Positions 1-64,000 of a stretch of DNA of 64,000 bases are shown here, in pieces. The translations under genes and the position numbers were made by a program. The notes below the pieces were generated by a model. It was given only the letters and a program-made list of their open reading frames with translations, did no database searches and was not told the DNA's origin. This DNA comes from Promethearchaeota archaeon. GTDB taxonomy: Archaea > Asgardarchaeota > Thorarchaeia > Thorarchaeales > Thorarchaeaceae. The stretch spans positions 1 through 64,000 of the forward strand of contig JBHLPF010000001.1 of NCBI GenBank assembly GCA_048939765.1. The letters are read 5' to 3'. The first letter of the stretch is position 1. Every line of letters begins with the position of its first letter.

Positions 1-978
1 GTCCAGACGTGCGACATATCTTCCATAATAGAATGAGTGTTCTGCAGTGCCTGAGCCATCAGAGAGCTCTGAGTGTGAATGTATGTCACCCCAGTAGATG
101 CAGGGGTCTGTATCAAGCAAATCCCTTACAATAATTGGATTGCTGTAGTAAGTGTTCTCAGTCACAGAGTCGTCCACCAGCAGATAGTGAATGCCAGGAG
201 TGTCTATAGTGACTGTGAACACATGCATACCATTGTCTTTTCTATCTCTAATCTCGTATGCAATGTCTGAACCGAACGTCTGTCCTGAGAATGTATAGGC
301 ATCTGGCAGGTCCGCAGATACAGTCTGGATTGTTGCGTAGGTGCTCAGGTTGTAGGACTCGAGTGAGAACTGCACTGTGCCCTTATAGACAGCACTCAGC
401 CGCTCATAGGCATCCCATGCCTCAACAGTGACATTAAACTCAGAACCAGCGTCTGCAACAGATGGAACATTTACCCATAGCAGTCGAGGTCTGTTGTCAA
501 ACATCACGCCAAGGTTGATGTTTACTGTTGACCAGAGTGTGACCGGTGCCAGGACGATGACGAGTATTGCCATCACCTTTGCTAGTTTCGGTAGAGATTT
601 TGTAAAGGCATACAACCTGTCTGTCCACTGCGATATGTCGACCCGCCACCTCAGGAAGACCTCCCACGTAATATAGACTGCCAGGTAGACTACAAACGGA
701 ATCGTGCCATAGAAGAAGGCCAGTTTCAGTGGAGATAGACCCAGTCCATAATCCGCAATATAGGTGCTAACACTCGCACAGACTGCCATGACTATTCCGT
801 GGCTTTTCCATGCTGGTTCTTTGGATAGAAGAAAGAAAGTCACACCGATAATCAGAGCAATGAAACTGAAGAAGAACATGTGAATTGTCACAAGTCCAAA
901 CAGTAGGACTACAACACGCGCAAATTTTCCCCGTCGTGAGGGCTTGGAATTTGTCGTCACGGACGTGTCTATATCCAA
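1..978 (-). CDS. Membrane-anchored PHP-fold/DUF3604-like metallohydrolase (partial, runs off the left edge)
   Basis: Not in the ORF track. Manual translation gives an open frame from TTG at 978 (after GGAGTG) with several N-terminal hydrophobic helices, a beta-rich region, then IYWGDIHSHSELSDGSG (PHP-type HxH...SDG motif). Confidence 0.75.
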   Translation of the reverse strand, partial: MDIDTSVTTNSKPSRRGKFARVVVLLFGLVTIHMFFFSFIALIIGVTFFLLSKEPAWKSHGIVMAVCASVSTYIADYGLGLSPLKLAFFYGTIPFVVYLAVYITWEVFLRWRVDISQWTDRLYAFTKSLPKLAKVMAILVIVLAPVTLWSTVNINLGVMFDNRPRLLWVNVPSVADAGSEFNVTVEAWDAYERLSAVYKGTVQFSLESYNLSTYATIQTVSADLPDAYTFSGQTFGSDIAYEIRDRKDNGMHVFTVTIDTPGIHYLLVDDSVTENTYYSNPIIVRDLLDTDPCIYWGDIHSHSELSDGSGTAEHSFYYGRYVARLD

Positions 979-1143
979 TCTTTGCACACTCCATCATGAA
1001 ACATGTCGAACCTGACGGGTACGTGACGTTCGTTCTCAGACAAGATGCAATCCCGAGGACGCAGAACGCTCTCTTAAATTAAGTCAAGTCTTCTGAAGGT
1101 ACAGAAATTCACTGGGCAGGGGCATGAAGAACAAAAGACAAGT

Positions 1144-1554
1144 TCAGAGCCTTATTGGATTTGGCCCAATCTTCCGGATCTCCTCAGCAAACTTGTTGAC
1201 CTCAGTGGCGAACTTGTCACCCTCAGCGGCACTCACAAATACCATCTTGACTCTATCTTCATTCAATCCAAGCTGCCCAACTAGTTTTCGTGCGAATCTG
1301 ACTCTCCTCTCTGCCCCCAAGTTCCCTGTCTTGTAGGCACAATCCCCAGGATGGCAGCCCACAACCAATACGCCATCCGCCCCCTCTTGCAGCGCCTTCA
1401 GGATGAAGTTGATATCGAGCCTAGCGGTGCACGGCATTCTGATGATGCGGCTCGTCACATCGTACTGCAGCTTCATCGTGCCCGCCAGGTCTGCTGCGGC
1501 GTACATGCATTGCATGCATCCAAACACGATGATGTTCATGTCCTTGGGCGGCAT
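1144..1554 (-). CDS. mvhD: MvhD-type hydrogenase iron-sulfur subunit ([2Fe-2S])
   Basis: GCMQCMYAAADLAG, RMPCTAR, GADGVLVVGCHPGDCAY and VSAAEG motifs. Confidence 0.93.
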   Translation of the reverse strand: MPPKDMNIIVFGCMQCMYAAADLAGTMKLQYDVTSRIIRMPCTARLDINFILKALQEGADGVLVVGCHPGDCAYKTGNLGAERRVRFARKLVGQLGLNEDRVKMVFVSAAEGDKFATEVNKFAEEIRKIGPNPIRL

Positions 1555-1604
1555 TCTCAATCATACACCTGAGAAGGTCTGTTCTCGGGCTTGACTCTGC
1601 GTGA

Positions 1605-1617
1605 CATATAACCTTTC
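1605..1617 (-). promoter_or_regulatory. BRE/TATA promoter of mvhD
   Basis: Minus strand GAAAGGTTATATG about 50 nt upstream of the start. Confidence 0.55.
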
Positions 1618-1665
1618 AGATAGTAATCAATGAGGTTTTTGTAAGGATATCTTCGGCTGCATGCA
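1611..1665. repeat. Direct repeat, copy A (partner at 3966..4019)
   Basis: acctttcagatagtaatcaat (21 nt) identical in both copies; about 49 of 55 positions identical by manual alignment. Confidence 0.9.
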
Positions 1666-1954
1666 TCGTCCTATTCTAGGTCTTCTTAGAAGGCGAGTGA
1701 ACCCTCTCGACTACCTTCAACTCCCGTGTTCCACCAATCTCACGACACTCGTCGCCGACTGAGATTCACCCCACAAGTTGGCTCTTCTCTGAGTGTCACC
1801 AGTACTCTGGCCTGTAAAGGTCCCGCAATAACCTGTTCCGAGGTTTCCAACAGATGTCCCCATATCGTGAGCCGATAATGTTCTTTATACAGCTTATTGA
1901 CGGAGTAATGTTGAAGGATCAGCCTGCAAGATCTGGAATACAAGGGAATACACT

Positions 1955-3889
1955 ATGAGCTATGTATACATGAAAGCCCTCGAATCATCGCCTGAACGAT
2001 ATGACAAGGGGATCCGATGGCTTGGATGGGGCAATTTGGACAAGATTCGGAATCGCATAGCGGAGCTTGCTGAATCGAATGGACAAGATGTACTTGAGAT
2101 TGGAGTTGGAACTGGCACTCAAGCCATATTGTTCGCTGAGCGTGGCCTCAATGTTGTTGGATTTGACCAATCTGCCGAGATGCTTTCTATTGCCAAGTTG
2201 AAACTTGATAAGATGCAAAACGAGGATGCGGAGGCAAGGGAGATTGCGTCAGGAATCAGGCTCTTGCAGAAGTCCGCAGCAGAAATAGACGAGTTCTCAG
2301 CAGAGTCTTTCGATATTGTCACGTCCACACTGGTGTTCTCAGAGCTCTTTCCGTATGAACGAAGATATGTCCTAGCAAATGCTTTTCGAGTTCTGAAACC
2401 AGGCGGAGCTTTAATCTTGGCAGATGAGGTCGTACCTAGAAAGAGGATTAACCGGCTAGCATATGGAATCGTTTCACTTCCTCTGAAACTCATCACATAC
2501 CTGGTCACCCAGACGTCAACAAAGCCATTGCATGATATGTTGGAGAGAATAGAGGAAGCTGGATTTGCTATCGAACAGACTGTAGAGTATCAACTTGGTG
2601 CATTCAAAGTGATCGTGGCACGGAAACGCCAAGCTGCGGTTTCTTCAGATACATCGCTTTTAGTACCAGAATCGGATACTCTCTCTCCTCCAGCAGGAGG
2701 CGTCCTTTCTACCTTTTGGCAAACCGCAACAAGAATGTTTGCTCATCCTACTGACATTGGACTGATTGCAGTTGGTAATCCGACACGAGACAGCCCAGTT
2801 CTCTGCACATGCAACTTCAAACTTACTGTCCAACGACTCTGTCAGCTACTAAAGAGGAAATGTATCAATGCATGGGTTCTCGTGTCTCCGACTGGCGGAG
2901 ATAATGTCTGGTGTGCCTCCGAGGCTGGGAAGTTCAATGCAGAATCAGTGATCACTGCTATCAAAGTGTCCCACTTGGATAAGTATGTCAGTCATCGTCA
3001 GATTATACTTCCACAGTTAGCGGCTCCTGGTGTCAATCCCCACAGAATAAGGCAAACAACTGGATGGCATTGTATATGGGGACCAGTTCGAATGGATGAC
3101 TTGCCAGATTATTTGGAGAGCTTTCCTGATATTATTGGGAAGAAGACAGAAGCACAAAGGACTGTCACTTTTGATGTCCAGGAGCGCATCGAGATGGCAT
3201 TAGTCATACTGTTTCCAATGCTCCTGTTCCTTGGAGTCCCTCTATTCCTTTTTCTAATCATATTGAGCCTTTGGGGTTGGATTCTACCGCTTCTACTTGA
3301 AAGCGTATTCTACTATCTTGGGATTTTTCTCCTTTGGCCGAAAATTCCTGCGAGAATAGGACCAAAGAAAGTTGTGATCTATTCTACAGTATTCATGTTT
3401 GCACTTCTCCTAGGCTCGTGGGTATCAACTCAATTTATAGAGTCTGCATTTTCAAGTGCATTCCTATTCAGTGATATATTGGCAGCACTGAACTGGTGGC
3501 CGCTTCAAGCATTTATGTTAGTCCTAGCGGTGATGCTGTGGTATGATGCGGATGGATCAACTCCTACGCAGAGAAGTACGCTCCTTGCAAATGCGTGGAA
3601 CAAAGGGAAGACCAAGGTGTTAGAGAGATGGGGAAGTCACGTGTCTCCAACGCAATACGGGATAATCACTGCTCGGGTTGAGTTGTGCACAGGTTGCGGC
3701 AACTGTGTGGATGTTTGTCCGATGTTGATTCCAGAGGTTGAAACGGAGAGCACGAAGGTTCGTCTTAGGAACCCTGATCATTGTATCAATTGTCGTGCAT
3801 GTATCAATCAATGCCCAACCAACACGCTTTTCCTAGCCCCTGAAACAGAGGCTGCTAGACTCGCATTAGAGCGCCTTCAAAACAAGTAG
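1955..3889 (+). CDS. Fusion of class I SAM methyltransferase, HgcA-like corrinoid and membrane domain, and HgcB-like 2x[4Fe-4S] ferredoxin
   Basis: VLEIGVGTG (SAM motif I) and VLKPGG; GNPTRDSPVLCTCNF, GGDNVWCASEAGKF, HRQIILPQLAAPGV and WGPVR (HgcA/CdhD-like); about 4 TM helices; CTGCGNCVDVCP and CINCRACINQCP. Confidence 0.88.
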   Translation: MSYVYMKALESSPERYDKGIRWLGWGNLDKIRNRIAELAESNGQDVLEIGVGTGTQAILFAERGLNVVGFDQSAEMLSIAKLKLDKMQNEDAEAREIASGIRLLQKSAAEIDEFSAESFDIVTSTLVFSELFPYERRYVLANAFRVLKPGGALILADEVVPRKRINRLAYGIVSLPLKLITYLVTQTSTKPLHDMLERIEEAGFAIEQTVEYQLGAFKVIVARKRQAAVSSDTSLLVPESDTLSPPAGGVLSTFWQTATRMFAHPTDIGLIAVGNPTRDSPVLCTCNFKLTVQRLCQLLKRKCINAWVLVSPTGGDNVWCASEAGKFNAESVITAIKVSHLDKYVSHRQIILPQLAAPGVNPHRIRQTTGWHCIWGPVRMDDLPDYLESFPDIIGKKTEAQRTVTFDVQERIEMALVILFPMLLFLGVPLFLFLIILSLWGWILPLLLESVFYYLGIFLLWPKIPARIGPKKVVIYSTVFMFALLLGSWVSTQFIESAFSSAFLFSDILAALNWWPLQAFMLVLAVMLWYDADGSTPTQRSTLLANAWNKGKTKVLERWGSHVSPTQYGIITARVELCTGCGNCVDVCPMLIPEVETESTKVRLRNPDHCINCRACINQCPTNTLFLAPETEAARLALERLQNK

Positions 3890-3965
3890 GTTCATGCCTT
3901 TTGATGGCATTGGCAGTCATTCGCCTAAGGATGATGGTAACGGGCTAGTCTTGACACCCCATACG

Positions 3966-4019
3966 ACCTTTCAGATAGTAATCAATTGGTTTTTGTGGGA
4001 ATATCTTCCGCTGCATGCA
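3966..4019. repeat. Direct repeat, copy B (partner at 1611..1665)
   Basis: See copy A; overlaps the 3' end of the 3982..4674 gene. Confidence 0.9.
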
Positions 4020-4674
4020 CTGACCTGTTTCCTGTATCCCTAGGCCTGGTATGTCTGGAATAATGCTCGGGCCAGCCCGGCATAGGACTCGCCTTCCATG
4101 ATTCGAAATCAGGAAGATAGTTGTGAAGGTGAGTAAGTGTAAACTTGGTGTTCAACCGATCATTATCATGGAACAGACTCCTTCGATTTCCAGAGAAGAT
4201 AATCCGTTCAATCCTACCGTTCTTCATTCCGATGTCAATCCATTCTACATGGCTCCATTCTATGGCAATGCCGTATTTCTTCCATCCAATGCCAAGCGCA
4301 TTGATGATGATTGAGTCAGTCCGCCTCTCATAGAAATACATGCCAGCGGAGAATAAGAAGTAGATAGATAGGATAGCAAGGAAGAAGAGAAACGTCTCTG
4401 ACAAAAAGGTCTGAGTCACAAATCCGCTAAGAGTTGCTGCCAAGAGTATGATGATGCTAGTAAAGGTCAATGCGACAAAGAAATACAGAGCCTGTGAGCC
4501 GGTTACATACTGATGAAACACCTCATGATTGGGGTCCCCTTCAATTCTCTTGAGTAATTCACTGGACTTCATAGAATCCGGATGTAGCGTGGTTCTGAAG
4601 TGTCCCCATTCCTCGTCATATTCAGATAACTCTAGAATCTCTTCTTCTGTGAAGCCACTGTTGTCCTTGTCCAC
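3982..4674 (-). CDS. Hypothetical membrane protein (2 TM helices plus a possible PH-like C-terminal domain)
   Basis: Likely GTG start overlapping the TAG of the upstream gene, after GGAGG; two hydrophobic helices followed by IEWSHVEWIDI. Confidence 0.65.
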   Translation of the reverse strand: MDKDNSGFTEEEILELSEYDEEWGHFRTTLHPDSMKSSELLKRIEGDPNHEVFHQYVTGSQALYFFVALTFTSIIILLAATLSGFVTQTFLSETFLFFLAILSIYFLFSAGMYFYERRTDSIIINALGIGWKKYGIAIEWSHVEWIDIGMKNGRIERIIFSGNRRSLFHDNDRLNTKFTLTHLHNYLPDFESWKASPMPGWPEHYSRHTRPRDTGNRSVHAAEDIPTKTN

Positions 4675-5507
4675 TAGGAGCCCTCCTTGCGTTGGTGAGG
4701 CGTTCTTGGCGGTCTGCGCTTCTTTCTCGGTGCCACTTCCTTGACCAGAGCCTCGACCTCCTTCACAGTGCCCATTCTCTTCAAGACCGGCATCCCGTTG
4801 ATGCACACTCCTCTAGAGAGGCCGTAGTCTTCAAGCACACTTCTCTTATCAGTGTTGACGGATTTCACGACTACATCATACTTCTTCAGGTTCCTTGTCA
4901 CCTTGTCGACCATCCATCCGGACCAAGGGCACTGAGAGTTGAAGAGAATCTCGACGAGTGTCTGATCACTATCTGAAACAGCTCTCTTCCTTGAAGGTAA
5001 TAGTGATGGTTTCTCCTTTCCGCCTAGGTCCAAATGAAGCAAGACTCTTGTTCCGTCGCGATCTATTTCTCGAAAATCAAAACGCTTGAAGAAACTGGAA
5101 GGCATGTATTCCATGAAACCAAACCACTTGTCCCCCTGATACCCGAGTACTGTCAGACCCCCAAAAGACTTGCCCTTCTCAATGGCGCGATTAAGCAGAG
5201 CCTTTGCCGTTCCACTCCCCCATGCAGGCGGCACGACCCACATGCAGTTAATGAAGAGTGAGTCTTCCCCTGTGACGGGTTCTGATGCAAGCTCCAAAGG
5301 GCAGTACTCTATCAATCCCTTCTTTTCTCCTCTTGGACCAAGAGCAATGGTCACACCAAGGCCTCTTCTCATCATGGCTCTAAGCCATGACTTCCTATGC
5401 TCCATACACGGAGCCATGACCTCCTTCCACTTCTTGGGAACACTAGGGTCTAAGCAGATGGCCTCAACAAGGTCGATCTCTTCTGCATCCAGATCATGAA
5501 CTGACAT
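4674..5507 (-). CDS. GNAT acetyltransferase with C-terminal thioredoxin-like (YoaP-like) domain
   Basis: GLIEY, FINCMWV, WGSGTAKALL (GNAT motif A), FFKRFDF; C-terminal SQCPW. Confidence 0.75.
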   Translation of the reverse strand: MSVHDLDAEEIDLVEAICLDPSVPKKWKEVMAPCMEHRKSWLRAMMRRGLGVTIALGPRGEKKGLIEYCPLELASEPVTGEDSLFINCMWVVPPAWGSGTAKALLNRAIEKGKSFGGLTVLGYQGDKWFGFMEYMPSSFFKRFDFREIDRDGTRVLLHLDLGGKEKPSLLPSRKRAVSDSDQTLVEILFNSQCPWSGWMVDKVTRNLKKYDVVVKSVNTDKRSVLEDYGLSRGVCINGMPVLKRMGTVKEVEALVKEVAPRKKRRPPRTPHQRKEGS

Positions 5508-5595
5508 GATTGGTGTTAATCTGGGACAGGAATGACTTGAGTTTTTGGGGAGAATCAAGGGCTTTGGATGTATAGGCCTCGTGGGGCATGCCATG

Positions 5596-6081
5596 TCACA
5601 CAATGGGGATGAACAAGGATGCCATCACCAAGGAACCGAAGACCAATTGAAGAAGCCCCGAAACTACACCCGTGTTTCTTCGGAATTTTGCCAATATTCC
5701 AAGATGGACCAAGCCATTCAAGATACTATTTAGTGACACACCTAGGCCAAATAGCAATGCCCACGGAGCGCCATTGGCAATAGGAATGTAGAACAAGAAA
5801 CTCAGGAGCACGATTGAATGTGAAAATGCCACAAAGAATGCCTTGTCATAGAGTGATTCTCTTGGAGTGCCATCAGGGTTCTTACGAAGCTGACCCTCTA
5901 CTTCCCATGCTTTTGTGAAGTCTTCCTCTAGGAAGTGTAGCGCATTAGCGAAACATACCAGAAGAAACATTGTTGAAGAGTAGCTCAGAACCGAAACAAC
6001 ATCGGGAAATATCAGTCCAGCGAATATCGATGTTATGATGAGTAGAGTCAGAAAAGCAACAAGAGGCTTGAAGATCTTCAT
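5596..6081 (-). CDS. HXXEE-domain membrane protein
   Basis: LHFLEE motif in a multi-TM protein with N..H..G.....PG-like motif (NGLVHLG, NTGVVSG). Confidence 0.75.
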   Translation of the reverse strand: MKIFKPLVAFLTLLIITSIFAGLIFPDVVSVLSYSSTMFLLVCFANALHFLEEDFTKAWEVEGQLRKNPDGTPRESLYDKAFFVAFSHSIVLLSFLFYIPIANGAPWALLFGLGVSLNSILNGLVHLGILAKFRRNTGVVSGLLQLVFGSLVMASLFIPIV

Positions 6082-6589
6082 CGAAATCGATGTTGATGTT
6101 GTGAGTCGTACCTATCAATGTTCAGATATTCGCGAGATGAGGGAATTCTGGCAGCTAAGTACAGATTTGTGCAGCCATCTCAGGACTTATTAGAGAATGG
6201 GACTTCACTATAGTTAAGCCGCTCAAGAGGCGCCTGCCAATAGCGTCTGGGCTCTTCGTACTGAACAAGACCACGAACCCAACCGAAAGTGGTTGAGTGA
6301 CAAAGACAGGACAAGAACAGGTTGGCGGACGGTTAGGCTATGTGTCGAAGTACTGGTTCGATCGTACAAGATGCGCAAAAAGTAGCTTGACTGAACGAGA
6401 AGAATCGACCTCTGTTGGAGCTAAGACTTGGGCGGCTTTCCTGCGTTTTGGTACGTGTCAAGTCCTCTTCATTCAAGTGATTGATTGGGTAATTCTGACA
6501 AGATATTTAGGCCAGCGATGAGTAGTTGTTTTGAGGTTGTTGCCGGGAGATGACACCTCAGCACATGTATGTGTGGAGTGTGAGAGAAT

Positions 6590-7798
6590 TTGAGTAGTTC
6601 AAGAACGATGGCAATGTCCATTATCCTTCTGATAGTAGGCGTTGGTCTCGGCTTCGGAGTAGGTTTTCTGACCTATGCTGGCGGACCTGGGGGACCAGGT
6701 ACCGATCTGGGGACTCTGAAGGCGGGCTTTATTTACGTCGGCCCTATAGGAGACTACGGATGGACCAATGCCCATGATGTAGGAAGACGGTATGTAGATG
6801 ACAAGTATGACTGGCTCACCACTACGTATTTGGAATCAGTGCCAGAAGCAACGGCAGGAGATAGAATTGACTATCTGATCGAAAATGAAGGCTGTGATGT
6901 AGTCTTCACGACGTCTTTTGGTTTCATGGATGCGACAATTGCAGCTGGAGCTCGACATCCTGACAAGATGTTCTTCCACTGTTCAGGATATCTGAGAAGT
7001 GACAATGTAGGGACATACTTCGCAGACTTCTATCAGCTGTACTATCTAAATGGATTGATGGCTGGCGCACTTACCCAGACAGGCAAGTTAGGCTACGTTG
7101 CAGCATTCCCGCTACCAGAACTTATCAGACATATCGATGCGTTTGCGATTGGCGCTAAAGAGGTCAATGATTCAGCTACTGTTGATGTGCGTTGGCTTCA
7201 GACAGATTGGTTTGATCCTGCTGGCGCAACGACTGCAGCTAACGCCCTGGTAGGTACAGGAGTTGACATGCTTGCCTTCACAGAAGACTCTACTGCTGTG
7301 CCACTTGTGGCAAACTCTACAGATGGCGTGTATGTCTTCAGTCACTATTCACCAATGCAGTCCTATGCTCCGACTAGCACCATAAGCGGCCAATTGGCGG
7401 ACTGGGGCGTAATCTATGATGATATAATTCAGAAGATATACCTTGGTCAGTATACAAACACAAACCTGGAAGATGTCGACTATCTCTGGCTGCTTCAGGA
7501 GGGCGGAATCGAGCTCGGCGGTGAGTTTGGAGTTCCAATCAACCCCCTGTTCGAGGATGATCTCAAGGCTGTCAGCGTGGATGATCCCCTTCTTGGCACT
7601 ATTAGCGTCTATGATCTTGTCATGACAAGAATAGCGCAGATGAGCAATCCGAATGTGGTCTTTGATCCATTCTCAGGACCATTGGACTTCAAGAATGGAA
7701 CACAATGGTTGGCAGAGGGAGAACGTGCTGACATGGGAACGCTGTTGACTATGGATTGGTTTGTGGATGGACTAATTGCAGACATACCTACTCCATGA
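6590..7798 (+). CDS. BMP-family ABC transporter substrate-binding protein (nucleoside/purine type)
   Basis: N-terminal anchor; GFIYVGPIGDYGWTNAHDVGR, FTTSFGF and LAG..T.TGKLGYVAA-type motifs. Confidence 0.92.
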   Translation: MSSSRTMAMSIILLIVGVGLGFGVGFLTYAGGPGGPGTDLGTLKAGFIYVGPIGDYGWTNAHDVGRRYVDDKYDWLTTTYLESVPEATAGDRIDYLIENEGCDVVFTTSFGFMDATIAAGARHPDKMFFHCSGYLRSDNVGTYFADFYQLYYLNGLMAGALTQTGKLGYVAAFPLPELIRHIDAFAIGAKEVNDSATVDVRWLQTDWFDPAGATTAANALVGTGVDMLAFTEDSTAVPLVANSTDGVYVFSHYSPMQSYAPTSTISGQLADWGVIYDDIIQKIYLGQYTNTNLEDVDYLWLLQEGGIELGGEFGVPINPLFEDDLKAVSVDDPLLGTISVYDLVMTRIAQMSNPNVVFDPFSGPLDFKNGTQWLAEGERADMGTLLTMDWFVDGLIADIPTP

Positions 7799-7808
7799 CC
7801 TAGCTTAA

Positions 7809-7841
7809 GGGGGACTAAAGATCCCCCATCTCTTTCTTTTT
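7809..7841 (+). terminator. Hairpin plus pyrimidine/T-tract after the BMP gene
   Basis: GGGGGA-ctaaaga-TCCCCC followed by atctctttcttttt. Confidence 0.65.
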
Positions 7842-7918
7842 GATGGGTTTTTCTAGAAGCCTACTATTGAAATACTACAAATCCCCGTATAGGGTCTAAG
7901 AATGCAGGGGAAGTTCGC

Positions 7919-9505
7919 ATGGAAACTGCACTAGAGATGCGAGATGTCTGTAAGACCTACTACGGTGAGGGCGAGGTCGAAATACACGCGAATGACCATG
8001 TCAACTTCACACTCAAGAGAGGAGAGATACATGCCCTACTAGGTGAGAATGGGGCGGGAAAGAGCACTCTCGTGATGAATCTGTGTCGAAGACCTGACAG
8101 TGGAACTGTAATCATAGGAGGAAAAGAACTAGAATTAAGGACCCCCAAGGATGCGCTTGAAAATGGGATTGGAATTGCCTACCAGGATTTGTCTCGCACA
8201 CTGATTGAAAGGCATACTGTTGCGGAAAATGTCTTGAGTCTGACAAAGGGCTTCTTTCTATCCATAGACACAGTGGAAGAGGCTGTGAGGGAGGCACTAC
8301 AAAAGTTTGACCTGGGCGAACTTGACCCAAAGATGGTGGTATGGAAACTATCCGGCGGAGAAAAGCAACGAGTGGAGATTCTAAAGGCACTCATAACCGA
8401 TCCTGAAATAATCATCCTTGATGAGCCTACCTCCATGTTGACTCCGCCTGAGGTCGATGGCCTGTTTGCCCTTCTCGAGTCGTTGAAAGCTAGTGGAAAA
8501 GGTATTGTCATAATAACACATCATTTGGAGGAGGCCATACGGATAAGCGACCGGATAACAGTCTTGAGAAGAGGGAGGGTGGTGGAAACACTCGATGAGG
8601 GTCGAGTCGGGAAGCTAAAATCTGATCCTAGAAAGGGTGTTCGTGAGCTTGCTCAACTGATGGTGGGTCGAGATGCGTTGTATGACCTGAAGCGAAAAGC
8701 GTTGGATGAAGGACAAGTGATACTGGAAACCAAAAGCTTGTGTGTCGACAATGACATGGGGATGCAAGTCGTAAACAATGTCAGTTTCAGTGTACGAAAC
8801 GGGGAGATTTTGGGCATTGCAGGGATTGCGGGCAATGGCCAACGAGAGATGCTGGAAGCAATTGTACATCTACGAGATGTGAAGATAGGAGAGGTATTGC
8901 TACATACAGACAGTGGTGTAGTGAACATCACAAACATGCCTGTAGGCACAATCAGGAATCTAGGTGTGTCATACATTCCAGAGAATAGGAAGAAAGCAAT
9001 GGTGTTGGACCTCACTGTAAGAGACAACCTCTTGATGAGCTACTACTCTGACTCGAAAGGACTCTTGATTGACCGCCAAAAAATGGTCAAGTTGACGGAT
9101 GAGCTCATAGAGCAGTTTTCGATAGACACTCCCAGCCCCCTAGCACCCATGAGAAGTCTATCTGGTGGAAATAAGCAGAAAGTCGTCGTGGCCAGAGAGA
9201 TTTCACGGAAACCGTTGCAGGGTTCAAAGCGTATCCTGATTGCTGAGAATCCAACATTTGGGCTAGATGTTGCCACAACCCAATTCGTTCGCGAGGAACT
9301 TCTGAAGCAGCGTGATACAGGTGCCGCTGTACTTCTGATTTCCAGTGATCTGACCGAGATTCTCACTTTGTGTGACAGAATCAGCGTGATTTACAAGGGG
9401 GAAATCATTGGGACCTTGTCATCTGAACAAGCTGATCGGGAAACAGTCGGTCTCATGATGGGCGGATTTGTTGCTGATTCAATGACTGGTGAGGAGGGGA
9501 ACTAG
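7919..9505 (+). CDS. Nucleoside/sugar ABC transporter ATP-binding protein (double ABC domain)
   Basis: GENGAGKST, LSGGEKQR, ILDEPT; second domain GIAGNGQ and LSGGNKQK. Confidence 0.95.
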   Translation: METALEMRDVCKTYYGEGEVEIHANDHVNFTLKRGEIHALLGENGAGKSTLVMNLCRRPDSGTVIIGGKELELRTPKDALENGIGIAYQDLSRTLIERHTVAENVLSLTKGFFLSIDTVEEAVREALQKFDLGELDPKMVVWKLSGGEKQRVEILKALITDPEIIILDEPTSMLTPPEVDGLFALLESLKASGKGIVIITHHLEEAIRISDRITVLRRGRVVETLDEGRVGKLKSDPRKGVRELAQLMVGRDALYDLKRKALDEGQVILETKSLCVDNDMGMQVVNNVSFSVRNGEILGIAGIAGNGQREMLEAIVHLRDVKIGEVLLHTDSGVVNITNMPVGTIRNLGVSYIPENRKKAMVLDLTVRDNLLMSYYSDSKGLLIDRQKMVKLTDELIEQFSIDTPSPLAPMRSLSGGNKQKVVVAREISRKPLQGSKRILIAENPTFGLDVATTQFVREELLKQRDTGAAVLLISSDLTEILTLCDRISVIYKGEIIGTLSSEQADRETVGLMMGGFVADSMTGEEGN

Positions 9506-9506
9506 T

Positions 9507-10697
9507 ATGAACACGGAAGGTTTCGGGGCTATACTGAGCAATCTCAAGCGAAAGCTCGAAACAGGTATTGGATTTATCAGAAGAAAGCTCTGGCCTTTTG
9601 AAATAACATTTCGAAAGAGACCTTCCAAACTGACGTTTGAACAGTCTATCCGGGTAAGAGTCCTCTCACTTCTTCTCGGGCTGGCCGTTGTTGCAGTGAT
9701 ATTCCTTGTATATGGAATAAACCCGATAGAGCTCTATATCAACATCTTTAGAGTTGCATTCTTCACTAGATATGGAATCATCGAAACCCTTTCTCGCTTC
9801 ATTCCATTGTTGCTAGTAGCTATAGGCCTTGCAGTGCCGTTCCGAGCGAAGATAGACAACATAGGCGCAGAGGGCCAGCTCATAGTTGGGGCTATTGCAG
9901 CCACAGGAGCGGCATTCTCCTTTCAGTACCTCCCCAGTGCGGTCTTGATTCCAATCATGTTCATTGCAGGATTTGCTGCAGGTGCTCTTTGGGCATTACC
10001 CATTGCGATTTTCAGAGTGAAGAGCAAATTCAAGGGTTCTGATGTGGTAATTAGCTTTCTACTCGTCTTTCCAGCACTGTATCTCGTTGAATACCTTGTC
10101 ACTGGGCCGTGGCAGGACCCAGAGGGCTGGGGCTTTCCGCAATCACCGCTGATACCTGAAGCAGCTCAGATACCTCTGTTTCCTACAACGAGAATCCACT
10201 TGACCATTATCGTGGCTATTGCCCTCACATTACTGATTCATCAATATCTTGTAAGAACCAAAGAGGGAATTACAGAAACAAAGCTGGGATATGAGATAAA
10301 CGTGATGGGTGAGAATCCTGAAGCCGGAGAATCGATGGGGATGAGTTTCCTGAAGGTGGCGATAATCACAGTCCTGATCTCAGGTGGCTTAGCAGGTCTT
10401 GCAGGAGTAAGTGAGGTGGCAGGAAATCCCAATCTTTACCGGTTGCGGATGGAGATTTCTACAGGACTTGGTTTCACGGGCATTGCGGTTGCTTGGCTTG
10501 GCGGACTCAATCCCTTGGGAGTCATTGTGAGTTCTCTCTTCTTTGCGGGTCTTTTGGCCGGTGGAATTGAGATACAATCCGCAGGTCTCCCATTTGGTGT
10601 CGTGAATCTCTTCAATGGAGCCATTCTCTTCTTTGTGCTCGTGACAGAGTTCTTCCTACGATATACAGTTGAAGGGAGGTTACGTCATGACAATTGA
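9507..10697 (+). CDS. ABC transporter permease (BPD_transp_2 type)
   Basis: NIGAEGQ, SGGLAGLAG, GFTGIAVAWLG; multi-TM. Confidence 0.93.
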   Translation: MNTEGFGAILSNLKRKLETGIGFIRRKLWPFEITFRKRPSKLTFEQSIRVRVLSLLLGLAVVAVIFLVYGINPIELYINIFRVAFFTRYGIIETLSRFIPLLLVAIGLAVPFRAKIDNIGAEGQLIVGAIAATGAAFSFQYLPSAVLIPIMFIAGFAAGALWALPIAIFRVKSKFKGSDVVISFLLVFPALYLVEYLVTGPWQDPEGWGFPQSPLIPEAAQIPLFPTTRIHLTIIVAIALTLLIHQYLVRTKEGITETKLGYEINVMGENPEAGESMGMSFLKVAIITVLISGGLAGLAGVSEVAGNPNLYRLRMEISTGLGFTGIAVAWLGGLNPLGVIVSSLFFAGLLAGGIEIQSAGLPFGVVNLFNGAILFFVLVTEFFLRYTVEGRLRHDN

Positions 10698-11607
10698 GCA
10701 GACCGGGTCTCAGATTGTGATAGCTGCAACTTTCTTTCTGATACCCACACTGGGTGAAATGGTGTCCGAACGATCAGGTATATTGAACCTGGGAGTAGAG
10801 GGGATGGTCATCTCAGGTGCAGCAGGGGCCTTTGCGGGCGCACATATAACAGGCAACCTCTGGATTGGAGCGTTTGTTGGAGCTTTGGTTGGAGGCCTAT
10901 TGGCGCTCATACATGCAGTGGTAACGATCACGTTCAAACGGAATCAGGTCGTTTCTGGCATTTCGTTGACCATTCTTGGAACAGGACTGAGCAGTATTCT
11001 GGGTCTGGGTCTGATAGGTGTGCCAATTATTCCATTTCAGCCTGTGGCCATTCCAGGCCTCAGTGACATTCCAATAGTCGGCCCCATCTTCTTTGACAAG
11101 AATGTGTTCGTCTACTTCTCATACCTAATGGTGCCAGTTCTCTGGTTTATTCTCTTCAAGACGCGTTATGGTTTAATGATACGGAGTGTTGGGGAGAATC
11201 CGATGGCAGCCTACACACAGGGTGCGAATGTAGTTCGGATTAGGTACTTGAGCGTAATGTTCGGTGGGCTAATGTGTGGACTTGGTGGCGCATATCTTAC
11301 CCTTGCGTGGATACCAATGTGGGTTGAAGGCATAACAACCGCGCGCGGATGGATTGTCATTGCATTAGTGGTAGTTGGCCTGTGGCACCCCGTTGGCGCG
11401 TTTCTAGGGAGTTACATCTTTGGGGCATTCGATGTCCTGCGTTATACTTTCCAGCCATTAGGCATACCGACTGCCTTTCTGAACATGTTGCCTTCAATGT
11501 CGACAATCCTCTTCCTTGTCATTTGGGGGATTTTGTTGAACGTCCAAAAGGTAAAGCGTATCGTAGGAGCACCTACATCTCTATGTGTGCCATTTGAAAC
11601 CGATTAG
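10687..11607 (+). CDS. ABC transporter permease (second subunit)
   Basis: ERSGILNLGVEG, RSVGENP, RGWIVIALV. Confidence 0.93.
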   Translation: MTIEQTGSQIVIAATFFLIPTLGEMVSERSGILNLGVEGMVISGAAGAFAGAHITGNLWIGAFVGALVGGLLALIHAVVTITFKRNQVVSGISLTILGTGLSSILGLGLIGVPIIPFQPVAIPGLSDIPIVGPIFFDKNVFVYFSYLMVPVLWFILFKTRYGLMIRSVGENPMAAYTQGANVVRIRYLSVMFGGLMCGLGGAYLTLAWIPMWVEGITTARGWIVIALVVVGLWHPVGAFLGSYIFGAFDVLRYTFQPLGIPTAFLNMLPSMSTILFLVIWGILLNVQKVKRIVGAPTSLCVPFETD

Positions 11608-11647
11608 TGCAGGTATGAAAGTGAATAGCAAATCCTGAGGTCATGAT

Positions 11648-12019
11648 TCACTCTACTATCTCTTCAGACTCTGGAAACCAAGGCGGGCATACCATGCATA
11701 GAAACACCAAGTCTGAGTCGCCTGTGTTCTCGATATATTGGCTGCCTTTTGGAGGAATGTAGACCACATCACCGGGTGAAACCGCCTCTGCCTCATCATC
11801 AATATGCATGACTCCTGCGCCCTGTATGATATAGTAGACCTCAGATGCCTCAAAGAACATGTGTGGATGTGATGTGTCGCCTGGTTTTAGAATAGCATGA
11901 GCAATGCTGTAGTCAAGCTTAAGGTCCTCCTTTTCATGGCGTGGATTGATGAGCTCTCTGAGTATGGTACCATCCAAAGCCACTATTTCTTCACAGTCAT
12001 CAAATCGCCTGATCCACAT
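11648..12019 (-). CDS. Cupin-domain protein
   Basis: PH....EVYYIIQG.G and PGDVVYIPP motifs. Confidence 0.88.
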   Translation of the reverse strand: MWIRRFDDCEEIVALDGTILRELINPRHEKEDLKLDYSIAHAILKPGDTSHPHMFFEASEVYYIIQGAGVMHIDDEAEAVSPGDVVYIPPKGSQYIENTGDSDLVFLCMVCPPWFPESEEIVE

Positions 12020-12083
12020 GGAACCCAACTCAATTGCGGGCTGCCAGTTTAGCCGTATTTGTTTTGTGTACGTGGTGTTCCTC

Positions 12084-13283
12084 TTAGAAGTCCGGAGGGC
12101 TCTTGTTATACCACTTGGGGATCGTCTCCATCGCGGGTTTATAGCCGTCTAGCACATAGCGTGAGATGACGAGTCTTTGAATCTCGCTGGTGCCTTCATA
12201 GATCTCGTAGAGTTTCGCGTCTCTGAACAGCTTCTCCACTGGGTATTGATCGATGTATCCATACCCGCCATGAACTTGCACAGCTTGATGAGCCACTTCC
12301 ATGGCGGTTTCTGTCGCCATGACCTTCGCAACGCTGGCTGGAATTGTGGGGTCCATTCCATTATCAGCAGCCCAGGCAGCCTTCAAGTATAGGAGTCGTG
12401 CGGCCTCGATCTTGGCATACATGTCCGCCAGTTTGAAATCGATGACTTGAAAGTCCTTCAGTTTCTGATTGAATGCTTCCCTTCTGTTGACATATTCTCT
12501 AGTGTACTCCATTGCAGACCGAGCCAGTCCTGTTGCGAAGGCTGCTATTGATGGCCTCGTCTTGCTGAAAGTCTGCATTGCAACTCTGAAGCCCTTCCCC
12601 TCTTCACCCAGCAGGTTTTCAGCTGGAACTCTCGCGTCTCTAAACATGACTGAAGAAGTTGTGGATGCTCTGTGTCCCATCTTCTCTACCGGACGACCGG
12701 TCTTCACTCCAGGCGTGTCTGCATCAACGATGATGGCACATAACGCCTTGTGTCTTTGGCTGGGATCAAGACTCGCAAAGACTGTGAAGTAGTCAGCGTG
12801 AGGCGCATTTGTTATCCAGAACTTGGATCCGTTGAGGATGTAATGGTCACCGTCCTTCTCTATGCGTGTCTTGATTCCAGCTACATCGCTGCCCATACCA
12901 GGTTCTGAACATGCGAAGCTCACAAACTTCAGGTCTTCCATGAGTGGACGTAGATACTTCTCCTTCTGCTCGTCGTTCCCAGCAACAAGGATCGGTTCAG
13001 CACCAAGACTGTTCACATAGATGCTGGTGGTCATTCCCGCACAGCCTGCAGCCATTTCTTCCACTGCAACGCACTGCTCTATGGCTCCTAGGCCCAAACC
13101 ACCATACTCCTCTGGTATAGCCAAGTTCATGAGACCTGCTTCCCAGCACTTCTTGATGATGGGACGGGGAAACTCACCTGTCTTGTCATAGTAATGAGCG
13201 TATGGGATCATATACTTCTGAGCGAATTCACGTGCTCTGTTTCGTAGATCAGTCTGCTCTTTTGTGAGATTGAAATCGACCAT
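12084..13283 (-). CDS. Acyl-CoA dehydrogenase
   Basis: [33 protein letters not shown]. Confidence 0.96.
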
Positions 13284-13362
13284 TATTCTCCCTCATTGAT
13301 ATTGAAACTGGGATGGGTAGGACAGAGCAGTATAAGGCCATTGCCAAATGGCAAAGAGGTGG

Positions 13363-15630
13363 CTAGGTATCGGTCTGGCTCGTAATCTGACGAACTACCT
13401 CAGGAAGGCTCCATTTGAGTTCCAGTTCAAGTGCACCCTCTCCAGGACCCGGACATCGCCTTACACATGTCCGGCATGCTACGCACAGCCAGAGGTCCAC
13501 CTCGACTTTTCCAAAGCCAGGCGAATCGTCTGTTAGAACAATATCTTTCTTGGGCTTTTCAGTTGCAAGACTCTTCACAGTCTTGTAGAAGAGTGATTTA
13601 TTCACGGGCAAATCGTCGAGAGCCTCATCGGAGATATCAAAGATTCTGGATATCTCCATCACCGGCTTCAGCTCAATCGCGTCCTCGGGACATGCTATTT
13701 CACAGGACTTGCAGCCAAGACACTTGGAAATGTCCCACTCGATTGTGCCAAAGCCCAGCAGGGGAGCATAACCCATCATTGCCTTGTATTCATCGAGAAC
13801 TGAAGGAACATCTACCTCTGCCAAATCGTCCAATGTCACCTTTGGGCGAGTACTGGGAAGCTTGGCACGTGTACGGTAGGAGAGAGATACAGCTGAGCGT
13901 ATCTTCTCCTCGATTCCCATGAGCAACTTTTCTCCCACGACTGCTCCCTCAATCGTGAGCTTGATTAACTTGTCACGACCCTTTGATAGGGTTTCTAGAG
14001 CATTGACGACTTTGCCAATGTCCTCAGCCTTCAGTTCTTGAAGAAGGGACTCAAGTGCAGATGATGCCTCATTGAGTTGAAGTGCCAGAGAACTTGCTGT
14101 TTCAACTGCAAGTTCTGCCTCCGTGGGGGTTCTAGGAACATCATAGAGAAGATAACCGTGACTCTCACCTGCCGAAGTGAGCAGCTCATCTCTCTTCATG
14201 CGAAGTAGATGCTGTAAGATTCGGTCTTTTGGGATGCTGGTCTTCTCTCCAAGATCCTTAGCGGTCATTGCGCCTAACTCACGGATTAGAATGAGAATTG
14301 TTCCGCGCTCAAGCTCATTATCCAGATAGCTGGACATCATTCTCTCATAGACTTCTGGGTCTAGCTTCTCCCCATAGACGTTGGTCCCAGAAACAAGGCT
14401 AGGACCCTTTTCGAGTGTAATCTTCAGTCTGAATCTGGCAAAGGCCTCAAGACCTGCAGAAACAAGTAGGCGCAGATCTTCAGAGCTGTCAGCGGGCTTT
14501 GATTTCAGAACAGCCTCAGTCGCCCGATCAACAGTTTCACGCAGGTTGTTCATTGATTCAGCAAGACTGGTTTCATCGTACTGGCCAAGCTTCTGAAGCC
14601 TATCGAGCAAAGGCTCCATTCTTTGTACCGATTTGCCAACAGAAACTTGTGCATCACCTTCAAGCGATTTTCCTATGCCATTGAGCTGCTGCAATACTCT
14701 CTTGAACATCAAAGTCGAGTCTGGTACTGATTCAAGAACTCGTGAGAATACGGGTGCTTCCTCTTCAAGGCCGACCATCTCGACCTCGCCTCTTTGAATC
14801 ATGCTCACTATGGCTGCTTGGATATCGGACGATTGTGTTTCCATCAGTCTGCTAATCTCAAGGACAGTGCGTGAGCCCATCTTTGACAGGATGAACATGA
14901 TCACCCCGCGTCTGAGCTCAGTCAGTATATTCTCAGAAACTAATTGTAATGCTCGTGTTTCGTCTATCCGACCTTCACGAATCCCTCGCTTCACCTGAGC
15001 CGAGGTCCTGAGGAATGGGCCATATCTTGTCTTTGTGCCAAGCTTCTGAAGAGCGTCTAATGCTGATGTGACATCCTCCGGAATTCCAGAAATGGCCTCA
15101 GATATTGAACCGACCAGTAGCTTCAGCTCAGATTGGGCTGATTCCGCAGCAGCCTCCGCAGCAGTTTCATACTCTGTGATGGTGTCTTCAATCTGTGTTA
15201 TCAAGTCAGACACCGGACTCAGGACTGACTCGATATCGACCGTGGCAGTGTCCTCAATCTCGTCTGTGGCTTCTAGAGCCTCCAATGTGCCACTTATCGA
15301 ATTCAGAAGCCCACGAGTGCCCTCTGTGTCACGGATAGAAACAGCCTCCTGAAGGTGCGTGACAGCCTGCCTTAGCAGCCCTCTATCGGATATTTGAGAG
15401 ATGATGTCAGACTTCTCCGAGGTATCAAGGAACTGTTTGAAGTATGCATCAGGAAATGCAAGAATCTCAGCAGCAAGTGGGTCTAGCTCGCTCTTCAGAG
15501 TGGCTATCTCTCCACTGACTTTGCTGAGGGGGATAACAGCTTCTTCTTTCAGACCGCCAAGTGCCATAACCATGTCCATCATCCGTCTTCGTTTGGGTGC
15601 CATATCGGACAGACTCTTGGACTCGCTCAT
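13363..15630 (-). CDS. Large helical protein with two winged-helix-like repeats and a C-terminal 2x[4Fe-4S] domain; last gene of the hdr operon
   Basis: ATG overlaps the TGA of upstream hdrA; CLGCKSCEIACP and CVACRTCVRRCP; two similar wHTH-like segments. Confidence 0.75.
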   Translation of the reverse strand: MSESKSLSDMAPKRRRMMDMVMALGGLKEEAVIPLSKVSGEIATLKSELDPLAAEILAFPDAYFKQFLDTSEKSDIISQISDRGLLRQAVTHLQEAVSIRDTEGTRGLLNSISGTLEALEATDEIEDTATVDIESVLSPVSDLITQIEDTITEYETAAEAAAESAQSELKLLVGSISEAISGIPEDVTSALDALQKLGTKTRYGPFLRTSAQVKRGIREGRIDETRALQLVSENILTELRRGVIMFILSKMGSRTVLEISRLMETQSSDIQAAIVSMIQRGEVEMVGLEEEAPVFSRVLESVPDSTLMFKRVLQQLNGIGKSLEGDAQVSVGKSVQRMEPLLDRLQKLGQYDETSLAESMNNLRETVDRATEAVLKSKPADSSEDLRLLVSAGLEAFARFRLKITLEKGPSLVSGTNVYGEKLDPEVYERMMSSYLDNELERGTILILIRELGAMTAKDLGEKTSIPKDRILQHLLRMKRDELLTSAGESHGYLLYDVPRTPTEAELAVETASSLALQLNEASSALESLLQELKAEDIGKVVNALETLSKGRDKLIKLTIEGAVVGEKLLMGIEEKIRSAVSLSYRTRAKLPSTRPKVTLDDLAEVDVPSVLDEYKAMMGYAPLLGFGTIEWDISKCLGCKSCEIACPEDAIELKPVMEISRIFDISDEALDDLPVNKSLFYKTVKSLATEKPKKDIVLTDDSPGFGKVEVDLWLCVACRTCVRRCPGPGEGALELELKWSLPEVVRQITSQTDT

Positions 15631-17792
15631 TCGGTCACCTCCATCCACTTACCAGCCGTTCCCTTGTGCACCGGTGTCGGTCCGAGCTTCTTGGCTCTCT
15701 TAACCATCTCACGAATCGCACTTGTGAATCTCTCAGGTTCAGCACTGAACATTCGAAACATATCGACACGTTCACCTTTCCAGCCAATTGCATTTAGTAT
15801 ATCCCGAGTGACATCAACTTGGACTTGAGCAATCTCGTTGCCAGTTCCGCCAATATGACATCGGTCTGTTTCACAGGCGGCAATCATCACGGTACTGGCT
15901 CCATGCTCAAAGGCCTTCAAGATATCAATGATTGAGACTCTTCCTGCACATGGCACTGGAATCAGTCGAGAACTAGCATCGTACTCCATCTTTCGAGTGC
16001 CTACGATGTCTATCGTAGAAACAGAGCACTCCTCACAATAGAAACACAAAGTGATTGGGTACTCGGAGCCCGCTCCGTCAAGAACAGCCTCAATTTCAGA
16101 CCATAACTGTGAGTTTGATAGAAAATTGAGTTGTGTGGCACCTGAAGGGCATAGGCTCTGACATACTCCGCATGCGTGGCAATTCAGAGTGTCAATGGCT
16201 GCTTTGAACAATAACTTCTGTGTCTCGTCCTCCTCCTCAGAGTCAGTCTGTTCGATCATCAGGGGGACACCACGAGGACATTGCTGTGCGCAAAGACTAC
16301 AGCCCACGCATTCATCAACATCAAGGACTGCGCCTCGTGCGAGTTTCTCAATCTTACCTCCCTGAAGCTCGTTATGCAGAACGAGCGCAGCAGCTTGGGC
16401 ATCTGTGACTGCTTCAAAGACAAACTGTGGACGTGTAATTGCACCTACTGCAACAACACCGCGTCTGCGTGTTTCAGTCCGTCTTAGCTTACCATAGAGG
16501 TCCTTGACGTGGCCATCCTCCTCAAGTGCATAGCCGAGTGTTTCAGACAGTTCAGTTATACCATCCGATGGAAGAATGGCGGTAGAGAGAACTACAAGAT
16601 CGGGAGTACTCTCTAGATATTGGTTGAGAAGTGAGTCATAGATGCGAATGTGGGTTTCGTCATCGCTCTCCCAGACCATACTGACTCTGCCTCGAATGTA
16701 ATCCACTCCTCGCTCTCTAGACTCCTTGTATATCATCTCATTCTCGAATGGTACACGAATGTCCATATACACGACCTTTACATTTGCATCAGGGTTCTTC
16801 TCAAGAAGCTCCAATGAGTTATCAATTGCAAATGTGCAACAGAGTTTGCTGCAGTCGCGCTTATAGTCCTCAGACCTACTGCCAACACATTGGACCATTA
16901 CCACATCCCTCACAGGCTTTCCATCCGAGGGACGTGTCATGTTACCATCTGTCAACATGCAGGAGAGCTCAAGCTGTGTTATGACGTCTGGATTCTTTCC
17001 ATAATGATACTCGTCCATCATTGTAGGTTTGAACTCTTGGAATCCTGTCGCCAAGACCACTGCGGAAGTATGTAGTGTCTTGTCATCCTCCTCATCTGGA
17101 ATAGTATAATGAATTGTGAAGTTGCCCATCTCGCCATCAGCAAACTTCACAGTCGTGTCAGTCATCACGTCGATATTCTTGTCGTTCTCAAGGGCGTTAA
17201 GTCGGCCGCTAAAGACCTCTTTTCCTGACTTACCTGTGGGTGCGACAACTGGCAATTGGACCACATGACCACCAATGGTTGATTCACGTTCCATCAGTGT
17301 CACGTGGTAGCCCAAATTAGAAAGACTGAGCGCAGCCTCGACTCCGGCAATCCCGCCTCCTATCACTGTCACATGAGCAGGGACCTCTTTCGTTTCAGAA
17401 ACAAGGGAGATAGAACCAGCTGAACGTGCTAATGCACCTCTTATCATGTCTAAGGATTTCTTGGACGCCTCAGAAAGGTCATTGTGGACCCATGCAGAGT
17501 GCTCGCGGATATTCACATATTTGATCCTCGAGGGGTCCTTTCCACGGGACTGGAGATACAGATCGATGCGGGGCTGAATCTTCTGACTTGTACAGGCTGC
17601 AATTACTAGTCTGGCCTCATTCTCATCCAGTAGTTTAGCTATGGTTTCAAGTCCTGAGTCTTGGCAGACTAGGTTGTGTACGGTCACCGAACCAGCCAAG
17701 TCTAGATTTCCAATCTCTGTTTCCAAGAACTCATAGTCCAGCTTCAGCTGGGTCCCGCATGTACAGAGAAGGACTGGCGATTTACTGCTCAT
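15627..17792 (-). CDS. hdrA: HdrA-like flavoprotein with fused C-terminal MvhD domain (QmoB-like architecture)
   Basis: CTCG/AACTS N-terminal domain, VIGGGIAG, QCVGSR..CSKLCC, two CxxCxxC ferredoxin motifs, C-terminal CEEC..VPCAGRV..CETDRCH. Confidence 0.9.
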   Translation of the reverse strand: MSSKSPVLLCTCGTQLKLDYEFLETEIGNLDLAGSVTVHNLVCQDSGLETIAKLLDENEARLVIAACTSQKIQPRIDLYLQSRGKDPSRIKYVNIREHSAWVHNDLSEASKKSLDMIRGALARSAGSISLVSETKEVPAHVTVIGGGIAGVEAALSLSNLGYHVTLMERESTIGGHVVQLPVVAPTGKSGKEVFSGRLNALENDKNIDVMTDTTVKFADGEMGNFTIHYTIPDEEDDKTLHTSAVVLATGFQEFKPTMMDEYHYGKNPDVITQLELSCMLTDGNMTRPSDGKPVRDVVMVQCVGSRSEDYKRDCSKLCCTFAIDNSLELLEKNPDANVKVVYMDIRVPFENEMIYKESRERGVDYIRGRVSMVWESDDETHIRIYDSLLNQYLESTPDLVVLSTAILPSDGITELSETLGYALEEDGHVKDLYGKLRRTETRRRGVVAVGAITRPQFVFEAVTDAQAAALVLHNELQGGKIEKLARGAVLDVDECVGCSLCAQQCPRGVPLMIEQTDSEEEDETQKLLFKAAIDTLNCHACGVCQSLCPSGATQLNFLSNSQLWSEIEAVLDGAGSEYPITLCFYCEECSVSTIDIVGTRKMEYDASSRLIPVPCAGRVSIIDILKAFEHGASTVMIAACETDRCHIGGTGNEIAQVQVDVTRDILNAIGWKGERVDMFRMFSAEPERFTSAIREMVKRAKKLGPTPVHKGTAGKWMEVTE

Positions 17793-17798
17793 GACTCA

Positions 17799-19055
17799 TC
17801 ACTTCCTCCTCTGGAGAATCTTGCTCACAACGGCCCGTGCCTGGTTGACACTCTCAGGAACTTCTGCGGGGCCTAATGCGCCTCCACAGGCATAGACATG
17901 GTCTCCTGTGACTACTTCGTTCTCAGAGATTGGATCGGCGGGTCCCACATAGCCGCTTGCCGAATTCGTCCCCAGAATATTGAGAAGCTCGTCGCTAGCT
18001 TCTGGGGGTTCCAATGCAGAAGAGAGCACCAGCAGGTCTACTGCAAATTTGAGATACTTGTTCAATAACGAGTCATATACATAGACATCCAGGGTGCCAT
18101 CATTCTGGCGCTCCACTCGACTAACTCGACCACGTACGAACTCGACTCCAGCCTCACGCGTTTCGCGGTAGTATCTCTCATGGCGATCGTAGGTTCGAAT
18201 ATCCATATAGACGACAGTCACTCTCGACTCGTCACGCTCTCTGGATATAATGTTGGCATGCTTCAAGGCGAATACGCAACAGATCTTGGAACAGAATGGA
18301 TAGTAATTCTCATCCCTGCTGCCTACGCATTGAATCATCATCACACTCTTGACTTGAGCCCCATCTGAAGGCCGTACCAATGCTCCAGCAGACTCTCCGT
18401 TTGGATCAAGCATCTGTGCCAGCTCTAGTTGTGTGATAACATTGGGCAGTTTCCCATAGCCATATTCGTCCATTATAGAGGGCTTCATCTCATGATAACC
18501 AGTTGCGATGACAATGTCTGAAACTGTGATAGTTTCTTCAGTCTGAGTGGCACCCAGATTGATTGCCCGCGTTGGACACTCCTCCTCGGCCTTCTTCGCA
18601 CCGTCATCTGATTTCTCAGGATTATAGGTGACTGCCTGTGGCTGACATTGGGGAGAGACCAGGTGAAATGCATCCGAAATGTCGGTGCAAAGACCACACA
18701 TGGTACACTTCTTTGGGTCCACATAGACAGGACCTACATCAAGTTCAACTGAGAATTTGCCTGGCGTTCCAGAGATTGCTTTCACTTTTGTGTCAATTTT
18801 GAGGTCTATATTTGGTTGATCGACCATAGCGCTTCTGTAGAAGCATTTCCTGATGCCCGGGCGCCAGCGATTACCTTCAAAGCAGTAGAAACAGTCGTCT
18901 GTGGGAAATGCTTTGTATAGCTCAAGGGCATTGCCGCCAATAGTTCTCTCTCTGTCAATCAGGATAGACTTGATACCGTTGTCTGCCAGCTCCACTGCTG
19001 CAGTCATCCCTGCTACACCGGCACCTATGACTAGAACTGGACCAGTCAATACCAT
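17799..19055 (-). CDS. hdrA: Short HdrA-like flavoprotein (QmoA-like size)
   Basis: VIGAGVAG, KAFPTDDCFYC, QCVGSR..CSKICC, YMDIR, FVRGRV. Confidence 0.9.
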   Translation of the reverse strand: MVLTGPVLVIGAGVAGMTAAVELADNGIKSILIDRERTIGGNALELYKAFPTDDCFYCFEGNRWRPGIRKCFYRSAMVDQPNIDLKIDTKVKAISGTPGKFSVELDVGPVYVDPKKCTMCGLCTDISDAFHLVSPQCQPQAVTYNPEKSDDGAKKAEEECPTRAINLGATQTEETITVSDIVIATGYHEMKPSIMDEYGYGKLPNVITQLELAQMLDPNGESAGALVRPSDGAQVKSVMMIQCVGSRDENYYPFCSKICCVFALKHANIISRERDESRVTVVYMDIRTYDRHERYYRETREAGVEFVRGRVSRVERQNDGTLDVYVYDSLLNKYLKFAVDLLVLSSALEPPEASDELLNILGTNSASGYVGPADPISENEVVTGDHVYACGGALGPAEVPESVNQARAVVSKILQRRK

Positions 19056-19062
19056 GGTCACC

Positions 19063-19929
19063 TCAACCAGACAGATGGTCTAGGATAGGGTCTGCTGGAA
19101 CCCGGTTCATGCTTAGACCTATCTCCTCCTCATCCATGCCCATTGCCAATGCCAGAATCTGTGGATACAGAAGAACTGGGAGGTCATAGACCTCTCCGTA
19201 TGAGTCCTTCAAGCCAAGCTGCTGGAGATCAAGCTGATTCCCACAGGCAGGACAGACCACAGTAATGAACTCAGCACCAGCCTCTTTCATCGACTTAATC
19301 TTATCCCGAGCAAGTCTGATGGCAAGTTGCTCATTCACTGGTAGAACTGTGGCACCACAACATTGCTTCCACAGAGGATAGTCGATTACTGTTGCCCCAG
19401 TAGCGACGACCATCTCCTGTAGGATCTCAGGTCTGAATTCGGTCACATCTACCGGACGCAAGAGATGGCAGCCATAGTGGATTGCTATTCCTACTCCGTC
19501 CAGAGGCTTTGTGACTCTCTTCTTGATCTCTTCAATACCTATGTCCGTGTACATTGCCTCGACTATATGTCGAACGTTGATGGACCCCTTGAACTCCAGC
19601 CCCATCTTCTTCAATTCAGCGTTGATTTTCTTCAAGTCGTCCTTGTGATGCTTGAGGTGGTGGAGTACATCTTTCAGAGAACCAAAGCAACCATTGCATG
19701 GTGTCACAATGTCATGACCGCTCTTCTCAGCGATAGCGATTGTACGTGCATTCACTAATAGCCAGCCAAAGTTATCAATCGAACGTAGATTTGGGCTGCC
19801 GCAACATGCAACATCCTCAAGATAGTTGAGGTCCATGCCTAGAGCTTCAGCCACCTTGAACATCGAAGCCTCATAATTGGGGTAGTTGGCTGGAACACTA
19901 CAACCCATATACAGACTGTAGACTGGCAT
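19063..19929 (-). CDS. hdrB: Heterodisulfide reductase subunit B (two CCG domains)
   Basis: YMGC, ACCG, TPCNGC, HYGCHLLRP, QCCG, VCPAC. Confidence 0.94.
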   Translation of the reverse strand: MPVYSLYMGCSVPANYPNYEASMFKVAEALGMDLNYLEDVACCGSPNLRSIDNFGWLLVNARTIAIAEKSGHDIVTPCNGCFGSLKDVLHHLKHHKDDLKKINAELKKMGLEFKGSINVRHIVEAMYTDIGIEEIKKRVTKPLDGVGIAIHYGCHLLRPVDVTEFRPEILQEMVVATGATVIDYPLWKQCCGATVLPVNEQLAIRLARDKIKSMKEAGAEFITVVCPACGNQLDLQQLGLKDSYGEVYDLPVLLYPQILALAMGMDEEEIGLSMNRVPADPILDHLSG

Positions 19930-19930
19930 C

Positions 19931-20473
19931 CTACTCTCCACCCTCCACAAGTTTGTTTGTCCGAGTGTTCTTCAGAATTGAGGTTATGCCATCTGTTGAG
20001 AGGCCTGGAACTTCTGGTTCTAATTCTAGGTCTTCACGTTCCCAATCATTGATGACTTCATAGAGCTGTCCCTTCTCAATCAGTTCCTTTGCCAAAGCAA
20101 GAACATTATCAGGTACAATGCCTTTTTCAGCAGCTAGATTCTTGCAGTCAAAGAATATGTCTGTGACTCGTACATTCTGAGGACAGCGCTCTTGGCATTG
20201 GAAACAAGTCAAGCACTCCCAGATCTCCTTGCTTGTTAGAACTTCATCTCGCATACCAAGGAGTATCATGCGAATCAGTTGGTGGGGTTTATAGTCCCAT
20301 TGATTTGCAATTGGACAGGCAGCTGTGCAGGTTGAGCAGGCAAAACAGGCCGCTAGCTCCTCACCATTGGGCATGCTACTAATTTCATTTCGAAACGTGG
20401 GATCCAATTTGGACATATCAATTGGATCAATCAGGGTTACTGGAGGACCAGCATGTTCTTCAGTTTCTGTCAT
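19931..20473 (-). CDS. hdrC: Heterodisulfide reductase subunit C
   Basis: CFACSTCTAACP and IWECLTCFQCQERCP. Confidence 0.94.
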   Translation of the reverse strand: MTETEEHAGPPVTLIDPIDMSKLDPTFRNEISSMPNGEELAACFACSTCTAACPIANQWDYKPHQLIRMILLGMRDEVLTSKEIWECLTCFQCQERCPQNVRVTDIFFDCKNLAAEKGIVPDNVLALAKELIEKGQLYEVINDWEREDLELEPEVPGLSTDGITSILKNTRTNKLVEGGE

Positions 20474-20537
20474 GAGGGGGTGCACCTCTCGGATACGACC
20501 GATGCAGTGACTGAATGCAACAGCCGATTTGGTGACC

Positions 20538-20551
20538 TATATTAAAAGTTT
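20538..20551 (-). promoter_or_regulatory. BRE/TATA promoter of the hdr operon
   Basis: Minus strand AAACTTTTAATATA upstream of hdrC. Confidence 0.6.
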
Positions 20552-20612
20552 GCAGAAGGAACACGTTTTGGGATGGAGCACTGAAGGGGGAAACTGAAGG
20601 GGATTAGGAGGA

Positions 20613-20846
20613 TTATGTATCAGGTAGGCCTTTCTTGTGGATTAGAAGAAGAAGCCCAAATGTAACTAGAATGACTGCTGCTTCATATGCTATGATATTC
20701 AAGAGACCTTGGTTGACCAGAGGGTAGGACAATCCTCCTACAAAAGCCAAGAAACAGCAAATTACGGCCACGAGGTAGATTATCCATTGTGGTTTCAGAC
20801 GCATGTAATCTCGGAAGTGTGTGTCGCTCTTAGGATTTTCTGTCAT
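20613..20846 (-). CDS. Small 2-TM membrane protein
   Basis: Two hydrophobic helices; start uncertain. Confidence 0.55.
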   Translation of the reverse strand: MTENPKSDTHFRDYMRLKPQWIIYLVAVICCFLAFVGGLSYPLVNQGLLNIIAYEAAVILVTFGLLLLIHKKGLPDT

Positions 20847-21132
20847 GAAACTCAGACAGATTAGCAAGGATCTGTTCGATCTGTGAGTGGAATGACTCCC
20901 AGTGACGGATTGTTTCAGTTTTCAGCTCCGTGACAAGATTCAACACGAAGCCCTTTAGGTCATCAGGATTGCTCTGTAGTTTCGCTAGCATTGAGTTATT
21001 ATCATCAAGAAGGCGGAGGGCCCCAGCAAGGGCGATTTGTAACTTCTCATGCCCTTTTTCAATTGAGCTTCTTGATGATTCAATCTGCAGCAATATTTCT
21101 CGAAGATTGTCTGCTAGTGAATGATCCTCCAC
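20830..21132 (-). CDS. Hypothetical helical protein coupled to gins15
   Basis: GTG start overlaps the TAG of the GINS gene; heptad-like sequence. Confidence 0.65.
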   Translation of the reverse strand: MEDHSLADNLREILLQIESSRSSIEKGHEKLQIALAGALRLLDDNNSMLAKLQSNPDDLKGFVLNLVTELKTETIRHWESFHSQIEQILANLSEFHDRKS

Positions 21133-21746
21133 TAGTCAGTACCTCCTCCTTGGATTGAGACTCTCACTACTATACCATCTTCAGTCCAGGGATCTGCATT
21201 GGAGAGGGGGATTGTTAACAGGTCCTCCTTCTTGAATGGGCCATATGTCCGCTCATCAATTCCAATGATTGCTTCATCAATCGAACGCAAGAACCTCACG
21301 ATAACATAGTCCACTACATCTTCTTGAGGGGTTGCGTTTCCCGTGTCCTCAGTCGGCTTTTTCAATGTCAATGATGGCGTCCCTGTGAGGGCCTCTCTGA
21401 TAAAATCGGAATGTCCTTCAAATCCACGAAGAAGCCTGCTGTAAAGCTCCTCTTCGGACAACACCATTGTGCCAAGAGGGCGTCTTTGTTCCATTGCAGC
21501 TCTGATTATCTTCTCTCTTCGTAGCATTAGGAGATCCTTGAGCATGAACTCTAGATTTAGGGCTTCTTGTGCATACATGTCTGCTTGAAGCTGGTTTTCA
21601 GCAGGAGTTTCGGTCAGGGCATACCTAATTTTGGAAAGGTATTCTCTCATCTTGCTGAAACGTAAGTCCTCAAGATTCTGAAGCTCTTCATTCTCTGTTT
21701 CGGCAGCCCATGCATTACTGATGTCCTTGTACGGTGTATCACTCAA
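21132..21746 (-). CDS. gins15: GINS15 (Gins51) subunit
   Basis: Directly after priS; A domain with E.LQ.L and LRREKI, EEELY; C-terminal B domain VRFL...IIGIDERTYGPFKKEDL. Confidence 0.85.
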   Translation of the reverse strand: MSDTPYKDISNAWAAETENEELQNLEDLRFSKMREYLSKIRYALTETPAENQLQADMYAQEALNLEFMLKDLLMLRREKIIRAAMEQRRPLGTMVLSEEELYSRLLRGFEGHSDFIREALTGTPSLTLKKPTEDTGNATPQEDVVDYVIVRFLRSIDEAIIGIDERTYGPFKKEDLLTIPLSNADPWTEDGIVVRVSIQGGGTD

Positions 21747-23154
21747 TCGTCGCCACTCCTTTGCACAACATGAATATCGCCACTCCCATTGGTAACTCTT
21801 CGCTTTCCTTATGAAATGGACCATAGGTGTTATCACCGATTCGGATTTTCGGAATAGCAAGCACGCCATCAAAACGCACCTTAAGCTTGCCATTTGTGAT
21901 CGCAAGTGCATCACCGAATGGGTCAAATTCTGCAATCTCATCACGCGTCAGAGACTTTACCAAAAATCCAGTCTTTCCATTTAGACTACCAATTAGACGA
22001 ATAACACGTCCTATGTCATGAGTGACTGGCAGGTCGATCTCTCCGCCAAATGCTTCCACTGCCTTGACCGCAATTTCCTGCCAGAACTTGTCCCCCACAC
22101 CCATCACTTTGGGGCTCAAGATAGGGGGGGTTCTCTTGAGGCCTTTGATTGCATCTTCTTTGTGTGTTTCTAGCCGTTCCTTCCACCGCTCCTTTCCATC
22201 GTAAGACTCGATGTTTTGAATGAAGCTAATCATAGCCTGTGCTACCCGATTTCCCCAGCCTGGTACATCAAACTGCGGATTGCTCTTTGTTGGAAGAGGT
22301 ACTTTCTTTGAAACCACAATCACTCTATGCCTGTCTGAGGCAGGAACTCCTTTTGCTGGAGCAAGTTTAAAGCCCATTCCACTGATATAGTGCGCAATCT
22401 CTGTGCGACCATCTGAATCAAGGTGGAAGACCCGAGGGTCACGGACTCTGATATGATAGCCTCTGTGGCCACTGAAATTCAGCTGAATGTATTCAGGATC
22501 GATTGCAAAGTCCTGAGTCAAGAACTCATCGTAGACCTTTATTGTGTCCCTCTTGGCGTCTTCTAGACACCTGTCACACAACCATTTGCGTGCAATAATG
22601 TTCGTCCCTCCACACTTCGGGCAATTACTGGGAGAAGCCCCCATGCCTGTTTCTAGACAGCTTTTGTTATTACATCTCCATGAATCGTGTTCATTGGCAC
22701 AAGGGGAGTCGAGATGGTCAGCATCTATGTCAAAGATGAGTTCGGCGCCCTGCCAACCCTTATCACGAGCGACTGGTATGTTGTAGAAGGCTGCAGAATG
22801 ATAGACGCTATGAGGCGCGACTTCCACTAGATCTTTGAGCAATGCTTTCTGTGTGCGAAACCCTATGTGACGTATCCAATTGGTCACCTTAATCTCTGTA
22901 GAACCACAGAATGGGCATGATTGAAGTCTATTGAACGAATTGCCTGAACGATCACAGCCGTAGTCGAGTTTGTTACCTGAATCATCCTCATAAGTTCCCT
23001 TTGGACATCTCCAGGAGTATTCCCAGTCCTCAAAGGCGAACTCGCGTGTGTGAATTTTGCCTGGTTGATCAATTTGGGATTGATTCGATTGATAGTAGTT
23101 CTGAAATGCTAGGCGTAGGAATTTGCTCCTCGTTTCCCAGGTACGATTTGACAT
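21739..23154 (-). CDS. priS: DNA primase small (catalytic) subunit, with Zn-ribbon insertions
   Basis: REFAF, ELIFDIDAD, FSGHRGYH, ID.PVTHDIGRVIRL.GSLNGKTG. Confidence 0.95.
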   Translation of the reverse strand: MSNRTWETRSKFLRLAFQNYYQSNQSQIDQPGKIHTREFAFEDWEYSWRCPKGTYEDDSGNKLDYGCDRSGNSFNRLQSCPFCGSTEIKVTNWIRHIGFRTQKALLKDLVEVAPHSVYHSAAFYNIPVARDKGWQGAELIFDIDADHLDSPCANEHDSWRCNNKSCLETGMGASPSNCPKCGGTNIIARKWLCDRCLEDAKRDTIKVYDEFLTQDFAIDPEYIQLNFSGHRGYHIRVRDPRVFHLDSDGRTEIAHYISGMGFKLAPAKGVPASDRHRVIVVSKKVPLPTKSNPQFDVPGWGNRVAQAMISFIQNIESYDGKERWKERLETHKEDAIKGLKRTPPILSPKVMGVGDKFWQEIAVKAVEAFGGEIDLPVTHDIGRVIRLIGSLNGKTGFLVKSLTRDEIAEFDPFGDALAITNGKLKVRFDGVLAIPKIRIGDNTYGPFHKESEELPMGVAIFMLCKGVATIE

Positions 23155-23239
23155 GCCTGCAGCCCCACTATCGATGGTCAGATATGAAATCTAGCCATCT
23201 TTCTTGGATAGCCAATTCGATTAGATGCAGGATTGTCGG

Positions 23240-24007
23240 TCAAGTCGATCTCCGGTCCCGGTCCACACGAGGCGCAAGAATGAACTTAATCCTCCCATCC
23301 TCCGCTATCGGGAACTCGAGTAGCATTGGCTTGTCCTCACTGAACCGGAGTTTGAGACTCTCTGTCGTCATTGCTTTTGTGATTTCAGACAGATAGTTCA
23401 GTGCATACATGGCAGAGGGCTTGGCAGTCACATCGAAATCGAAAATTACTGATTCATCACCAGATGCCTTCATGACGACTTCAGCCTCTCCGGTATCACC
23501 CTTTCCTGTGAAGGTCAGGGTCTTCCCACTAGCGGAGATTCGTAGATGACTGGACACGACTCCAATGTCTTTCACTGCCTGCTTGAACGCATCTGCAAAC
23601 ATCTCGACCTTCGCATCAAACTTTAACGATGGCTCCTTGGTACGTTCATCAGGAGCAGTCAGAAGCTGAAGTTTGAACTGCCTCTGCGCTTGGCCAATCA
23701 TCATTATCTCAAAGCGCTTATCTTTCTCATCCAACCTAAACTCGAGACGATCATCACCAGCCATTCGTTTACTGATTTTGTTGAGCTCATCAACTCCAAG
23801 GCATATGTCATAATTGCCATCACAACCATATTCTTGGAATATCTTGTAAGGCAGGTCTAAATCAACCATAGCGGCTTTGGACGAATCCAGTTGTCGCAAG
23901 GTTATGCCACTTTCGGATACAATGAAGTGCACCTCTGTCAAGAGTGTTGCTAGGGCATCTACTATTTGCTTCCATATGCTGGTACTATCAAGAGTCGCAT
24001 GAAACAT
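23240..24007 (-). CDS. pcn: PCNA sliding clamp
   Basis: LDSSKAAMVDL, F.EY.CD, Y.LNYL, KFILAPR. Confidence 0.96.
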   Translation of the reverse strand: MFHATLDSTSIWKQIVDALATLLTEVHFIVSESGITLRQLDSSKAAMVDLDLPYKIFQEYGCDGNYDICLGVDELNKISKRMAGDDRLEFRLDEKDKRFEIMMIGQAQRQFKLQLLTAPDERTKEPSLKFDAKVEMFADAFKQAVKDIGVVSSHLRISASGKTLTFTGKGDTGEAEVVMKASGDESVIFDFDVTAKPSAMYALNYLSEITKAMTTESLKLRFSEDKPMLLEFPIAEDGRIKFILAPRVDRDRRST

Positions 24008-24122
24008 CTCAACGTGCCTCCAGTTTATCTAGGACATATTGTCATTCGTGTTACATTAAAATGTACTCGTCTGCCTGTGAGCTTCACTCGCCAACAGTTG
24101 GAGGGAAACAAAGCCGTCCCAG

Positions 24123-24503
24123 TCATCTAGAAAGAGCCCGTACGACTTCATCTTCCAACTCAATTGTCTGTTTGTAGAATTTCGTGTCAAGGTCATTGAT
24201 ATTATACGCCATAGAAGCTGCCAGTCGGAGTTCCCTTCCATCAGAACCAGCCTTCTCTGTGACCTCGCCTATCAATAAATACTTCTCATCAACATTGAGG
24301 GTTCCCTCGACCGTGACGATTATTTTCGCGGCATCCTCTACATTATCATAGATATCCTGAACCAAGGAAACTCCCGGACCGGACTCGATCACAATGCCCA
24401 TTATTCGTACGGGACCTTCGGTATCAGCTGAGAGCGAACGGATAGTAACCATCTTGGCAGGTTTCCTGCGGGGGTACTTCTTTTCCTCGGCCAAGGTCAT
24501 CAC
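24123..24503 (-). CDS. OB-fold protein, RPA3/RPA14-like small RPA subunit
   Basis: RRKPA..., VRIMGIV, LIGEV, DLD..Y...ELE resemble archaeal RPA14; lies in a replication operon. Confidence 0.65.
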   Translation of the reverse strand: MMTLAEEKKYPRRKPAKMVTIRSLSADTEGPVRIMGIVIESGPGVSLVQDIYDNVEDAAKIIVTVEGTLNVDEKYLLIGEVTEKAGSDGRELRLAASMAYNINDLDTKFYKQTIELEDEVVRALSR

Positions 24504-24545
24504 ACTACATTTGATTCAGACAGAGTCAGATATTAAGTCCTTCAC

Positions 24546-24875
24546 TCAGCCGCCATAGTTGCGCCAAGTATGCTTGCAGTTAGTACACCTATAGAACTCG
24601 GTCGCCCCCTCATCACCGCGTCTTGTCTGAAGAGTCCAGTAGTATGCTTCAGTGTGACCACACTTTGGACATATGGCTTTGGTGACGGGCATAGGCATCG
24701 AGTCATCCTCGACCACCACAATCTTGTCACGGGGAGTCTTATCAAGACGATGAGAAACAGTGAGCTTGCCTTTGATTGGCTTGGAATGCCCACAGCTTCG
24801 GCATTTCAGGTGTCTTGATCCGTCTTCTTCTGTTACAGGTACCATCATTGCACCACATTTGTCACAGAATTCCAT
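24546..24875 (-). CDS. tfs: Transcription factor S (TFS)
   Basis: FCDKCG..CRSCG; CPKCG..QTRRGDEG..CTNC..WR with the catalytic DE pair. Confidence 0.95.
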   Translation of the reverse strand: MEFCDKCGAMMVPVTEEDGSRHLKCRSCGHSKPIKGKLTVSHRLDKTPRDKIVVVEDDSMPMPVTKAICPKCGHTEAYYWTLQTRRGDEGATEFYRCTNCKHTWRNYGG

Positions 24876-24955
24876 TATTCGGCACTCCGAGTTCTCGATG
24901 GCACTGCGCTGCTTCAAATTAAGCCTTGCTGAAGGACCCTACATAGAGTAGAGGA

Positions 24956-25381
24956 TTATTTGGACCCATTAGGAAGACGAGTCATTACACCGAGCAGAAG
25001 TTTCCGAAAGGCCCTATATGCAATTTCCCCCTCCTGCTTCCTATTTGTATCAGAATCGATATTGAGCTCACCGACGAGACTGGAAACCATAGACTCAATG
25101 GTCATATTTCCAGTAAGCCAGAGATAAGCCATTATTGCCTCATACGCATCAGCAGCTGCACCTGCGTCTGTCCTTCGTCCAATATGGGTGTAGATTGGTG
25201 TGTCACGAATAGCACGTGCCAGGACCGAATCACGTACCTTCTCTCCTGTGGGCTCCAGTAGAACTTCGGACTTAGCCAGAGAATAGCAGAGATTGACAAG
25301 GTTATCACCCAGCTTTGCTAGACCTTTGTTTCTCATGATAGCTTTTGTGTCTGGATGTTCTTTGAGGAAACCCCACATCAT
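24956..25381 (-). CDS. Archaeal ribonuclease III-family protein
   Basis: KGLAKLGDNLVNL.YSLA, ADAYEA. Confidence 0.85.
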   Translation of the reverse strand: MMWGFLKEHPDTKAIMRNKGLAKLGDNLVNLCYSLAKSEVLLEPTGEKVRDSVLARAIRDTPIYTHIGRRTDAGAAADAYEAIMAYLWLTGNMTIESMVSSLVGELNIDSDTNRKQEGEIAYRAFRKLLLGVMTRLPNGSK

Positions 25382-25416
25382 TGACTCACCAACGAAAGGG
25401 CTCCGTGTTCGCGGAT

Positions 25417-25716
25417 CTAGTCTACGCTATAGTCCGATACCGCCTGATTGACATTCTTCCGGAACTCTTCAGTACGTGCTAGCATCTTCTCGAGAGCCTC
25501 TCTAAGGACTACACTCGCCTGTCGTCTCGAGGACTTCTTTGTTCTTACTGTGACCACAGGACTTGCAAGAAGTGGGTGATCAATATTATACCCAGCAAAC
25601 TCCACAGATGGTTCTTCAAGAAGGGTCTTGCGTAAAAGGTTGCAGAACCCATGGTCCTCCTCTTGAAACTCAATCTTCAGTTCATATCGCTCTTGCTCGA
25701 TAACTCTTGGCTTCAT
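25417..25716 (-). CDS. rpoL: RNA polymerase subunit Rpo11 (L)
   Basis: EDHGFCNLLR..L...VEFAGY.IDHPL. Confidence 0.95.
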   Translation of the reverse strand: MKPRVIEQERYELKIEFQEEDHGFCNLLRKTLLEEPSVEFAGYNIDHPLLASPVVTVRTKKSSRRQASVVLREALEKMLARTEEFRKNVNQAVSDYSVD

Positions 25717-25719
25717 TCA

Positions 25720-26463
25720 TTATCGCCTCCGGTCTCTATCTCGACGACCTCTACCTCTACTGTCCCTTCTATCATCGAATCGTCTAGAGAATCGACCTCC
25801 ATCCCTGTCGGGGGGCCCACGTCTACGGTCATGTCGTCTATCGTCGTAGGATCTCCTTCGTGGTGCAAGGTCCTGCCTTGTTTCAATCCCAAACATTGCC
25901 CCATAATCCTTTGCTACTTCACGCGTTTCGCGGTTCTCGCAACGAAGACAAATGAGATTGTTGTAAGTGGTCAATGTAAGGTCATGACCGCATTTCACAC
26001 ATTTAGCTCCCAAAACACCGAGTTCTGGTCCCACTAGGCTTAGCTGCACAGGAATCTCATGTGTATTGAGAACTGTTGCTCTGACGATATCTCCCTGGCG
26101 TAGAACATCTCCCATAGACTTCACAAAACGTCTTGTTACATTGCTGATGTGGATTTCACCAACAAAGGTGCTTAGAACGTCCTCTTCATTTCGTTTGACA
26201 ATTATAACTTCGGCACGTTGTTCCCAGGCATTGGTGACCTCTCCAACCACAATGTCGCCTCTCACTGGGAGCGCAAGTCGCATACTTCCGTCCCCCTCGA
26301 GAACTCTGATACTGCGGTCCTTGAAATCAATGGCAACTCCACCAGATATTGCCGCAAAGACAATTCCATCCCGTTCATATGTACCGAAACCAGGCATCAG
26401 CTCTTCAATCACACACAGCTGGTCTCCGGGGACTACGATATCCCCACTCTTCACGTCAGCCAT
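25720..26463 (-). CDS. csl4: Exosome RNA-binding subunit Csl4, with an Arg/Asp-rich tail
   Basis: VVPGD.L..EE..PG.GTYE, S1 domain, LGV..A.C..CG...C..C...E.R. Confidence 0.92.
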   Translation of the reverse strand: MADVKSGDIVVPGDQLCVIEELMPGFGTYERDGIVFAAISGGVAIDFKDRSIRVLEGDGSMRLALPVRGDIVVGEVTNAWEQRAEVIIVKRNEEDVLSTFVGEIHISNVTRRFVKSMGDVLRQGDIVRATVLNTHEIPVQLSLVGPELGVLGAKCVKCGHDLTLTTYNNLICLRCENRETREVAKDYGAMFGIETRQDLAPRRRSYDDRRHDRRRGPPDRDGGRFSRRFDDRRDSRGRGRRDRDRRR

Positions 26464-26481
26464 TGTACTTCATCATTCCTC

Positions 26482-27099
26482 TTATCTGCATATACGGTAA
26501 AGGTCCACTCCAACCAAATGCTTCTGTTTCCTATGAAACTTATAGAGTCGAGATATTGGAAACTCGAACGTTTCGATCTGTGTTATGTGTCCTCCGAGGT
26601 CTTCAATCTTAGATTCTAGGAAGGCCCTATTCTTCTCGCCTGCCAAGTGCATGCTGTATGTTACTTCCGCAATTGATATGGCCTTCCTCAGGAAGCTCAG
26701 GTCTGCACCTCTCTTCTTGACTCCGAAAGGTGGATTGGTCACCACAGTGTCAAAGGGCCCCAGCACTTCAAATGAGACAACGTCTCCAAGGACCCAATCT
26801 GTTGTGTCTTCAGTCCCGAGTGAAGCTGAATTTCTTCGAGAGACCTTTAAGGCTTTGGATTGCACATCTAAGCCTACAGCTCGTGATGCTCCTAGAAGAG
26901 CAGCTCCATTGGCAAATATGCCGTCACCACAGCCTAGATCACAGACGGTCTTATTCTGTATGTCATCATGTTCCATATGGGCGGCAAAGAGAATTGCGGC
27001 TACGATATCTGCTGGCGTAGGATATTGCTCCAACGAAACCTCATACTCCTCCATTCTTTCTATTGATTGTAGTAGGATTTCAAGGTCTCTTAGACGCAT
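26482..27099 (-). CDS. METTL5-family N6-adenine RNA methyltransferase
   Basis: LEQYPTP, DLGCGDG, NPPFG. Confidence 0.92.
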   Translation of the reverse strand: MRLRDLEILLQSIERMEEYEVSLEQYPTPADIVAAILFAAHMEHDDIQNKTVCDLGCGDGIFANGAALLGASRAVGLDVQSKALKVSRRNSASLGTEDTTDWVLGDVVSFEVLGPFDTVVTNPPFGVKKRGADLSFLRKAISIAEVTYSMHLAGEKNRAFLESKIEDLGGHITQIETFEFPISRLYKFHRKQKHLVGVDLYRICR

Positions 27100-27224
27100 A
27101 TTTTATTCACCCAAATACACAGACTGTGCTGAAAACGGCTCCTCATGAATCCTACGGACATCACAAGCACTCGGCCGGGTAATACGTAACTTTAACAGGA
27201 CGATAACTCCATATGCTCCATAGG

Positions 27225-27247
27225 CTCCAGTGGAAATCCAGTGGAAC
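27225..27247 (+). promoter_or_regulatory. Two tandem mini-ORB elements upstream of cdc6
   Basis: CTCCAGTGGAAAT and TCCAGTGGAAC match the ORB core TCCAG-TGGAA. Confidence 0.7.
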
Positions 27248-27277
27248 TCGCCTCACTTTCGAATGGAGAGAGAGAAG

Positions 27278-28522
27278 ATGGAGAGACCCTTAGACAAGCT
27301 ATTCGACAAGTTCCTTCAAGGTCAGGCTATTTTCAGAGATAGAAATGCGTTAAGGCCCACATACGTGCCTGAAGAATTGCCCTACCGAGATGAACAGATG
27401 AATCGTATTGGTGCAATTCTAGGACCGACACTCCGCGGAGCTCCGCCTTCAAACATTCTTTGCTACGGAAAGACCGGTACAGGGAAGACGGTTGTGGCCC
27501 GTTATGTGCTGGATTTACTCGTCAGGAAAGCGAAGGAGAGCAGTGTCAGTCCACCACTGACAGCCCACATCAATTGCAGAATTGTTGGCACCAACTATAG
27601 GGTCCTACGTCAGTTGTGTGAGGATATCGAAGCACGGATGCCAGATGGCTCTGAGGTGCCCTTCACGGGTCTACCGACCGATGAGATTAGATCTATCTTC
27701 AAGAGAAAGCTCGACTTGGACACCAACATAATGGTGGTTGTGCTGGATGAGGTCGACTCGCTTGTGAAACGTGACGTGGGTCAAGGCAATGATATTCTCT
27801 ATGGTTTGACTAGAATGAATGGAGAACTTGAAAAGAGTCGAATCTCAATTATTGGAATAAGTAATGACCTGAAGTTCAAGGAAATGCTGGATCCCAGGGT
27901 CCTCTCGACACTTGGAGAAGAAGAGGTCATATTTGCACCATATAATGCAGTTGAACTGAAGGGAATCCTGCAACAGAGAGTCGAGATTGCTTTCAACAAG
28001 AATGCAATTGGTGAAGAAGGCGTAATCAATCTCGTGGGAGCACTTGCCGCCCAAGAACATGGTGACGCAAGAAGAGCATTGGATCTTTTGAGGACCGCCG
28101 GCGAACTTGCTGAACGAAACGGCGATGAGAAGGTGGTCCAGGGACATGTTCGTGAGGCACAGAAGATAATCGAAAGGGATACAATAACAGAAACCGTCAA
28201 GACCCTTCCTATGCAGTCAAAGGCGGTTCTTTTCTCAGTCTATGCCCTGGCAAATAAGGGACAAAAGGACATCTTCACAGGTGAGTGCTACAATGTCTAT
28301 TCTGAGATTGCCCAGTCCTTATCATTGGATACACTCACTCAGCGGCGTGTTTCGGACTTGATCTCGGAGCTCGATATGCTAGGTCTCATCAATACGACTG
28401 TCATCTCAAAGGGACGCTATGGTCGCACGAAGAAAATACGACTTGCTGTGAGCAAGCAGCAGATTGGGATAATCCTTGATGAAGATGTTCGACTTGGCAG
28501 GATAGCTGAGGAACTCCTGTGA
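27278..28522 (+). CDS. cdc6: Orc1/Cdc6 replication initiator
   Basis: YGKTGTGKT, VLDEVD, HGDARRALDLLR, C-terminal wH with GRYGRT. Confidence 0.97.
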   Translation: MERPLDKLFDKFLQGQAIFRDRNALRPTYVPEELPYRDEQMNRIGAILGPTLRGAPPSNILCYGKTGTGKTVVARYVLDLLVRKAKESSVSPPLTAHINCRIVGTNYRVLRQLCEDIEARMPDGSEVPFTGLPTDEIRSIFKRKLDLDTNIMVVVLDEVDSLVKRDVGQGNDILYGLTRMNGELEKSRISIIGISNDLKFKEMLDPRVLSTLGEEEVIFAPYNAVELKGILQQRVEIAFNKNAIGEEGVINLVGALAAQEHGDARRALDLLRTAGELAERNGDEKVVQGHVREAQKIIERDTITETVKTLPMQSKAVLFSVYALANKGQKDIFTGECYNVYSEIAQSLSLDTLTQRRVSDLISELDMLGLINTTVISKGRYGRTKKIRLAVSKQQIGIILDEDVRLGRIAEELL

Positions 28523-28530
28523 TGATTTCA

Positions 28531-30147
28531 TTATTCCTCGTAGAAGACCTTGAACTTTGGATTTCCCATTGCACCAGTATTTAGGTTGAGGAGAGTCACG
28601 ATACCAGGGGTGGGCACAATTCCTTGTTTGCGCATGAAGTCAGTCTGTGCTTGGAAAGTACCTGAATTGATTATTTTTACTCTGTGAGGGTGATTGCTCA
28701 CAGCATTGTGATGTGCATGTCCAAAGTGAATTATGTCAGGTGGTGTGTCTATGACCATCCAATCACGATGAAGTGGAGCTAACTCTGTCTTTCCTCCAAA
28801 TAGTGGAGCTAGATGGCGTTTCTCGAGAAGTGCTTTCATTGGAATTGTTGGTTTCTGATATGAAGCACCTGGAATGTTTGTTACTAGGTCGTCTAATGAA
28901 TCACCATGATTGAGTACGATGTTGACTCTCTCAACAACAACATGACAAGGGTCCCCAAGCATAGTGATGCGATCACCCAAGTCATATAGAGGACCTGCAA
29001 ACTCCTTGAGAATTGGAGGGCGTGGAAGTGCCTGTCTGCATGCATCATGATTTCCAGGTATACACAATATCTTGATTCTATCAGGGAGTTCGCGAAGTTT
29101 ACTGGCTAGGAGAGCATATTGCTCGTATATACTGGGTATAGCCAAGTCGTTCCGTTGTTCGGGATATACCCCAACACCATCCACCAGATCACCTGCAATG
29201 AATAAGTACTCTGTTTGATCAATCATATGTTTCTCAGAATCATCTACGTCAATTCCACCTAGCCATCTAATAAACTGGTCAAATTCATCCTCCAGAAACT
29301 CATTACTACCACAATGCAAATCTGAAATGAATGCTGCATAGACCTCACGTTGTGCCTTACCCCCTCCTCTGATCATAGGAATTCCGGGGAATATCACATC
29401 CTCCGCAATCATCCTCTCATTTTGATCCACATATCCCTTGACACACAAAACTTCGTCCAGAAGAACTGAATTTGCTTTCTCAGCTAGTTTCTGACCATTT
29501 GGGCTCCTCATGTTTGTGGGAACCACACAAATCATAGATCCTGTCTTGTCCTCAATATCTAGGATTATGTTGTCGGACAGAGAGGTTTTTTTGTCTCTCA
29601 CAATGCCTATCACGGTCACACTTGGTGGTCGTTCACTTCCCTGTCCTTCAGCCTTCAGAATCCTGTAACGTTGCGAGTCAACGCCTGTCGTCTGTGCAGC
29701 AGCTGGTGTGAGAGCGCCCTGAGTGTCCATCCTGCTGTCGTATATCTCCTTGATTCGATTATAGCGGTCAGCAAACAGAGCCAAGAAATCTTCTACAGAT
29801 CCTTCAGAACCAACTGATTCCATGTCAGGGCTCTTTAGAATCCTGATGGACCGGCCTGCGTCCTCAATTGGTTCTTGATATGAAGGCTCAGGAGTTTCAG
29901 GTGGTATATGTATGTCGACTGGCTCTGGTACGACTTCTGATTCAGTATCTTTGTCATTCAATAGATGCTCTATGAATTCGCGTGATAGGACCGACGGACA
30001 TGATGTTCCTCTGCAGGCAATGATTATAGATTCCACTACTTGATCTGGTGATTCCAGACTCAGGACGTAATCTAATGCATCAGGAGAGATTTGAAGGCCT
30101 GAGCCGATTAACTTCTTTATCATGTTTCGTCGGTCAACTTTCGTCAA
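28531..30147 (-). CDS. polD1: DNA polymerase D small subunit DP1 (proofreading exonuclease)
   Basis: FISDLHCGS, AGDLVDGVGVYP, PGNHD, RHLAP, GHAH, NSGTFQAQT; start uncertain. Confidence 0.94.
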   Translation of the reverse strand: MTKVDRRNMIKKLIGSGLQISPDALDYVLSLESPDQVVESIIIACRGTSCPSVLSREFIEHLLNDKDTESEVVPEPVDIHIPPETPEPSYQEPIEDAGRSIRILKSPDMESVGSEGSVEDFLALFADRYNRIKEIYDSRMDTQGALTPAAAQTTGVDSQRYRILKAEGQGSERPPSVTVIGIVRDKKTSLSDNIILDIEDKTGSMICVVPTNMRSPNGQKLAEKANSVLLDEVLCVKGYVDQNERMIAEDVIFPGIPMIRGGGKAQREVYAAFISDLHCGSNEFLEDEFDQFIRWLGGIDVDDSEKHMIDQTEYLFIAGDLVDGVGVYPEQRNDLAIPSIYEQYALLASKLRELPDRIKILCIPGNHDACRQALPRPPILKEFAGPLYDLGDRITMLGDPCHVVVERVNIVLNHGDSLDDLVTNIPGASYQKPTIPMKALLEKRHLAPLFGGKTELAPLHRDWMVIDTPPDIIHFGHAHHNAVSNHPHRVKIINSGTFQAQTDFMRKQGIVPTPGIVTLLNLNTGAMGNPKFKVFYEE

Positions 30148-30331
30148 GGGACACCGCATCGGTGGTACTTGCCACTCTATTTTAAACGTCTGCCCAAGAA
30201 TGACCACGCGCTGAAAAGAGTCTAGTTTCTTACTCCGTGCAGGTTCTTGAAAATGAAACAGGCGGGAAGTGTAATAAGCCTGCACTTCAACGATGATTTG
30301 GCGCCAACCAGTCGCAGGTGGAACGGAGCGA

Positions 30332-31321
30332 ATGGTCAATTATAGGAAACTCCAGCAGACAGGCGGAGAGAAAGGTAGTTCATTCTCCATTATCCTCCCA
30401 AAGGATTGGGTGAGAAAGAGATGGGATCTCAGCAAGGGTGACAGCGTTGTAGTTGCTGAAAGAGATGATGGTTGCCTCATAATAGATCCACGGCCTCAAA
30501 AGCCAGGAGACACAAGATCAACCGTTATACAAATGGAAACCAATCTGCGATGGGAGATAACAAGCAAGTACCTATTGGGATTTGATGAGATTCGTGTTGT
30601 AAGTAGTAACCCAATAACCAACACTCAAAGGCTAGAACTGAAGAAAATGATCAACAGGTTCGTAGCTTTGGAGATTACTGATGAGATTGATGATGACAGG
30701 CATGAGATTGTAGTGAGGTGCCTGGTTGATCCTTCAACTCTGCCTGTGCGAAAGGCAATGAGGAGAATGAACCTGATTGCTTCTAGAATGTTAGATGATG
30801 CATTGAGAGCATACTTCGATGGTGCCCGCGAATCTGCAGAAGACATTATCCAAAGAGACGAGGAGGTGGATCGCCTCTTCTTCCTAATAGTACGGGAACT
30901 CCGGTCTGCTGTGCAATATCCACGAATTTCTGAATTAATGAATATCGCCCCTGTTGAGGCTTTGGATTTGAGGCTGGCCGTTCAGTACATAGAACGCATT
31001 GCAGATCTTTCTGTCGATATTGCCAGAACAACGGAGAAGGCTGTGGAGAAGAGTCTGGTGAAGAAAATGGAACCAATCGCTAACAGTGTGAGAGAGATGC
31101 TAGCCGTGTCTGTAGAGAATCTCTTCAAATTCGACCCGGGAAAGGTGACCGCTGTTATCAAAGGGGAGAGGGGTCTTATTGAAGACATAGCAGAGATTCG
31201 ACAGTATCTTATCTCAAAATCAAATCGTGAACCACATAACGAACTATTTGTGATAGACTGTCTATTGAGGATTGGAGAAGCAGCGAAAGATATCGTGGAC
31301 TTGGCATTACCACAGAACTGA
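30332..31321 (+). CDS. AbrB-PhoU phosphate uptake regulator
   Basis: RKLQQTG..S..I.LPKDW; DEEVDRL; YIERIAD. Confidence 0.88.
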   Translation: MVNYRKLQQTGGEKGSSFSIILPKDWVRKRWDLSKGDSVVVAERDDGCLIIDPRPQKPGDTRSTVIQMETNLRWEITSKYLLGFDEIRVVSSNPITNTQRLELKKMINRFVALEITDEIDDDRHEIVVRCLVDPSTLPVRKAMRRMNLIASRMLDDALRAYFDGARESAEDIIQRDEEVDRLFFLIVRELRSAVQYPRISELMNIAPVEALDLRLAVQYIERIADLSVDIARTTEKAVEKSLVKKMEPIANSVREMLAVSVENLFKFDPGKVTAVIKGERGLIEDIAEIRQYLISKSNREPHNELFVIDCLLRIGEAAKDIVDLALPQN

Positions 31322-31333
31322 GAGGTGTGTTCA

Positions 31334-32719
31334 ATGGGTCAGAGGCTCTTTGGAACTAGTGGAATTCGTGGAGGCATAGACTCGAAAGTAACTGTAGATC
31401 TTGCTCTAGGGCTTGGCCGCGCTTTGGGAACGCTCCTGAAAGGACAAGGTACGGTTGGCGTAGGCATAGATGCAAGAACATCTAGGGAGATGCTGAAAGG
31501 CGCGTTCCTTTCAGGCATATTATCAACTGGTGTGGACGTGATTGATTTGGGCATAGCTCCGATGCCCACTGTTGCCTTTCATAGCTCAGTAAAAGGCACA
31601 TCTGCATCCGTCATAATCACAGCAAGTCATAATCCACCGACAGACAATGGATTCAAGTTCTTCCTAGAAGGTCGTGAGTTCATCCGATCAGAGGAGGAGT
31701 TCTTAGAGGCACGTGTGTCTGATCGTGAATTCATCGTGGCTGATTGGCAGACCATAGGCCAACTTCATTATCTGAATATCAGGGAACAGTATCTCAGTCG
31801 AGTCAAGGATTTTGTGCTGAGTAGAGGAGGAATAAGCAAAGGCACGAAGGTATTGGTCGATGCTGCGAATGGAGCGGCCACAGACTATACACCCCATCTT
31901 CTCAGAGACCTCGGATGCTCGGTCACGACCGTAAATGCTCACCAAGATGGACATTTTCCAGGAAGGCCAGCGGAACCTTCTCCGAAGAATCTGAAAGATA
32001 CAATGAAGATGATTGCAGACTCTGATTTCTCAGTGGCTCTGTGCCATGATGGTGATGGTGACCGCCTGGCTGTGATTGATGAGGATGGTAAATTCATAGA
32101 CCAGAACAGGGTCATAGCGTTGTTTGCTAGAGATGAAGTACGACGAAAGGGCGGAGGCACTGTAGTGGTATCAATCGACACGTCCAGTGTCATTGATGAG
32201 GTTGTTCGCGCTGAGGGAGGTGAAGTCGTAAGAGCTCCTCTGGGCTCATTACAGGAGATTCTCGCAGTCAGGACTGATGGCAGCGTTGTCTTTGCCTCAG
32301 AACCCTGGAAGCCAATATTCGCAGACCTCGGTTGCTGGATGGATGGTGTGACTGGTGCAGCTAGGTTCGTCCAGATGATGGATGAAATGGGTGATAGTAG
32401 TTGTATCAGGTTGATGAAATCGATACCTGAATATCCCATTTTACGTGACAACATCCCATGTCCAGACAAGATTAAGCCACGATTCATTTCAATGGTCAAG
32501 GAGATGCTTGTTCCAGAGATTAGTGATATTGAACAGATTCTAGAGGAAGATGGAATCAGGATAGAACGTAAGGATGGATCATATCTACTCGTCAGAGTTT
32601 CTGGCACGGAACCAAAGGCTCGCGTCTACATTGGTGCTAAGAACCAAGCGACGCTAGACAGACTTGCAAAGCTTTCAATGGATATCATGAAGCGTGCTGT
32701 AGAAACGGCAGGTAAGTGA
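31334..32719 (+). CDS. Phosphohexomutase (phosphoglucosamine/phosphomannomutase family)
   Basis: LFGTSGIRG, TASHNP, DGDGDR, RVSGTEP. Confidence 0.93.
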   Translation: MGQRLFGTSGIRGGIDSKVTVDLALGLGRALGTLLKGQGTVGVGIDARTSREMLKGAFLSGILSTGVDVIDLGIAPMPTVAFHSSVKGTSASVIITASHNPPTDNGFKFFLEGREFIRSEEEFLEARVSDREFIVADWQTIGQLHYLNIREQYLSRVKDFVLSRGGISKGTKVLVDAANGAATDYTPHLLRDLGCSVTTVNAHQDGHFPGRPAEPSPKNLKDTMKMIADSDFSVALCHDGDGDRLAVIDEDGKFIDQNRVIALFARDEVRRKGGGTVVVSIDTSSVIDEVVRAEGGEVVRAPLGSLQEILAVRTDGSVVFASEPWKPIFADLGCWMDGVTGAARFVQMMDEMGDSSCIRLMKSIPEYPILRDNIPCPDKIKPRFISMVKEMLVPEISDIEQILEEDGIRIERKDGSYLLVRVSGTEPKARVYIGAKNQATLDRLAKLSMDIMKRAVETAGK

Positions 32720-32774
32720 ATTTGGAGAGTTACAGTTAAATCAGAACTTTGGAGCATAACTGTTGTCATACTAT

Positions 32775-32906
32775 GCCGGGGTATCCAAGCGGCTACGGAG
32801 GCGGTCTCGAACTGTTCCGCTTACGAGAAAACCGCTGTCTTCGGACTCATGGGTTCGAGAGGCCCTAACCATCTGTTCGGGCTCGAGTGTCCCATCCCCG
32901 GCGCCA
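32775..32906 (+). tRNA. tRNA-Ser(CGA) with two introns (32812..32829 at 37/38; 32860..32889 at 59/60), CCA encoded
   Basis: GCCGGGG/CCCCGGC acceptor stem, GCGGT/ACCGC anticodon stem, variable arm GTC-TTCG-GAC, ATGGG/CCCAT T-stem; both inserts bounded by BHB motifs. Confidence 0.9.
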
Positions 32907-32942
32907 TCTGTTTCTATTCCGCAATCAATAGAGAGAAAGAAT

Positions 32943-33030
32943 TGGTGCGGAGGGCGAGATTTGAACTCGCGAACTTCTACAAGACAGGGACCTAAACCCT
33001 GCGCCTTTGACCAGGCTTGGCAACCTCCGC
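32943..33030 (-). tRNA. tRNA-Leu(TAG), CCA encoded
   Basis: GCGGAGG/CCTCCGC acceptor stem, CAGGG-TTTAGGT-CCCTG, long variable arm, TTCAAAT T-loop. Confidence 0.95.
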
Positions 33031-33090
33031 GTGTGTTGCATGAAAGCCTCTAGTCTTGATATAATCATTTTGGAACAAAACAGACAATAT

Positions 33091-33225
33091 TCAGTCCTTT
33101 TTCTCCCAAGTATTGCTGCATCTTGGACAGCGGTAGTGTCTTCTGTAGCCGCCATCCCCCATCATCTCTTTCTTCACCATAGCGACTTCTTTGTAGCCAC
33201 ACCGAGGACATACAATCTCTGTCAT
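33091..33225 (-). CDS. 44-aa zinc-ribbon microprotein
   Basis: Manual translation MTEIVCPRCGYKEVAMVKKEMMGDGGYRRHYRCPRCSNTWEKKD; GGAG upstream; below the ORF-track cutoff. Confidence 0.75.
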   Translation of the reverse strand: MTEIVCPRCGYKEVAMVKKEMMGDGGYRRHYRCPRCSNTWEKKD

Positions 33226-33448
33226 TGTTGTTGTCTCCAAATCGTCCAGCAATACATCCCATATCTAGTTTGCTCGGGTGTGTCTAATAGTTTCATCTCA
33301 TTTGAACGAAAGCGGCAATTCTAGAGCGGTTCATGTCACAATGTTTTTATTCGACTCGTTGAATGTCGGCGCGGTCCGGGGGCTCAGACCCACAGACCAA
33401 ATCGTGATTCTTTAGATTCACTAATACTCACATGAGCGTGAAAGTCAG

Positions 33449-34093
33449 ATGTCCTCAAGAAGCAGGCAAGCAGCGGCAAGGACCAGAGACAAGTGGCGTG
33501 AGAAGGGCTGGTACCAGATACTCGCACCAGACTATTTTGATAACAAAGAGATAGGTCTCACACCAGCTGGTACTTCAGAGCAGTTGATTGGACGCACAGT
33601 AGAACCCACCCTGTATGACCTAAATGGGGACTTTGATTCAATCCATGTGAAGATACGGTTCAAGATTCTTGAGGTAGTAGGACAACAGGCAAACACTGTC
33701 TTTCATGGACATGAGTGGAGCTCGGACTATCTAAGGGGTCTTGTGCGAAGAGGCACATCCAGAATCGACTGGATAGGCCCTATTTTGACAAAGGACGACT
33801 TCCTAATGCGGATCTCAGTCATTGTCTTCACGAACACCCGATCAAGGACAAGTCAAGAACATGCAGTCAGAAAGACCATCGAGCGGATCATAAGGAAACA
33901 TGCCAAGCTTCATGTCTTTGATGAACTCGTTCAAAAGGTGTTGTTAGGAGAACTGGCCTCTGAAGTACACGAAGAAGTCAAGAAGATAATACCCATCAGA
34001 CAGTGTGAGATCCGAAAGAGCAAAGTCCTGAAGGGACCTGAGGAAGTAAAGGCACGTAGGGCCAGACTTCGAAGGGGAACCAAGAAGGAATAG
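33449..34093 (+). CDS. rps3ae: 30S ribosomal protein eS1 (S3Ae)
   Basis: DKWREK.WY...AP, GRTVE.TLYDL, DYLRGLVRRGTSRID, EIRKSKV. Confidence 0.96.
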   Translation: MSSRSRQAAARTRDKWREKGWYQILAPDYFDNKEIGLTPAGTSEQLIGRTVEPTLYDLNGDFDSIHVKIRFKILEVVGQQANTVFHGHEWSSDYLRGLVRRGTSRIDWIGPILTKDDFLMRISVIVFTNTRSRTSQEHAVRKTIERIIRKHAKLHVFDELVQKVLLGELASEVHEEVKKIIPIRQCEIRKSKVLKGPEEVKARRARLRRGTKKE

Positions 34094-34095
34094 TT

Positions 34096-34449
34096 CTAGC
34101 TACTCATGCTCTCCAGTTTGTGTAGGGATTGCAGAAGGAGTACCATAAGATTAGCAAGCTTTGTCAGTGCCTCTGTGTCGTTTTCGGCTTCCAAGACACT
34201 GGTTAGGGAAGAGAGCTTCCGTATCAGAGTTTCTCTTAACTGCGGAATCAGAACCTTGACTGCTTGAGTTTCAGCTTCTTCATCAGATTCTGCATATACG
34301 ATTCTTCGATCACAAGTGGCACAGTATATGTCGTCCTGTACTTTCATGAGGGGGGAACCGCATTGCGGACATGACTCTGCTAGCATTGTTGCACCACGGC
34401 GGAGAAGTTCAGCCATCTTCTTGACTGAACCTTCATTCGTCTTGTCCAT
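34096..34449 (-). CDS. UPF0148 / autoantigen-p27-like zinc-finger protein
   Basis: MAELLRRGATMLAESCPQCGSPL...YCATC. Confidence 0.88.
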   Translation of the reverse strand: MDKTNEGSVKKMAELLRRGATMLAESCPQCGSPLMKVQDDIYCATCDRRIVYAESDEEAETQAVKVLIPQLRETLIRKLSSLTSVLEAENDTEALTKLANLMVLLLQSLHKLESMSS

Positions 34450-34622
34450 GTTAGCCACAATAGGAATCAGAGTATTAGCGGATATAAGACAATCCACTAT
34501 AGAAGGTCGACGAGGGTTCATGATACTTAGCTCGACGGAAACGTTGATATGCGCAACTTCAGGTCTTTGTCCTGTTGTTCGCACTCCATTTGTGCGTAGA
34601 GACAATTCAGAGGTGAGTCCAG

Positions 34623-34889
34623 ATGGACGCCGAAACCCAGCAGAACATAGACCTAAGCAAACAGCTTCTTAAGCAGATTTCAGAGAACAACTCGGTTCCC
34701 CGAAACATCAGGCGAGCCGCCAATGAGGCCATTGCAGCACTGGAGAATGAAGCGGATTCACCCGCCGCCAGGGCACAGAATGCAATTGCAATTCTGGATG
34801 AACCAAATCAAGATCCGAATTGTCCCAACTTTGCTCGCACAAGAATTTGGCGCGTATTAAGCAATCTAGAGCCAATACGTGATGCATGA
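34623..34889 (+). CDS. UPF0147 family protein
   Basis: SVPRNIRRAA, AIAILDE...DPN.P..ART.IW. Confidence 0.9.
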   Translation: MDAETQQNIDLSKQLLKQISENNSVPRNIRRAANEAIAALENEADSPAARAQNAIAILDEPNQDPNCPNFARTRIWRVLSNLEPIRDA

Positions 34890-34972
34890 GCAATGAACAG
34901 TGGAGCTCGCGACCAGTCAAAAACCGCTGACGGTACGATGTTGGTGCCTTATGCTCGGGCCAGTGTTCACAC

Positions 34973-36430
34973 ATGATTAAGGCAAGAATAAGAGGGATCT
35001 ATGCTCAATCGCTAACCCAGATAATGCTACAGAACCACTTTGAGATGGTGCAACCTACTCCTGAGGTAGCAAGGAGATTTGGACTACCCTTCCGAAGTGA
35101 GATACCTGATGTTGATATCTGGGATCGTAGTGATCTTCAGGGCATTGTAGCAATTGCCTATGAGTCAATTCTGGGGAAACTGACCGAGGTATTGCGACGA
35201 CGACTTGGCTGGGTGATAACACGCACACCGCGAGTTGCAAAGAGCTCTATCTACAAGGGGTTTGTTCTTGGCAGAGATGAAAAGACAGGCCAGACTCGAA
35301 TTGACCTTGGCATCATCTCGGGACTACTTCCAGATAGAGGGCTGAGAAGAGGCGACGATATCATGATCCAAGTTCGGGCGCATGATTATGGACGCAAGGC
35401 TCCAGTTCTGTCGTCAAGCATAACAATACCCGGACGCTCTGCAGTGCTTCTGCCAGAACCTGTAGTAAGACTCAGCACCAAAATCAAAGATCAAGAGGTG
35501 AGGAATAATCTCATGGTCTTGGGAAGAAAGCTTAGAGAACACACTGAAGACTGGGGAATTCTCTGGAGGACTGCGGCTGAGAAGCTCACAGAGGAAGAAC
35601 TACGAAATGAAGTGGAAGATCTGCTTGATGTAGCGCAGAGAATCTATTCCAAATATGACGAACTGGATACAACCGATTTGCTCTTTGAGGGAACCAGTAA
35701 TGCAGATATCGAGTTTCCAGCAGAAGTGAAGGAAGCACTGGATAAGACAAGAGCCAAAATCAAGCCTACTGTTGACAAACATCACTTCTACAAGAGCGCA
35801 GGATATGCACCCTTGGTAGACTTGGTCGAGTTATTGATTGAAGATCGCCCAGAAGAACGAAGATACTTTGCTTCGAAGCTAGAGAAAGTAATTGGCATGG
35901 ATATGCCAAAAGTTGACGATCCAATTAACATTGAACATGTGAAGCTGGATGGGAGGTCAATTCTCTTGACAAAAGGAAGAGTTGTCGAAACAAATCCGCG
36001 GGGACTGGTTGTTCGACGACAATTTCGTCATACAAGTCGCAAGCTCAAACTGCTGCAGGACTATCCAGAAGGAGTGGAAGTCCCTAGAGATGAAGGGGAC
36101 TATGCACTGACTGAAGTAGTTCCTGGCTCTATGACTCTTATCACACAATATTATTCAAAGAACGATGAATTGAAGGGAACCTACTTGAACATCAATACTG
36201 GTGTCGAGCTCTACCCCAGTAATGGAAACGGTCCTGGGCGTATCCGATATGTCGACCTTGAAATTGATGTGATTAAGACTCCATTTGAGGAGAATGGGAA
36301 GGTACGTGTGATCGACCAGCATCTCTTGAAACGTGCAGTTCAAAGAGGTTTCATTACTAATGAGATGGCAAGTCAGGCGCGTTCAAGAGCTGATGCCATC
36401 CATAGCGAGCTTCTAAGTCAGGATAACTGA
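34973..36430 (+). CDS. fau-1: FAU-1-like ribonuclease (RNase E/G-like S1 region plus DUF402)
   Basis: RIRGIY, WGILWRTAA, GTY.NINT.VE.Y, RYVDLEIDV. Confidence 0.88.
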   Translation: MIKARIRGIYAQSLTQIMLQNHFEMVQPTPEVARRFGLPFRSEIPDVDIWDRSDLQGIVAIAYESILGKLTEVLRRRLGWVITRTPRVAKSSIYKGFVLGRDEKTGQTRIDLGIISGLLPDRGLRRGDDIMIQVRAHDYGRKAPVLSSSITIPGRSAVLLPEPVVRLSTKIKDQEVRNNLMVLGRKLREHTEDWGILWRTAAEKLTEEELRNEVEDLLDVAQRIYSKYDELDTTDLLFEGTSNADIEFPAEVKEALDKTRAKIKPTVDKHHFYKSAGYAPLVDLVELLIEDRPEERRYFASKLEKVIGMDMPKVDDPINIEHVKLDGRSILLTKGRVVETNPRGLVVRRQFRHTSRKLKLLQDYPEGVEVPRDEGDYALTEVVPGSMTLITQYYSKNDELKGTYLNINTGVELYPSNGNGPGRIRYVDLEIDVIKTPFEENGKVRVIDQHLLKRAVQRGFITNEMASQARSRADAIHSELLSQDN

Positions 36431-36437
36431 GTTGTTT

Positions 36438-36677
36438 CTATTCAATTGTCCGCATTGTACGCAGAGAGAGGTCGATTGCACCCATCAAGTCTTCAATTGT
36501 TGCACCAAGACTTTTTGGTCCCCGACTACAGTTGATCTCAACAACGAGAACGTTGTCCTTGACTTGTGAATCAATCTCAAGACCGGGTGGCAATGGAAAG
36601 TTATCAGGCGATATTGCCTGAAGAACTTCTTCTGCCTCCAATGGAAACTCAAGAGTCAGCTCAATTACTGCTTTCAT
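36438..36677 (-). CDS. pcc1: KEOPS subunit Pcc1
   Basis: AISPDN, SL.AT..DL; conserved rps15-DHH-pcc1 context. Confidence 0.8.
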   Translation of the reverse strand: MKAVIELTLEFPLEAEEVLQAISPDNFPLPPGLEIDSQVKDNVLVVEINCSRGPKSLGATIEDLMGAIDLSLRTMRTIE

Positions 36678-36685
36678 TGACTCAC

Positions 36686-38011
36686 CTATCTCTTGCCTAC
36701 TAGAGCATTCGCGATTTTTGACTTTGTTTCCTCAGAGGTGTCATTGACTCTCAGCGAATTTGATGATGTGGCATTTGGGTAGACACCCATATCAATTAGA
36801 GATCGAAACAAATCTTGGAGGACAATGGTTCCTGACTTCCATATTGCGGATATGCCGATATCCTTTGAAATGATCATCAACCTATCAGTGTCGACATAAT
36901 TTGCTTCAAGTACGATTCGTCCCACATCGCTCAATATTTCTTCGTGTTCTTCAGCATGTGAGATCATAAGGGGTAGAGCTGTTCCTTCACTCTCTGATTC
37001 CTGAAGAAGCGCAACCATCCGTTCCACACCTGCAATGACGCCTTGTGAATGTGCTTTATATGAATCGAGAAATCTCCTCAGTACCTGCGCCCGATCACCA
37101 AGCCAGATAGCTGTGGAAGCACCGTGTTCAGCTAGAGTCCAAGCAGTTTCAGACATTGCCCTTATTCCAGATAGCAAGCGTGCGGGACTCGTTTCATTTT
37201 CATTGGTAAGAATGAAATCCTGTCCTAAGACTTGGGAAATCACACTAGGATCGAGCTTGAGGGAAAGATGCGCATTCACCTTTGTTGCTTCCTCAGAAGT
37301 GAGGGAGCTAAGAGGCGTCTTGAACTTCGGATAGGGAATATCGGCTTCTTCATAGATCTTGTCACAGACTTCTGGTCTACCACTTAAGTTTGGCAGATAT
37401 GGCCATATGCTGTAAGCTAGAACTTCATTCAAAGGCATGAAGTTGACTCCGAATAGTCTGAACCCCTTTTTCTCCTCAATTAGCCCTTCCTTCTGGGCGG
37501 ATGCTACCACTTCTCTTGCCGCACCTTTCAGCCTCGCAGAGTCGTTATTGAGCAATGTTCCTGCTGCAGCGAGTTGTAGTTCTTTAGAACTGGTTTTGGT
37601 AGTCTCATCAGCAAGGATGTATGATGCTGCAGAGATGGTCCGTTCGTTTCCCATACAAAGTGATTGAGCTTGTTCCGACCCATGGACACCTCCAATGAAA
37701 ACAGGGTAGCCTTTTCCCTTCTTGATGCGTTTCGTGTCTGCAACATCAACTCCAACGACAATCATCGCCGAGTCTGAGTAGGTGCTTCGCAATCTGTTTA
37801 TTTCTTCAGCATACACAACTGGCTCGACGAATGTCATGTGGAATAGACCGCCAGACTTGAAGATAGACCTAGATAGGATTGCTGAAGCGAGTGTGGACTC
37901 AGGCATAGGTGAGCTTACAATTACGACGTGCCTGCCTATTTTGAAAGAAAGCTCTGAATACTGTGTTCTTATGGCTTTGAAACTAGGAGTCCCACGTGAC
38001 TTGCCGCTCAT
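36686..38011 (-). CDS. Degenerate RecJ/DHH-family protein lacking catalytic motifs
   Basis: Lies between rps15 and pcc1; retains family segments (AIL....G..FH.TF, L.YS..PYLP.LSG) but DxD and DHH are replaced. Confidence 0.7.
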   Translation of the reverse strand: MSGKSRGTPSFKAIRTQYSELSFKIGRHVVIVSSPMPESTLASAILSRSIFKSGGLFHMTFVEPVVYAEEINRLRSTYSDSAMIVVGVDVADTKRIKKGKGYPVFIGGVHGSEQAQSLCMGNERTISAASYILADETTKTSSKELQLAAAGTLLNNDSARLKGAAREVVASAQKEGLIEEKKGFRLFGVNFMPLNEVLAYSIWPYLPNLSGRPEVCDKIYEEADIPYPKFKTPLSSLTSEEATKVNAHLSLKLDPSVISQVLGQDFILTNENETSPARLLSGIRAMSETAWTLAEHGASTAIWLGDRAQVLRRFLDSYKAHSQGVIAGVERMVALLQESESEGTALPLMISHAEEHEEILSDVGRIVLEANYVDTDRLMIISKDIGISAIWKSGTIVLQDLFRSLIDMGVYPNATSSNSLRVNDTSEETKSKIANALVGKR

Positions 38012-38045
38012 CTCGTGGCTTAAGAACAAAGCCTTGATGATAAAG

Positions 38046-38507
38046 CTACCTCAACAAAACGGCAGCTTGGTCAGGACTGTACTTCCAATCTGCATGTAGC
38101 ACATGCTTCTTCCTGTAATATTTCGACAGTCGGTGAATCTTGCTCTCAACAAGCTGAAGGCCACGTTTTGATACAAAGTCGCTTTTGTTCTCCTCTAGAT
38201 GCCTTCGTATCTTTGCAGCCTTGGCAATCATATTGCGAAGATCTTCAGGAACTTGTCTCTGAAGATTGTTCTCAATGATTATATCCATGATCTTCTTCCC
38301 GGTTATCACCTTTACCAGAGGTATTCCATATTGATCTCTAAGCAGCATACCAATCGTCGAGGGGGTATTTCCAGCCTTTGCAAGCTCTACAACCTTATTC
38401 TCTACCCACTCTGCATTTTTCTCCTTATCCAGCCATTCAGGAGTTTGTAGTGTAGAGGGTCGTCTGCTTCCAGACTGCCCTTTGCGGCGTGTGTGCATTC
38501 TTGCCAT
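38046..38507 (-). CDS. rps15: 30S ribosomal protein uS15 (S13e/S15P)
   Basis: MARMHTRRKGQSGSRRP, LRDQYGIP, PEDL, ESKIHRLSKYY. Confidence 0.97.
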   Translation of the reverse strand: MARMHTRRKGQSGSRRPSTLQTPEWLDKEKNAEWVENKVVELAKAGNTPSTIGMLLRDQYGIPLVKVITGKKIMDIIIENNLQRQVPEDLRNMIAKAAKIRRHLEENKSDFVSKRGLQLVESKIHRLSKYYRKKHVLHADWKYSPDQAAVLLR

Positions 38508-38601
38508 TAAGATTGCCTCTGAGTTTCATAAGTCCCAAGAAACCGGGTCAGCCTCACGGCCAATGGCTGTGGATATAAAGATTGCTCAATGACTTGTTCT
38601 A

Positions 38602-39228
38602 TTAGTGATACCTACCACGTTCTCGAATCTCCTCAACTCGAGCCAACACATTGTCTGTTTCATCGGTGTTGATGGTCTTGTAGCCTTCCAGAGCAGCATC
38701 CCACAAAGTCGCTTCAAAATTCCAGTGAGTTGTTTCGAATGCTCGTCGCATCAGATGAAGATCGACTCCTTTCATTTCTACAGTGGCATTCATTTCAGCA
38801 AGTCCAAAGTCGACAATCCATATCTTCCCATCTTGGTTGACTATCACGTTACTGGTAGTAGGGTCGCCATGAACTACGCCCCCCTTGTGTAGTAGACCGA
38901 TTAGCCTCCCGAATTCGCTGGTAATCCTTTGCAGCCTATCAACTGATATCTCATCAACTATCTGTTTGAGCTGTTTGCCTTGGAGGTATTCCATCGCAAT
39001 AGAGTACCTGTGCAAATCGACCCAATACACCGTAGGAGTGGGAACTCCAAGAGCTCTTGCTACTGTCAGCATCTTGCATTCTCTACTCGTTCGGGATGTT
39101 CTCAGAAATTCATCTATCTCCTTCAGTAGGTAGGGTTTCTGCGGACGGTGCTTCAACAGTATTGTATAGCCCCATTGTTTGTATCTGTATATTGTAGACT
39201 CTGCTCCAATGTTCCAAAACTCCATCAT
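38602..39228 (-). CDS. bud32: KEOPS kinase/ATPase Bud32
   Basis: GAES, HGDPTTSN, VDFGL, EIRERGRY. Confidence 0.94.
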   Translation of the reverse strand: MMEFWNIGAESTIYRYKQWGYTILLKHRPQKPYLLKEIDEFLRTSRTSRECKMLTVARALGVPTPTVYWVDLHRYSIAMEYLQGKQLKQIVDEISVDRLQRITSEFGRLIGLLHKGGVVHGDPTTSNVIVNQDGKIWIVDFGLAEMNATVEMKGVDLHLMRRAFETTHWNFEATLWDAALEGYKTINTDETDNVLARVEEIRERGRYH

Positions 39229-40217
39229 GACTTTCTCCACACAATGTCTTGTTCATCTGTACGCCACTTTGGGAGGATTGTGGAGTCTGCAACACTAAGT
39301 CTGTCTCCAGCCTCATACTGAAGAATACCAGTCCATGCAATCATTGCACCTTGATCACCTGCAAGGGAAGGCGTGACTCTATGGAATATTGCATTGTGCC
39401 GTTGTGCGACTCCCGATAGAATATCTGTGAGGCGGTTGTTTCGTGCGACTCCTCCGGTCAAGAGAAGCTCACTCTTCTTCGTATGGGCAATTGCACGCTC
39501 AGCAATTTCAGCAAGCATACCAAATGCTGTTTCCTGGACACTGAAACATGCGTCTGCCAATGGAACCTCCTCAGAAACAAGCCTCTTGGCTGCCGTCAAC
39601 ATCCCGGAATAGCTGATATCCATTCCTTTGACAGAATAAGGTAATTGGTGATATTTCGCAGCGCTGCTAGCTTCTTGTTCTATTAGAGGGCCTGCTGGAA
39701 AACGCATCCCCGCATCTCGACCAAAAGTGTCAAGCATGTTTCCGAGGGCGATATCTAGGGTTTCACCAAATGTGCGATATCGCTTCCCGGCGTAAGCAAT
39801 GATTTGTGTGTTCCCTCCTGAAACATACACAGTCACCGGGTCACTGAAACCAGATTCAAGACGACCTATCTCTATGTGTGCGACGCAGTGATTTACTCCA
39901 ATCAAGGGTACATCTAGTCGTAGAGACAATGTACGTGCAATTGTCGCGGTGGTCCTCAAACATGGTCCAAGACCAGGGCCTCTAGAGAAGGCTATCAGGT
40001 CAATGTCCCCACTTGAGATAGATGCCTTTTCCATTGCGTTTCGAATTATGATTGGGCCTATATCTGAGTGATGACGACTAGCCTCCCGGGGATGTATTCC
40101 ACCTTCTTCTGGAGAGAACATATCCCAGATATTGGATTGTACCTGACCATCACTGGATACTACTCCAGCTCCAAAGGAGTGGGCAGTTCCCTCTATGCCT
40201 AGACAGATAATAGACAT
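39225..40217 (-). CDS. kae1: t6A threonylcarbamoyltransferase Kae1
   Basis: LGIEGTAH, GGIHPRE, GPGLGPCL, NHCVAHIE, VSGGNTQ, GAMIAW. Confidence 0.97.
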   Translation of the reverse strand: MSIICLGIEGTAHSFGAGVVSSDGQVQSNIWDMFSPEEGGIHPREASRHHSDIGPIIIRNAMEKASISSGDIDLIAFSRGPGLGPCLRTTATIARTLSLRLDVPLIGVNHCVAHIEIGRLESGFSDPVTVYVSGGNTQIIAYAGKRYRTFGETLDIALGNMLDTFGRDAGMRFPAGPLIEQEASSAAKYHQLPYSVKGMDISYSGMLTAAKRLVSEEVPLADACFSVQETAFGMLAEIAERAIAHTKKSELLLTGGVARNNRLTDILSGVAQRHNAIFHRVTPSLAGDQGAMIAWTGILQYEAGDRLSVADSTILPKWRTDEQDIVWRKS

Positions 40218-40353
40218 ATTGATTCGATTCCAGTTTGTTTGCATCTCGATTTGTACTTAACATTGACGCGTGATTCAATGCCACGGAAGTTCTCAATTTT
40301 CTCAGCAAAGGCTTTATAATGTTCAGACTTGGCCCTGACCTGAGGAGAAGACA

Positions 40354-40581
40354 GTGTCACAGAATATGCCCATCAAGGCCCTTGAATCCGTTCTCAATGA
40401 TGTCATTTCAATAAAACTAAAGGATCAACGAATCTTCCGAGGACGACTCACTAGGTGTGACATGTACATGAACTTGACATTAGCTGATGCGGAAGAGCTT
40501 GAGAATGAGGAGATTCGAGCCAAATATGGTCAGCTGTTGCTGCGAGGCAATAACATTCTCTGGATTCAGATTCCCGAATAA
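40354..40581 (+). CDS. Sm/Lsm-like protein (SmAP)
   Basis: G.L...D.YMNLTL.DAEE...LRGNNI. Confidence 0.92.
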   Translation: MSQNMPIKALESVLNDVISIKLKDQRIFRGRLTRCDMYMNLTLADAEELENEEIRAKYGQLLLRGNNILWIQIPE

Positions 40582-40599
40582 AGTCCTCTCGATTTCCTT

Positions 40600-42675
40600 T
40601 TAACGCTCGATTTCGCGTTGGTATCGTTCAACGAGTTCGACAAGCTCGTCCTCGCCTTTCTGGCGTGCCTTCTCACGTACTCTGGTAATGAATGATTGAA
40701 GCTGTGTTTCAAACTTCTTTCTACTAATGAATGCAAACTCATCGACCCTCTGCAATTCAACTTCTTCTGCATTTATGACGGGAATTACAGATTGTACCAG
40801 CTCTTCTTCTGACAAGTGCGACAAGGGAGTGTCTACAATCACTGCCCGAATGCCACGATCAATCAGCAGCCCTGCCGTTTGAGGCCCACCACCGCTAGCA
40901 TCCTCGAAAAGAACGATGTCGCCAGGCTTCAAGCCCACATTCTGGATATATTCCTCTATACTTTCTCTTGTGAAATGAGGAACTGACTTAATGGCAAGCA
41001 TATCACCCCGAATCTCACGGCGTTTTACACCCCTGAGATTCTCTAAACGTTTCTTCAGTTGCTCGATTTCTTTCTTGAGGCTCTTCACCTCGCGTCTCGA
41101 CTGTTCGAGTTCATTGTCTTTCTTCACAACTTCCCGATCTCGCTTGACTTTCCAGTAGTTCTCTTTTGAAATGATATCCAAGCTGTCTGTCAGTTCACTC
41201 TCTCGAAATTGTAAGAACTCTACAAAACGCTCTAGATCTTCAACTCTCTCGCTAAGTACAATATTCTCAGCCTCGGTTTCTGCTTGCTTGGTGAGAAGTG
41301 AATCGAATCGTTCCTGTGTAAGCGGTTCCTCCTCCCTAATAGGCTCTGGAGCAATCTCAACCTCTTTCGACTCCTCATGAAGAAGGCTGGCCATGGCCTC
41401 TTTCATTGACATTCCCTTGATAACCAATGCTTTCAATTGATTTCTATCCACAGGAAGCTGTTCATCACGAATCTTTCGATCTATCTGCTGAAGCTTTGGC
41501 TGGATATTTCGAAATGCATACACTGCGGCTGTGAGAGCATCTCGCTCGTGAGCATTTCGTATCTTGAAACCATCAGAAAACTCCCTTGCTAGCTCCTGTT
41601 TATCTGAAACTGGAATTTCGCGCCTTGGGGCATATAGCTCTGCATTCACAGTGCTTGCTATCTTCTTCACGAAGTGGGGTACAGGAGTGACATCTGTCGC
41701 AACCATTACAGGAATTCCTTGTTCATACACCTGCCTAATGATGTCAGCTCTCGTCAGCGACTTCCCACTCACAAGTCGGTGTATCTTTCCATCCAGTGTC
41801 AGCATGCATATTGCTGCTGTAGATCCTGGATCAATTCCTAAGATAAAGTACCTTGGTCCTAAGGCACTGGTAATGGGTTTTGGTTCAAGAGGGAGGAATT
41901 CAACTCTCTTTCTAACCGGCGATATGAGTACCTTGAAATCTCCAGCATGTTTTGATTCAATCAATGAGCGAATATTTGGTAGAGGCGCGTATGCGATTAT
42001 TCGGGCACTTGCGTAGCCAAAATCAGAGCTTCTAATATCAATGTCATAGTCGATCTTTACGGTCTTCAGTTGCTCTTCAATGTGTCTTGTCATTTGCTGA
42101 ATCTGTGAGTGAACCTTACGCCTGAAACGATTTGCACTCTGACCGCCTCGACCAGGTTTTCTACCACGAGCCACCTTAATCTCAGTCTGCTCTCCAAAAC
42201 ATTCCAGACTGTGTCCGATTCCCATCATGGCCAACTGTGCTGCAAGATGAGCGGATTCGAGAGGTGTTGGTTTTCCACGAACGCCTAATCCATGCCTCTT
42301 TGCAAGTCTCTTCAAAGACACTTGACGAGGTGGCACTCCCGTCACCTGAACCATTCGAGTTTCTGCCGGTATTTTATCAACAAGACGGAAGAGAGATTTG
42401 CTATCAGGCGCAATTTCAAAGATATTATCAGTGCATAGCCATTTGGGACTAATCTCTCGGACCAATTTCAAAAGCGTTCCACGAGATATCTCAGGATACT
42501 CGTTGAGAAGAACTCCTCCATGCATAATCGTGCATGCGAACTTTGGACTCCTCTTAGACTTTGGACTTTGGCCGGGAAGGATGTCAAATCCCATTATGAA
42601 TACGCTTTCATCGCCCATGGGCTCTGCACTCGATTGGTCGTTCGTTGTTGTGGCTATAAGGATTGACATCGGCAT
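40600..42675 (-). CDS. DUF460-domain protein (RNase H-like folds plus coiled coil)
   Basis: GFDI.PG.S, GRGGQS..RFRR, LGIDPG, ATDV.P.P, N.HERDAL.AA. Confidence 0.88.
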   Translation of the reverse strand: MPMSILIATTTNDQSSAEPMGDESVFIMGFDILPGQSPKSKRSPKFACTIMHGGVLLNEYPEISRGTLLKLVREISPKWLCTDNIFEIAPDSKSLFRLVDKIPAETRMVQVTGVPPRQVSLKRLAKRHGLGVRGKPTPLESAHLAAQLAMMGIGHSLECFGEQTEIKVARGRKPGRGGQSANRFRRKVHSQIQQMTRHIEEQLKTVKIDYDIDIRSSDFGYASARIIAYAPLPNIRSLIESKHAGDFKVLISPVRKRVEFLPLEPKPITSALGPRYFILGIDPGSTAAICMLTLDGKIHRLVSGKSLTRADIIRQVYEQGIPVMVATDVTPVPHFVKKIASTVNAELYAPRREIPVSDKQELAREFSDGFKIRNAHERDALTAAVYAFRNIQPKLQQIDRKIRDEQLPVDRNQLKALVIKGMSMKEAMASLLHEESKEVEIAPEPIREEEPLTQERFDSLLTKQAETEAENIVLSERVEDLERFVEFLQFRESELTDSLDIISKENYWKVKRDREVVKKDNELEQSRREVKSLKKEIEQLKKRLENLRGVKRREIRGDMLAIKSVPHFTRESIEEYIQNVGLKPGDIVLFEDASGGGPQTAGLLIDRGIRAVIVDTPLSHLSEEELVQSVIPVINAEEVELQRVDEFAFISRKKFETQLQSFITRVREKARQKGEDELVELVERYQREIER

Positions 42676-42726
42676 AGAAGCGCACTAGCAGAAAGAGTAT
42701 ACACAAACAACAAGTATAATAAAGAC

Positions 42727-43047
42727 TTGCTTGAGCAACAGGCTAACTCATGCGAGGTGTTACTACTGTCTGAAACACTGCAAGTTGACAAGGACGACGC
42801 TATTGAACGCATTGGACGAGCGCTTTCATCTGGAACTAGGCTGAAGATACTCAAACTCCTTCTGCAAGGTGAGAAGGATGTGACGCGAGTGGCACGACAC
42901 CTCGGGGGAACAGAGGCGAATGCCAGTGCCCAAATCAAGATACTCTACGAAGCGGGCCTGCTGGAGTGCCGTTACGAACCCGGGCAACATGGTCTGAAGA
43001 AGATATCAAAGACAAAAGTCAAACGCATCATAATTGATTTGGAATAG
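42727..43047 (+). CDS. ArsR-family HTH transcriptional regulator
   Basis: RALSSGTRLKILKLL...VA..LG...ANAS.QIKIL.EAGLL; start uncertain. Confidence 0.85.
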   Translation: MLEQQANSCEVLLLSETLQVDKDDAIERIGRALSSGTRLKILKLLLQGEKDVTRVARHLGGTEANASAQIKILYEAGLLECRYEPGQHGLKKISKTKVKRIIIDLE

Positions 43048-43059
43048 TGATTTCCCTTT

Positions 43060-43088
43060 AACCTCATCCGGAAATGCTGGGTGAGGTT
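43060..43088. terminator. 12-bp hairpin between convergent genes
   Basis: aacctcatccgg-aaatg-ctgggtgaggtt followed by pyrimidines. Confidence 0.6.
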
Positions 43089-43111
43089 CTTGCTTCTTTC
43101 ATCCTGACATT

Positions 43112-43627
43112 CTAGGTGGTGAGGTGTGCTTTCCATCTTCGAATTCGTTCAAGGATATTGTCTCGTTCTTCTGGTCGAATTCCCTTTTTGCCTCTGGCGT
43201 GGAGAAATTTCAGTACTACATCAATGTCCCGTACGACCTTCTCATTGGCCGAATGTTCTTGAATAAGATACTCTTTAGCAGCTTCAAGGTATTCTGCTAT
43301 GACCTTGGCATGTGCCTCTCCAGTCTGTAGTTCCTGTGCTATAGGATCAAGAACAATCGAAACATTCTCATTTGTCAGAGAAGTGCCTGCTGATTCTTCC
43401 GTTGGCAAGCTTGTAGCTAATATTGAATCATCTGTATCTTTCCTTTTGGTTGTAGTCGAAGCCTTAGAGAATGTGGGAGCGGGCGAAAGTGAGGGACTAG
43501 ATTCAAAATTCTCATCTGCTAAATCCAATTGACGCCTGAGCTCGTGGAGCTGGTCAAATAGCTCTACAAGTCCAGATTGTATGGTGTCGATGATCTTCTT
43601 AATATCTTCAAGGTTTTTGTCAGACAA
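43112..43627 (-). CDS. Hypothetical protein (coiled coil, S/T-rich linker, helical domain)
   Basis: 171-aa ORF with clear tripartite composition. Confidence 0.7.
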   Translation of the reverse strand: MSDKNLEDIKKIIDTIQSGLVELFDQLHELRRQLDLADENFESSPSLSPAPTFSKASTTTKRKDTDDSILATSLPTEESAGTSLTNENVSIVLDPIAQELQTGEAHAKVIAEYLEAAKEYLIQEHSANEKVVRDIDVVLKFLHARGKKGIRPEERDNILERIRRWKAHLTT

Positions 43628-43732
43628 ACGCAGGGCCCCCGCATGTCCAGTAGATGCTTTGAAGAGAGCTAATGTTTTTTCTTTTTGACTGTTGTGGGAA
43701 TAGCCTCTGGTTGGAGATTGCCATGTATCATT

Positions 43733-45247
43733 CTATTTGTCGGCTTTTTTCAGCGCCTCAGATAGACCTTGGTTGAGTCCGGATGGTTCAAAGTGCCTCT
43801 TTCGAATCTTGACAAATGTAGGAACCGAAACTGTTTCTCCTACAAAGAGGGCCTCCCCAACTTCGAGAGTGGTTATGGTGTCCAATGACGCTCGATCAAT
43901 GCCTTCACTACTGCGCCCAATATGTTCGAGGTCGTATGGATTCGTTGCTCTGAGGATAGCCTGATTGCTGCACTGACTCAATACGGTCGTCGAGAGTTTG
44001 ACAGGTCGTTGTGAAACCAAACAGAGCAATGCAAAGAACTTGCGTCCTTCCCGTGCTATGGTTTCAATTCGACCTTTAGGAAGGGCAAGCTCATGTCGAC
44101 TCTCAGGACAGAACTGATGGGCTTCTTCCAAGACCAATAGAAAAGGAGGAATTGAACCACGACGCCTGAGAAACATGAGCTCACTCACCAAATGAGACAC
44201 GACGATTTGCTTTTTCTTTAGACTGATGAAGTCGCTCAAATCGATGAGGGTTAGCTTCCCAGGTTTAACGATGTTCTTGAGATTTGGTATACCTTCCTTG
44301 CCAAATAGACCGGTTTCTTCTAGATTGACAAGCCATCCTACAAGAGCCTCTCTTGTGTTCTTGCTGATAGTTTCGTCAGTCCTGACATAGTCAATGATAT
44401 CACCAAGTGTATAGCCATTCTTTGAGCCCTTGCGTATTATTGAAACTACTCGTCTCAAATCACGAACTTGAATGGCACTCATGTCAGCCACCAAAGACCC
44501 TATGGCTTCAGCTGTCAGGGATTGCACTGGAATCTGGATGTGTGACGCTCGAATATGCTCTACATCGATTTCGAGTTCCGTCACACCCAACATGTCACTT
44601 GCGAGATCCTTAAGGTAGGTGTATTCTCCATGCACGTCAACAACAATCACTGCCAGCCTACCTTGTTCCTTCGTACGTGCTAACAGCTCTTCAAGAAGAA
44701 CAGAAACAAAGTAAGACTTCCCCGCACCACTCATAGCTAATATGGCAAGATGCTTTGAGAGAAGCCGGTTGATAGATGGCTTGAACTCCAGACTGTGATG
44801 AGCCAGATTACCCAAATTAAGACCATCCGTGTCATCAAGATTCAGAAAGGCGGTCAGCACTTCACTGTCTGCCTTGCGCACTCGTGCTCCAGGAGATACG
44901 GCGAAGTATGGGCGGACTGACCTGTGTTCTGACCACAAGCCAAGGACTTGGGCTCTAGCAATGGTATATTGCCAGCGGTCAGTGGGAAAGATTGAGCGGA
45001 GAGGCTCTCCTCTGGATTGGTATTCTCTTACAGCCTCTGCATGCTGGTAATATCGGTTGACTCTCACCAGGTCCTGTACTCTGGCAATGATTATTTGATT
45101 GCCATTTGCTACTGAAACAAATTCTCCCCGTCTTACTACCAGCTCATGAGCTTCTCCTTCAACAACGAAAGAGAACTCCATGACGTTAGGTGAATCTTGT
45201 TCGCAGATGACTGTGCCAATTGGCGTGAATGACGATAATTCAGGCAA
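43733..45247 (-). CDS. herA: HerA-family helicase/ATPase
   Basis: HAS barrel; HLAILAMSGAGKS, DVHGEY, LEEAHQF, REGRKF, SQRP. Confidence 0.93.
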   Translation of the reverse strand: MPELSSFTPIGTVICEQDSPNVMEFSFVVEGEAHELVVRRGEFVSVANGNQIIIARVQDLVRVNRYYQHAEAVREYQSRGEPLRSIFPTDRWQYTIARAQVLGLWSEHRSVRPYFAVSPGARVRKADSEVLTAFLNLDDTDGLNLGNLAHHSLEFKPSINRLLSKHLAILAMSGAGKSYFVSVLLEELLARTKEQGRLAVIVVDVHGEYTYLKDLASDMLGVTELEIDVEHIRASHIQIPVQSLTAEAIGSLVADMSAIQVRDLRRVVSIIRKGSKNGYTLGDIIDYVRTDETISKNTREALVGWLVNLEETGLFGKEGIPNLKNIVKPGKLTLIDLSDFISLKKKQIVVSHLVSELMFLRRRGSIPPFLLVLEEAHQFCPESRHELALPKGRIETIAREGRKFFALLCLVSQRPVKLSTTVLSQCSNQAILRATNPYDLEHIGRSSEGIDRASLDTITTLEVGEALFVGETVSVPTFVKIRKRHFEPSGLNQGLSEALKKADK

Positions 45248-45250
45248 ATA

Positions 45251-46408
45251 TTAACCTCCAAATGGGCTTCTTGAACGTCTTCTCTCAAGTGTCGCATAGG
45301 TGAGGCCGGATAGAGCCATCAAACGATCAACAATAAGCTGTGTTTCTTTGTTACTGATTCGTGCTCGTGCATCTGCTTCCAGCACAGGAGTAGGAATTCC
45401 ATACTCAGGATGTTGCCAAGAGAGAGGAAGAATAGCTGAGAGAGCCCTGTCTATCTGTGCAGACCCATTGCTTTCATCAACAAGAATCTCTATTCTGATA
45501 GGGAGATCATCACGAGCAGCCTTCAAGTATGTGACCCAAATCGAAGAGGCCCAATTCGAAAGATCATCTGAGAGCGCATTTGTGTTTTGCATTAGCTCAG
45601 CAGAATACTTGAAGGCGAACGTCCGTTCACCCTCCTCGAGGAATGTGTCAAGGAGGTCACAGTCTCTAGAGAATTTGAGGAGCCACCGGTAGTCAACTCC
45701 TTGCATCATTTCGAAGATGCCTGGATTGCGTAGAACATGCGGAAGAATATCACTTAGGATACTGACTATACGAGTTGACCGGCTATCCTTTACTATCCCT
45801 GCTAGAATTGTTCTCTTTTCTCTGGCCTTATGATAGAGTTGCCTATACAGAGCCACTACTTCCTGAAACTTCTCAAAGACAGCTGATCCGATGTTTGGCC
45901 GGTCTCGTGGATGATAGAACAGGGACCCATCCACTAGAATCAGGTCAACATAGAAATCATCGAGAATAGATAGGGTGACTCCTAATTCTGCGGCAATGCG
46001 TTCAAGGGATCCAAGTTGGTCAAGTTCTGGACTCGGTAACGTAAGCATCACTGGTCTGATAGTAGGCTCAGGAAAAGCACGTGGAAAGAAGTCCACGGTG
46101 GGGCCTTCTTCTGGACCGAATTGAAAGACCACTGCTATGCCGCGGGTGAGTATCAAATCCATCGATCTGAACCGCCTTCTAATAAGACCCCCATCAACTC
46201 CTGCAATTCTCAGTCCGGACAGATCTGTGGGCTCAATCATCTTGGAGAATTGTGTTTCCACAGCGTCTGCTGTAAGTGCGGGATACCGACCCAAATCCAG
46301 CTCTCCTTTGATCCGCGATAGAACAGATCCAAACCGCTTTCTAGTGTCCTCAATACGTTCTATCTCTTCGACCAAAATGGTAAGCATTGAGTCAAGGTTA
46401 TGGTCCAC
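45251..46408 (-). CDS. nurA: NurA-family nuclease
   Basis: AGVDGG, LVDGS, GIVKD, YGIP..VLEAD; adjacent to herA. Confidence 0.88.
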   Translation of the reverse strand: MDHNLDSMLTILVEEIERIEDTRKRFGSVLSRIKGELDLGRYPALTADAVETQFSKMIEPTDLSGLRIAGVDGGLIRRRFRSMDLILTRGIAVVFQFGPEEGPTVDFFPRAFPEPTIRPVMLTLPSPELDQLGSLERIAAELGVTLSILDDFYVDLILVDGSLFYHPRDRPNIGSAVFEKFQEVVALYRQLYHKAREKRTILAGIVKDSRSTRIVSILSDILPHVLRNPGIFEMMQGVDYRWLLKFSRDCDLLDTFLEEGERTFAFKYSAELMQNTNALSDDLSNWASSIWVTYLKAARDDLPIRIEILVDESNGSAQIDRALSAILPLSWQHPEYGIPTPVLEADARARISNKETQLIVDRLMALSGLTYATLERRRSRSPFGG

Positions 46409-48084
46409 TACGCTTTCCCTCTCTGTTTCTTGTATTCAAGAGCGGCTCTAATAAGGCCCAAGTAGAGAGGGTGTGGAGAGTCTGGACGAGACTTGAACTC
46501 CGGATGGAATTGAACACCTATCCAAAAAGGATGGTCGACCAGTTCCACAGCATTGATAATCTCACCGCTGGTATCGTACGCAGAAACAATCAATCCTTGT
46601 TCCTTCATTCTGTTGACGTACCTGTCGATGAGATGGAATCGGTGTCTGAACCTCTCCCTAGTGGTTGTCTTTCCATAAATGCTGTGAAGCTTTGTTCCCT
46701 TTAGAATCGAAACCTCATGACCACCCAAACGCATTGTCCCGCCCTTGTCATTTACGCTCTTTTGTTCGTCCATTAGGTCTATAACAGGATAGAGACTGTC
46801 TGCATCTACTTCTGTGGTATGTGCACCTTTCCAGTCCATCATTTTCCTTGCAAAAGCCACAGTTCCTAGCTGAGCGCCATAGCAGATTCCTAGTAACGGA
46901 ATCTCAAGGTCAAAGGTCAATGTAGCGGCACAAATCATGCCTTCGACTCCACGTTCACCAAATCCTGGTGTCAAGAGAACTCCATCTACATCCTGCAAGT
47001 CCTCACGAAGACTTGCCTCATCACAACGCTCTTCAGTTTCAATCCACTTGATTGTCACTCGAGCACCGCACGCTGCAGAAGCATGAGACAACGCCTCATT
47101 GATGCTCTTGTAGGAATCACTGAGCGACGTATATTTGCCGGGCATTGCAATGGTTATACTATCATGAGGAGATTCAAATGTCTTGACCATTTCATGCCAT
47201 TGCTCGGTATCAGGCACATGGTTTTCTAGACCTAAATGATTGGTTAAGATGCCTCCGAGACCTTGATCCTCAAATGATAAGGGCAGTCGATAAATAACCG
47301 GTATATCAGGATTGGAAATAACTCTGTTCACAGGAACGTTGCAGAAAAGAGCAATCTTGCTCTCTGCCGAAGGAGGCAACTCTTTTTCGGCTCGGCAAAT
47401 TATTACATCAGGTTGAAGACCAAGGCCTTGAAGAGTCCTAACACTGTGTTGGGTTGGTTTGGTCTTGAACTCTCCAACAGAGCCTATGTAGGGAACAAGT
47501 GTCACATGCACAAGAGCAACTCTTTCATGACCAACTTCACTGACCAACTGACGAACTGCCTCAAGAAATGGCATTGCTTCGATATCCCCTGCGGTACCTC
47601 CTATTTCCACCAGCAGTACATCGGGTTTCTGTTCCTCTACGACTTTCCAGATTCGGTGTTTTATCCTGTCTGTAACATGAGGGATTATCTGAACGGTTCT
47701 GCCCAGAAAGCTCCCTTTTCGTTCTCCTAGGATTACTGAGGTATAAATTTGACCTGATGTGATGTTTTGAGAAGGATGAACTTCCATCCCAGTAAACCGT
47801 TCGTATGTACCAAAATCCAAGTCAATCTCAGAGATTATGAACTCAAATCCTTCTGCGGGACAAAACGCCCATGGCTGATCTGTTACAAACACCTCGCCAT
47901 GTTCAACAGGGTTCAATGTTCCGGGATCAATGTTTAGGTAGGGATCTATTTTCATTATGCCGATTTTGTATCCTCGAAATTGGAAGAGCTTTGCAATTGA
48001 TGCTGTTGTGACACCTTTCCCAATCCCGGAGAGTACGCCCCCTGTAACAAAAACAAAGCGGGTCTGGTCTTGATTCGTGTTCAA
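46408..48084 (-). CDS. pyrG: CTP synthase
   Basis: TGGVLSGIGKG, KIDPYLN, KTKPTQHSV, GICYG, QFHPEF. Confidence 0.97.
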   Translation of the reverse strand: MNTNQDQTRFVFVTGGVLSGIGKGVTTASIAKLFQFRGYKIGIMKIDPYLNIDPGTLNPVEHGEVFVTDQPWAFCPAEGFEFIISEIDLDFGTYERFTGMEVHPSQNITSGQIYTSVILGERKGSFLGRTVQIIPHVTDRIKHRIWKVVEEQKPDVLLVEIGGTAGDIEAMPFLEAVRQLVSEVGHERVALVHVTLVPYIGSVGEFKTKPTQHSVRTLQGLGLQPDVIICRAEKELPPSAESKIALFCNVPVNRVISNPDIPVIYRLPLSFEDQGLGGILTNHLGLENHVPDTEQWHEMVKTFESPHDSITIAMPGKYTSLSDSYKSINEALSHASAACGARVTIKWIETEERCDEASLREDLQDVDGVLLTPGFGERGVEGMICAATLTFDLEIPLLGICYGAQLGTVAFARKMMDWKGAHTTEVDADSLYPVIDLMDEQKSVNDKGGTMRLGGHEVSILKGTKLHSIYGKTTTRERFRHRFHLIDRYVNRMKEQGLIVSAYDTSGEIINAVELVDHPFWIGVQFHPEFKSRPDSPHPLYLGLIRAALEYKKQRGKA

Positions 48085-48205
48085 GAATGATTCCTCATGT
48101 TCTTGACCCCGTCATATTCTACGGCTCAAGACTATGCGTCGCTGCTACGTGAGGTCGTATAAATCGTTCGTTACAGATGCGTATTTTGCGCCCTTCTGAT
48201 TCATA

Positions 48206-48784
48206 TTAAATTGGCTTTGTGAGAACACTTGCACGCATAGCGTTTCCAAAGAGATGCTGAAATGCCTCTAGGATGTTGAAGCCATCCTTGGCTATGCTTT
48301 TGAACACAGGGACGGCTCGCGGAAGTCTTAGGTGCTGCCGTATTTCGTCTTCTTGAACTGCTCCTGGAAGATCCTGCTTGTTGAGGCAGACAACTATTGG
48401 CAGGGGTCGCTCCTCCTCCGCCACCAATGCCACCAGCTCGTTCCAACTTGCCTGATTCTCTTGCAACAGGTGTTCCTGAGAATCGACCATGAAAACGACT
48501 CCATCTGCACCTACAAGGACCACTTCTCTAGTTGACCTATAGAAGTCTTGACCAGTTGCTGACCATACATGAGCGTTGATCTTCCAGCTGTCCCCTAATG
48601 CAAATGGAATTGTGCCAAAGTCGCAGAACATAGTCCTACCCACAGTGTTCTCAATGGATGTCAGTTTGTCTGCATAATCAAGGCTTGAGAAGAGCCATCG
48701 TATGGCAGTGGTTTTGCCACTCATTGCAGGGCCAAAGAACACTATTTTGAGACCGACCGTACGAGTACCATAGTCTATAATCAT
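48206..48784 (-). CDS. MglA-like small GTPase
   Basis: G1 GPAMSGKTT, G2 GRTMFCDF, G3 SATGQ, G4 NKQD. Confidence 0.9.
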   Translation of the reverse strand: MIIDYGTRTVGLKIVFFGPAMSGKTTAIRWLFSSLDYADKLTSIENTVGRTMFCDFGTIPFALGDSWKINAHVWSATGQDFYRSTREVVLVGADGVVFMVDSQEHLLQENQASWNELVALVAEEERPLPIVVCLNKQDLPGAVQEDEIRQHLRLPRAVPVFKSIAKDGFNILEAFQHLFGNAMRASVLTKPI

Positions 48785-48799
48785 CCCTTCACTCCCTGA

Positions 48800-49720
48800 T
48801 TACGTTCCCCACATACTGTCAACCCACGCACCAAGGCCAGATAACGCACCGGACTTCACGCAGTCAGAAAAGTCCTCGTGCCATTCTGCAACGATGAATC
48901 GAATAAGGTCAGACAAATCGCCGTCTTCCCATCCAATTGCCTCATACAGATTTCTCTCAGTCAGCGCAGTAGATGCACCAAGTTCCCTGGCTAGACGGAT
49001 TCTGGATAATAGAGTAACTGCTCTTCTGGCTGCATGTACATAGTTGCTTATTTCTTCATCAAACACATCATGCGTCAGTTTCTCAGATTCATCATCAAGC
49101 TTCAAGACTGCATTTATGATTCCACTTGATACATTGACGCCACGAAGTGATTTTCTCAGAAGGCGTCTGATTCTCTCGAGAGATTGACGTTTTCGAGTCA
49201 GAATCTTAGTAACTATCTTCTTTTCCACCTCCAAATTGCCGCTACATGGCTCTATGAGGGAGAAGTTCATCGATGAAGGAGAGGCCACTCTCAAGATTCC
49301 ACAATTGTTGGAATGCTGTAGCACTCGATGAATCACCGTTTGCATCATCTCTTCATTCACATGCATTCCTAACACATTGGCTCCTATTGGGATTGCAAGA
49401 AGCCATCCAGAAAATCTGGTTATTCGTTCTAGAGCCAGTCGGAGGTTTGACGAGAGCCCGCAGATGATGGTTCTACTGACTTCATAGTTGTGCTTTTCCT
49501 CCTCCCAAACTGCAAGAAGCTCGGTTTCGGAGGTGAAATCACGCCAGAACACAAGCTTGTGATGGTGAGGGCACAACATAGCAAGGCTTTCAGTGATGTC
49601 ATCTACTAGTTCAACATCTTGACCAGTTACCAGGATAGGAAGACGGTTCATCACGGAATTCAACAGAAGCGGAAAATCATCCCCCAAAAGCTCAATCATT
49701 CGCATTATAGAATAAGTCAT
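48800..49720 (-). CDS. Hypothetical protein, DENN-core-like
   Basis: LLNSVMNRLPILVTG.D..LV......L..L.P resembles the cDENN core; coupled to the roadblock gene. Confidence 0.5.
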   Translation of the reverse strand: MTYSIMRMIELLGDDFPLLLNSVMNRLPILVTGQDVELVDDITESLAMLCPHHHKLVFWRDFTSETELLAVWEEEKHNYEVSRTIICGLSSNLRLALERITRFSGWLLAIPIGANVLGMHVNEEMMQTVIHRVLQHSNNCGILRVASPSSMNFSLIEPCSGNLEVEKKIVTKILTRKRQSLERIRRLLRKSLRGVNVSSGIINAVLKLDDESEKLTHDVFDEEISNYVHAARRAVTLLSRIRLARELGASTALTERNLYEAIGWEDGDLSDLIRFIVAEWHEDFSDCVKSGALSGLGAWVDSMWGT

Positions 49721-50664
49721 GGTTCTCGCCTCGCTAAAACCATTCCATTTTCATTGCCGCCAGCTAGAAGCAGCTCTCTTAGATCGTCTGGAACTGAAAG
49801 GCGCATTGCTTCGGCAGTACTAAGAACACGTTTAATCTCCTCAATGTAGTGCTTGAGCAGAAGCCGCATGAGGCCAAGTTTCTGACCTCCACGATTTACC
49901 CAAAGGCTGAACACTCCGTTTGGCACAGCATAGATGAAGTGCCTTATAGATCCCGCTTCGCAGAGAACAGTCTGAAGAGAACTATTGCGGAGCGTTCGTA
50001 CCACGCGTTCTGATGCATCATGTAGAGCAAAGGACATTGCAGCAAGTCTATCATTAGTAAATCCCTCCAGAGAAACACGAACACCACCACTGAGAGAGAG
50101 AAAGACCGATTCGATATCAGGAATGCCATCATGCACCTGCCGCAATAACGCTCTCAGTGCGAGAGCTTGAGACCGATCAAGTGATATGATTGACCGTGAT
50201 GTGGCATAGGAGGTATCTCGTCCTTCAGCCACAGCGAACCCGCCAAGAACACGATGGGTTTCTTCACTACTGTATGAGCGCAGCGGTGGGAGCCTTCCAT
50301 CCACATGCTGACGCAGCAAGAATGCAACACGAGATAAACTGTCCTTCATCTCTATGAATAGCGCTGCAAGATTAACCCTGGGTGCAGTTGTAACGGTCAA
50401 GAAGTAGTCAGGATCATTGGGAAGTGAGGCAAGAAATACTTTGGAGGTTTCGGATTCCATAAGAAGATACTTGAATTCGCCATGGACAAGACGTGCAACG
50501 CCATAGATTGCACATGTCGATGATGCAATCGCGAATACCTCTTCCTTGCTGAACCAGACCCCAGCACTGGCAACCGGGAGTCCATCCTTCTGAATTAGGA
50601 CTACATTTTCAACGCCTGCAATCATCTTTATGGTTTGCAGCGTTTCGTTTAGCTCGTCAGTCAA
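49717..50664 (-). CDS. Tandem roadblock/LC7 (MglB-like) protein
   Basis: Two units: GVENVVLIQKDGLPVAS..NLAAL and PDIESVFLSLSGG..LAAMS..KLGLMRL. Confidence 0.85.
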   Translation of the reverse strand: MTDELNETLQTIKMIAGVENVVLIQKDGLPVASAGVWFSKEEVFAIASSTCAIYGVARLVHGEFKYLLMESETSKVFLASLPNDPDYFLTVTTAPRVNLAALFIEMKDSLSRVAFLLRQHVDGRLPPLRSYSSEETHRVLGGFAVAEGRDTSYATSRSIISLDRSQALALRALLRQVHDGIPDIESVFLSLSGGVRVSLEGFTNDRLAAMSFALHDASERVVRTLRNSSLQTVLCEAGSIRHFIYAVPNGVFSLWVNRGGQKLGLMRLLLKHYIEEIKRVLSTAEAMRLSVPDDLRELLLAGGNENGMVLARREP

Positions 50665-50777
50665 TCGCTCAGCTCCGGACCTAGAAGATGGTCCAATCTA
50701 GAATCTCGGAGGTTACTATATAACCACCACACAGACGGTGTTCTTCGTGGTGAGTTTGTGTGAAGCTTGGCCAATGA

Positions 50778-52073
50778 TCACATGTGAATTAATGCGGCAT
50801 CTGGGACCTCTTGAAAGACTTCACGGGCGGCTTTTCCGACCTTTCTGCGATTGCGGTCAAATGTATACACACGGATGACATCGAGGTATACCTTCATCAT
50901 CTCTGCAATGTTTGAGTAGTCTGAGAGATTATGAGAGACCTTCTTGCTATCAATCATCTCGAAGATTCGTATCTCCATGGGATTGAGCTGATGTGGATTA
51001 TAGGGAACTGATGGAAGAGTAGGCACATCTACAATCACTTCATCGGCTGGTACATCTGCTAATGCTGCAATCTCATCCTCAATGCTCTCTCTGACTCTGC
51101 GCTTCGTAAGAATTTTGGATACAAAGCGATCTTCGGTGTGCAGGACTTTCTCGAAGACGGACTTGTACAGAATACGCGAATCTAACATGTTTACCATTCT
51201 GACCGCTTCTTTGGCATCGTCAGACTCAGTGGGGTTAATCTTTCTGATTCTTGATATCAATGACATATCATCTAGCTTCAGAAACTCTTCAGGAGTTGAA
51301 AAGCTCGTCAATCCTAAGACACTGTCTGCAGCATTCATGAGCTTGACCAACATTACCTCAACACTGCGAACTGTCTTGTGATAATAGACATTGAGAAACA
51401 TCTCATACCGTGCAACAAGGAATGCTTCCAGAGCGCCTCTGGCTGCAATATCGAACTCTGGTATGAGATCATCAGAAACTTCTAGGCTGTTGATGAGTCG
51501 ATGAATGTCAACAAGACCATAGTTTACCCCGCAATAGAATGAGTCTCTAATCAGATAGTCCATCTTATCAGCATCAACTTGACCTGCAACGATGGAACTA
51601 ACAACTGAATCAGTCTTGGTTTCACGTCTTCCGCGAACTAGGTTGGCTATTCGGTCTTTAGATATTCCACCATCCTCAAGCAGGTCTCCAACCTCGCTCT
51701 CACGGATGATCCACTCAGTCACGTCTTCGTGGTTCCATCCCCTTCGTTCAATTAGTGACTCCTCAAATACATGGCTGAATGGACCATGACCTATGTCATG
51801 TAAGAGGCCTGAGATACGTACTTCTTGAAGGGTCTTCTCACCAAGACTCATTGGGCCGAGTAGCCTCCTTCCTGTCAGACCTGCTAGATACATTGCACCA
51901 ATGCAGTGCCCGAAGCGGGTATGTTCAGCGGCAGGGTATACGAAATGACCGCCAGAGAGCTGTTTTATCCGTCTTAGTCGTTGATAGGGCCTTGAGTTAA
52001 TAACCTTGGACTCAAGTTCTGTGAGCCCGATGAAACCATGGATAGGATCGTTCAGCTCCATAATGAAATCCAT
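50778..52073 (-). CDS. HD-domain phosphohydrolase (SAMHD1-like dNTPase family)
   Basis: DPIHG, QRLRRIKQL, HTRFGH, LLHDIGHGPFSH, DADKMDYL.RD, VYYHK. Confidence 0.92.
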   Translation of the reverse strand: MDFIMELNDPIHGFIGLTELESKVINSRPYQRLRRIKQLSGGHFVYPAAEHTRFGHCIGAMYLAGLTGRRLLGPMSLGEKTLQEVRISGLLHDIGHGPFSHVFEESLIERRGWNHEDVTEWIIRESEVGDLLEDGGISKDRIANLVRGRRETKTDSVVSSIVAGQVDADKMDYLIRDSFYCGVNYGLVDIHRLINSLEVSDDLIPEFDIAARGALEAFLVARYEMFLNVYYHKTVRSVEVMLVKLMNAADSVLGLTSFSTPEEFLKLDDMSLISRIRKINPTESDDAKEAVRMVNMLDSRILYKSVFEKVLHTEDRFVSKILTKRRVRESIEDEIAALADVPADEVIVDVPTLPSVPYNPHQLNPMEIRIFEMIDSKKVSHNLSDYSNIAEMMKVYLDVIRVYTFDRNRRKVGKAAREVFQEVPDAALIHM

Positions 52074-52090
52074 AAGAATCCCTCAAGCGT

Positions 52091-52831
52091 CTACATCTGT
52101 GGGTTGAATGACCTCAGCTCTCGAATTAATTCGTCAGAAGCCAGGTCTGACACGCAAAGAGGTAGATGGATACTGTCTGCAATTTTGACAGCAAGTGGAT
52201 CAAGCTCCTTAACTCCTTGTAATATCACAGCAGCTGGCTTCACTGCAGCAGAAGTGCCAATCTGACTTGCCTTTATTGCAACCATGGGAGAACGTCCAGT
52301 AGAAACGTTCGTGAGAATTGCCGCTCTTTGAGTGGTTCCTCCATAGAGTCGAAGAAGCTGTTGTGGAGTTAAACTGACAATGGCTTTTACACTGTCCAGT
52401 GCTGTGTAACCATAGATATCGCGATCTAGCAGGTTGCCATGTGTGAGGATTTTGCATTCAAGATGATCGACTAGTAGACGTGCTGGCACGGGCAATCCAA
52501 ATTCCCTGCTGTCAAGTATGGCATCAGATGCTATTTCTGGAGCTAGCAGTTTCTCAAGTGCCACGGCAACTCTTCCACCATTGAGGGCATCCATCTCGAT
52601 TAAGCCTTCGACAAATCGCCTTATGGTTTCAACACGAGGTGATTTTCTTCGTCCACTTTCATAATCGCTGATTACAGAGGGCGATACGCCAAGATGTTTT
52701 GCCAAGTGTTTCTGTGAGATTTGGAAACGCTCGCGCCAGCGTTTCATCACAGCTCCAGGATCGTTCTCAGCGAGGCATATCTCTCCCGCCATGGCTTCAG
52801 CCAGCCTATGCAATGCCTCACTTCCTTCCAT
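52091..52831 (-). CDS. XRE-HTH transcriptional regulator with DRTGG-like C-terminal domain (conserved archaeal family)
   Basis: AGEI..., KRWRE.F, SPSVISDYESGRRKSP, STGRSPMVAIK. Confidence 0.85.
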   Translation of the reverse strand: MEGSEALHRLAEAMAGEICLAENDPGAVMKRWRERFQISQKHLAKHLGVSPSVISDYESGRRKSPRVETIRRFVEGLIEMDALNGGRVAVALEKLLAPEIASDAILDSREFGLPVPARLLVDHLECKILTHGNLLDRDIYGYTALDSVKAIVSLTPQQLLRLYGGTTQRAAILTNVSTGRSPMVAIKASQIGTSAAVKPAAVILQGVKELDPLAVKIADSIHLPLCVSDLASDELIRELRSFNPQM

Positions 52832-52956
52832 ACCAAGACTCCAAAGGACCTTTTCTGATAAAGATTTGCGAAGTGATAGGTTGTCACTGAACCTATGCGA
52901 CACCACACCGAAGGACTCAAAGAGAGCTCGTTGCTCAAAGCAATTTGGTTGAAGTC

Positions 52957-53721
52957 ATGTTCTTCACATTCCTAGTTGGTACTGCAGGATCAGGTAAATC
53001 GCTTCTTACATCATCTCTTGAGAAATGGCTGGTAGAGGCTGAAACAAGCGTCACTGTTGTGAATCTTGATCCTGGAGTAGATGACCCACCTTACACAAGT
53101 GATGTAGATATCCGTGAATATGTGAACTATGGTGAAGTGATGCAGCAGTTTGGGCTGGGTCCAAATGGTGCTCTTGTTGCTTGCCTAGACATGGCTATAG
53201 GTCACGTAGGTGATTTGAGAGAAGAGATATTCGAACTTGAACGTGATTATGTCTTGGTTGACTGCCCGGGACAAATGGAGCTTTTTGCTTATCGAAACTC
53301 CGGACCTCTAATGGTTTCAAGCCTTATGGCTCAAGATCCAGCTGTTTCACTCTATCTGCTTGATTCAAATATTGCTCGCACGCCAGTTGGATATCTCTCT
53401 TCCATGCTTCTTGGCATCTCGATAAGCATTCGTTTTGGCCTCCCTCAAATCGGGGTTCTAAGTAAATCTGATATCCTTATGGAAGAGCAAATAGAAGAAA
53501 TACTATCATGGTCATCTGACACCTACCTGCTGGAAGAGGCACTCGAAGGTAGTTCCACTGGTCTTGTCAGAGAATACTCCAGTGCAATTCTTCGTATGCT
53601 TGATGACATCGGCGGAGGCAGTCCTGTTGTGCCTGTGTCTGCAAAGCTCATGGATGGAGTTGAAATCCTATATGGAGAACTCCAACGTGCGTTCCTAGGC
53701 GGAGACAATCTGGTAGTCTGA
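52957..53721 (+). CDS. GPN-loop GTPase
   Basis: GTAGSGKS, NLDPG, GLGPNGA, DCPGQMELF. Confidence 0.94.
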   Translation: MFFTFLVGTAGSGKSLLTSSLEKWLVEAETSVTVVNLDPGVDDPPYTSDVDIREYVNYGEVMQQFGLGPNGALVACLDMAIGHVGDLREEIFELERDYVLVDCPGQMELFAYRNSGPLMVSSLMAQDPAVSLYLLDSNIARTPVGYLSSMLLGISISIRFGLPQIGVLSKSDILMEEQIEEILSWSSDTYLLEEALEGSSTGLVREYSSAILRMLDDIGGGSPVVPVSAKLMDGVEILYGELQRAFLGGDNLVV

Positions 53722-53734
53722 GCGGGGGTTCAAA

Positions 53735-54766
53735 TTGCGGACCTTCTTTGTAATCATATCGGGCGAGGATTTCAACCTCGCCAAGGCTGAGATTGATTCG
53801 TTGATTGAATTAGCAGGAGCTGATGCCAAGGTTATGTGGCTTGGGCAGCTAGCTCAGATTGAGTCAACCTACGACCTCACTGATTTTTTGCTGGAAAGGG
53901 CTGCCATGGTAAAAGAAGCCGGAGCCATAATTGGTCAGGGGCCATTGTCGGATGCATCCCTAGAGTGGCTTTCTGATGATGTTCTCGTGAAATGTGTGAA
54001 ACCAACAGGAACATTCTCAATTAGAACTAGGTCTCTTGCAGAAGAAAGACATGTGGAACAAAGGGAGAGATTGAGTAAGTCACTTGGCGCACGTATCAGA
54101 AATCTGACCAATGCAAGAGTATCATTAGACAACCCAGAAGTCAGAATACTCCTTGTATTAGCTCCCGATAGAGCGCTGGTTTGTATTTCTAAAGAGTCGA
54201 AGCTGAGACGGGAGCTAAGACTTAGAGAACCGGGAAAGAAACCTTTCTTCCATCCATCAATGATGAATTCCCAGTTGGCGAGAGTCGTTTGCAATCTTGC
54301 TGGAATAAAGCCAAAAGCGACCGTACTCGATCCGTTCTGCGGTGGTGGAGGCATCCTATGCGAAGCGGCCCTCATAGGCGCAAGGGTACTGGGATGGGAC
54401 CTTAACTGGCGTCTAATCTTGGGTGCGATTAGGAATCTTACAGAATTATTGGTCAAAGAATCGTCTGTGATTCAAGCTGATTCACGCTGGCCGCCCTTAC
54501 AGACAAAGAAAATAGACTGCATAGTTACAGACCCCCCGTATGGTCGGACCAGTTCCACTAGAGGTGCAAAGGCGAGAAGACTGGCCCAAACCTTCTTGGA
54601 ACAAACGCCTGAGATTCTCAAAGACGGCGGACGTCTATGCATCTGTGGAAGCCAAGAACTGAGAATCAAAGAAATGATGCAAGATTTGGGATTTGCTATC
54701 AAATATCATGTTCTTGTACCTGTGCATAGTGGTCTCACACGCGAAGTCACAGCAGCACAGTTCTAA
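53735..54766 (+). CDS. trm11: THUMP-domain tRNA m2G10 methyltransferase (Trm11/TrmG10-like)
   Basis: PFFHPS, LDPFCGGGG, TDPPYG, VHSGLTR. Confidence 0.88.
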   Translation: MRTFFVIISGEDFNLAKAEIDSLIELAGADAKVMWLGQLAQIESTYDLTDFLLERAAMVKEAGAIIGQGPLSDASLEWLSDDVLVKCVKPTGTFSIRTRSLAEERHVEQRERLSKSLGARIRNLTNARVSLDNPEVRILLVLAPDRALVCISKESKLRRELRLREPGKKPFFHPSMMNSQLARVVCNLAGIKPKATVLDPFCGGGGILCEAALIGARVLGWDLNWRLILGAIRNLTELLVKESSVIQADSRWPPLQTKKIDCIVTDPPYGRTSSTRGAKARRLAQTFLEQTPEILKDGGRLCICGSQELRIKEMMQDLGFAIKYHVLVPVHSGLTREVTAAQF

Positions 54767-55182
54767 CTGTTAACAATCCTTCCATCCTCAGTGGGGGGTA
54801 CAAACCATGCAAGAAACTCATCAAAGGCAGCCTCATCATCAAACATAATCTCTAGTTCTACGCATCCTAAGGGAGGTTCTTCTTCAGTTTCATCAACAAG
54901 CCTCAGCTTTCCGTAAAATGCAGCCTGTTTATCAAAGAAGACAGATGTCTTGGACCCATCCCAGTTCGACAAGACTTTCTTCCGTACTGCATCAATAATC
55001 CGGAGAGCGTGGATGTACTGTTGCATAATATCAAGCGAACTTTTCTCATTTGACATCAACGTCATGTAACCATACTCGTTTTCTTTGCATGGGCTGTCCG
55101 AAACAAAGAGATTGGTAAGGGCAGAACAGACGCGGGCTTTATCCTCTGTAGGATTAACAGGGCATCTTACAATAGCATCCAT
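54763..55182 (-). CDS. UPF0201-like RNA-binding protein
   Basis: VNPTED..V..A..NLF, KQAA..G, PLG. Confidence 0.85.
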   Translation of the reverse strand: MDAIVRCPVNPTEDKARVCSALTNLFVSDSPCKENEYGYMTLMSNEKSSLDIMQQYIHALRIIDAVRKKVLSNWDGSKTSVFFDKQAAFYGKLRLVDETEEEPPLGCVELEIMFDDEAAFDEFLAWFVPPTEDGRIVNS

Positions 55183-55722
55183 CTAGGTAAGCCTCTGAAC
55201 AAGATTGTTTGATTCATTTCGTAGATCTTCTAAGGTTTCTTCATTCACCACTACAATGTCACTAAGCGCGATTACTGCCCCTAGACCAACAGAAATCTCA
55301 CGGAGGTCACGCTCTCTGAATGTAGTCCAGTCATGAGGATCATCCTTTCTGCCACGCTTCTGCAGACGTGAAAAACGCGTTCTGGGAGACGCATGTACAC
55401 AGACTATGAACACTTCTTCCGCATAGCCATCGAACACATCAACCTCGGCAAGACTTCTGCAACCCTCTATCACTACTACTTTTGAGTTTGAGTTTCTTAG
55501 ACTGTCCAAACAGTGTTTAGCCACAGCACCTGGACCATCTCGCTCGCGAAGCTCCAACATGACTAGCTTGTTGTTCTTAGGATTTACATCCATTCCACGA
55601 CGCTCCACTTCTTTGCGAATGACATCACCCATGACAATGATTGGAAATCCAGCATTTTGAAACGCATCTGCAACTTCGCTCTTGCCCGATCCGGGCATCC
55701 CGGTTAGTATTATGAGCTTCAT
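55183..55722 (-). CDS. UPF0200 nucleotide kinase (dephospho-CoA kinase-like)
   Basis: TGMPGSGKS, MGDVIR, RGR.DD, RD.RE. Confidence 0.88.
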   Translation of the reverse strand: MKLIILTGMPGSGKSEVADAFQNAGFPIIVMGDVIRKEVERRGMDVNPKNNKLVMLELRERDGPGAVAKHCLDSLRNSNSKVVVIEGCRSLAEVDVFDGYAEEVFIVCVHASPRTRFSRLQKRGRKDDPHDWTTFRERDLREISVGLGAVIALSDIVVVNEETLEDLRNESNNLVQRLT

Positions 55723-55826
55723 GGTCAGGCTCCCTTGGAAGCGAACTGGTAATCCACTTTACCCTTGCGGTCGTCAGTCTAATATGACACGATGTTTCTT
55801 GAATTGATGGAACAAGGTGAGTCCAT

Positions 55827-56390
55827 GTGTCATCAATTAGTCGAGTGTTTCTCAGTATTGACATCGATGATGAAGCGCTTCTCTCAAGAATTACTCACAT
55901 TCAATCATTACTAGACAGACAATCAGTAAAAATGAAGTTGGTCGAAAGAGGGAATATCCACTTCACATTGAGATTTCTTGGGGATACACCACATACGAAG
56001 ATTGATAGAATCAGGGATGAACTGTCAGATATCCGATATGGATCCTTTGCGATCAGGATTGATGGGGTAGGCGCATTCCCAAGTACTAGCCGCCCTAGAG
56101 TCATATGGGTGGGGGTATCTGAAAATGAAGAAAGAGTAAAAGACCTGAAACTGAACATTGATGACCGGCTTGGGAATATAGGTTACTCACGTGACAGGAA
56201 ATTCCATGCCCATGCAACAATTGCACGGGTCAGGGCTGTGCGTGATCGTGACCGAATAAGGGAAAACATAGAACATCTGGTAGATGAGCCAGTAGGAACT
56301 ATGACTGTCGATTGTTTCAGGATGACAAAAAGTACTCTGACCTCCTCAGGACCAATCTATGAAACTCTATGGGAAGTACGGGCTTCGTGA
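55827..56390 (+). CDS. thpR: RNA 2',3'-cyclic phosphodiesterase (2H family)
   Basis: HFTLRFLG, GAFP, HATIAR, S.L...GPIY. Confidence 0.94.
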   Translation: MSSISRVFLSIDIDDEALLSRITHIQSLLDRQSVKMKLVERGNIHFTLRFLGDTPHTKIDRIRDELSDIRYGSFAIRIDGVGAFPSTSRPRVIWVGVSENEERVKDLKLNIDDRLGNIGYSRDRKFHAHATIARVRAVRDRDRIRENIEHLVDEPVGTMTVDCFRMTKSTLTSSGPIYETLWEVRAS

Positions 56391-56393
56391 AAA

Positions 56394-56502
56394 TGGTGGG
56401 CCGGGGGCGACTTGAACGCCCGATCTCTTGCATTCTGTGACTTGAGGCCCTAGGTCCTTAGTCGCCCCAAGCAAGAATCATACCAAGCTAGACTACCGAC
56501 CC
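56394..56502 (-). tRNA. tRNA-Pro(GGG) with a 32-nt intron at 37/38 (56433..56464), CCA encoded
   Basis: GGGTCGG/CCGGCCC acceptor stem, CTTGC/GCAAG anticodon stem, GGGCG-TTCAAGT-CGCCC T-arm. Confidence 0.9.
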
Positions 56503-56548
56503 TTGCAGTCGTTGTCGTAAACCGATGTCAAGATAAACGTTATTGCAA

Positions 56549-56578
56549 AGTCTATTAGAACACGTGTTCTAATAGACT
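56549..56578. repeat. Perfect 30-bp palindrome
   Basis: AGTCTATTAGAACAC|GTGTTCTAATAGACT. Confidence 0.95.
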
Positions 56579-56647
56579 CGAATACATTAGGTCTGAGGTC
56601 TACACTTATCTACGGGAATTACACCAGAGAGAGCCTGGGATGCGATA

Positions 56648-57703
56648 ATGGTCACAGACCTGCTCTATCATGAGGTGTTCACAAAGCATGTGATATCACC
56701 AGGTCACCCGGAAAGGCCTGAGAGATTGATTTCTGCCATGAAGCATATCAAGGAAACCGGTCTTCTCGAGGAGTCCAAAGTCAGGATTGTAGAGGCCATG
56801 CCAGCTGATCTGGAATTGGTCTATTCCATTCATGATAAGCAGTACATCGAATTGGTCAGGACTAAGTCCGAGAGGGGCGGTGGATACTTCACATTGGATA
56901 CAGCTGTCAATGAATACACCTATGATGCTGCCATAATGGCTGCTGGTGCAGGAGCATTAGCTATGGACAGAATCATGCAAGGTGAGTCTGACAATGCCTA
57001 CGTATTGTGCCGCCCACCAGGACATCATGCAGAATATGATAGAGCCTTTGGATTCTGTTTCATCAACAATATCGCGGTCGCAGCAAAACAGCTCCTTCAA
57101 CAACATGGAATCCAGAGAGTGCTAATTGTTGATTATGATGCTCATCATGGAAATGGAACCCAGAATACGTTTTACGGTACTAGTCAGGTGCTTTACATAG
57201 GGCTCCATCAAGACGGACGAACACTCTTCCCCGGATCTGGATTTCCGGATGAAATCGGTTTGGGGGAAGGAAGAGGATACAACGTGAATCTTGCGATGTA
57301 TCCAGGAGCTGGCGACAAGTCCTATGGCATTGCATTTACCGAAATTGTGGAGAAGATTTGTGAGTCATACAGACCTGAGTTTGTGCTCGTTTCATGTGGG
57401 TTTGATGGGCACTTCAGTGACCCGTTGACCGTCTTAGGTCTGACCACCTCAGGGATGGCAATGATGAACTCACGAATAAACTCAATGGCAAAGAAGATTT
57501 GTGGAGGGAAGGTCGCATTCTTCATCGAGGGGGGTTATGATCTCGAAATAGTAGGGAAATGCTCGCGCAATATAATCGAGGAGCTAAGTGGCTCTGAAGT
57601 CACAGCATACACAGACGAACATTCTGAGAGCGAAAATTGCACGCAGTATACAATGGAACTTGTTGAAAGACTAAAAAAGAACTTGGGTGATACTCACTTC
57701 TAG
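56648..57703 (+). CDS. Histone deacetylase-family amidohydrolase
   Basis: HPERPERL, RPPGHHA, GFC..NN, DYDAHHGNGTQ, EGGY. Confidence 0.95.
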   Translation: MVTDLLYHEVFTKHVISPGHPERPERLISAMKHIKETGLLEESKVRIVEAMPADLELVYSIHDKQYIELVRTKSERGGGYFTLDTAVNEYTYDAAIMAAGAGALAMDRIMQGESDNAYVLCRPPGHHAEYDRAFGFCFINNIAVAAKQLLQQHGIQRVLIVDYDAHHGNGTQNTFYGTSQVLYIGLHQDGRTLFPGSGFPDEIGLGEGRGYNVNLAMYPGAGDKSYGIAFTEIVEKICESYRPEFVLVSCGFDGHFSDPLTVLGLTTSGMAMMNSRINSMAKKICGGKVAFFIEGGYDLEIVGKCSRNIIEELSGSEVTAYTDEHSESENCTQYTMELVERLKKNLGDTHF

Positions 57704-59958
57704 TCGTTCTCAATCTCATAGTCTTCAATAAGAGTCTGAATTGAGAATGGGTCCTGGTCATCATCACCAGCCTCGATAAGAGAAGCTGTTTCGTCCTCTG
57801 TCATCGGCATATCGACTCCGAGCTGTCGCTTTATTGATTTGGCCAATGAAGTGCCAATGGTCGGTACACGGGAGATTTTCTCAAAGGGTGCATTATACAA
57901 ATCTGACTGATTTTTCAAGCCATTTGCATATAGCATCCTTCCTCTTATGCGACCTATTCCTCTGAGCCTGACAATATCCAGCAGTTCTCTGTGCACCCCA
58001 TATTTCAGTCGTGATCGAAGATTATAGAAAAATGGAACATGTTGTGAGGCATTGACTATCTTAGCAATCTCTGATGCTGAGTAGGCCAACCATTCTGCTG
58101 TCTGGACGTACCTGTAGACATCACCCATACCTACATTGAATCCTTCAGTGATTTCACGCTCCGAACTCTCAGAGATCCATTCTTCCAGCAGTCGTGCGGT
58201 CTTCACTTCTGCAAGAAACTCTCCGTAGTCATCAAAATCATCTATTGGAGGTTCAATCATGAAATCATCCTTGTTTCTTTCAACAAAGTAATCGTACTCA
58301 TCGAAGTCCGATTTCGTAAGAAATGTGGTCTGCTGGTCTGGAGTATGGCATATGAGATGTAGTGCACCTATAGGTGAAACCTCTTCGGCTGCAGTCAGTG
58401 CATCACGGAGTAATATGGCGGTGTAGGGATCGATGTATAGTCTGGACGCCCTCTTGCCCAATGGGGTTGCAGAGTACAATCCAGATTCGGTGTCAATCAA
58501 TTGACCCTCTTCAAGGAATATCAGAGCGGACGAAACATGATGCTGAATCTCTAACGGATCAAACTGGCAAGAAAAGAATGTTCCCTCAATCAATGAGTCA
58601 ACCTCCTCTCTATTTCGTGTCATCTCTGTAGCAATGGTAGAAAGTAGGTGGGAACGGAGAGCGGAAGGAGATGCAAGCTTGGATGTGATTCTCTCTGGTT
58701 CTGCCAATACATACTCGTCCGTTAGTGCATCACGTTCTTGCTCGGATTTGGCAATGAGTATTGCCTCTCCATACCTGTCGTATTTTGGACGGCCAGCTCT
58801 TCCAGCCATCTGTTTATACTCAAGGACTGGAATAGTATAACTTCCCCGCCCTTGTTCAAAGCGGCGATAATCGCGGATGACGACTCGCCTAGCTGGAAGA
58901 TTCACACCAGCGGCCAAAGTAGGAGTTGCTATTACAGCCTTTAGCAGATCTGCCTTGAAAAAGTCTTCAACCAGTGTACGTTCATTGTTATCGAGTCCAG
59001 CGTGGTGAAATGCCACTCCTGAAACGATGACTCTTCCCAGGATTCTTGTTGCTTCTGGAGCTGAGGGTCTTGCAGACAGCTTCTTAGCTGCCTTCGCTAG
59101 ATGCTTATGTGCATCTGTATTGAGATAGGGGCGTACAGATGATGCAAGTCTCTTGGCTACTGCAACAGTTGACCTTCTACTTGATACAAACACGAGAGCC
59201 TGACCCTTCTCATCCAAGATGTCGCAGACCACGTCACTGATTATCTCCGACCGCTTTCTGGGGATAGACTTTGTTTCACCTTCAAGAATGAATGCAATCT
59301 TATTGTCAAAATAGACACCTTCTTTCAATGGCACCGGTCTCCACGAACTTGTGACGAGATCTGCACTCAGCCACTCTGCGATTCTCTCAGAATTTGAGAT
59401 GGTGGCACTCAATGCCAAAATCTGCACATCTGCAAGACTCTGCATCATTTTGGCAATGACCATTTCCAGTGTAGGACCCCGTTTTGGGTCATTTACTAAA
59501 TGAACCTCATCTACCACCATGATTCCTACTTCTTCAAGCCACTGTGTTCTATGACGTACCAATGAGTCAGCTCTCTCTGTTGTCAATACAACTATGTCTG
59601 CCTCTCTGAGACGGGTGCCCGGAGAGTCATAGTCCCCTATCGACATTGCGACTGTGATTCCTAGTGATTCGTATTTCTTGAATTCTGAGTACTTCTCTCT
59701 TGCAAGGGACCGCAGTGGAACGAGATACAATGCTTTGCCGCGTCCATCTAGAATGGACTTCAGCATGGATATCTCTGCCACTAGCGTCTTGCCAGAACTT
59801 GTAGGAACTGCCAGAACGAGATTGTTGCCATCTAGTACTCCCGTTTCAAAGGCAGATATCTGAGGGGGAAAGAGTGTGAGTATTCCAGTATCCTGAAGCA
59901 ATTTGATGACCTTCTTATTGATAGATAGGTTCTCAAGTTGCGTTGTGGTCATCTCCAT
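57700..59958 (-). CDS. hel308: Ski2-like DNA helicase Hel308/Hjm
   Basis: PTSSGKT, DEVH, LSAT, FHHAGL, TPTLAAGVNLPAR, QMAGRAGRP, RGIGRIRGR. Confidence 0.95.
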   Translation of the reverse strand: MEMTTTQLENLSINKKVIKLLQDTGILTLFPPQISAFETGVLDGNNLVLAVPTSSGKTLVAEISMLKSILDGRGKALYLVPLRSLAREKYSEFKKYESLGITVAMSIGDYDSPGTRLREADIVVLTTERADSLVRHRTQWLEEVGIMVVDEVHLVNDPKRGPTLEMVIAKMMQSLADVQILALSATISNSERIAEWLSADLVTSSWRPVPLKEGVYFDNKIAFILEGETKSIPRKRSEIISDVVCDILDEKGQALVFVSSRRSTVAVAKRLASSVRPYLNTDAHKHLAKAAKKLSARPSAPEATRILGRVIVSGVAFHHAGLDNNERTLVEDFFKADLLKAVIATPTLAAGVNLPARRVVIRDYRRFEQGRGSYTIPVLEYKQMAGRAGRPKYDRYGEAILIAKSEQERDALTDEYVLAEPERITSKLASPSALRSHLLSTIATEMTRNREEVDSLIEGTFFSCQFDPLEIQHHVSSALIFLEEGQLIDTESGLYSATPLGKRASRLYIDPYTAILLRDALTAAEEVSPIGALHLICHTPDQQTTFLTKSDFDEYDYFVERNKDDFMIEPPIDDFDDYGEFLAEVKTARLLEEWISESSEREITEGFNVGMGDVYRYVQTAEWLAYSASEIAKIVNASQHVPFFYNLRSRLKYGVHRELLDIVRLRGIGRIRGRMLYANGLKNQSDLYNAPFEKISRVPTIGTSLAKSIKRQLGVDMPMTEDETASLIEAGDDDQDPFSIQTLIEDYEIEND

Positions 59959-59976
59959 TGCAAACGCGGACCCACC

Positions 59977-62061
59977 CTAGGTCCCAGAGGATCTAGAAAG
60001 TCGTATAGTACCTTCTCCTTTAGGCCTGTATACATCACCAGCTTGTTCGAGCCGTTTTATGACATCTTCGGCCTTGTCTCGAGGTATACCCTTTATCTCT
60101 AATCTCTGTAACAGCTCGACTTCGCTACTTACACCCTCATCCATCATAACTCTGAGTGTGTCTATAATCGCAATTCTGATATTTCTCCTACCTGAAGGCT
60201 CCTCTGCATATATACGGTCTGCATCAAATTCTCCAGTATCAATGTCGTAGAACACCTTTTCCATTGATGCTTTCATAAGGTCGACAGCCGCTAACCCGTC
60301 CTCTCTGCTGACCTCACGCTTCAGTGCCATTCTTGCTCGAGCTTCTGCAAGACGTACTAGGGACTCCAGCTGTCGGGCTGTAATCGGTATGGGGGCATCT
60401 TCTTCTTGGGCCTTTTTTCGGAGACCTACATAGAAGTCCTGTATTGCTTCTGCGGCCGCGGGGGTCAGTTTAGGCTCAAACTCACGATGCGCAAATGCAA
60501 TATACTTCTTCAAGAGCTTCTTCGGGATCGGAGCTTTCTCATCTTTTACCTTCCTCGATTTCCCCTGGTGCAAGTCTAGAATGAATCCTGCTAGGTCTTT
60601 ATCGCGCTCCTCTTCTGGAGTGTCAATCATGACCCAGATTAAATCAAATCTGGACAAGATTGTAAAGGGTAGTTTGATGTTTTCTTGTGGAGTCCATGAT
60701 ATGTTGTATCGGCCAAGGGAAGGATTCGCCGCAGCTAGAATTGAGGTGCGTGCATTCAGTGTCGCAACTATGCCGGCCTTTGCTATGCTCACAGTATGTT
60801 GTTCCATTGCTTCGTGTATTGCTGTTCGATCATTCGGATCCATTTTGTCAAACTCATCTATGCATGCAATTCCCTTGTCTGCCAGAACCAATGCTCCAGC
60901 TTCAAGTGTCATAGCTCCACTGTCAGTGTCATGAACAACAGCTGCTGTCAGACCTGCAGCAGTGGTACCCTTTCCTGATGTGTATAGGGCTCTGGAGCCA
61001 AGATCTGCCACATATTTCAAGATCTGACTTTTTCCTGTCCCAGGATCACCGACCAGTAGAATGTTGGACCGTCCCCTTAGCCGAATTCCTTCTTCTTCGA
61101 ATGTCTTTTCAACTCCACCGAATAGAAGAAGCGAGATTGATTCCTTTATGTCGTCATGCCCTTGGATTGCAGGTGCAATTGATCTGTAAATCTTCTCATG
61201 AACATATGGATTCTCAGACAGTTTGAGTATCTCTTCCCTATCTTCGGGAGAAATATCAAGCTCATATTCCTTCTCTGCAACTTCTACCCCACTGGCATCG
61301 ATAAACACTCTAAAGGTGGCTAGCTTTCCACCCCTCCTCGAGAAGTCAGGTGCTGTCTGTAGCATTCCTGTCACATTGACCATGTCACCAGGTCTCGAGA
61401 TGTCTACGATGTCACCCTTGAGGACTGCATCGACGGACCGCGGCATTTGTCCTGGAGGAAGCTCCTCAGGTGATTCCTGTATTCGAACCTTCTGCCAGTC
61501 TATGAACCGTGATTTTCCTTTCGCAAGTAACAATTTCATAGGGGTCTTTTTCCCACAGGTATTGCAAAACGGGGGTTCAGTGTAGCGACCTTCCTCTTGT
61601 TCTTGAGGAGTTTCGTCACCACAGATTCTGCATTTGAATGTGGCACTGACCAATAATGGCTTGACTTCACTTGCACGCATCATGATGCCCTTGATACGGA
61701 TTAGCTTCCCGATGTGACGTGCCCGTATGTATCTAAGAGGAACAGTATCGGTATAGTTGATAATACGGACCTGTAATGCGTCATGTCCAATCGCCTCAAC
61801 ATACTTGGGATCTTCGATTTTGAGGATAGTAACCAGTGCATTGTGGGCATTCTTAAGAAATGACTCAGGATCTTCTGTAGCGTCTGCCGTGAATTCATTA
61901 TCAAAGCTGATAAGATCTTCAAAGTCTATGACTAATGAAGTTTCACCGTCAACAGACATCTCTTGTACTCTAGACCAATAGATTGGTTTGCCATTTTCGT
62001 CTTTGAAGGTACGAATGAACTCCTCGAACCTTCTTTCTTCAGTTTCCATTTCTGTTGTCAT
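59977..62061 (-). CDS. mcm: MCM replicative helicase
   Basis: GDPGTGKSQ, AGLTAAV, IDEFDKM, HEAMEQ, AANP, SRFD, ARQLE. Confidence 0.97.
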   Translation of the reverse strand: MTTEMETEERRFEEFIRTFKDENGKPIYWSRVQEMSVDGETSLVIDFEDLISFDNEFTADATEDPESFLKNAHNALVTILKIEDPKYVEAIGHDALQVRIINYTDTVPLRYIRARHIGKLIRIKGIMMRASEVKPLLVSATFKCRICGDETPQEQEEGRYTEPPFCNTCGKKTPMKLLLAKGKSRFIDWQKVRIQESPEELPPGQMPRSVDAVLKGDIVDISRPGDMVNVTGMLQTAPDFSRRGGKLATFRVFIDASGVEVAEKEYELDISPEDREEILKLSENPYVHEKIYRSIAPAIQGHDDIKESISLLLFGGVEKTFEEEGIRLRGRSNILLVGDPGTGKSQILKYVADLGSRALYTSGKGTTAAGLTAAVVHDTDSGAMTLEAGALVLADKGIACIDEFDKMDPNDRTAIHEAMEQHTVSIAKAGIVATLNARTSILAAANPSLGRYNISWTPQENIKLPFTILSRFDLIWVMIDTPEEERDKDLAGFILDLHQGKSRKVKDEKAPIPKKLLKKYIAFAHREFEPKLTPAAAEAIQDFYVGLRKKAQEEDAPIPITARQLESLVRLAEARARMALKREVSREDGLAAVDLMKASMEKVFYDIDTGEFDADRIYAEEPSGRRNIRIAIIDTLRVMMDEGVSSEVELLQRLEIKGIPRDKAEDVIKRLEQAGDVYRPKGEGTIRLSRSSGT

Positions 62062-62199
62062 GATTAGTCAGAACACTCCAGATGTAATCCTAATGATCTC
62101 ACATGACTCTAACACTTTGTCTGTAGGGGTCAGATATTAAAACCCGTTCTCGTTAGTTGTGAGTTTGCTTTTTAACTCTGTCAGAGCTTTCGGAATTCT

Positions 62200-62793
62200 T
62201 CAGACAATGGTCTTCTCTCTCACCATTTCGCGCCAAGCAGAAAGCAGAGAGTAGAGTTCATCTGCAAGCCACCTCTCCTCTCGCGACATCCTCTTACGGT
62301 TATCCTGACTCACACCAGACTCTGGTTTTGCAGCACGTATTATTTTGGACAAACGTGTTTCAGTTAGAATTCTGAGCATTGTGCCCATCTTCTTAATATC
62401 GGCATAACGACGCGGTTCCATTGAAGTCTTGTCGCTTTGTAGCTGGCTCATCTTTCGGATGAGAGCAGAATAAAGCAGTTTGGGCCGTTCATTCTTTTTA
62501 TCATACAGACTATGCAAGTTGGGTAGCTTTCTCTCTTCATTATACAGATTTTGAAATTTCCGAAAGGAATCATAATCATCATCGGTATGCATATCAACAA
62601 AATCGTGTGCAATGAGCTTCTCGATTGCCCAATTGGAAAGTTCCGTTGTATCTTCGGCTTTGAAAGGACCTAGTTTCTCTCCTCCAATCGTAATCTCTGG
62701 TACATCCTCACGAAAGATACACATACGGGTTTCGTTTAGAAACTGCATTGCAAATCGGTCTCTTACAATTTCGGAGTCGTGTTGAGAACTCAT
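62200..62793 (-). CDS. gins23: GINS23 subunit
   Basis: Immediately upstream of mcm; N-terminal B domain (LGPF....L.NW), then TRLSKI and EERW A-domain motifs. Confidence 0.75.
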   Translation of the reverse strand: MSSQHDSEIVRDRFAMQFLNETRMCIFREDVPEITIGGEKLGPFKAEDTTELSNWAIEKLIAHDFVDMHTDDDYDSFRKFQNLYNEERKLPNLHSLYDKKNERPKLLYSALIRKMSQLQSDKTSMEPRRYADIKKMGTMLRILTETRLSKIIRAAKPESGVSQDNRKRMSREERWLADELYSLLSAWREMVREKTIV

Positions 62794-62989
62794 TGTACAC
62801 ACAATTATCGATTGATTGGCGTACCATAAGAACTTGTTCTAGAGTGCGAATTGCGGTGCTGCTTTTAGTCTAACATGAGTATTATCTAATTGGAGTTGAG
62901 CTTCTATTTCCAATTGGCTGATGCTTCCGGAGAAGCTTTTAAGAACAACAGAAGATTGTCACCGCAGCCTATGACTGGATGGGAACCAT

Positions 62990-63946
62990 ATGGATTTAGA
63001 CCTCTGGACAGAAAAATACCGTCCCCCCACACTCGGGGGAATTATTGGACAGGAATCGATTATTGAGAGTCTAACCAAATTCGTGGAAAACAGGAATGTA
63101 CCACATTGTCTGTTCAGCGGACCTCCAGGTACAAGCAAGACCACCGCTGCAATGGCGATGGCAAGAGATCTCTTTGACGACACTTTTGATCGTAACTTCA
63201 TGGAACTAAATGCAAGTGATGAGAGAGGCATTGATGTCGTCAGGAATCAGATAAAGAACTTCGCCCGGACCATGCCGGCGGGAGATGCTCCCTTCAAGAT
63301 TCTGGTCCTAGATGAGGCGGACCATCTCACTGCTGATGCTCAACATGCATTAAGACGGACGATGGAATCGTATGCAGGCTCATGCAGAATGATATTGATA
63401 TGTAACTATTCGAGCAGAATAATTCCACCAATTCAATCTAGATGTGCGATGTTCAGATTTGCCCGATTAAGTGATGACTCGATGGCTGAGAGAATCAAGT
63501 TCATTGCTAAAAAGGAGAAAGTTTCTGTCAATGTAAGTGGGACCAAAGCAATACTCTATCTCGCAGAGGGAGACATGCGGGCTGCTATCAACCTTCTTCA
63601 GGCATCTGCATCTGCAGGAGAAAAAGTGGATGATACAATAGTCTACTCGATAGCTGGAAGAGCAAACCCCAAAGCGATTAAGGAGATGCTAGACTCCGCT
63701 AATGTGAACTATGAGGACTCTCTGGAGAAACTTAGAGTACTCATCTATCAGCAAGGAGTGTCGCCAGTAGATTTGGCAAGGCAACTGCATAGAGAAGTGC
63801 TAAAGATGGATATGGCTGAGAATCAAAAGATGTTGATTCTTGAGAGGGCTGCAGAAGTTGAATTTCGAATAGGAGAAGGAGCAAGTGGAGAGGTCCAACT
63901 GAGTGCACTATTGGCGCATATAGGATTGGAACGGGGTAAATCATGA
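62990..63946 (+). CDS. rfcS: Replication factor C small subunit
   Basis: WTEKYRP, GPPGTSKT, ELNASDERGID, DEAD, IQSRC. Confidence 0.97.
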   Translation: MDLDLWTEKYRPPTLGGIIGQESIIESLTKFVENRNVPHCLFSGPPGTSKTTAAMAMARDLFDDTFDRNFMELNASDERGIDVVRNQIKNFARTMPAGDAPFKILVLDEADHLTADAQHALRRTMESYAGSCRMILICNYSSRIIPPIQSRCAMFRFARLSDDSMAERIKFIAKKEKVSVNVSGTKAILYLAEGDMRAAINLLQASASAGEKVDDTIVYSIAGRANPKAIKEMLDSANVNYEDSLEKLRVLIYQQGVSPVDLARQLHREVLKMDMAENQKMLILERAAEVEFRIGEGASGEVQLSALLAHIGLERGKS

Positions 63947-64000
63947 AGAGCAAAAACCTGCCTTGGCCAGAACTCCACCGTCCCACGAGTCTTAAGCAGA
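63943..64000 (+). CDS. rfcL: Replication factor C large subunit (5' fragment)
   Basis: ATGA overlap with rfcS; MKSKNLPWPELHRP matches the RFC box-II-like W.E.(Y/H)RP. Confidence 0.7.
   Translation, partial: MKSKNLPWPELHRPTSLKQ

Follow-up and report, generated by a model that had tools for sequence, protein, structure and literature searches.

Methylating mercury appears to be a sideline of the HgcA superfamily, and it is the natural job of these proteins on which the locus described here bears. SAM methylates purified true HgcAB, giving a Cys-thiolate-ligated methyl-Cob(III); HgcB serves as the electron relay, and the methyl group is taken up without a separate methyltransferase; the demonstration of SAM as the donor was recent and unexpected (PMC11588087). 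Relatives known as 'fused HgcAB' (Podar 2015, Gilmour 2018, Capo 2022, Lin 2023), e.g. in Pyrococcus furiosus, correspond to the 'HgcAB-like fusion protein' NF043039 of NCBIfam. NCBIfam also holds CpaM (NF043040), a 'corrinoid protein-associated methyltransferase' that is classed as a hypothetical equivalog and whose family name is absent from the literature searched, while one paper briefly notes that ubiE adjoins an hgcA-like gene in Nitrospina (10.1101/648329).

Results

The gene studied here (type 1, T1) lies in a window of 64,000 nucleotides, the whole stretch of Promethearchaeota archaeon DNA that was analysed (GCA_048939765.1, contig JBHLPF010000001.1). A single uninterrupted ORF of 644 aa (1955..3889, + strand, as are all its parts) joins a SAM methyltransferase, HgcA-like corrinoid and membrane domains and an HgcB-like ferredoxin in one chain. 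Its N-terminal part (aa 1-224, 1955..2626), a class I SAM methyltransferase domain that matches CpaM, carries the family signature MKALESSPERYDKGI at the N-terminus and contains the SAM motif VLEIGVGTG at aa 46-54 (nt 2090-2116). A flexible linker (aa 225-250, 2627..2704; pLDDT <50 at aa 229-236) leads to the HgcA-like corrinoid-binding domain (aa 251-403, 2705..3163), with the cap-helix string GGDNVWCASEAG at aa 314-325 (nt 2894-2929). Its Cys is residue 320 (codon 2912-2914), and the initial annotation, which placed a Cys cap helix at about 2903-2917, had pointed inside this string. The membrane domain (3176..3550) comprises four long helices (aa 408-436, 440-459, 469-495 and 515-532) and a short one (aa 507-512) in the AlphaFold2 model, which bears out the early estimate of about four transmembrane helices. 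The chain ends with the HgcB-like 2x[4Fe-4S] ferredoxin domain (aa 570-628, 3662..3838). As first read from the sequence, this domain has two CxxCxxCxxxCP motifs (aa 578-589 and 610-621, nt 3686-3721 and 3782-3817) and no Cys tail: a residue scan of the 644-aa chain revealed no Cys after C620 and hence no C-terminal Cys-Cys.

Residues invariant in 62 fused homologues include L47, G50, G52 and D71 of the SAM site as well as G315, N317, W319 and C320 of the cap helix. In the same set it is M6, not M1, that never varies, and the true start may therefore be at nt 1970.

The reading of T1 as a three-part protein was upheld by Pfam and NCBIfam matches for the methyltransferase, corrinoid and ferredoxin parts. 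Methyltransf_11 matched aa 47-155 (2e-17), CdhD matched aa 267-383 (2e-14, confined to the C-terminal cobalamin-binding part of the profile) and two Fer4 motifs were found; these E-values are far beyond chance. T1 clears the CpaM cut-off with 247.5 bits against 180 (aa 2-224 on model positions 1-216 of 216) and that of the HgcAB-like fusion protein with 347.6 bits against 285 (aa 252-625 on model positions 2-349 of 350). It stays below the cut-offs for true HgcA (NF040863, 151.2 bits versus 275, where true HgcA loci reach 313-464 bits), true HgcB (NF040864, 42.2 versus 99), the CFeSP large subunit (NF003195, 82 versus 306, with only model positions 325-445 covered) and the UbiE/MenG family (50 versus 158). 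The protein is an evolutionary relative of the mercury methylation system, as had been suggested, without being a member of it. A class B radical SAM methylase (CxxxCxxC plus a B12-binding Rossmann domain) was also considered; there was no Radical_SAM or B12-binding Pfam match, and both clusters follow the four-Cys ferredoxin pattern, not the three-Cys radical SAM one. The AlphaFold2 model of T1 has a pLDDT of 86 and a pTM of 0.86. By Foldseek, its methyltransferase domain has a class I fold resembling Coq5, CmoA and PmtA, and the remainder resembles the HgcAB model 9a0b (29% identity). According to a crude estimate, ferredoxin-fused forms have about four membrane helices compared to about five in unfused forms.

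Upstream of T1 lies a 67-aa remnant of a PadR-family regulator (1740..1943, − strand). A full-length version of this gene is found divergently upstream of the orthologue in two relatives, and PadR occurs beside orthologues of T1 in the closest relatives only. A direct repeat of about 125 nt brackets the gene (1561..1690 and 3916..4045), its downstream copy overlapping the 3′ end of a 274-aa ORF (3982-4806, − strand); we do not favour reading it as an insertion footprint. Six orthologue contexts (50-68% identity) contained no consistent neighbours hinting at a substrate: MvhD and Bmp recur once each and a 270-aa methyltransferase twice.

The T1 architecture is present in at least 31 Asgard protein clusters (~640 aa, 50-93% identity), some of which NCBI already labels 'HgcAB-like fusion protein', and in about 15 bacterial clusters (~590 aa). 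The 77 genomes sampled from the host family (76 plus G000; 301 across the phylum) contained seven fusions of 645-672 aa. Similar methyltransferases had been described in the initial annotation as separate genes beside such corrinoid proteins. They belong to CpaM and stand alone in most Asgard carriers (48 of the 66 genomes with an above-cut-off match, judged by open-frame length).

The source genome itself contains three anciently diverged versions of the module: fully fused (T1), half fused (contig C59) and split into three genes (contig C46). A fused, half-fused and split series was seen again in genome G011. The C59 paralogue groups with true HgcA; its cap helix is close to canonical, and its HgcB bears a Cys-Cys tail. 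We ruled out selenocysteine at the in-frame TGA codons seen in both the C59 and the C46 paralogue and in relatives of the two: the TGA coincides exactly with gene boundaries, and in other genomes the downstream ferredoxin lies in another frame. The predicted complex of the C46 HgcA-like and CpaM-like proteins gave an ipSAE of 0.00 in a run made without controls, a value that speaks neither for nor against binding.

A CpaM-like methyltransferase was fused or adjacent at 74 of 80 HgcA-like loci from many phyla in a first count, with no such case among 15 true hgcA loci. The methyltransferase and corrinoid-domain trees recover the same deep clades. In the corrinoid tree the Asgard fused clade (support 99) lies inside a group holding the Thermococcaceae and Methanohalophilus fused forms, and true HgcA forms a separate clade (support 100). 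The link between the CpaM family and HgcA-like proteins is ancient and nearly obligate.

Discussion

In T1, the catalogued module of CpaM and an HgcAB-like protein takes a single-chain form. The best explanation of its activity, which we regard as reasonably probable as a whole, is a transfer of methyl groups from SAM through a Co(I) corrinoid to an acceptor at the membrane, with the ferredoxin regenerating Co(I). The N-terminal methyltransferase would bind SAM and methylate the Co(I) corrinoid of the HgcA-like domain, and the methyl-Co(III) so formed would be ligated by Cys320. The methyl group would then be handed to an acceptor at or in the membrane, probably not Hg(II), and Co(I) would be restored by low-potential electrons from the C-terminal ferredoxin. 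An even count of four membrane passes would return the fused ferredoxin to the cytoplasmic side, beside the corrinoid. Such SAM to cobalamin to acceptor chemistry has become more plausible because SAM is now the proven donor of true HgcAB (PMC11588087). Natural fusions of a SAM methyltransferase with an HgcA-like protein add an independent, genomic line of support for corrinoid methylation driven by SAM throughout the superfamily.

The genome shows corrinoid use, with 11 B12-binding proteins and a CFeSP proper (contig C49, 551 bits). CobS, CobD and CbiC were not found in this 88.5%-complete genome and the organism probably scavenges its corrinoid; since these enzymes were not found, the cofactor supply in the proposed mechanism rests on an assumed uptake.

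Since true HgcAB uses SAM without a separate methyltransferase, CpaM may serve another purpose here. SAM together with a one-electron donor is the reactivation chemistry of methionine synthase MetH, and the T1 chain holds exactly the two modules of that reaction. The methyltransferase domain might accordingly be a repair or priming module only, SAM and ferredoxin electrons rescuing Co(II) while the methyl group for turnover would be supplied by a different source, e.g. methyl-pterin or a methylated substrate. Methyltransferase corrinoid proteins are indeed plentiful in the source genome, but the module has no pterin-binding or MtaB/MtbA-type methyltransferase, either fused to it or as a conserved neighbour, and the turnover donor in true HgcAB is SAM (PMC11588087). 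The presence of the methyltransferase beside the corrinoid part at so many loci in the first count, together with the shared deep clades, also exceeds what is usual for a repair factor, and we consider this alternative rather unlikely.

The SAM site is strictly conserved, and its methyltransferase follows the corrinoid protein from phylum to phylum; this would be left unexplained if the corrinoid performed Co(I) chemistry other than methyl transfer, e.g. reductive dehalogenation of halomethanes, with the methyltransferase as an accessory or regulatory part. We give this possibility somewhat less credence still. A reductive cycle would suit the fused ferredoxin, an inducible regulator beside the module (PadR at the T1 locus) would fit as well, and heterologously expressed true HgcAB was found to dechlorinate CCl4 in a 2026 preprint (10.64898/2026.04.26.720869), which is unreviewed and covers true HgcAB but not the T1 clade.

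Mercury is an unlikely target of T1, and that the protein should be a mercury methylase like true HgcAB strikes us as very improbable in spite of the homology, cap-helix Cys and ferredoxin that the two have in common. Besides falling short of the curated HgcA and HgcB cut-offs, T1 fails the high-stringency Hg-MATE rule for the HgcA cap helix, N(V/I)WCA(A/G/S)GK (PMC10087281), with its sequence NVWCASEA. All 15 true HgcA loci have NVWCA(A/S)GK, in agreement with the canonical G(I/V)NVWCAAGKG cited in the initial annotation. The C-terminal Cys-Cys and the additional Cys that HgcB requires to methylate Hg are missing from the HgcB-like part of T1, as are all others that do not belong to the cluster motifs. 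Organisms in culture that carry fused HgcAB yielded no methylmercury (PMC4646819, PMC10087281, 10.1101/648329), and here the literature agrees with what had been stated at the outset. In addition, two bacterial genomes hold true HgcA and the triple fusion together, which argues for different jobs. Finally, the chance that the fusion stems from misassembly, a frameshift or gene decay is negligible: the source is a MAG with 4.3% contamination and the upstream regulator is truncated, but dozens of assemblies, independent of one another and drawn from four sources, have the same uninterrupted architecture, the residues flanking the linker are conserved and the modelled chain is predicted to fold confidently.

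Extending the preferred reading of T1 as a SAM-driven corrinoid methylation module, a broader and distinctly more tentative scenario can be envisaged. The SAM methyltransferase partner could be ancestral to the HgcA superfamily and lost only in true HgcAB. Thorarchaeota would then have kept three anciently separated machines passing methyl groups from SAM through a Cys-ligated corrinoid to acceptors that probably differ between them; the C59 system would qualify as a candidate metal(loid) methylase of Asgard archaea, while T1, fully self-contained, might act on a new kind of membrane-side substrate.

The initial annotation implied that the architecture is novel, which does not hold. The two halves (NF043039, NF043040) and the way they pair were catalogued before and are frequent, Asgard examples have been named by NCBI, and the T1 gene itself is an ordinary member of this module. 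The architecture counts as no more than half characterised, being catalogued and frequent while its biochemistry is as yet predicted. What is new from the source genome are the three versions of the module side by side. Fused, half-fused and split versions in one genome provide built-in comparisons, and the expression and study of a single polypeptide should pose fewer difficulties than those of a multi-subunit system.

Among the known systems, the classical fused HgcAB proteins have in common with T1 the corrinoid domain with its cap-helix Cys, the approximately four membrane helices and the fused 2x[4Fe-4S] ferredoxin. The difference is that T1 carries its partner methyltransferase in the same chain whereas classical members have it as a separate upstream gene. 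T1 resembles CpaM in its full-length match, the N-terminal M-x-x-L-E...Y-D signature and the intact SAM site, and departs from the usual CpaM in being fused instead of stand-alone. With true HgcA and HgcB, as in Pseudodesulfovibrio mercurii, it shares homologous corrinoid, membrane and ferredoxin parts; true HgcA, unlike T1, lacks a methyltransferase partner, bears the motif NVWCAAGK, spans the membrane with about five helices and is paired with a separate HgcB whose tail holds Cys-Cys. The methyltransferase domain is akin to Coq5/UbiE-type class I C-methyltransferases (best structural match 4obw, target TM-score 0.74), from which it differs by an identity of only 16-17% and by scores below the UbiE/MenG cut-offs. 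The cobalamin-binding domain is homologous to that of the CFeSP large subunit of the Wood-Ljungdahl pathway (AcsC/CdhE; PDB 2h9a, 4c1n and 4djd, 1e-7 to 3e-9), and it is from homology to these solved domains that corrinoid binding by T1 is predicted. In contrast to AcsC/CdhE, T1 has no TIM-barrel or N-terminal cluster domain, possesses a Cys-bearing cap helix and a membrane anchor, and has a SAM methyltransferase in place of the methyl-pterin methyltransferase partner.

Results

T1, the 644-aa ORF at 1955..3889 (+), is a single open frame in which Pfam recognizes the three parts proposed in the initial annotation, namely a methyltransferase of class I (Methyltransf_11, aa 47-155, 2e-17), a stretch matching the C-terminal portion of the CdhD/CFeSP profile, which binds cobalamin (aa 267-383, 2e-14), and two 4Fe-4S motifs. 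The strings quoted there were all found and the anatomy was right in all details: VLEIGVGTG occupies aa 46-54, the cap helix GGDNVWCASEAG, which contains Cys320, aa 314-325 (nt 2894-2929), and the ferredoxin motifs CTGCGNCVDVCP and CINCRACINQCP aa 578-589 and 610-621, respectively. The protein has no Cys tail since C620 is the last cysteine, with none in the sequence past it. Translation may begin at nt 1970, because the methionine that is invariant among homologues is M6 rather than M1. An AlphaFold2 model made with 62 homologues is confident (pLDDT 86, pTM 0.86) and predicts four long membrane helices (408-436, 440-459, 469-495 and 515-532) plus a short one. The N-terminal domain has a fold similar to Coq5, CmoA and PmtA, and the remainder is similar to the deposited integrative HgcAB model 9a0b (29% identity). 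None of the solved structures is of the HgcA type; by sequence, the cobalamin domain found in the large subunit of CFeSP comes closest among solved proteins.

Curated NCBIfam models already cover both halves of T1 and name their association. When the suggested profile search with HgcA, HgcB and methyltransferase models was carried out, aa 2-224 passed as CpaM, 'corrinoid protein-associated methyltransferase' (NF043040, 247.5 bits, cut-off 180), and aa 252-625 as 'HgcAB-like fusion protein' (NF043039, 347.6 bits, cut-off 285), while T1 stayed below the cut-offs for true HgcA (151 bits vs 275) and true HgcB (42 bits vs 99).

A search of 5.8 billion proteins with T1 yielded 31 clusters of the same three-part architecture (631-677 aa, 50-93% identity) in MAGs of Thor-, Hel-, Hod- and Promethearchaeota deposited in NCBI, JGI, ENA and Logan, several of the clusters carrying the NCBI name 'HgcAB-like fusion protein', together with about 15 bacterial clusters (~590 aa, 33-37% identity; Desulfobacterales and others). 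It also returned many ~540-aa proteins of Anaerolineae with the methyltransferase and HgcA-like part and without the ferredoxin. In a sample of 301 genomes from the phylum, a CpaM-like match at E<=1e-30 was present in 138 and one above the curated cut-off in 66. Eighteen of these 66 lie in open frames of at least 390 aa: seven of 645-672 aa, every one in the family of the genome studied here (G000), six of ~600 aa in one other genus, four of ~554 aa in another genus and one of 392 aa. The remaining 48 occur as stand-alone genes (158-298 aa), a few of which are truncated at contig ends. The three-part fusion is thus a genuine, recurrent architecture with public annotation, not an artefact of assembly. 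Inside its own genus the distribution of T1 is patchy: of 16 other genomes searched, G011 alone yielded an orthologue (60% identity), and a further one occurs in a neighbouring genus (57% identity).

G000 (3.37 Mb, 88.5% complete) holds three methyltransferase/HgcA-like/ferredoxin sets, and contamination does not explain them since G011 has all three too. T1 carries all parts in one chain. T2, on contig C59, is a 579-aa fusion of methyltransferase and HgcA-like part (L002:730-2466) with the near-canonical cap helix GINVWCAARG, followed after a TGA stop by a separate HgcB-like ferredoxin of 109 aa (L002:2476-2805), the C-terminal end of which, ...SSSCCS, resembles the Cys-Cys tail of true HgcB. 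Proteins of the T2 type occur widely among Asgard archaea, their only annotation being 'methyltransferase domain-containing protein'. T3, on contig C46, consists of three distinct, tightly packed genes for the methyltransferase (L010:1492-2142, 216 aa), the HgcA-like protein (L010:2139-3125, 328 aa, cap GINVWCGSRGG) and the ferredoxin (L010:3137-3361, 74 aa); an HdrA-like gene follows T3 in three relatives of the same genus. Selenocysteine at the in-frame TGAs of T2 and T3 was ruled out, as in other genomes these codons fall at gene boundaries and the ferredoxin is read in a different frame. T1, T2 and T3 all miss the true-HgcA cut-off (151, 192 and 149 bits).

One genome per prokaryotic species was scanned with the pattern G[IV]NVWC[GSA][SA][RA]G, which excludes the true-HgcA motif ending in GK. 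It was fitted by 316 HgcA-like relatives, and the 80 loci kept span Asgard and Bathyarchaeia, Thermococcaceae, Methanohalophilus, Dehalococcoidia, Aminicenantes, Eubacteriales, Thermotogae, Spirochaetota and cultured actinomycetes. With an HMM made from the methyltransferase domains, a CpaM-like partner was detected at 74 of the 80 loci in a first count (20 fused, 54 adjacent on the same strand); two of the six others start near a contig end and at two more a methyltransferase was found on a later pass. By contrast, no CpaM-like methyltransferase, fused or adjacent, was found at 15 true hgcA loci, which gave just two weak generic methyltransferase matches (33-37 bits). These loci came from a 101-genome sample of the class containing a Desulfobacterales MAG (HgcA match above cut-off in 45 genomes); all 15 have the cap helix G(I/V)NVWCA(A/S)GK and 14 an adjacent two-cluster ferredoxin, ending Cys-Cys in eight cases. 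True HgcA and the triple fusion coexist in two bacterial genomes, that of the Olavius symbiont Delta 1 and that of a Desulfobacterales MAG, which argues for different functions of the two. An HgcA-like protein with a CpaM-like methyltransferase also occurs in the cultured aerobic actinomycetes Actinophytocola sp. and Rhizocola hellebori and in an uncultured actinomycete (L105, L127, L137); the cultured ones would be tractable genetic hosts for the family.

Trees were quick IQ-TREE searches with SH-aLRT support only. In that of the corrinoid-plus-membrane domain (73 rows), true HgcA forms a single clade (100); on its side of a split supported at 99 lie T2 and a methyltransferase-HgcA group of Lokiarchaeia. 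T3 groups with a Hod/Heimdall split type (94), and all but one of the seven bacterial triple fusions make up a clade of their own (99). The T1 clade (99) is nested within the classical fused-HgcAB group. A tree of the methyltransferase domains recovers these deep groups (support 90 for T3 with Hod, 95 for T2 with Loki, 100 for T1 and 96 for the bacterial triple fusions plus their split sisters), so that the two parts have diversified together, and a family HMM scores the partner methyltransferases at 104 bits or more against at most 59 for the other methyltransferases of G000. Judging from these trees, the three copies are ancient lineages rather than products of recent duplication. In a tree made with the cobalamin domain alone and rooted on five CFeSP sequences, true HgcA is sister to T2 and Loki (82), and methyltransferase-associated lineages fall on both sides of the root. 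This hints that the methyltransferase partner may be ancestral and was lost by true HgcA, a lead rather than a result because the tree has 166 columns, a long outgroup branch and true HgcA from one bacterial class. It also gives the triple fusion a single origin with a support of 79, while the corrinoid-plus-membrane tree does not settle between one and two.

The neighbours of T1 do not form an operon. An MvhD/FlpD gene (1144-1560, -; Pfam 6e-47) lies divergently upstream beside a 329-aa ORF that extends beyond the window (1-987, -), and a nucleoside-type ABC transporter lies downstream, as do ORFs of 274 aa (3982-4806, -) and 309 aa (4674-5603, -); none of the three ORFs belongs to a Pfam family. 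Elsewhere in the genus the 274-aa ORF was found only in G003, broken by a frameshift or stop. The contexts of five other T1 orthologues are each different: T1 is a stand-alone unit whose neighbours provide no clue to its substrate. MvhD, found near the orthologue again in one relative, is a possible low-potential electron source, the association being inconsistent. A PadR-family regulator survives only as an N-terminal remnant, the 67-aa ORF at 1740-1943 (-). Its full-length counterpart (220-247 aa), whose C-terminal part bears a faint likeness to a methyltransferase, is encoded divergently upstream of the orthologue in two relatives, GCA_048882365.1 and G011, the G011 copy having an in-frame stop. 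This suggests that expression is generally induced by a ligand, a control that G000 would have lost. T1 is flanked on both sides by a direct repeat of ~125 nt (1561-1690 and 3916-4045, ~75% identity). A deletion or rearrangement in G000 fits better than a simple insertion, because in a relative with a 93%-identical mvhD two genes, one for an M24 peptidase and one for full-length PadR, separate mvhD from the T1 orthologue. The 88.5%-complete assembly gave no match for CobS, CobD/CbiB or CbiC and encodes 11 proteins with a B12-binding domain, a CFeSP and the three HgcA-like proteins; the organism is probably a heavy corrinoid user that imports corrinoids.

Discussion

The architecture of T1 cannot be regarded as new, given the NCBIfam models and the descriptions of fused HgcAB published from 2015 on. 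Asgard sequences had already been assigned to the fused-HgcAB clade by Lin et al. 2023 (PMC10083202), who removed the first 327, poorly aligned columns of the alignment; our literature search found no paper naming CpaM. What remains of interest is the chemistry of the family, the series of three architectures in G000 and the possibility that the partnership with a SAM methyltransferase is ancestral.

T1 is unlikely to have mercury as its acceptor, since its cap motif differs and it has neither the Cys-Cys tail nor an additional Cys, and since the cultured fused-HgcAB carriers Pyrococcus furiosus and Methanococcoides methylutens formed no methylmercury (PMC4646819, PMC10087281, 10.1101/648329). 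T2, on the true-HgcA side of the trees, may be a more interesting candidate for metal(loid) methylation.

The mechanism initially put forward for T1 seems reasonable as a proposal, and its most economical form would comprise four steps: SAM bound to the CpaM domain would methylate Co(I), the methyl-Co(III) would be stabilized by Cys320, the methyl group would pass to an acceptor at the membrane, and the cobalt would be re-reduced by the ferredoxin. The membrane part is consistent with this: crude hydropathy counts and the model indicate that forms with a fused ferredoxin have about four membrane helices and unfused forms, true HgcA among them, about five; the even number would bring the fused ferredoxin back to the corrinoid side.

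For purified true HgcAB, SAM and not methyl-tetrahydrofolate is the methyl donor, a Cys thiolate serves as lower ligand of the methyl-Cob(III) formed, and HgcB relays electrons through its two four-Cys clusters (Zheng et al. 2024, PMC11588087). T1 retains the Cys, which is invariant among its homologues, and both four-Cys motifs, and a domain of its own carries an intact SAM site.

Follow-up and report, generated by a model that had tools for sequence, protein, structure and literature searches.

Asgard archaea encode many Hdr-type complexes, and models of Asgard energy metabolism and syntrophy give these enzymes a central place. Several described systems join Hdr-type components to other modules. 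In Geobacter metallireducens, BamF, the long MvhD adaptor of the class II benzoyl-CoA reductase, docks the input module BamI through a winged helix-turn-helix (10.64898/2026.04.10.717634). Polyferredoxins of the MvhB/FwdF type, which are cofactor-only Fe-S proteins, serve as a wire between Hdr and a partner enzyme (PMC12350162; PDB 5T5I, 9SW6). ElpA/ElpB and FdhA/FdhB form donor arms that are attached via MvhD and feed HdrA, with ElpA being a catalytically empty structural subunit (PMC12350162). Finally, ANME genomes contain complementary pairs of HdrA, and in ANME-1 HdrA9-11 a NfnB/GltD-like NAD(P)H module is built into HdrA itself (PMC9012536).

Here we analyzed a window of 64,000 nucleotides (the whole stretch of DNA studied, from a Thorarchaeia genome), in which a gene that we call X encodes a 755-aa winged-helix/ferredoxin protein. 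Our literature and family searches found neither a paper describing X nor a curated family for it. Our results suggest that X is probably a stoichiometric accessory subunit of a Hdr-type flavin-based electron-bifurcating complex.

The hdr locus and gene X

Gene X follows hdrC, hdrB, a short hdrA and an hdrA-mvhD fusion (Table 1). Its ATG at 15630, on the minus strand, shares the letters ATGA with the TGA of the 721-aa HdrA-MvhD gene, as a preliminary description of this DNA had noted. The short HdrA and HdrA-MvhD follow the pattern of complementary HdrA pairs described for ANME (PMC9012536). In an alignment of 11 orthologous upstream regions, the hdrC start codon at 20473 (ATG) was conserved and the GTG at 20485 given by the ORF tool was not. 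The preliminary description had also stated that no MvhAG, Fdh or Flx partner is encoded; this holds for the operon, which contains no hydrogenase, Fdh or Flx gene, but not for the genome, where MvhAG-like [NiFe] hydrogenase genes are found at another Hdr locus (contig C86).

Table 1. Features of the X locus, with positions in the window
Feature	Position	Strand	Basis and remarks
Gene X, 755-aa winged-helix/ferredoxin protein	13363..15630	(-)	ORF and translation; stop codon 13363-13365
X N-terminal helical region, residues 1-205	15016..15630	(-)	AF2 helices, invariant columns, variant junction
X repeat unit 1, residues 206-300	14731..15015	(-)	AF2 secondary structure, hhalign against unit 2, charge
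X helical linker, residues 301-414, with invariant E407-K408	14389..14730	(-)	AF2, invariant columns
X repeat unit 2, residues 415-500	14131..14388	(-)	AF2, Pfam matches, BLASTP
X coiled-coil region, residues 501-600	13831..14130	(-)	AF2 helices 504-531, 535-556, 567-590
X C-terminal 2x[4Fe-4S] ferredoxin domain, residues 601-755	13366..13830	(-)	Pfam Fer4 families, stand-alone alignment, model
X cluster motif 1, C637-x2-C640-x2-C643-x3-C647-P648	13687..13722	(-)	Cys conservation
X cluster motif 2, C716-x2-C719-x2-C722-x3-C726-P727	13450..13485	(-)	Cys conservation
hdrA-mvhD fusion, 721 aa, presumed docking partner of X	15627..17792	(-)	Pfam FlpD at residues 582-704, NCBIfam HdrA2
Short hdrA, 420 aa, presumed heterodimer partner of HdrA-MvhD	17799..19061	(-)	Lacks the N-terminal Cys domain, DCFYC kept
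hdrB	19063..19950	(-)	CCG domains
hdrC	19931..20473	(-)	Profile match, alignment of 11 orthologous upstream regions
Conserved BRE/TATA-like promoter element CAAACTTTTAATATAGG	20536..20552	(-)	About 65 nt upstream of hdrC

Domain anatomy of X

The X product has a computed pI of 4.8 and a net charge of -35, and its AF2 model is mostly helical (pLDDT 78.9), with an uncertain arrangement between domains (pTM 0.42). The preliminary description had depicted an acidic, helical protein with two related wHTH-like units, the sequence GTNVYGEKL before the second, and two [4Fe-4S] motifs about 65 aa apart at the C-terminus. All of this was borne out, with the units at residues ~224-300 and ~425-500, GTNVYGEKL at residues 415-423, and 68 residues between the motifs.

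The N-terminal region carries an invariant K13-R14 pair and an acidic coiled coil (131-205), and ends at a ..TRYG junction that is the insertion point of NfnB-like domains in variants of X. Unit 1 consists of a basic lead-in (RGIREGRID) followed by winged helix 1 (residues 224-300), and unit 2 of the GTNVYGEKL loop and winged helix 2 with a conserved Y-x-L-Y-D-V-P wing; this hydrophobic/acidic wing (Y-x-L-Y-D-V/I-P) is the best-conserved part of the unit. An hhalign comparison showed the two units to be homologues (98.5%, E 2e-15). The net charge is -4 for winged helix 1 and -2 for winged helix 2, and mostly negative across 43 sequences of the X family. In the AF2 model, winged helix 1 has helices at 224-251, 256-263 and 267-279 and strands at 283-289 and 292-297, and winged helix 2 has helices at 425-452, 457-464 and 468-480 and strands at 485-490 and 493-497. 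Both units are modelled as three helices, the first of them long, followed by a beta-hairpin wing, which is the winged helix fold, and a Foldseek search with the predicted model matched 1KU9 (probability 0.98).

X remained below the threshold of curated wHTH families, with 18 bits against Pfam TrmB (cut-off 25.6). Among the 43 family members, weak Pfam matches were obtained to TrmB (30) and MarR_2 (21), with a best E of 7.8e-7, and to HTH_5 (14), and HTH_9 was matched in 11. A PDB profile search with the whole X family yielded generic ferredoxin matches alone, none of them in residues 1-620, and for these residues the ESM Atlas returned only the Thorarchaeota cluster of X itself (score 0.76). 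The top Foldseek match of X was the RNA polymerase III subunit RPC62/RPC82 (E 5e-4), yet with TM-scores of just 0.09-0.17. This subunit has four extended winged helices and a coiled coil, and shares with X tandem winged helices split by helical segments, used in RPC62/RPC82 as a protein scaffold; it lacks a Fe-S domain and belongs to an unrelated process. X and RPC62/RPC82 are probably related no more closely than as members of the winged-helix superfamily.

The C-terminal domain is made of two copies of the arrangement helix - P..I.(L/V)P - GFG - strand - CxxCxxCxxxC. Alignment with stand-alone forms of 160 aa revealed that what looks like a 65-aa insert belongs to the second copy, as its lead-in. 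None of the eight Cys varies in two sets of 43 and 35 sequences, and they are predicted to hold the two clusters. X scored 37.6 bits against Pfam Fer4_7, above the cut-off of 27. The model of the domain (pLDDT 80.5) superimposed on the cores of 7NP8, 8ZQD and 1DUR with VIA Z of 6.9-7.8 and rmsd of 1.2-1.7 A over 55-57 residues, so that the domain is predicted to have the pseudo-twofold (beta-alpha-beta)2 ferredoxin core. Foldseek and VIA matched this common core only, and no listed match spans the lead-in segments.

Polyferredoxins of the MvhB/FwdF type were the best sequence matches for the cluster motifs. They hold 6-14 clusters and lack any helical or winged-helix part. In X there are two clusters, and each comes with a lead-in of ~35 residues that is specific to the family. 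X does not fit the MvhB/VhuB/FwdF polyferredoxins: it scored 20 bits against NCBIfam Vhu_polyferre/NF045874 (cut-off 600) and 19.7 bits against NF042909 (cut-off 375), and its two motifs compare with at least six in tandem.

Distribution, fusions and variants

X was full length in 84 of the 85 genomes of the same family, where it invariably followed hdrA-mvhD, and the order hdrC-hdrB-hdrA(short)-hdrA/mvhD-X was kept in 10 of 11 genera examined. However, synteny in this Thorarchaeota family is high in general, for unrelated genes too. Gene order within the family thus carries little weight, and the argument for X rests on distant families and on fusions. Distant relatives of X, with 20-26% identity, were found in three other Asgard families (Hel- and Lokiarchaeota by their NCBI names), where they sit between hdrA/mvhD and hdrC-hdrB with stops and starts that overlap or abut. 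The linkage of X homologues to hdr genes is thus kept at this level of divergence despite a rearranged gene order.

The X-type ferredoxin also occurs as a stand-alone gene of ~160 aa, which adjoined short-HdrA/HdrA-MvhD pairs in all five loci examined (directly downstream in four, divergently upstream in one). It is fused to MvhD, in both orders, in Bathyarchaeia (P0159) and at the C94 locus of the genome encoding X (304 aa), and to the C-terminus of HdrA in Thermoplasmata (P0169).

The preliminary description had stated that some MvhD proteins carry a similar 'GNxYGE + wHTH' extension. We indeed found the 'NVYGEK + winged helix' unit as the C-terminal extension of MvhD proteins of 255-275 aa whose genes follow hdrA in other Asgard families; in one of these families (f9), 104 of the 135 genomes had it. 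X residues 390-479 align to residues 160-248 of a 268-aa protein of this type (BLASTP E 2e-7), the shared element being 'helix - NVYGEK - winged helix'. X differs from these long MvhD proteins in having the unit twice, together with ~300 residues of coiled coil and the two-cluster ferredoxin domain, and in lacking both a FlpD/MvhD domain (no PF02662 match) and a [2Fe-2S] site of its own; the MvhD domain lies instead on the preceding gene (residues 582-704). A PDB sequence search with the Asgard long MvhD matched canonical MvhD chains of ~130-140 aa only, with nothing aligned to the extension and no BamF chain.

Some Thorarchaeota encode variants of X with a flavoprotein domain. Unit 1 gives way to a GltD/NfnB-like FAD/NAD(P)H domain with its Fe-S domain in variants of 972 aa, which occur in 7 genomes from 3 genera; in another variant (G394), a NfnB-like domain is inserted at the same junction (residue ~205) with unit 1 retained. 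A Pfam search identified Fer4_20 and Pyr_redox_2 domains in the variants P0124 and L044, and did not detect these domains in the 755-aa X. The NfnB-like part of the 972-aa variant shares 52-56% identity with HdrA-NfnB paralogues on contig C86 of the genome encoding X. These variants, the two C86 genes and ANME-1 HdrA9-11 (PMC9012536) share a NfnB/GltD-like NAD(P)H module in a Hdr component, grafted into X in the variants and into HdrA in the others. We also considered that unit 1 could be the receptor for a detachable NfnB module; this is weakened by G394, which carries the NfnB-like domain and unit 1 together.

A probable adaptor of the Hdr complex and its alternatives

The preliminary description had offered two readings of X, a new scaffold or electron-input subunit and a redox-sensing DNA-binding protein. 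The distant hdr linkage, the fusions of the X-type ferredoxin to MvhD and HdrA, the winged-helix extensions of MvhD and the NfnB-like variants lend good support to the former. The overlap of its start with the hdrA-mvhD stop and the acidic charge of both winged helices and of the entire protein also speak for an adaptor. The complex would comprise HdrB, HdrC, the short HdrA and the HdrA-MvhD fusion. The two C-terminal [4Fe-4S] clusters of X would adjoin the [2Fe-2S] MvhD domain, to which X presumably binds, and relay electrons between MvhD/HdrA and a partner. The ~600-residue N-terminal part would act as a protein-protein scaffold of coiled coils and two modules of the long-MvhD-tail type ('helix - NVYGEK loop - winged helix'), positioning a redox partner that in some Thorarchaeota appears to be covalently built in as the NfnB/GltD-like FAD/NAD(P)H domain. 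Like BamF, X would be tied to a HdrA-type bifurcating complex and would use a winged helix to dock a protein rather than DNA (10.64898/2026.04.10.717634). By analogy with the Elp and Fdh arms (PMC12350162), X may be a module attached via MvhD that feeds electrons to HdrA. Domain searches recognised no substrate-oxidising domain in the plain 755-aa form, which appears, like ElpA, to be catalytically empty and structural; there is no sequence or fold relationship, and X has none of the F420 or formate sites of Elp and Fdh. X and the related long-MvhD tails would then mark the physical site where Hdr exchanges electrons with its partner; one partner suggested by the NfnB-bearing variants is NAD(P)H.

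Alternatively, X could be an output wire like MvhB: its two clusters would receive low-potential electrons from the ferredoxin domain inserted in HdrA and hand them on to a docked acceptor, with the neighbouring acyl-CoA dehydrogenase as one candidate. MvhB docks on that domain in methanogen supercomplexes (PMC12350162), and the ferredoxin core of X resembles polyferredoxin units (FwdF as top sequence match; VIA Z 7.2). However, the fusions involve MvhD or the HdrA C-terminus rather than the inserted domain, and the NfnB-like variants suggest a NAD(P)H-linked site of input or exchange. In all 14 Thorarchaeota loci examined, X is indeed followed by the acyl-CoA dehydrogenase gene. The link of this gene to X is nevertheless weak, since it carries TATA-like and Shine-Dalgarno-like elements of its own and since synteny in the family is just as strong for the unrelated upstream genes for PCNA and primase; furthermore, it is missing from the Hel/Loki-type loci, and the genome encodes EtfAB elsewhere for acyl-CoA dehydrogenases. 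We therefore downgraded a functional coupling between the two genes and regard the output wire as unlikely. X could also be an assembly or maturation factor of the heterodimeric HdrA complex, a transient scaffold outside the mature enzyme that delivers clusters or holds subunits. This would suit its large acidic coiled-coil architecture, its place in the operon and its faster evolution (54-69% identity across the family, against 65-83% for the Hdr subunits). Nevertheless, translational coupling suggests near-stoichiometric synthesis, and both the strict conservation of the eight Cys and the fusions to MvhD, HdrA and NfnB-like modules fit a permanent redox role, which makes an assembly factor very improbable.

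The second reading of the preliminary description gained no support. Here X would be a dedicated transcription factor or a moonlighting subunit that senses the redox state of Hdr with its Fe-S domain and regulates hdr or other genes through winged helices bound to DNA. Besides the weak TrmB, MarR_2 and HTH_5 matches, this reading could draw on Foldseek matches to MarR- and PadR-type regulators and on the moderately basic recognition helix of unit 2 (PKDRILQHLLRMKRD). However, both units carry a net negative charge; unit 1 has EVEMVGLEEEAP as its wing, and the wing of unit 2 is hydrophobic/acidic. At the hdrC promoter we found no inverted repeat, and the BRE/TATA block alone is strongly conserved there. 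Judged from sequence, X does not appear to possess the basic recognition helix and wing, or the operator near the promoter, of a DNA-binding regulator. Moreover, the winged-helix unit is also the tail of MvhD in more than 100 genomes, unit 1 is replaceable by a flavoprotein domain, a plain two-cluster ferredoxin corresponds to no known sensor type, and RPC62/RPC82, the top structural match, uses its winged helices as a protein scaffold. We thus consider a regulator improbable. The chance is similarly slim that X has a dual function, in which a MvhD-bound Fe-S relay would bind nucleic acid as well, through its winged helices, when the complex reaches a certain redox state; if true, gene expression in the archaea most closely related to eukaryotes would be coupled directly to the electron load of Hdr.

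The winged helices of X most likely hold proteins rather than regulate genes, and the adaptor that we favour would add to the example of BamF, in which such a fold also serves for docking within redox machinery. It is therefore probably misleading when automatic annotation calls X-type genes 'MarR/ArsR regulator'.

Domain anatomy of X

The winged-helix/ferredoxin protein X, encoded beside the hdr genes (see table), has 755 aa, a pI of 4.8 and a net charge of -35. Pfam matches were confined to a two-cluster ferredoxin at the C-terminus (residues 630-727) and TrmB below threshold (447-483). No curated family or solved structure matching X was found in Pfam, NCBIfam or a PDB profile search, and a literature search found no paper describing it.

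Coordinates of the features of the window and of the further loci discussed in the text
Feature	Contig	Coordinates	Strand	Remarks
Acyl-CoA dehydrogenase gene	window			downstream of X, 79-nt gap between
SD-like GAGGGAG	window	about 13290-13296		in the 79-nt gap
TATA-like element GGCCTTATACTGC	window	13327-13339		in the 79-nt gap
X ORF	window	13363-15630	minus	start ATG and the stop TGA of the 721-aa gene before it overlap (ATGA)
hdrA-mvhD fusion, 721 aa	window		minus	directly before X; Pfam FlpD, residues 582-704; NCBIfam HdrA2, E 3e-139
Short HdrA, 420 aa	window		minus	upstream of hdrA-mvhD
hdrB	window		minus	upstream, same strand as X; CCG domains
hdrC	window	start ATG 20473	minus	upstream, same strand as X; ORF tool's GTG at 20485
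BRE/TATA block	window	20536-20552		upstream of hdrC
L028	G004:C1	8961-11641		X locus, single-contig genome
L035	G160:C5	12645-16527		Loki-type X locus
L044	G394:C52	3-3344		X variant, ends at contig edge
L048	G000:C94	6192-15216		second Hdr locus of the window's genome
L056	G000:C86	1691-17863		third and fourth Hdr loci of the window's genome

An AlphaFold2 model made with 43 homologues as input (mean pLDDT 78.9, pTM 0.42) has long helices throughout, two canonical winged-helix units (unit 1, 224-297; unit 2, 425-497), each built of one long helix and two short ones followed by a beta-hairpin, and a ferredoxin domain beginning at residue 626. Both repeat strings quoted in the preliminary description occur where it had placed them, as do the GTNVYGEKL loop before unit 2 (residues 415-423) and two CxxCxxCxxxCP motifs separated by 68 residues. 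With their helical lead-ins included, units 1 and 2 matched each other over up to 148 columns in a profile-profile comparison (probability 98.5%, E 2e-15); the two are homologous, and X therefore has an internal duplication. Pfam winged-helix families were matched by varying numbers of the 43 homologues: TrmB by 30, MarR_2 by 21, HTH_5 by 14 and HTH_9 (RPC82) by 11. Foldseek matched the whole model best to RPC62/RPC82, a scaffold with multiple winged helices (E 5e-4 at a low TM-score), and to proteins of the MarR/PadR type.

Alignment with stand-alone relatives resolved the C-terminal domain into two copies of a unit composed of a helix, P..I.(L/V)P, GFG, a strand and CxxCxxCxxxC. What had looked like an insert of 65 aa is the lead-in to copy two; it is therefore shared by the family and is not an insertion specific to X. 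PDB matches of the domain model (pLDDT 80.5) were limited to the generic ferredoxin core.

Distribution and gene neighbourhood

The database contained 249 relatives of X. The 120 listed were ~735-760 aa long, 60-100% identical to X and generically labelled ("4Fe-4S dicluster domain-containing protein", or "ferredoxin/MarR" by JGI); all were named Thorarchaeota or Promethearchaeota, except one Hodarchaeota. When full-length X was counted by GTDB family in a sample of 400 Asgard genomes, it was present in 84 of the 85 genomes of the window's own family (f1) and in every genome of f22 (3/3), f23 (2/2) and f24 (2/2), and absent from all other families of the sample. The relatives in f22-f24, whose NCBI names are Helarchaeota or Lokiarchaeota, are 20-26% identical to X.

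The order hdrC-hdrB-hdrA(short)-hdrA/mvhD-X-acyl-CoA dehydrogenase was found in 10 of 11 genera of f1 examined. The Hel/Loki-type loci have the order hdrA(short)-hdrA/mvhD-X-hdrC-hdrB, in which stops and starts overlap or abut, and lack the acyl-CoA dehydrogenase gene. The linkage of X to hdr genes has thus survived both divergence to ~23% identity and rearrangement, which is the strongest contextual argument.

The sole exception to the f1 order is L028, where only a 140-residue MvhD-like match precedes X and the acyl-CoA dehydrogenase gene, with no hdrA, hdrB or hdrC match within the 20-kb stretch. In the Loki-type locus L035, genes for a pair of paralogous Fe-S proteins (377 aa each) and one of the HpaB/4-hydroxybutyryl-CoA dehydratase family lie beyond the hdr-X operon on the opposite strand; the other Hel/Loki loci do not share this arrangement.

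X and the acyl-CoA dehydrogenase gene were adjacent in all 14 Thorarchaeota loci examined. We consider this weak evidence of a link between them, because the gap holds a conserved TATA-like and an SD-like element, suggesting that the dehydrogenase gene may have its own promoter; because synteny across f1 is just as high for the unrelated genes for PCNA and primase that lie upstream of hdrC; because of the absence from Hel/Loki loci; and because EtfAB is encoded elsewhere in the genome.

Modules shared with MvhD and HdrA

Odin-, Baldr- and other Asgard lineages also encode the ferredoxin module by itself, in a gene of ~160 aa that adjoins a short-HdrA/HdrA-MvhD pair in 5/5 loci examined (four directly downstream, one divergently upstream). 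In fused form the module stands behind MvhD in a Bathyarchaeia protein (P0159), ahead of MvhD in a protein of 304 aa on contig C94 of the window's genome, and behind an HdrA in a Thermoplasmata protein (P0169).

The winged-helix part has a counterpart too. The gene that follows hdrA in other Asgard families specifies a long MvhD of 244-275 aa. Its residues 18-148 are canonical MvhD, matching solved MvhD chains; behind them come a helix, the loop ENVYGEKVPEEEF and then a winged helix. This tail aligns with residues 390-479 of X (E 2e-7) and occurs in 104 of the 135 genomes of f9 and in several other families, bearing out the statement in the preliminary description that some MvhD proteins carry a similar "GNxYGE + wHTH" extension.

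Seven genomes from three genera encode a ~972-aa variant of X, in which a GltD/NfnB-like domain, bringing its own Fe-S domain and an FAD/NAD(P)H fold, replaces residues ~205-417 (unit 1 and linker). A third architecture, of at least 1114 aa (L044), retains unit 1 and has the NfnB-like domain (Fer4_20 and Pyr_redox_2) inserted at residue ~205, at the same ..TRYG junction. Two HdrA::NfnB genes on contig C86 of the window's genome carry the NfnB inserts that are the closest paralogues of the domain (52-56% identity).

Proposed role of X

Overall, all parts of X are modules that in other proteins form one chain with MvhD or HdrA, and a redox-active NAD(P)H module can be grafted into X as well. The best-supported reading is that X is a subunit of the Hdr complex. 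Its two [4Fe-4S] clusters would adjoin the [2Fe-2S] cluster of MvhD, lengthening the electron path, and the winged-helix and coiled-coil part would serve as a docking scaffold; here we infer the binding of X, its cluster content, the way in which electrons flow and what the plain form has as its partner. Precedents come from published structures: the Mvh, Fdh and Elp donor arms join Hdr via MvhD (PMC12350162), heterodimers are the proposed products of tandem HdrA genes that have lost complementary domains (PMC9012536), and BamF, a long MvhD, holds the input module BamI by a winged helix-turn-helix (preprint 10.64898/2026.04.10.717634). In function, X would belong with the subunits that serve Hdr-type bifurcating complexes as adaptors or wires.

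The preliminary description had also offered a redox-sensing DNA-binding protein. We regard a regulatory or dual role as very improbable: nearly all of the 43 sequences have a net negative charge in both winged helices, unit 2 is most conserved at its wing (Y-x-L-Y-D-V/I-P), and upstream of hdrC 11 genera have in common only the BRE/TATA block and, immediately downstream, a stretch of weak conservation, with no inverted repeat. These three points speak indirectly against a regulator. In an alignment of 11 orthologous loci the conserved start of hdrC is the ATG at 20473 (MTETEE...), not the GTG at 20485 chosen by the ORF tool.

The window's genome contains further Hdr loci. L056 carries two HdrA genes (1129 and 913 aa) with inserted NfnB/GltD-like domains, as in ANME-1, where NfnB is likewise inserted into HdrA; they adjoin MvhD genes and MvhG/MvhA-like [NiFe] hydrogenase genes. 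In L048, hdrC-hdrB-hdrA(short)-hdrA/mvhD is followed by the gene for the 304-aa protein (two ferredoxin-type half-units and MvhD), a canonical 676-aa hdrA and another hdrC-hdrB, and this locus may encode a double-Hdr supercomplex.
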